20,000 bases of DNA, from the IMG/VR virus record IMGVR_UViG_3300025853_000059. The stretch is one strand, 5' to 3'. Within the stretch, counting starts at the first letter, position 1. Every line of letters begins with the position of its first letter. Made by a program: the position numbers and the translations under genes. The stretch comes from an uncultured virus (IMG/VR IMGVR_UViG_3300025853_000059) (taxonomy: Duplodnaviria > Heunggongvirae > Uroviricota > Caudoviricetes). The notes below the pieces were generated by a model that saw nothing but the letters and a program-made list of their open reading frames with translations, searched no databases and was not told the origin of the DNA. Shown here piece after piece: positions 1 to 20,000 of the stretch.

Positions 1-712
1 TAGCTTGGTTAAATGATCCTGAATCAAATGAACGTGTTGTTGGAAGTGAAATACCACCTACAGACATAGATCCACTTAAAGCTTCACCATTTAATAAAAT
101 TACTCCAATATCAGGTAACACCCAACCATATGAACCTGAATCAGCCCAACCATTAGCATTTGAACCTGTGTAAACTGTTCCAGCTGAGCCTGAAACTAGG
201 TTATATTTTCTACCGGCATCAGTATAGGTTACTGAAGAAGCAACAACACTATCATCTGTTAATTTAACAATACCTCCTGAACCTGAAAGATGGAGAGTCA
301 TTGTACCAGGGAATAATTTTTCTTTATATCTTGCTCTTTCTACGTTGATAGCATAAAAATAAGATGCAGAATAGTTACCAAAGATGAAGCTTGCGTTTTC
401 ATCTCCTAAAATCAAAGTACGATATTGACCATAGTTTGATTTAGTAGGTGTTGAACCTGTTACTAAAGCATTGTAAAATGTACTACCACTACCATCAGCA
501 TCACAATATGCAATGTTAAATTGTACAGCAGCTGTTGAATCAGTAGATGCAGTTTGGTAAACTGAAAAGAAAAATTCTGAGGTGCTGCTAACTACTTGAG
601 TTGATGAAGTATAAAAAGAAGTTAGTGTTGGAGTATTATTGCTCCATATAGCAGCGGTAACAGAATCGTTACTTAGTACTAAATCTTCAGGTTGTAATAA
701 TGAAAATCCCAT
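1..712 (-). CDS. Putative virion structural protein, Ser/Gly/Thr-rich (partial; 3' end runs off the window)
   Basis: Not in the ORF track. ATG at 712 opens a frame that stays open to the window edge: MGFSLLQPEDLVLSNDSVTAAIWSNNTPTLTSFYTSS...INVERARYKEKLFPGTMTLHLSGSGG...SYGWVLPDIGVILLN. It starts 20 nt after the previous stop, in a structural-gene context. Confidence 0.8.
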   Translation of the reverse strand, partial: MGFSLLQPEDLVLSNDSVTAAIWSNNTPTLTSFYTSSTQVVSSTSEFFFSVYQTASTDSTAAVQFNIAYCDADGSGSTFYNALVTGSTPTKSNYGQYRTLILGDENASFIFGNYSASYFYAINVERARYKEKLFPGTMTLHLSGSGGIVKLTDDSVVASSVTYTDAGRKYNLVSGSAGTVYTGSNANGWADSGSYGWVLPDIGVILLNGEALSGSMSVGGISLPTTRSFDSGSFNQA

Positions 713-732
713 ATCTTATAGTGTTATATAGC

Positions 733-1401
733 TTATGCAGTTGTTGTATTTGTTTTTCTAATCTCTACTGGGATTTGCAATCTTGCACCACTGTCTCTAC
801 CAACAATTGTTAATGTAGCATATAAAGTAGTTTGACTACCAAATAATGTATTAACACCTGTTGCTCTCATATTCAATGTAGTTCCAATTACTGTTTTAGA
901 TACATTGGTACCATTAGTTGAAGTTGAGTTTAATGCTTGAGAAGCTTTAGTATCAATTCCAGTTCCTTCAAATGTTGAGAATAATCTAATATCAGAAATT
1001 GTAAAGGTATAACCTGAACTTTCGGTTGTTTGGTTATTACCCAAGTAATTTAATGTTGATGGTGTAATATTTGAAGGAGCATTTTGTTTTAAAATAACAC
1101 TGCTTCTACCAACATCTAAAACAGGCATTTTAGCTGTACCACGAGGTAATGTAGCTAATTTATATTTCATGATTTGGGTTTCATCAGGAAAAGCTTCCAT
1201 TAAAGGCATGTTTTCAATCGCCTCACCATAGTAAGCAGAACCTGAGGGGTGATTTGGATTATACAAGGTATAATCGATTTCATCATCACTTAGAGCAAAT
1301 TGAGTAATCTTGAAAGAACCATCACCTTTCGAGAGTAATTCTCTTCCCTTTTTAGTAAGGATGGCATCAATTGTTACTACTTGGTTATTTAAATATCCCA
1401 T
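733..1401 (-). CDS. Conserved phage structural protein (probably baseplate/tail associated)
   Basis: 222-aa ORF. The N-terminus DAILTKKGRELL...FKITQFALSDDEIDY resembles the 'LT..G..LL....F.IT.FA.GD' start of many baseplate/tail-fibre attachment proteins. It is preceded by the ATATTTATA motif. Confidence 0.6.
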   Translation of the reverse strand: MGYLNNQVVTIDAILTKKGRELLSKGDGSFKITQFALSDDEIDYTLYNPNHPSGSAYYGEAIENMPLMEAFPDETQIMKYKLATLPRGTAKMPVLDVGRSSVILKQNAPSNITPSTLNYLGNNQTTESSGYTFTISDIRLFSTFEGTGIDTKASQALNSTSTNGTNVSKTVIGTTLNMRATGVNTLFGSQTTLYATLTIVGRDSGARLQIPVEIRKTNTTTA

Positions 1402-1418
1402 TGTTAGATTATTTTATT

Positions 1419-1427
1419 TATAAATAT
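1419..1427 (-). promoter_or_regulatory. Putative late promoter ATATTTATA
   Basis: Motif shared by several intergenic gaps, here 17 nt upstream of ATG 1401. It also fits TTG-N19-TATATTTA (TTG at 1448-1450). Confidence 0.6.
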
Positions 1428-1459
1428 ACGTTTTTTTAGTTTCTATCCAAATTTAGTTG

Positions 1460-4400
1460 TTAAGTTGAGGACGTTTGTTCAACATCTAATGTATCTAAAA
1501 ATAGATTTCTAGATTTAAGTTGAGTAATGATTGTTTGAACATTTCGTTTTTGTACCGCTGATAAATCATTGGGTATTAAATATCCTTGTCCTGAAGGGGT
1601 TTTAATTCCTAAAGAACCAGATGGAGGTGATTGGAAAATCACTGCTCTATCATCAGCATTTACTCTTCTTCTAATAGTAAAATTAAATACTTCCCCAGCA
1701 GGAATATTAAATGTTGAAGGGTCAGGTGTTACATTAATAGTATTCCAAATAGAACTATGAAAAACATCATGATTGTAGATTGGATTATAAGTTGAAATAT
1801 TATAATCATCACCATATGCTGCGGATAATGCTGATGCTGAGGTACGGACATCAGTTACTATAAAATCTTGAGTTTCAAATAATGCTCTTGTAGCTGTGGT
1901 TTGATTCCATGTAACTCTAATTTCATCACCTTTTTTAATAATAAATGGTAAATCAAAATCTTCGTAAGTATCTACACCTGAAGCTGAGATTGGAGCAAAC
2001 CTAATATAATTACTTGGAAGATTTGGATTTAATTTTTTATAAGGTAATGATCCAGATCTAGGCATCCCTAATCTTCCGACAGCAGTAGAACCTGTGTTTG
2101 CTACTAATTGAAGTGAATTAGAAATAGCTATATTCAGGGTGTGAACTAAACCTAACCCAGGACCTCTTTGTTGAACTCTTATCCCGGAAGTTGGTTCGTA
2201 AGAAGAACTAATTAATAAACCACCACCTTGAAGAAGGAAATGACCACTTCCTGTTTCTAAGAAATAATCTCTACCCTCATTACCACCCGAGAGGAGTTGT
2301 AAGTTAACATATGGGGAAGTTGTGTAGCTAGTACCATACCTCATTTCACCCCAACTAGAGGAAATAAATGAACAAGTATCTTTAAATTCAACCTCAGAAA
2401 TTTCGTTGGTAAGTACAGCATTATATTCAAGACCACCTTGTAAAATTTCAGAAGATCCTACTGTTAAAGATGAGTAGTCAATACCATTAAAAATATTTTT
2501 ATCATATGCTACAATAGCATTTCTCCCTTTTTCAAATATAGAAGATACTTCATCTAATCTTTCATTTGAACCATCTAATTTATATACTTTAGGAACAATA
2601 TTAGTTCCTGAGATATCATTAGAAGGTACTTGAATTAAGGCATCTAATCTAAAAGTATAAGAATCCCAAAGTTCGTAATTTTCTTTTGAATTTTTAAAAT
2701 GGGCAAAATAAATAGGATGTTTGTCAACAGCTGCAACTTTACCAAATTTACCACCAGTGGTATCACCACCCCAACTTCCAGATCCCCCCGAAAGGAAATT
2801 TACACTTGAAGTAGAAGGGGTATAGAAGTTATAATCAGCACTTGCTACCTCACACCCATCATATCTAGGATTAATAATTCTGCGCATAGTGTAATTACTA
2901 TCAGGTACTTCAGCTGGAGTGGCTGAACCTGAGATAACTGCTATACGGTTAGTAGCTGTAGTAGCATTTGTAGAATAATCTACATCGTATATAAATGAAT
3001 TGTTTCTATTTTCGTTGTAGTTATTAGGAGTAGCATAATAAACCGAATTTTCAAAATTAACTCCTAAAGAAGAAATATAAGGATCAAAACTTACTAATGA
3101 AGTTTCATCACCAACTCTAGAATTATTCCTACTAGTGTTAAGTAAATTATACTTGTATAAGAAAGAGTTATTAGTTGAGCTGTAGGTTTTTGATAAAACT
3201 GGGATATAGTCTGAGTTTATAATAAAGCTATTTAACCCAGTACCATCTACAAAAGAAGTTCCAGAAGCAGAAAGTGCAAATTCAATTTGTGAGCCACTAT
3301 AATTTAAAGTAGAAGTATTGTCGTTATTATTAACATCAACAGCATTTAAACATAACCCAAAAGGTTTCCATCTGTTTAATTCGCTACCTGTATGGTAATA
3401 ATTAGCAGGAGCATAATAAACAATACCTTCACTAACAGAAGCACTATTTTTAATAGCATACCCTAAAGAACTAGTAGCTCCTAGTCCACTACCTCCAAAA
3501 GTAAGTACAGCTGTACTAAAATATTTTAAATATGAAGAATATGCTCCTTCAGATAATGCAAACGTAGGATCTGTTCCAAGAATCCATCTTGAAGAACCTT
3601 GATCACCAGGGGTATCAAGATATTCTCCATCTCCTGTATAGTAAAATCTATAACCATACCCTGAAGAGGCGGCTAAATCATCTTGTTGTTTAATTTTTAA
3701 ACCTTGAAGAACAATATCTGTAAGTGGAATTCCTGATGATTCTGTATCAGTATCTACACTACCTGCTGATATAGCACCATTGATATCAAAACGAACCATT
3801 GGAGCACTGTCCCAAGTAACTTGGTTAGCCCAATAATATGATTCACTTGGGTAAATATTTCCTTCAGTCCCAACCTCATACCACCCACCTCCTATAACAG
3901 TGTTAGCTCCATCACTATCTAATAAAGCTATAGCTACTACTTCATAATAATTTTGAGGGGTAGAAACACCATTAGCTGATTGGGTTATCCAAATTGCTGA
4001 ACCTGTACCAGATCCTGGGTTGTAGGGACGAACTGTTGTTTCAAAAGTATCAATAACAGAATCCCAAAACTTTACATCAATTTTAGTATTACCATAATCT
4101 AAAATAGGACCATATTCACCTACCAAGAAATTATATGTAGTTTCAGTAGTTGAAGGTTTAGTAAATGGATTATTAAATAATGATTGGGTTGTTGCTGCAA
4201 ATTCACTACCACTATATTCACCATCAAAGAATTCAGATTCATTATGATTGGTAAATTCAGTTAATCCAGTAACATTAACATTACTATCAGGATATGCTTG
4301 ACCACCCCAATTAGTTGAAGCATTATTATCAAATTGAGCTGTTAATCTTCTTACTACAGTGTTTGCATCTGAGGTTAAGGTGAAATAGTATGTTTTTTTA

Positions 4401-7400
4401 GATTTAAAAGTTATATCTCTAAACCCATAATCAACAGTAGTACCTAAAGGTAAATAACGAGTTTGAGTAGCAATTACTCCAGTACCTACTTCATTTAAAG
4501 CTACTTCAACATTAGCTACGACACTACCTGAACCGGCATTTAAGTTTCTAACAGCAAATAATATATTTCCTGTATAATCATTAGTAGTATAGTTTGTAAA
4601 TTCACCATCAGTATTTGTAAACCCATTACCCAAATCAATTAATGAAGAAGATACATCTAGGAAAGTGTCTTCTCTAGTGTCAATCCAGCTATAGGTAGGA
4701 TTTGTAAATATTCTAGTGGCACTACCTGAGTTTAAAGTGTATGGGCTAGAAGGATCATTATCTTGAAGTCTAAAATATCCGGCAGGAACATTATATTGAT
4801 TTGCTGATCCTCCAGCACCACCACTAAATGAGCCAACTGAAATGCTTGAAGTTAATTCAAGGTTTTCATAGTTGATTGGATTGTTATAAGTAATGTTCGC
4901 TCCTGAACCTGAAGCATAACGAGCTACTGTAGTAGTTTCGTTTAATGTAGGTAATGGGTATCTATTTCTTTCAAGTAAATGTTGTTTAATTACAATACCT
5001 GTAGAAACATTTGTACGAGCAGGAACATACGATTTAATTGCTTTAAAGATTGAATCATCATAATATTTGATTAATCTTAAATAATCATAAACATTACCTT
5101 TTGTATATTTTTGGAAATAGTATTCAGCTGTTCTTCTTAATTGAGGATAGTAATCAACCGATTCTGAAAGGAATCTAGGATCAGCTAAACTGTCAGCTAC
5201 CACACCAAAACCAAATGTTTGAATAATATCATCATTTACCTCATCTTGAGGTGAGAATGCTACTTCTAAACTGTTAATATCTTCTGTATAACTTCTACTG
5301 ATTTGGTAGTCTTGTTGGATACTAATTTGGTTTGAAAGGATAGTACCGTAATCACTTCCATCAGCAACTTGAATTTTATTAGAAATTCTATTACGTAAAC
5401 CAACTGCAGGTTGATCTAAGAAATATACCTCAGTATTAGTTTTACTAAATGTTCTTAGTGTACTATTTTCATAGTAAATAATGTCATAATTACTTGATGA
5501 TACTTGAGTACCTGGGTTGTAGAATGATTCTGTAACTAAAATAGCAGCAGCACCTGTAATAGCAGGGTGCATAGATGTCATTGATTCAGTATATGAAGAA
5601 CTTAATGAACTAGTAAATAAACTTTCTAATTCATTTCCTAATGGTGCTCTAAAGTTTACAATATCAAATGAACTTAATGAACCTGTAAGGTTAATACCTT
5701 CAATAGATTCTGGGTTCATTACAAAATCATTAAATATACTTTCACTTATAGCATAAGCATAATATCTAAATTCTTGAAGTGAACCTGAGATAATTTTACC
5801 TGATTCATTTAATGTAACTCCTCCTACTTGTGAACCTGAAATAAAACCACCTAAATAAACACCATCAGCAGACCCGGTTCCATATTTGTTCCAGGCATCA
5901 TTTATAGATTCTGAGATATTTGAAGTAATACTAGCAGATCCTTCAAATCCTATAGTATTACCATCAAATCCATTATAGATTTTATTTTTAGCATATAAGG
6001 TATAAGTTGTAGCATTATTGTTATCACTCGCACTTACATGCTGGTTTCTTTGGAGCATTACGGACCACCACCCCTTATTAAAGAATGGTAAATAGATGTC
6101 GTTAGACACAGCTACACCACCGTCTGCGCTTGAACCAGACATATAGAATCTCATTAGACCCCAATCGTTATACTCATTAGTATATGAACCCGAATATGAA
6201 CCAGAGGTAGATCCTGTATAGAATAAAGCAATACCAAAGTCAAAATCTGTTGAAGTATCGTCTCCATCAGACTTTTTAACTAATAAAGATTGAGTAAAAA
6301 ATTCCCCACCGAATGATGATGATGGATACCCTGTTGTTTTAAATCTAAATTGAATACTATCAGGTACTATTTCTTCACTTGAAGATATATAGTTTCTATA
6401 TAAAGGCATCCAAGGGAATACAACAGAAGCACTAGGCATATGTTGGGTAGAAATTGGAGAGAATTCATAACTATATCTGTTGTACCATAAATCATAGTCA
6501 TCAGAATTATCTTTATTTTTACCACCAAATTCATTAATGCGAAGAATAGTATTTGGAATACCCCAAATATTGATAAGTTGTCTTAAACCAGAAATCGTAC
6601 CTTTTTTCTTAACAAGGTAAGACATATTGTGGTAAAGACGTTTAAAAATTTCTTTACTTACAGAATCAATAGGATAAGGATAACCTGGGTCTAAAAGCTG
6701 TTGAACATAATCAGCATATGAATAATCAAGTACCCAGTAATTAACTATAGATCCATTATTAACAGCAATATAATTAGTAATTAACTCACTACCAGTTGGA
6801 GGAACATAAACACCATTATTTTCACCTGTTAATCCTATATAATTTCCTTCGTTATTGTAATTATTTCCAAACCCTTGATATCCTAAAGATTTGACTGCCT
6901 CTTCAGCTAACTTTAAAGGAATACCTTTTTCAAGTTCACTAGTAGTGTTTATTCTTTGAGAAACAGCTTTAGTGTAAAGCCAAATTTCATCAAAGTGTTG
7001 ACCAACCATATTTGAAAACTCAATATATTGGTTGTTATCACTATTATCCCTAATAAATTCTGGGATTGTATAATATAGCCAGTTTTGATTATTATTATCA
7101 TATAAAGAGGCAGATAATAAAATACCTCCATAATATTGAGAACCTTCAATATCACTACCCAACCATACAGAAACACTTACATCTGTAGTAGGAAGAGGAG
7201 TATATGGGAATGAAGAACCGGTTTTAGGATAAGATAATGATGAAGTATTATAGTATAAGTAATATTCATATCCATCAAAATTCTTAATAATATCTTCAAC
7301 TTTAGAATATGCTGAGGCAATACTTGAAGATACTTGGAATGATGCTGAAGTTGAACCTGTAATAGTTGCTAAAGCATCAAGATCAGCTTCATATGCTTGG

Positions 7401-8356
7401 ATTTGTTCTAATTTCTCAACAAAGTTTTCAATTCTTTTCTTTGCAGATGAAAAATTAACAAACTCATTAAATGTATTGTATGAATAGTTAGGTGTGATTT
7501 TTACACCTTTTTGATTTAATACATTAAGTAAATTATCTTTAGAACCTGAGGATGTAGTACTTAATAATTCAGATTTTGATTTTAATTCTGTTGAATTGTT
7601 AACAAAATCTTTAATTTCTAAATTAACATTAGGCCCCTGAATATATTTTAAATTTGAAGAAACATTAACATTATTAGGAAACACCACTTGGAAAGTTGAT
7701 GTTTCAGCTACTTTAGTTACTACATACAATTCATCTTTTAATCCAAAAGATTCAGGAAGTGGTTCGTAAAGCTTTACTAAAATAGAATATTCTTCAGGCC
7801 CTGTAGTGTCAAGTAAAATATTAACACCAATTATTAAATCATTATTACCAAAATTAAGGTAAAATTCATCAAAATATTTTGGATCATCTAATTTTTGAGT
7901 AAGATCTTGGAATCCTTTTACAATTTCTTCCCCAGTAATAAAATTAGTTTCTAATCTTAATTCAGTTCTATCTGAGGAGATTTCCGAAATATAATATTGT
8001 TTATCTTCAGAAGATGCTAATTCGTTATTAACGAAATTATATACAGTATAAAGTTGTCCTGTTGAATAACCAAAACTTGATAAGTTAGCTACAGGATCTA
8101 AAGATAATTCATTTACAAGAGATATATTTTCTCCAGTAGAAGATTTATTTGAGATATACCACCCATCAAAATTAGAACTACCTTCTAAGAAATTTAAACT
8201 AAGATCATAAATCCAAAATTCAACTCTATTTAAATTAGGATCAAAATATGAATCTATGACTTCACTAGGAACTACAGATTCATCCAACTCATATCCATTT
8301 GGAAAAAGATCGCTAGGGGTAACGGGGATTATAGATGCTGTAACTTCAGACGCCAT
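1460..8356 (-). CDS. Giant virion protein, putative baseplate wedge (T4 gp7 / P2 gpI-like) with a LamG/concanavalin-like domain and a long beta-rich C-terminal part
   Basis: 2298-aa ORF downstream of gp25 and gp6. It contains LVKKKGTISGLRQLINIWGI (the KGT..GL..L motif of gp7/gpI-type wedge proteins, ~6560-6620), followed by a beta-sandwich-like segment (SIQFRFKT...GWWSVML...GSLQEFRYY, ~5760-6360). Confidence 0.6.
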   Translation of the reverse strand: MASEVTASIIPVTPSDLFPNGYELDESVVPSEVIDSYFDPNLNRVEFWIYDLSLNFLEGSSNFDGWYISNKSSTGENISLVNELSLDPVANLSSFGYSTGQLYTVYNFVNNELASSEDKQYYISEISSDRTELRLETNFITGEEIVKGFQDLTQKLDDPKYFDEFYLNFGNNDLIIGVNILLDTTGPEEYSILVKLYEPLPESFGLKDELYVVTKVAETSTFQVVFPNNVNVSSNLKYIQGPNVNLEIKDFVNNSTELKSKSELLSTTSSGSKDNLLNVLNQKGVKITPNYSYNTFNEFVNFSSAKKRIENFVEKLEQIQAYEADLDALATITGSTSASFQVSSSIASAYSKVEDIIKNFDGYEYYLYYNTSSLSYPKTGSSFPYTPLPTTDVSVSVWLGSDIEGSQYYGGILLSASLYDNNNQNWLYYTIPEFIRDNSDNNQYIEFSNMVGQHFDEIWLYTKAVSQRINTTSELEKGIPLKLAEEAVKSLGYQGFGNNYNNEGNYIGLTGENNGVYVPPTGSELITNYIAVNNGSIVNYWVLDYSYADYVQQLLDPGYPYPIDSVSKEIFKRLYHNMSYLVKKKGTISGLRQLINIWGIPNTILRINEFGGKNKDNSDDYDLWYNRYSYEFSPISTQHMPSASVVFPWMPLYRNYISSSEEIVPDSIQFRFKTTGYPSSSFGGEFFTQSLLVKKSDGDDTSTDFDFGIALFYTGSTSGSYSGSYTNEYNDWGLMRFYMSGSSADGGVAVSNDIYLPFFNKGWWSVMLQRNQHVSASDNNNATTYTLYAKNKIYNGFDGNTIGFEGSASITSNISESINDAWNKYGTGSADGVYLGGFISGSQVGGVTLNESGKIISGSLQEFRYYAYAISESIFNDFVMNPESIEGINLTGSLSSFDIVNFRAPLGNELESLFTSSLSSSYTESMTSMHPAITGAAAILVTESFYNPGTQVSSSNYDIIYYENSTLRTFSKTNTEVYFLDQPAVGLRNRISNKIQVADGSDYGTILSNQISIQQDYQISRSYTEDINSLEVAFSPQDEVNDDIIQTFGFGVVADSLADPRFLSESVDYYPQLRRTAEYYFQKYTKGNVYDYLRLIKYYDDSIFKAIKSYVPARTNVSTGIVIKQHLLERNRYPLPTLNETTTVARYASGSGANITYNNPINYENLELTSSISVGSFSGGAGGSANQYNVPAGYFRLQDNDPSSPYTLNSGSATRIFTNPTYSWIDTREDTFLDVSSSLIDLGNGFTNTDGEFTNYTTNDYTGNILFAVRNLNAGSGSVVANVEVALNEVGTGVIATQTRYLPLGTTVDYGFRDITFKSKKTYYFTLTSDANTVVRRLTAQFDNNASTNWGGQAYPDSNVNVTGLTEFTNHNESEFFDGEYSGSEFAATTQSLFNNPFTKPSTTETTYNFLVGEYGPILDYGNTKIDVKFWDSVIDTFETTVRPYNPGSGTGSAIWITQSANGVSTPQNYYEVVAIALLDSDGANTVIGGGWYEVGTEGNIYPSESYYWANQVTWDSAPMVRFDINGAISAGSVDTDTESSGIPLTDIVLQGLKIKQQDDLAASSGYGYRFYYTGDGEYLDTPGDQGSSRWILGTDPTFALSEGAYSSYLKYFSTAVLTFGGSGLGATSSLGYAIKNSASVSEGIVYYAPANYYHTGSELNRWKPFGLCLNAVDVNNNDNTSTLNYSGSQIEFALSASGTSFVDGTGLNSFIINSDYIPVLSKTYSSTNNSFLYKYNLLNTSRNNSRVGDETSLVSFDPYISSLGVNFENSVYYATPNNYNENRNNSFIYDVDYSTNATTATNRIAVISGSATPAEVPDSNYTMRRIINPRYDGCEVASADYNFYTPSTSSVNFLSGGSGSWGGDTTGGKFGKVAAVDKHPIYFAHFKNSKENYELWDSYTFRLDALIQVPSNDISGTNIVPKVYKLDGSNERLDEVSSIFEKGRNAIVAYDKNIFNGIDYSSLTVGSSEILQGGLEYNAVLTNEISEVEFKDTCSFISSSWGEMRYGTSYTTSPYVNLQLLSGGNEGRDYFLETGSGHFLLQGGGLLISSSYEPTSGIRVQQRGPGLGLVHTLNIAISNSLQLVANTGSTAVGRLGMPRSGSLPYKKLNPNLPSNYIRFAPISASGVDTYEDFDLPFIIKKGDEIRVTWNQTTATRALFETQDFIVTDVRTSASALSAAYGDDYNISTYNPIYNHDVFHSSIWNTINVTPDPSTFNIPAGEVFNFTIRRRVNADDRAVIFQSPPSGSLGIKTPSGQGYLIPNDLSAVQKRNVQTIITQLKSRNLFLDTLDVEQTSST

Positions 8357-8361
8357 TTATT

Positions 8362-8370
8362 TATAAATAT
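8362..8370 (-). promoter_or_regulatory. Putative late promoter ATATTTATA
   Basis: 5 nt upstream of ATG 8356. Confidence 0.6.
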
Positions 8371-8394
8371 ATTTTAGTATAAAAATTAGAAAAA

Positions 8395-8898
8395 CTATTC
8401 AGCACCATCTTTAAAATCTTGGACTGATTGAATAGTTTGAACTAATTCCTGTCTTAATTCTAAGTTTTCTTCTCTTAAGTCCGTAATTTCTTCAAGTAAA
8501 GCTTCAATCTCTTCTTGATTTGGGTTAAAATTAACAAATTCACTACTTTCAGTAATTAAGAAAGTGTGAGAATTAGTATCACCCTCTTTAGGAATTTCGT
8601 AAAAAAACTTGTCGTATAACGTAAAAAAGTCTTCTATTGTAGCCAAGTTAATATCAAAAAAACTAGGATCTTGTGTAGATACTAATTGAGTAAATCCAGT
8701 TTTTACTGATTTATTAAAATCATCTTTATTAAATACTTGCCTGCTTAAACTTACATTAGCTCCTTCTCCGGTTGGGTTTACTCTTAACTTCATACTAGAA
8801 GTAGTAGGAGTAGTTGTTGGTTGAGGGGTAATTTGAGCCTTATTTTTTAAGCTTGAAGGATCTATTGGGGTTGGGGATTGTAAATCTGTCGCAGCCAT
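8395..8898 (-). CDS. Hypothetical protein with C-terminal coiled coil
   Basis: 167-aa ORF with a Pro/Thr-rich N-terminus and heptads EIEALLEEITDLREENLELRQEL. It lies 2 nt from the upstream gene. Confidence 0.75.
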   Translation of the reverse strand: MAATDLQSPTPIDPSSLKNKAQITPQPTTTPTTSSMKLRVNPTGEGANVSLSRQVFNKDDFNKSVKTGFTQLVSTQDPSFFDINLATIEDFFTLYDKFFYEIPKEGDTNSHTFLITESSEFVNFNPNQEEIEALLEEITDLREENLELRQELVQTIQSVQDFKDGAE

Positions 8899-8900
8899 AA

Positions 8901-9944
8901 TTATCCTTTTTCAACTTTAAACATAATATTTTCGTCCCATACTTTAGTAACCCCACCTACTACAGTTTTAACTAATACTGTGTAGTATCTTTCAGGTTCT
9001 AAACCATTCATATACACATCAAAATAACTTGAGGTAGCATCAGCACTAATACGAGTATAAGTAGAATCAAAATCAACTACAAATTCATTTGTTGCACTAT
9101 CCTTAATAGCATATAATGATTGAGATTCAGGAAGATAATAGTTTTCAGTATAATAAGAAGCTGTAATAAATTGTCTATCTGGGTATTTTGGGATAGCTGC
9201 TAATCTAAATCGTGGAACACTTTCAGAATAATAAACACCTGCATTATTATAAATTGAAATAAATGCTTCAGGAGTACTTAATACAGCATTAGAACCGGTA
9301 TTCCAAATAGAATCATTCCATCTAAATTCTAAACAAGGAGGATAAATAGTGTTAGTGTCAATTGAAAAATATTTAAAAATAGGTTGATTAGTAGTACTAG
9401 TACTATCTTCAACACTACTTGAAAGTTTTACTAAAAATCCATCATTATCAGACCCACTATACCAACTTTCAACTGTGGTAGATACATTAACATTAATATC
9501 TATTGGGTTAGAATATGAAAATGATTGTGAATATTCTGGAGAAGCATTATAATCACCCCCAGCAGAAATCCAAGCTACTGAGCCAGAATAATCTTTCCAA
9601 ACCCAACTAGTTCCATTAACTACATCAGGTGAATCTGAATATCTTCCAGTACCCATACCCCAACTCCCAGATACTGTGAAAAAATGAAGATTAGTATTAA
9701 TAGCTAATCCTGAAACATTAGCATTAAAATTTCTTAAGTAAGATGTCCAACTTCCAGTTACTTTATTATCAATAACGTCTTGAATTTCATCTGTAGAAAA
9801 TTGAATTAGGTATCTGCTATTGTATCTATCTCCCAAATAATAATAAGAAGATACCTCTAAAATCTGGTCTAATCCAGTATTTTTACTAGGGTATTGCTCA
9901 TATAATGTAGCATCTTGAGTTGGGAAAATTTTATATACTGCCAT
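8901..9944 (-). CDS. Putative structural protein with a DNRLRE/CBM96-like beta domain
   Basis: 347-aa ORF. The pattern 'IFPTQDATLYEQYPSKNTG...SRYLIQF...W.SAGGDY...VSTTVESWYSG..NDGFLVK...F.S.DT...PP.LEF.W' matches the layout of DNRLRE-type domains. It directly follows gp6. Confidence 0.5.
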   Translation of the reverse strand: MAVYKIFPTQDATLYEQYPSKNTGLDQILEVSSYYYLGDRYNSRYLIQFSTDEIQDVIDNKVTGSWTSYLRNFNANVSGLAINTNLHFFTVSGSWGMGTGRYSDSPDVVNGTSWVWKDYSGSVAWISAGGDYNASPEYSQSFSYSNPIDINVNVSTTVESWYSGSDNDGFLVKLSSSVEDSTSTTNQPIFKYFSIDTNTIYPPCLEFRWNDSIWNTGSNAVLSTPEAFISIYNNAGVYYSESVPRFRLAAIPKYPDRQFITASYYTENYYLPESQSLYAIKDSATNEFVVDFDSTYTRISADATSSYFDVYMNGLEPERYYTVLVKTVVGGVTKVWDENIMFKVEKG

Positions 9945-9953
9945 ATCTTTTTA

Positions 9954-11816
9954 TTATAGTGGTACTACTCTACCTTTAATATCTGTATTAGGGTATTTAA
10001 CTTCAAAAATCATAGGATCAAGTGAAGGGTAAACTACTTCATTTAAAGTAGCTCCAACAACATCATAGGCATATTCACTATACCCTAAAGCAGTTTCATT
10101 TAAATTTGAAATAGATACATTTTTAACGGTTTGAACACCTTCTACTTTATCTAAAAGAATATATAAATCTTTTAACATAATAGGTTCATTAATCTGCCAC
10201 TTATCTATGTTAAAATAATCTGTTAAAGCATCAATACATTTTGTTAATACTTCATTATTATTATAATTAGGTAAAACTATAATATCAAAATTAATTCCTA
10301 TATTAATAACAAAAGCATCTTTAATTTTAATAGAATCATTAATCATCCTGTATTCAGAAAGATAAGTCATTAGATTACGTTTCAAAAGTGATGATGCTGT
10401 TCTTAATTTTTTAGTTGAATCGTAAGATAAAATATATAAATCTAAAATTGCAGGCAATTCCCCGGGTTGGTATTCTGCTATTTTAACAGGTTCAGCATAT
10501 GCTTTAGCTATAACTCCTAAATTAGAAGGCATTGATAATGCTCTAATTAAATAATCTTGTTTAGTTACAGTACGTAATTGATTTTGGAAATTACCAACAG
10601 CATTTTGTCTTAATTCTTCAACAGTATCTCCATCTTGACCCCCATCAGCAGCTAATGGATTATTTGATGCTAATGAGTTAAATATAGTATTAGCTAAAGT
10701 TGTATTTGTAAGATTTTGGTTTAAAAATACTACATTAGTATCATCAATTCCTGTTAAAGAATTAGATGGAGCATTAGCAGCTACTCCTCCTCCAGTTAAA
10801 TATCTAACTGTTAATGTTGTATTAGAAGGAGCAATTCCATAAGTATCTGTAAATACAAAGTTTAATGGAGAAAATGCTGTTGTAAGTTTTGACTTTTCAA
10901 ATGGTAAACCTAAACCTACATTATCTGGGTTAGGAATAATTTCTTCTGTATTACTTGAAGTACCACCAGCACCAAATTGAAGTTGAAGTGATCCGGTGTT
11001 TACAAAACGAGATGCAAATCTTCTTTGTACCTGTTTTAATTGAAGTAAGTATGGAACTTCTGTATCTGATGAGTAATTAGGATCGTTAGCATTCGTGTTT
11101 TTAATTGTATCGAACACATTTTCTTGGGCAAGGTTAGGTACTTCATACCATTCATTACCATTACTGTCAAATACGTCTAAAATACCTATAATATTAGTAT
11201 CATTAATAGTTCTAGTATCAAACCTTGTAGCAGCATTAAAATTAAATGTAGTAGATTTAATAGTTGCTGAAATAGCTTTTCTTTGTTTCTTTAAAAGATA
11301 ATATGTTGGTTGAGTTCCTTGTAATTGATATACAGAAATATCAGTTGGATCTAATGAACTTGATGCTGAGAAATCTACTACATCTTCAATTAAGAATTGT
11401 AAACCTGAGTTTAAATTAGAGGAGATTGTAGTGTTTTGAGGTAATTTAAGACAATAATCAAAATCTGGAACTGTAGTACTACCACTTACCTTTGCGGGTA
11501 ATTGCTGGTAGATATCAATCATAACTGAAGCTGCTGTAGTGACTTTAGGGGTATAACCTAACATATAAGCTAAGTTAAATAAGTTTTCAGTTTGTCTAGC
11601 TTTTGTAATAAAAGTTTCTTGAATTTGGTTATCTAAGTAAAATGATAAAACATCACCTACATAAGATGCCATTTCCATAAACAGCATACCTGTAGAAGTA
11701 TCTGTAAAGTCATTATAAGTATTAGGGAAATAGGTTTTAGAATACTCAATTAAAGCACTTCTAAAATCATTAAAATCCCTATTAATATATCTTATATCTC
11801 TATTTAAATTAGCCAT
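9954..11816 (-). CDS. gp6: Baseplate wedge subunit, T4 gp6 / baseplate J-like
   Basis: 620 aa with motifs Y.NRDF..FR..L...YFP..Y.DF...S.G.LF.E..SYVGDVLSFYLD, LA..LGYTP, LQFG.G, VRYLTGGG, GG.DG.T.EELR.NA and Q.R.VT..DY. Confidence 0.9.
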   Translation of the reverse strand: MANLNRDIRYINRDFNDFRSALIEYSKTYFPNTYNDFTDTSTGMLFMEMASYVGDVLSFYLDNQIQETFITKARQTENLFNLAYMLGYTPKVTTAASVMIDIYQQLPAKVSGSTTVPDFDYCLKLPQNTTISSNLNSGLQFLIEDVVDFSASSSLDPTDISVYQLQGTQPTYYLLKKQRKAISATIKSTTFNFNAATRFDTRTINDTNIIGILDVFDSNGNEWYEVPNLAQENVFDTIKNTNANDPNYSSDTEVPYLLQLKQVQRRFASRFVNTGSLQLQFGAGGTSSNTEEIIPNPDNVGLGLPFEKSKLTTAFSPLNFVFTDTYGIAPSNTTLTVRYLTGGGVAANAPSNSLTGIDDTNVVFLNQNLTNTTLANTIFNSLASNNPLAADGGQDGDTVEELRQNAVGNFQNQLRTVTKQDYLIRALSMPSNLGVIAKAYAEPVKIAEYQPGELPAILDLYILSYDSTKKLRTASSLLKRNLMTYLSEYRMINDSIKIKDAFVINIGINFDIIVLPNYNNNEVLTKCIDALTDYFNIDKWQINEPIMLKDLYILLDKVEGVQTVKNVSISNLNETALGYSEYAYDVVGATLNEVVYPSLDPMIFEVKYPNTDIKGRVVPL

Positions 11817-12223
11817 TATTGTAATAATATATTAACAGTATCTTCAATTCCAAATAAAACTATTTCATAGGTTAAGATAAAATTAGTAGTATTTTCATCT
11901 GGGTTTGTTATAAAATCTAGTTCTTTTACTTTTACCATTGGGAAATAATTTTTAATACTATTTTGAATAGTAAATTTTAAATTTTCCTCTAACCCAACCT
12001 CAACTTGTTCAAATAATAAAGATTTTAAATCTGCTCCAAATTCAGGATTTAATATTCTTTCGCCTTTATTAGTTAATAACCAATTTACTAAATTAGCTTT
12101 AATTTGATCAGCAGTTGTATAAGTAGGCACAAACACAGCATCACCATTTATAGGTAATCCAAACCCAACAGCTTTTCTAGCTTCGGTATCAATAGGATAT
12201 TTATTTGCTATAATTTGTGCCAT
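11816..12223 (-). CDS. gp25: Baseplate wedge subunit gp25-like (GPW/gp25 family)
   Basis: 135 aa with the motif QIKANL.NWLLTNKGER..NPEFGADL..LLFE. It is coupled to gp6 by a TAATG overlap. Confidence 0.9.
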   Translation of the reverse strand: MAQIIANKYPIDTEARKAVGFGLPINGDAVFVPTYTTADQIKANLVNWLLTNKGERILNPEFGADLKSLLFEQVEVGLEENLKFTIQNSIKNYFPMVKVKELDFITNPDENTTNFILTYEIVLFGIEDTVNILLQ

Positions 12224-12226
12224 TTA

Positions 12227-12577
12227 TTATTTTGTCATTAACCCCATAATTTGACTCATATCAACTTCCCCTGCTGGTAAAGTACCATTTGCGGCATCGT
12301 ACCCTGCTTGTGGTCTAAATGATTGAGCTTGTGAGGAATTGAATGAAAGTGTTGTTTCACCTAATGCTTGCTCGTATAAGTTACGTTTTTGTTCAGCAGT
12401 CATTGATGGTTGGGTTGAAACACCTACATAAGGAGCTTCTGGTTTGATTGATTCTTGTACAACTGCTACAGATCCTTTTGGAGCACGAACTGCTTCCAAA
12501 AGAATATCTTTCAATTCCTCTTGGATTGCCTCTTTTACGGCATCTTTGATCATTTTTTTAAGTTCTGTAGATTTCAT
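12227..12577 (-). CDS. Hypothetical protein with charged amphipathic N-terminal helix
   Basis: 116-aa ORF starting MKSTELKKMIKDAVKEAIQEELKDILLEAV. The ATATTTATA motif ends 6 nt upstream of the ATG. Confidence 0.75.
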   Translation of the reverse strand: MKSTELKKMIKDAVKEAIQEELKDILLEAVRAPKGSVAVVQESIKPEAPYVGVSTQPSMTAEQKRNLYEQALGETTLSFNSSQAQSFRPQAGYDAANGTLPAGEVDMSQIMGLMTK

Positions 12578-12583
12578 TTTTGT

Positions 12584-12592
12584 TATAAATAT
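12584..12592 (-). promoter_or_regulatory. Putative late promoter ATATTTATA
   Basis: 6 nt upstream of ATG 12577. Confidence 0.6.
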
Positions 12593-12613
12593 TAAAATTA
12601 ATTGTTTTTTTCA

Positions 12614-13864
12614 TTATTGTACAACTGTTCTATCAAATACCCACTTATAAAGTGTTTCATTCCACTTATAATAGGTAACTGTTCTAGGGAATGTGTTAGT
12701 AGTAGCTATTGTGTTTACCTCTCCATTATATGCTCCTTTTCGAGTAAAAGGTGCATAAGATACTGTGTGTTGAACCCATCTTTTTTGAGAACCACCTAAC
12801 CAACGCCAAGCTTGACCACCTTGAAATCTAACCTCTCCATCTACAGTACCGGCTGTAGTAAATGGTGTGTAATCTGGTGGTGGTGGAGTACCTGATGTTG
12901 AAGATGATGAACCTATAAGACCACCTCCACTACCAACACCCCCATTAATGTTAGGGTCATTTACATCTTGAACTGAGCCTGTAAGTGCTGAAGATGTAAT
13001 AATTCTAGCTAAAGAAGGATATCTTTGTAAATAACTATCAATCCTAAATTTGGCTTCTTCTACTAATATTTGGGTAGATACTGAGTATGAATATTGAGCA
13101 TCATCTGTATTAAATAATTTAATATCAGATCTTACTAGATTAGTACCTCTTACTCTTCTTGAAGGAAAACTAAATTCATTTTGATCATTAAACTGGATTT
13201 CTAGTTTAAAGTTTTGGTAAATTAAAGGATTATTAGAATTAGGTCTTAATCTCTCTAATAAAAGATCATTACTTAATGCATTCAAATCAGGATTAGAAAA
13301 ATCTCCTGTTTGTGTCAAAGAAAAATTTAATTCATCTATAAAAGCATTTTTCTCATCCTCATTCATCCCTTCAACAGCTTCAGTAATACAAACTTGAATT
13401 AACCCATCTAAAGCTCTTAATGAAGTTAATACAGGATCAATAGATGTAGTTATACTTCTTAAAGCACCAGGAATTACCTTTACTAATCCTTTATTCTTTT
13501 TCAAGGCATCCCCAATAGTATCTAATGTGTTAGAAAGTATAGTAATAACATTTAAGGGTAAACCTACCCCAGGAGGAACAGATGTTGGTATAGGGATAGC
13601 TTTTACAGTTGTTACAACTAATGAAAGAGTAGAAATAATATTATCTATTGTACTTGCTGTTGAACTTAAATTATTTAAAGTTTTATTAATATTTTGAAGG
13701 GCAGAAGTAATTTGGTTTTTTGTTTTAATTATAGCAATTAATCTCTCCTTAGGAGGACACCCTTTTTGAAAATCAGAAATAAGATCATCTACAGTTCCTT
13801 GGAACTTTATTGAACTTTTTACTGATTTAGTAATACTCCTTATAATTAATCTTTCTAATCCCAT
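12614..13864 (-). CDS. Hypothetical virion-associated protein: helical N-terminus, Gly/Ser/Pro linker, two C-terminal Trp-rich repeats
   Basis: 416-aa ORF coupled by a TAATG overlap to the spike-like gene. Confidence 0.7.
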   Translation of the reverse strand: MGLERLIIRSITKSVKSSIKFQGTVDDLISDFQKGCPPKERLIAIIKTKNQITSALQNINKTLNNLSSTASTIDNIISTLSLVVTTVKAIPIPTSVPPGVGLPLNVITILSNTLDTIGDALKKNKGLVKVIPGALRSITTSIDPVLTSLRALDGLIQVCITEAVEGMNEDEKNAFIDELNFSLTQTGDFSNPDLNALSNDLLLERLRPNSNNPLIYQNFKLEIQFNDQNEFSFPSRRVRGTNLVRSDIKLFNTDDAQYSYSVSTQILVEEAKFRIDSYLQRYPSLARIITSSALTGSVQDVNDPNINGGVGSGGGLIGSSSSTSGTPPPPDYTPFTTAGTVDGEVRFQGGQAWRWLGGSQKRWVQHTVSYAPFTRKGAYNGEVNTIATTNTFPRTVTYYKWNETLYKWVFDRTVVQ

Positions 13865-15096
13865 TATTTAGTTTTACTTACTTTTGATTTGTAAGTTTGA
13901 ATTTTATTTAACATTTGGGTTGCTGTTTGAGTCACCTGAACCGCAGGACCCGGGATAGCAACATTAGGAACAAATGGTGCTGGGGTTCCTACAGGTGTTT
14001 GAAGTGCTGTACTTAATGCTATAATATTTGTAAGTAATTTACTTAAATCTGTTAAAAATTTATCTCCTAAAATTACTGATTCTGTTGCATTTTTATCTCC
14101 TAAATAAACATTATTAGATTGTAATATAGTTTTGGGAGAATCAATATTAACGCTATCTACAGCATTTAAATTAATAGATTTAGCTGAAGAAAGTAATAAG
14201 TGATCTTCTTTAGTATTAAAAACTAACCTACCAGAATTTAAAATAATTTGTTCTCCTGCAAATTGGTTTGGGTTTGTGGGAGATGTTGAATAAGATTTAT
14301 AAGATGTACTAGATGCTTCTAAAGGAATTATTTGGGTTGAAGTTAAATAAACAGAAGAACCCTGTTTGTTAATATCTTCTACTTGTGGTACCCAAGGATC
14401 TTTACCATCATCATATTGATTATTTCTTAAAATAACAATAGGATCACCATTTTCTCCATCTTTAGACCACTCATTGGGGATATTAGCATTTTTAACAGTT
14501 GAACCAAATCTTAAACCTTGCCCCCATCTACCTTCGTAAATTATATCTCCTTGATAAGGAAGTAATGTTTTAACTGTTAACCTTTCAGTAAAAGTAGTTC
14601 CTAAATCAATTTCAGTCCCCCCGTCTGTTACTCTTCTTACAGCTCCTGCTTCGGTTTGGATATAATCTCTTTGTTGAGATTCAGGAATATTCCCAGCTCC
14701 AATAATAGGATCTGGGATGGCATTATGATGGTTATTATTCCAAAAATTAATAGCATGGAAATAATAATATTGAATAGTACCTGGTGTTTTTTCAGAGGCA
14801 TTACTAGGTAATCCAATTAAATAAACAACTTCATTTTTTAATGGGTAATGTTTTTGGTTTGGGAAAAGAGGTCTTGCAAAGTTTTTATCGGTAACTGTTG
14901 GGTTAGAGTTTGTATTCACAGTCGAAGCCCAAAAAATACACCCAATACCACCCCATTCACCATATTGATTAAAAGCATTAGAATCTTCTTTATCATCTAA
15001 TATAGTGTATAATACCCTCCCAGGAAAAATACTTGCTTGAGTAGGGGCTGCTGAGGGTGAGGGTGAACTTGCTTGACCTGTGGATCTTTTAGCCAT
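13864..15096 (-). CDS. Putative baseplate central spike/hub (gp5/gpV-like, no obvious lysozyme domain)
   Basis: 410 aa. The N-terminus is OB-like (ARPLFP....YPL.NE.V.L), followed by GD...EGRWGQ.LRFGST and beta-strand repeats QIILNSGRLVFN...LLLSSAKSINLNA..SVNIDS...VYLG..ATESVILGD, as in spike beta-helices. It lies upstream of gp25/gp6. Confidence 0.6.
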   Translation of the reverse strand: MAKRSTGQASSPSPSAAPTQASIFPGRVLYTILDDKEDSNAFNQYGEWGGIGCIFWASTVNTNSNPTVTDKNFARPLFPNQKHYPLKNEVVYLIGLPSNASEKTPGTIQYYYFHAINFWNNNHHNAIPDPIIGAGNIPESQQRDYIQTEAGAVRRVTDGGTEIDLGTTFTERLTVKTLLPYQGDIIYEGRWGQGLRFGSTVKNANIPNEWSKDGENGDPIVILRNNQYDDGKDPWVPQVEDINKQGSSVYLTSTQIIPLEASSTSYKSYSTSPTNPNQFAGEQIILNSGRLVFNTKEDHLLLSSAKSINLNAVDSVNIDSPKTILQSNNVYLGDKNATESVILGDKFLTDLSKLLTNIIALSTALQTPVGTPAPFVPNVAIPGPAVQVTQTATQMLNKIQTYKSKVSKTK

Positions 15097-15449
15097 TATT
15101 TTTCTTCCTTACCTTTTTTACCTTGTAAATCTTCCATTGCCTCAAGTAATTGAGCTTTTTCTTCTTCAGAAATACCAAAACTACCATCCTCATTTTGACC
15201 TGATTGAAGAGCACGTTGAACAATTGTAGCCATTTTGATAAGTTGCTCATCATTTTTAACTCCAATTTCCATGTATTCTTTAATCAAGGGAACAATAAGG
15301 GTAGCATCTCCAATTTCATTAATTAAAGGTTTTAATTCTGAGATTAGAGCTGTTACTTGTGCTTCCTTTTTCTTTTGGTTGTTATAAATTTCCTCTAAAA
15401 TATCGGAAAATTTTTTCTTACCAAAGACTATTGAATCTAACTGTCCCAT
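15096..15449 (-). CDS. Conserved hypothetical helical protein
   Basis: 117-aa ORF, predicted all-helical, preceded by the ATATTTATA motif inside a hairpin. Confidence 0.75.
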   Translation of the reverse strand: MGQLDSIVFGKKKFSDILEEIYNNQKKKEAQVTALISELKPLINEIGDATLIVPLIKEYMEIGVKNDEQLIKMATIVQRALQSGQNEDGSFGISEEEKAQLLEAMEDLQGKKGKEEK

Positions 15450-15458
15450 AGTTTTATT

Positions 15459-15467
15459 TATAAATAT
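15459..15467 (-). promoter_or_regulatory. Putative late promoter ATATTTATA
   Basis: 9 nt upstream of ATG 15449, within a 10-bp inverted repeat. A second copy lies at 15514-15522, inside the end of the sigma gene. Confidence 0.6.
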
Positions 15468-15482
15468 ATCTAAATAAAACCT

Positions 15483-16289
15483 TTAGGATGGGAATTTCCC
15501 GTGTTCCAAATAGTATAAATATTTTTCCTTAAAGATATCGTATAAAACGTTAGCTATTTTAGTAATTTTGGGGGTTTTTACATCTACTTGTTCGCGAATG
15601 TAGATATAAAGAGCTTTTTTATTAAATACATCAATCGCATCTCTTTTTCTAAATAATTCTAAGATAGCATCTGCGATTTGGGCATCGTATTCTTTATTAA
15701 AAATTTCAAAGATATGTTCTGTACAATATTCTACATAACGATCTATAAACCAAGATAATTTATCTTCATGTTTATAACCTTGAGCCCCTAATTCATCATC
15801 TAAATAATCTTCGGTTTCTACAATATTATTGATTTCATTATCCATTCTTTTAGAAGTAATAAAACCTGGGTCTGAGGTATCTAAATTGGAATAATTTGAA
15901 AGATCTGTAATTGGAATATTATTTACTTTTTTCTTATAATTTTTTTGATTGTATACAATTAACCATCGTTTTACAATAGTACCAAAATAAGAATATGCTT
16001 TAGCTCCCTTAGAAGGATCAAATAAATGGATTTTAGATAGAAGAAATGTCATTATTTCATGTTGAAGATCTTCTAAATTCTCCACACCATCAGTATAATA
16101 AAACTTAAATGTGTGGATTATATTTTCTGTTAGCTTGTAAAAGGGCCAATGGATATGACGCTCATAAATTTTACTACGTTCTTCGGGATCAATAGAATTA
16201 TTATATTTTACAATAGCTTGTTCTGTTTCTTTTGTAAAATATCTTCTACTTTGTTTTTCGCTTTTTTTAGCTCTAATTATATGGTCCAT
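15483..16289 (-). CDS. gp55: Phage RNA polymerase sigma factor for late transcription (T4 gp55-like)
   Basis: 268 aa with YFTKETE.AI..YN, KL.ENII..FKF, DL..E....L...I..FDPSKGAKAYSYFGTIVKRWL. This matches the sigma region-2 FDP.K...AY.YF..I motif typical of gp55. Confidence 0.75.
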   Translation of the reverse strand: MDHIIRAKKSEKQSRRYFTKETEQAIVKYNNSIDPEERSKIYERHIHWPFYKLTENIIHTFKFYYTDGVENLEDLQHEIMTFLLSKIHLFDPSKGAKAYSYFGTIVKRWLIVYNQKNYKKKVNNIPITDLSNYSNLDTSDPGFITSKRMDNEINNIVETEDYLDDELGAQGYKHEDKLSWFIDRYVEYCTEHIFEIFNKEYDAQIADAILELFRKRDAIDVFNKKALYIYIREQVDVKTPKITKIANVLYDIFKEKYLYYLEHGKFPS

Positions 16290-16296
16290 AGGGGTT

Positions 16297-16578
16297 TTAG
16301 GATTTTTTCAACTTGAAATCATTTAAGATGTCTTGAATCTTTTTGATTTGCTCGAAGAAAAAACCTACTTCATCATCTGAACGGAATGACCCTTTATAGT
16401 CAATCTTTTTTAATTTTTCATCTGATGCTTCTATAACCTTTGAAATCTTTTCTAAATAGATAAGATAACCTACTACGATATCCTCGGCTCTTTCGTTTTT
16501 ACGTAATAGGTTGATGGTCGTGAATCCTAAGACCACGACCAAAACTGACAAAACTGTAATTACTATTGTGGTAATCAT
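16297..16578 (-). CDS. Small membrane-anchored protein
   Basis: 93 aa with an N-terminal hydrophobic helix ITTIVITVLSVLVVVLGFTTI. ATGA overlap with the HD gene. Confidence 0.75.
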   Translation of the reverse strand: MITTIVITVLSVLVVVLGFTTINLLRKNERAEDIVVGYLIYLEKISKVIEASDEKLKKIDYKGSFRSDDEVGFFFEQIKKIQDILNDFKLKKS

Positions 16579-17369
16579 AAATTATCTAACATATTTTTCA
16601 ACCCTTCACTTTTAATAGAACCCAATGCTTTGGATTTTGTTGAAGATGTGGATTTAGTATTAGTATTAGTACCTAATGTAAAATTATTTTTCTTGGTATC
16701 CAAGTTATTGTTTTCTCCTCTTAACTTAGGTAACCATTCACGCTCAAACTCAATACGTGCTGCCATTAAATCTGCTTGGTGAAGAATAAATGGTAAACAA
16801 GTACGAGGCTTTTGTTCTGGCATATAGGTCATAAGATACTTTTTATTAGCATCATCATATAAACCATCATGAGTCTGGATAGCAACCATTTCATTAAATG
16901 AATATTGGATACCATTGGATTGAAGGAGGTATAAACCACGATCAGGTACTGAAGCGAAAGGAACTTTAGTGTTGAACATATAATCTTCACCTAGTTTTTC
17001 CTTTCTCCATTTATCAGTCTGGGGGATATATGATTCTTCATTTTCATCTCCCATTTTACCTAAATCATGATTAATAGCAGAGAATACGAGTTCTTCCTTT
17101 GTAAATGTAGTCATATCTGCTCCTTCATCTGACCATAGATCATATTGTTTAAGGGCACAACGTACAACACGATTTACATGCTCAACATATCCACCTGGGA
17201 ATGCATTGTGATATTCTTTTTTATGAGCAGCAGGCATAAGCATAATACGCTCTTGATACTTTTCATAAAATTCAATCAATTTACGCTTACGCTCCCCAGT
17301 AATATGGGCATCAATATTAGCCATAAATTGAACCCAATTGTTTTGGATATCTTTTGCTTCTAAAATCAT
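16575..17369 (-). CDS. HD-domain metal-dependent phosphohydrolase, YhaM-like
   Basis: 264 aa with PAA....YHNAFPGGYVEH, HDLGK, I.THDG and LHQADLMAA, the YhaM/CBF1-type HD signature. No N-terminal OB domain. Confidence 0.85.
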   Translation of the reverse strand: MILEAKDIQNNWVQFMANIDAHITGERKRKLIEFYEKYQERIMLMPAAHKKEYHNAFPGGYVEHVNRVVRCALKQYDLWSDEGADMTTFTKEELVFSAINHDLGKMGDENEESYIPQTDKWRKEKLGEDYMFNTKVPFASVPDRGLYLLQSNGIQYSFNEMVAIQTHDGLYDDANKKYLMTYMPEQKPRTCLPFILHQADLMAARIEFEREWLPKLRGENNNLDTKKNNFTLGTNTNTKSTSSTKSKALGSIKSEGLKNMLDNL

Positions 17370-17385
17370 AACTTTTATTTAAATA

Positions 17386-17574
17386 TTATCCGTTTCTAAG
17401 TGGTGTAAGATTTCTTTCTACTAATGATTTAAGATCACTTACTAATTCCTCAAGTTGTCCAAGCTCATTTTTAAAATCATTTACACTTGATTGACGACTT
17501 AATAAATAATTTAATGTTTTAATCTTACCATCAATTTGGTCAAAACGTTTGTCGATTAATTCTTGATTACGCAT
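17386..17574 (-). CDS. Small coiled-coil hypothetical protein
   Basis: The ORF track gives 17386..17628. The internal ATG at 17574 (MRNQELIDKRF..., 62 aa) has the A-rich context TATAAACAT-ATG and is the more likely start. Confidence 0.65.
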   Translation of the reverse strand: MRNQELIDKRFDQIDGKIKTLNYLLSRQSSVNDFKNELGQLEELVSDLKSLVERNLTPLRNG

Positions 17575-17670
17575 ATGTTTATATTTAATATTTTTAATAT
17601 TTCGGAAGTACCTCCCCCCCTCATTCATCCCTTATTTCTCTATATCTCTTTTTCCCCTTAACCCGTACTC

Positions 17671-17701
17671 CAAATATAATATAGGGAAAAATTAACTCCA
17701 A
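17671..17701 (-). promoter_or_regulatory. Bacteroidota-type housekeeping promoter (-33 TTG / -7 TAnnTTTG)
   Basis: Minus strand TTG-N20-TATATTTG in an intergenic region upstream of the HD/sigma gene group. Confidence 0.65.
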
Positions 17702-17708
17702 GCTAAGA

Positions 17709-18131
17709 TTAAAATTCTTTTGATTTGTCTAGGATTTTTTTAAGATGTGCACACTTTTCATATTCTTCATGTTGCTCGAAAAATGAAATACCTAGTTTAA
17801 GTGCTGTATCTAAATATTCGTCTGTGTATTTGTTTATTGCTATAATGTGTTCTTCAACGTCTATATTTACGTTTTGTATGTAATGCCATGCCCTATGGTA
17901 AACCACGAATTCCCCCGCGTCTTTCATGTCTTCTACGTCAAGTTCTTGGTTTGATTCTTTGAAAAATTTAAGGACTTTTTTATTAAAATTAATGTGATTG
18001 AGAACAAGTTTTTTATACATTCCAATCCAGTAAATTGGGGTTTGAGAAAAATCTATTTGAACCTCAGAATTCACCCCATCCAATTCTTCATTGGCTGAAA
18101 ATAAAGAGAATATATTATTTAGGTTAATCAT
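17709..18131 (-). CDS. Hypothetical protein with C-terminal UVR (UvrB/UvrC)-like motif
   Basis: The C-terminus reads LKLGISFFEQHEEYEKCAHLKKILD. The start is probably ATG 18131 (MINLNNIF) rather than 18143, which falls inside the promoter motif. Confidence 0.7.
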   Translation of the reverse strand: MINLNNIFSLFSANEELDGVNSEVQIDFSQTPIYWIGMYKKLVLNHINFNKKVLKFFKESNQELDVEDMKDAGEFVVYHRAWHYIQNVNIDVEEHIIAINKYTDEYLDTALKLGISFFEQHEEYEKCAHLKKILDKSKEF

Positions 18132-18136
18132 CTTAG

Positions 18137-18145
18137 TATACATAT
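18137..18145 (-). promoter_or_regulatory. Putative late promoter variant ATATGTATA
   Basis: 5 nt upstream of ATG 18131, within a 10-bp inverted repeat. Confidence 0.5.
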
Positions 18146-18169
18146 TTGGAGTATACTAAGCTAGACTTA

Positions 18170-18364
18170 TTAATCCAAGTTACTCTCTGAAGTAAATGAG
18201 CTGGTTACTTTGTGGTGGGCATACTCCCACATTTCTTTTGCAGATTTATTTTTATGCTTTTCTTGATTAAGCATCTTTTGGACTTGAGCGTCGAATTGGG
18301 GTTTTAAACCTTTTTGATCTATATCTTCATAGATTTCATAGAAAGCATCTTCGTAATGACCCAT
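18170..18364 (-). CDS. Hypothetical protein
   Basis: 64-aa ORF with co-directional packing and an A-rich start context. Confidence 0.65.
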   Translation of the reverse strand: MGHYEDAFYEIYEDIDQKGLKPQFDAQVQKMLNQEKHKNKSAKEMWEYAHHKVTSSFTSESNLD

Positions 18365-18419
18365 TTTACAAAAATATTTTTTAAAGTTAACAAAAGCGTC
18401 TTTGACGGATTATACATAC

Positions 18420-18824
18420 TTAGTAGGAGAGACCTAAATCAGAATCAAACTCCTTCTTTTTAATTTTATTTAACATTATCGCGAATTCATCTGAATTCTG
18501 CCAACTGGTTAAGTAATCGCGAATATTACCTTCAGTATTTTTTTGGCGTTCATCTATCATACGAACTACATTTTCAATTTCACGTTGGAAATTATCTTGA
18601 AGTTTATCGTGTCGACTATCTACATATCTGTAGAGTTTATTCATCTCATCGTAGAGATTGTTGTTTAATTGATCAGCATAATCGATTGTTTCCCAATCTT
18701 GCTTTTTGAGGTTTTCTAATTCTTTCTTAAGAACTTTAATCGCCATGTAATTCACAGACGTACCCACGATCATCATAATAACAACAACCGCACATACACC
18801 TAAAATAAATGATGTTAATTCCAT
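18420..18824 (-). CDS. Membrane-anchored coiled-coil protein
   Basis: 134 aa with an N-terminal TM helix FILGVCAVVVIMMIVG followed by a charged helical region. Confidence 0.75.
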   Translation of the reverse strand: MELTSFILGVCAVVVIMMIVGTSVNYMAIKVLKKELENLKKQDWETIDYADQLNNNLYDEMNKLYRYVDSRHDKLQDNFQREIENVVRMIDERQKNTEGNIRDYLTSWQNSDEFAIMLNKIKKKEFDSDLGLSY

Positions 18825-18879
18825 AATTTTTTAATTTTTAATGTGCCAAAGAACACTTTTGTAACTTGTAATAGAATAT

Positions 18880-18914
18880 AAAAAGAAAAAGGGACATAGC
18901 CACGCTATCTCCCT
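18880..18914 (-). terminator. Intrinsic terminator closing the tRNA cassette
   Basis: Minus strand AGGGAGATAGC-GTG-GCTATGTCCCT (one G/G mismatch) followed by TTTTCTTTTT, about 20 nt after tRNA-Thr. Confidence 0.75.
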
Positions 18915-18935
18915 AGTTTTCCTTACCTACTCTAG

Positions 18936-19008
18936 AGCCACAAGACGGACTCGAACCGCCGACCATCTGATTACAAATCAGAAGCTCTACCAACTGAGCT
19001 ATTGTGGC
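18936..19008 (-). tRNA. trnT: tRNA-Thr(UGU)
   Basis: GCCACAA TA GCTC AGTTGGTA GAGC T TCTGA TT-TGT-AA TCAGA TGGTC GGCGG TTCGAGT CCGTC TTGTGGC T. 73 nt, no encoded CCA. Confidence 0.97.
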
Positions 19009-19012
19009 ATTT

Positions 19013-19085
19013 AGACTCAATCACCTCACTATCTGCAGGTGCATGAGGTTGAGGAGCTAATTGCATACACAACCTAATTGAGTCC
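19013..19085 (-). ncRNA. Unassigned structured RNA candidate A (73 nt)
   Basis: Terminal stem GGACTCAATT/GATTGAGTCT with internal stems. It fills the Ser-Thr spacer. Confidence 0.55.
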
Positions 19086-19088
19086 GTG

Positions 19089-19173
19089 CGGAAGATGTAG
19101 GATTCGAACCTACGGTACCTTGCGGTACAACAGTTTTCAAGACTGCCGCATTCGACCACTCTGCCAATCTTCC
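19089..19173 (-). tRNA. trnS: tRNA-Ser(UGA)
   Basis: GGAAGAT...GCAGT CT-TGA-AA ACTGT, long variable arm GTACC-GCAA-GGTAC, GTAGG TTCGAAT CCTAC ATCTTCC G. 85 nt, no CCA. Confidence 0.97.
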
Positions 19174-19179
19174 AATATT

Positions 19180-19250
19180 GTAGGATATCGCTTAACCTAC
19201 GAAAGCTGGCCACACTTTCTTCAGAATCTAGCGGACTAGATTGCTACGAT
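19180..19250 (-). ncRNA. Unassigned structured RNA candidate B (~71 nt)
   Basis: Three consecutive hairpins: AATCTAG/CTAGATT, GAAAGT/GCTTTC and GTAGG/CCTAC. It fills the Arg-Ser spacer. Confidence 0.55.
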
Positions 19251-19257
19251 TTTTTTG

Positions 19258-19331
19258 TGAACCCGGAAGGATTCGAACCTTCGACCGTCAGCTTAGAAGG
19301 CTGATGCTCTATCCAGCTGAGCTACGAGTCC
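19258..19331 (-). tRNA. trnR: tRNA-Arg(UCU)
   Basis: GGACTCG TA GCTC AGCTGGATA GAGC A TCAGC CT-TCT-AA GCTGA CGGTC GAAGG TTCGAAT CCTTC CGGGTTC A. 74 nt, no CCA. Confidence 0.97.
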
Positions 19332-19336
19332 ATAAT

Positions 19337-19432
19337 AAGGGGCTTCACCTCTTTAGCGCGCTTCCAGCGTCAAGGTCCCAACCTAAGCAGCCCGTCGACT
19401 GTAACCTTAGGATTTTACGTTTTTCTCCCCTT
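19337..19432 (-). ncRNA. Unassigned structured RNA candidate C (~96 nt, three-way junction)
   Basis: Closing stem AAGGGG/CCCCTT, arm CCTAAG..CAGTC-GACG-GGCTG CTTAGG, and arm ACCTT..CGCT-GGA-AGCG..GAGGT. Confidence 0.6.
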
Positions 19433-19454
19433 TTGTATTTTAAAGAACGTTTTG

Positions 19455-19540
19455 TACTACTGGCCGGGATCGAACCGGCACGGACATTACTGCCCAAGGG
19501 ATTTTAAGTCCCTCGTGTCTACCTATTCCACCACAGTAGC
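19455..19540 (-). tRNA. trnL: tRNA-Leu(UAA)
   Basis: GCTACTG TG GTGGAATAGGTAGACAC G AGGGA CT-TAA-AA TCCCT, variable arm GGGCA-GTAA-TGTCC, GCCGG TTCGATC CCGGC CAGTAGT A. 86 nt, no CCA. Confidence 0.97.
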
Positions 19541-19551
19541 TCGGTTAGGTG

Positions 19552-19746
19552 TTATTCACCTAGTTGTTGAATTCGATCTTCAAGAAGATGAATTTCGTTT
19601 TTAAGAGCATTATATTCATCAACCACATCTAATTTTTTAGGATTTTCTGGATGGTATTGCCATAGGTCTTCTAGGCGATTGGTGTAGAAAATAACATCAT
19701 TAATTAGATTTGCTTTTAGATTTTGTTTTTCTTCGTAGTGTGTCAT
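19552..19746 (-). CDS. Hypothetical protein
   Basis: The ORF track gives 19552..19764. The likely start is ATG 19746 (MTHYEEK), whose context AATAAAGTT-ATG matches that of the HD gene (ATAAAAGTT-ATG). Confidence 0.7.
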   Translation of the reverse strand: MTHYEEKQNLKANLINDVIFYTNRLEDLWQYHPENPKKLDVVDEYNALKNEIHLLEDRIQQLGE

Positions 19747-19760
19747 AACTTTATTTTTAT

Positions 19761-19792
19761 TCAATATACAAAATAACTTTTAAATATCCCAA
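19761..19792 (-). promoter_or_regulatory. Possible host-type promoter feeding the tRNA cassette
   Basis: TTG-N21-TATATTGA, an imperfect match to the Bacteroidota consensus. Confidence 0.35.
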
Positions 19793-19950
19793 TCGTAAGC
19801 CGCAATCTGCAAACAAACCAATGGAGATCCTTTTGGGTGTTCTTTCATCTCTAGCAATGCAGTAGCAATAACCTCAGCTGCTAAACCTGATTCTTCAATG
19901 CGATCTACCAATTCGCAAAATTCTGGGGTAAGTGTTTTTCCTAAATCCAT
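19780..19950 (-). CDS. Hypothetical protein
   Basis: The ORF track gives 19780..19974. The likely start is ATG 19950 (MDLGKTLTPEF), 1 nt after the stop of an upstream frame. Confidence 0.6.
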   Translation of the reverse strand: MDLGKTLTPEFCELVDRIEESGLAAEVIATALLEMKEHPKGSPLVCLQIAAYDWDI

Positions 19951-19951
19951 A

Positions 19952-20000
19952 TTACAAATTATCTCGAACGGCATTACCTAACAACATTTGAGAAGTTTGA
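19952..20000 (-). CDS. 3' end of an upstream gene (partial)
   Basis: Open frame from the window edge, QTSQMLLGNAVRDNL-TAA, ending 1 nt before ATG 19950. Confidence 0.4.
   Translation of the reverse strand, partial: QTSQMLLGNAVRDNL

Follow-up and report, generated by a model that had tools for sequence, protein, structure and literature searches.

The tRNA array of this virus raises the question of what lies between its genes. The window, i.e. the whole stretch of DNA that was analysed (20,000 nucleotides), is the terminal part of a 73,642-base virus contig that is ~48% complete, and the four tRNAs that it carries are the only ones found in the entire 73.6 kb with default settings. An original prediction, made from the sequence alone, held that each of the three spacers between these tRNAs is filled by a distinct structured RNA and that tRNA processing may release these RNAs.

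Layout of the tRNA array

The order that had been claimed for the four tRNAs, the three elements and the terminator was confirmed on the minus strand, with the tRNAs called by both ARAGORN and Rfam: tRNA-Leu, C, tRNA-Arg, B, tRNA-Ser, A, tRNA-Thr and a terminator-like hairpin. From 5′ to 3′ on that strand the features are:

19763..19792, minus strand: candidate promoter TTGG...TATATT, 5′ of the small ORF and tRNA array (score 9/12; putative function)
19552..19746, minus strand: small ORF, 64 aa from its ATG, heading the putative operon
19454..19540, minus strand: tRNA-Leu(TAA), without encoded CCA (ARAGORN, Rfam)
19438..19448, minus strand: boxA-like antitermination motif GTTCTTTAAAA (motif search)
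19338..19431, minus strand: element C, 94 nt, a closed three-way junction (covariation)
19257..19331, minus strand: tRNA-Arg(TCT), without encoded CCA (ARAGORN, Rfam)
19180..19256, minus strand: element B, an A-tract plus AUCG, optional P1, P2 and P3 (covariation)
19088..19173, minus strand: tRNA-Ser(TGA), without encoded CCA (ARAGORN, Rfam)
19014..19084, minus strand: element A, 71 nt, a three-way junction (covariation)
18935..19008, minus strand: tRNA-Thr(TGT), without encoded CCA (ARAGORN, Rfam)
18880..18913, minus strand: terminator-like hairpin plus U-tract, 3′ of tRNA-Thr (folding z −3.35)

The stated spacer lengths of 123, 84 and 80 nt were reproduced with the Rfam tRNA ends (the ARAGORN ends give 122, 83 and 79 nt), and the AT-rich linkers ATTAT, AATATT and AAAT are all present. 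The spacers are also, as had been proposed, far richer in GC than the rest of the non-coding sequence, with values of 0.44, 0.39 and 0.43 vs 0.23 pooled (maximum 0.36) for the 27 other intergenic gaps of the contig. The terminator at the end of the array stands in part: the hairpin is followed by a U-tract, none of 200 shuffles folded as well, and comparable hairpins occur in loci L002, L006, L083 and L009, but it was absent from the list returned by a terminator scan. The candidate promoter resembles promoters of Bacteroidota; the scan that located it yielded six sites vs 5.1 expected by chance. Its TTGG...TATATT pattern is present five times on the minus strand of the contig and once on the plus strand. 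The 64-aa ORF matched no PHROG family. The first ~22 nt of the spacer that holds C lie outside the element and contain the boxA-like motif, which occurs once in the window, where 0.07 sites were expected (a match arose in 14 of 200 shuffles), and is identical to the 11-bp boxA given in PMC7862264. A related motif has 23 distinct sites in the fetched loci, 18 of which are near a tRNA on the same strand; tRNA arrays are over-represented in these loci.

Three families of structured RNA

Relatives of all three spacers were found among loci anchored on neighbouring proteins, 29 of 84 of which carry tRNAs. Pattern scans returned 45 and 52 viral stretches for C (one of the 45, L096, was dropped), 84 and, with a relaxed pattern, 95 viral stretches for B, and 47 viral plus 60 metagenome stretches for A, many of them by chance; filtering of the A matches by eye and by regular expression kept 11 of the 47 viral stretches and removed many of the 60 metagenome ones. 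This left 21 distinct cores of A, 33 of C plus 10 further ones, and 51 of B. The alignments contain 21 A, 46 B and 33 C sequences, with five B cores (L130, L165, L171, L208 and L213) omitted mostly for long inserts, and a second C alignment consists of 25 chosen sequences that include distant members. Because the exact-pattern searches fix parts of each conserved core, invariance there is partly built in, and the related phages within each family are non-independent samples. Covariation was judged against 500 shuffles and against slid alignments.

Covariance model searches of 100 sources each found no distant relative of A and only three new matches for C (L221, L255 and, weakly, L070 at 25 bits), and neither the A nor the C model matched B or the other spacer families. 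Searched against INPHARED by blastn, the window matched no record at 80% cover, the best reaching 31% over tRNA-sized pieces. True copies are nearly absent from bacterial genomes: among bacterial and archaeal genome matches, one of five for B and one of 28 for C proved genuine, and the single match for A did not. Both genuine copies are on contigs that look like phage fragments, namely a tRNA array in a Gammaproteobacteria bin (L325) and a 674-bp contig in a Schleiferiaceae bin (L486). These bins are weak hints as to the host. The contig itself encodes baseplate-wedge genes; the wedge protein is 45-52% identical in three of the five larger genomes that carry A, B or C, and two of these three encode bS21. 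As Bacteroidetes hosts are predicted for bS21 myoviruses in PMC9723584, the host of the window phage is likely to belong to the Bacteroidota.

The expectation that the spacers fold better than shuffled controls was borne out for A (z −2.73) and B (z −1.97) but not for C (z −0.06), for which, taken alone, 87 of 200 shuffles folded as well; the case for a structured C therefore comes entirely from covariation. The G-U wobble pairs had also been said to work only on the tRNA strand. By stability this is true of A and C, in which the sense strand is the more stable in 21/21 and 32/33 family members, but not of B, in which it is so in 16/46 and for which the plus strand of the window gives a z of −2.42; the G-U pairs nevertheless fall on the tRNA strand in all three alignments.

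Element A has an 8-bp P1 stacked directly on a 5-bp P3, a UA linker, and a P2 with a conserved loop. Across its 21 sequences 97.2% of the cells are paired, and changes on both sides occur in 9 of 22 pairs; covariation was 0.358 compared with 0.192 in the controls (0/500 shuffles), and slid alignments paired at most 43%. Loop-loop pairing of UGC with GCA is possible in A, where one G-U variant occurs and changes on both sides were never seen. The palindrome covariation described below for B was not seen in A.

Element C consists of P1, P2 with a GACG tetraloop, P3 with a T-loop-like cap, and a long A-rich linker. In the alignment of 33 sequences 98.9% of the cells are paired and nine pairs show changes on both sides (0/500 shuffles), and in the alignment of 25 that includes distant members 99.3% are paired, with 11 compensating pairs, P1 included. 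An isolated pair, which is C-G in 22 sequences and G-C in three, suggests a tertiary contact because it is flipped, although the flip is confined to one clade of three. C also has a conserved GCGCGC palindrome (19356-19361), the hexamer being self-complementary in 33/33 sequences and retained in short variants that lack the T-loop-like cap. Only one clade switches this palindrome, and the same bases pair in the covarying T-loop stem, so a dimer of C through the hexamer is weakly supported. A pseudoknot between the GACG loop and ACGU was considered and rejected, as the changes are uncompensated.

From 5′ to 3′, element B comprises an A-tract with AUCG, a variable and optional P1, P2 with a palindromic loop (UGGCCA at 19207-19212 in the window), and P3, whose loop UUAAGCGAUAU is near-invariant. 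P2 and P3 covary (seven pairs, 0/500 shuffles), and P3 has a P2 of 5 bp or more directly beside it in 45 of 50 distinct middles, compared with a shuffle mean of 7.3 and a maximum of 14. The AUCG at 19247-19250 could pair with CGAU at 19187-19190 as a pseudoknot. The 95 stretches of the relaxed scan comprise 87 with CGAT, one true TGAT variant and seven that we read as chance; the pairing has one wobble variant and one pair-breaking variant (L332, three loci), and is otherwise near-invariant and free of compensatory change. We therefore regard this pseudoknot as plausible and unproven.

The P2 loop of B is distinguished by changing its sequence while keeping its symmetry. Palindromes of at least 4 nt are present in 25 of 32 distinct loops (mean 9.3, maximum 20 in 5000 shuffles), in 15 of the 32 they reach 6 nt or more (1.7 on average in shuffles, 8 at most), and they take 9-10 different forms, with 10 central tetramers counted. 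At aligned columns 45-48, nine of 18 distinct tetramers are palindromic vs at most five of 21 in other sets of columns, and the palindrome columns covary at 0.644 vs 0.167 (0/500 shuffles), directly adjacent bases included. The exceptions are seven of the 32 loops, which have no 4-nt palindrome and include a GAAC group, and 14 of the 46 aligned rows, which are non-palindromic at these columns, five of them being GAAC. According to PMC12286853, covariance between adjacent bases must be intermolecular and is present at solved dimer contacts; that paper describes it as a signature of kissing-loop homodimers in the OLE and GOLLD dimers solved by cryo-EM. As B combines palindrome switching with adjacent-base covariation, i.e. 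the published signature, it is quite probable that B forms a kissing-loop homodimer. Neither this covariation nor the boxA-like motif figured in the original prediction.

Homologs with compensatory changes were thus obtained for each of the three elements, at levels that none of 500 shuffles reached, and a covariation check of the kind that had been recommended supports stems in all three families. It is almost certain that the three distinct structured RNAs are real and that each is a family of its own in related uncultured phages.

Release from the array and exchange between relatives

The absence of an encoded CCA from all four tRNAs is typical of the collected loci, where 363 of 422 distinct tRNAs lack it, 25 have it and 34 were unparsed. 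CCA-less precursors are cut by RNase Z after the discriminator, and RNase P cuts each 5′ end. No RNase Z gene is encoded on the contig, which is ~48% complete; RNase Z family matches were found in 14/14 control genomes, including B. thetaiotaomicron, with 9/14 over the cut-off (a count that is not itemised by genome). In the mechanism that we propose, the whole array would be co-transcribed as one stable-RNA transcript, cleavage by host RNase P would produce the 3′ end of each element, and cleavage by host RNase Z would produce the 5′ end of the next, so that each spacer of the window would leave with exact ends. The closed stems of A and C, or the knotted 5′ end of B, would then resist decay. 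Given the CCA-less tRNAs and the boxA-like motif 5′ of C, release of the elements as discrete RNAs by RNase P and RNase Z from a single operon appears fairly likely.

The region is represented in contigs of marsh and freshwater metatranscriptomes. The RNA runs were picked with the window sequence and were examined as contigs; depth cannot rank the parts of the array. One RNA-library contig (X2) contains an exact 171-nt piece across tRNA-Thr and A, much of the window also being exact, and another (X3) contains a piece across tRNA-Arg, C and tRNA-Leu with nine differences; such contigs give no ends, strand or level, and may include DNA carry-over. Some contig joints leave out A, B or C. Splicing was rejected as their explanation because short spacers are also present in DNA loci, and we read these joints as relatives without the module.

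A, B and C are optional modules that are swapped among relatives. One case is locus L082, which matches the window without differences over C and again from tRNA-Ser through the terminator, but has another tRNA-Arg allele and lacks B; such a near-identical array suggests that modules are exchanged through recombination within conserved tRNAs or the sequence beside them. Among 18 HD-anchored loci with at least two tRNAs, many of them incomplete, nine have none of the three elements and none has all three. B is preceded by at least 12 tRNA types, has a tmRNA 3′ of it in two copies, and in some copies has no upstream tRNA. Other recurrent structured-looking spacers fill related tRNA arrays, and an RNase P core motif was found in 2 of 501 loci.

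Punctuation by tRNAs, as in the original prediction, describes the window, where all three elements have tRNAs on both sides, but it is not a rule of the families. The share of contexts with an abutting tRNA is 58/62 for B, 40/40 for C and 13/29 for A, and tRNAs are found on both sides in 37/62, 16/40 and 2/29, respectively, with some contexts ended by contig ends. For A, the fetched flank contains no tRNA in 15 of 29 contexts, which means that A cannot depend on tRNA punctuation alone for its release. A is also found with small ORFs on both sides, a repeated start region flanking these ORFs (L266), and in some loci it adjoins other structured-looking ncRNAs.

These contexts bear on a possible role in cis, in which the elements would insulate folding, block nucleases or aid processing on the precursor, helping the neighbouring tRNAs to mature, and would then be degraded. 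The tight and near-constant spacing to tRNAs would suit such a role: 6 nt separate the AUCG of B from the upstream tRNA in 32 of 50 distinct sequences, and C has an abutting tRNA in every context. However, 95 of 299 distinct spacers in related arrays are shorter than 15 nt, which shows that adjacent tRNAs do not require an element of this kind; the L082 array lacks B, and A is found away from tRNAs. Free exchange between different tRNA neighbours disfavours a tRNA-specific role in cis, and neither palindrome covariation nor invariant unpaired cores would be expected of simple insulators. We consider a cis role unlikely.

Comparison with known RNAs and possible function

Rfam 15 gave nothing at E≤10 over A, B and C alone in the window, where only the tRNAs passed the gathering threshold, and in 40 homolog loci at E≤0.05 it gave only tRNA, tmRNA and tRNA look-alikes. 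One sub-threshold permuted-tmRNA match (L147) spans B plus its tRNA and tmRNA neighbours. The cmscan comparison that had been suggested thus found no family over any element. A literature search, which most subscription papers lay outside, found no description of A, B or C. Fremin 2023 (PMC10690425) reports 8495 candidate structured-RNA models from IMG/VR viruses; these may include A, B or C, and three of its tables of candidate properties contain no match to six 10-11-nt motifs of the elements. Nothing similar appears in the available part of an RNA-assembly review (PMC12990946). A, B and C are well supported as three small-RNA families that are absent from Rfam, of a known general kind and apparently new.

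Among the relatives in kind, bacterial Y RNAs of the YrlA type are likewise small, with a closing stem and a position near tRNA-like genes, but the YrlA scores were below threshold and overlapped tRNAs; TROVE (Ro60) was matched weakly in one of five carrier genomes. The tRNA cluster of T4 encodes RNAC and RNAD, which are freed along with its tRNAs, and A, B and C in the window likewise lie inside a putative phage tRNA operon. Like these T4 RNAs (species 1 and 2), described in PMC9697503 as being of unknown function, they are small phage RNAs; unlike them, they form three exchangeable families, one with a dimer signature, and relatives contain more families. GOLLD and ROOL are often near phage tRNA islands, and L9.3 of OLE switches among GGCC, GAUC and AGCU, tetramers that also occur in B (PMC12286853). 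Those RNAs, however, are hundreds of nucleotides long with at least five contacts per chain, whereas B is 50-80 nt with one predicted symmetric contact, and the elements, with cores of 71-94 nt and no Rfam match, do not have a large ornate fold.

Theta ribozymes offer another analogy, since they too are small and structured and, in phages whose predicted hosts are Bacteroidota, are located at the 3′ ends of tRNAs that mostly lack CCA (PMC10879173). They differ in that our phages are aquatic rather than from the gut, A and C are often 5′ of a tRNA rather than 3′, and the elements have neither the HDV double-pseudoknot topology nor a G1 at the tRNA end. With regard to a G1 within 5 nt of the tRNA 3′ end, B opens with its A-tract, A closely follows a tRNA in 2 of 29 contexts, and the G-rich 5′ strand of C pairs with C's own 3′ end. 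Separately, a hammerhead reading of CUGAAGA in window B was rejected, as it has no GAAA partner and the motif is absent from homologs.

By this analogy, at least one element, most plausibly B or C, would cleave itself as a ribozyme of a class not yet described and thereby help to release tRNA ends. Small size, near-invariant junction nucleotides, the candidate pseudoknot of B, the candidate tertiary pair of C and the location next to the 3′ ends of tRNAs that lack CCA, which theta ribozymes share (PMC10879173), are all in keeping with this. However, no Rfam ribozyme was matched in the window or in the 40 homolog loci. Loose descriptors for the nested HDV double pseudoknot with a catalytic C in J4/2, and for the hammerhead, twister and pistol core motifs, matched 0 of 100 family sequences, though these tests had no positive control, and a hexamer like that of twister-sister was found only in 5/33 C sequences. 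In addition, the covariation-supported P1 of A and C pairs the 5′ end with the 3′ end, which the HDV fold excludes, and B begins with an A-tract and has some copies with no upstream tRNA. The earlier suggestion thus finds no support in so far as it concerned known ribozyme classes, and a new class seems improbable.

The elements could instead mimic tRNAs, or be relics derived from them, and act as decoys for anticodon nucleases or for other defence proteins that bind tRNA, and A, which could be a substrate of RNase P and RNase Z in its own right, would be the best candidate. Its coaxial stack of 8 + 5 bp, with the UA linker and no junction nucleotides, resembles the top half of a tRNA; it can stand without tRNAs; and ARAGORN in mitochondrial mode called 5/21 A sequences compared with 2/420 shuffles. 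The D and anticodon arms in those calls, however, contradict the covarying P2 of A, and the called anticodons differ. No cloverleaf with an anticodon arm and T-loop was called in bacterial mode for any of the 100 family sequences at the 90% threshold, and the P3 loop of A lacks the T-loop consensus. The decoy of anticodon nucleases that had been put forward finds no counterpart in the structures, as no conserved 7-nt anticodon-like loop is present in A, B or C. Mimicry is accordingly as improbable in our judgement as a new ribozyme.

A reading in which the elements are conserved for signals in the DNA (palindromes bound by proteins, or recombination sites), for short peptides or by neutral hitchhiking is very improbable and largely refuted by covariation, for although palindromes are also typical of DNA sites and an open frame runs through A in the window (with a 14-codon frame over part of A in L266), the compensatory changes tolerate G-U and build multi-branch stems on one strand, the palindrome of B varies while staying symmetric, and single-base indels disrupt the A frame in several homologs.

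We prefer a role in protein binding, because the near-invariant unpaired nucleotides point to a binding surface. Copies of B would pair through their kissing loops into a homodimer, and the freed RNAs would act in trans, binding host protein as decoys or scaffolds; that they bind or sequester a host protein during infection is a tentative assignment. For the explanation as a whole, i.e. one transcript, release by RNase P and RNase Z, a homodimer of B, and decoys or scaffolds that bind protein in trans, we estimate a probability of roughly 55%. A bolder picture, which we regard as speculative, is that in large aquatic phages of Bacteroidota type tRNA arrays may serve as plug-and-play vectors for a dozen or more swappable, uncatalogued small RNAs that are cut out by host tRNA enzymes and act as accessory effectors against the host, and that the loop code of the 50-80-nt B homodimer would favour pairing with self over the copies of a co-infecting phage.

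Annotation of phage tRNA clusters usually records the tRNAs and treats the spacers as empty. The spacers of this array are shaped by structural selection as separate RNA genes and pass between phages in the manner of accessory genes, so that a layer of the biology between phage and host is being overlooked. Few natural RNAs for which evolution gives evidence of symmetric self-assembly would be as small as B. The elements are short enough to synthesise, so that processing, dimerisation, self-cleavage and protein partners can be tested together, and the old question of what RNAs of the T4 RNAC/RNAD type do becomes testable with naturally variant families.

Recurrent spacer families in related tRNA arrays

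In addition to elements A, B and C, the structured RNA elements that occupy the tRNA spacers of the window, a fourth recurrent spacer family (family D) was found in related arrays, where a single regular expression recovered 11 distinct sequences. Its architecture consists of a purine/pyrimidine closing stem, conserved junction motifs and variable arms, and it frequently adjoins element A. No match to family D was found in Rfam among the loci scanned. At least nine more putative spacer families, structured in appearance, are each present in two or more arrays.

Spacer families in related phage and metagenome loci (L-numbers, with their own coordinates)
Family D: L065:411-540; L088:541-670; L097:843-938; L012:5358-5450; L225; L284
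Further family: L001:5136-5234; L174
Further family: L004:1041-1139; L080; L092
Further family: L120:405-493; L127
Further family: L135:839-946; L178; L181; L199
Further family: L090; L119; L140
Further family: L158; L180
Further family: L015; L158
Further family: L166; L205
Further family: L175; L193

Other signals in the arrays and in the contig

Two other signals were seen in related tRNA arrays. The first lies between tRNA-Gly and tRNA-Phe, where a motif resembling a promoter is accompanied by a short reading frame with His/Cys residues and by a terminator-like hairpin; together they look like an attenuator-type leader. The second is a short conserved motif immediately 3' of several different tRNAs, often upstream of a terminator or hairpins.

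Signals in related arrays
Gly/Phe arrangement: L137:910-1170; L141, L144, L152, L156, L196, L198
Post-tRNA motif: L004:1214-1304; L009, L010, L016, L018, L221, L255

In the window itself, a small hairpin overlaps the stop of the ORF preceding tRNA-Leu, just upstream of that tRNA (19541-19560; region z -3.76), and a second boxA-like motif (18844-18854) lies shortly after the terminator-like hairpin. Elsewhere, the 73,642-base contig that the window ends encodes a protein of 3938 aa (G000:C1:2120-13936) whose long repeats are rich in Gly, Ser and Thr.

Neighbours and look-alikes of elements A, B and C

A distant, weak C-like element (25 bits) lies 3' of tRNA-Leu at L070:4001-4089; its closing stem is altered yet still pairs. 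Element B occurs immediately 5' of phage tmRNA genes (L147:770-1132 and L148:360-691). A further hairpin, at L349:191-289, has a B-like loop start, a putative pseudoknot tetramer different from that of B and a loop-complementary G-run upstream, with no tRNA nearby; the arrangement resembles the pistol loop, and the hairpin is probably a chance occurrence or a terminator.

An element A subfamily is placed between small ORFs (L266:363-480; also L264, L273, L281, L301 and L316), and the gene-start region is directly repeated on its flanks, an arrangement that would suit a gene cassette within a small-gene array.
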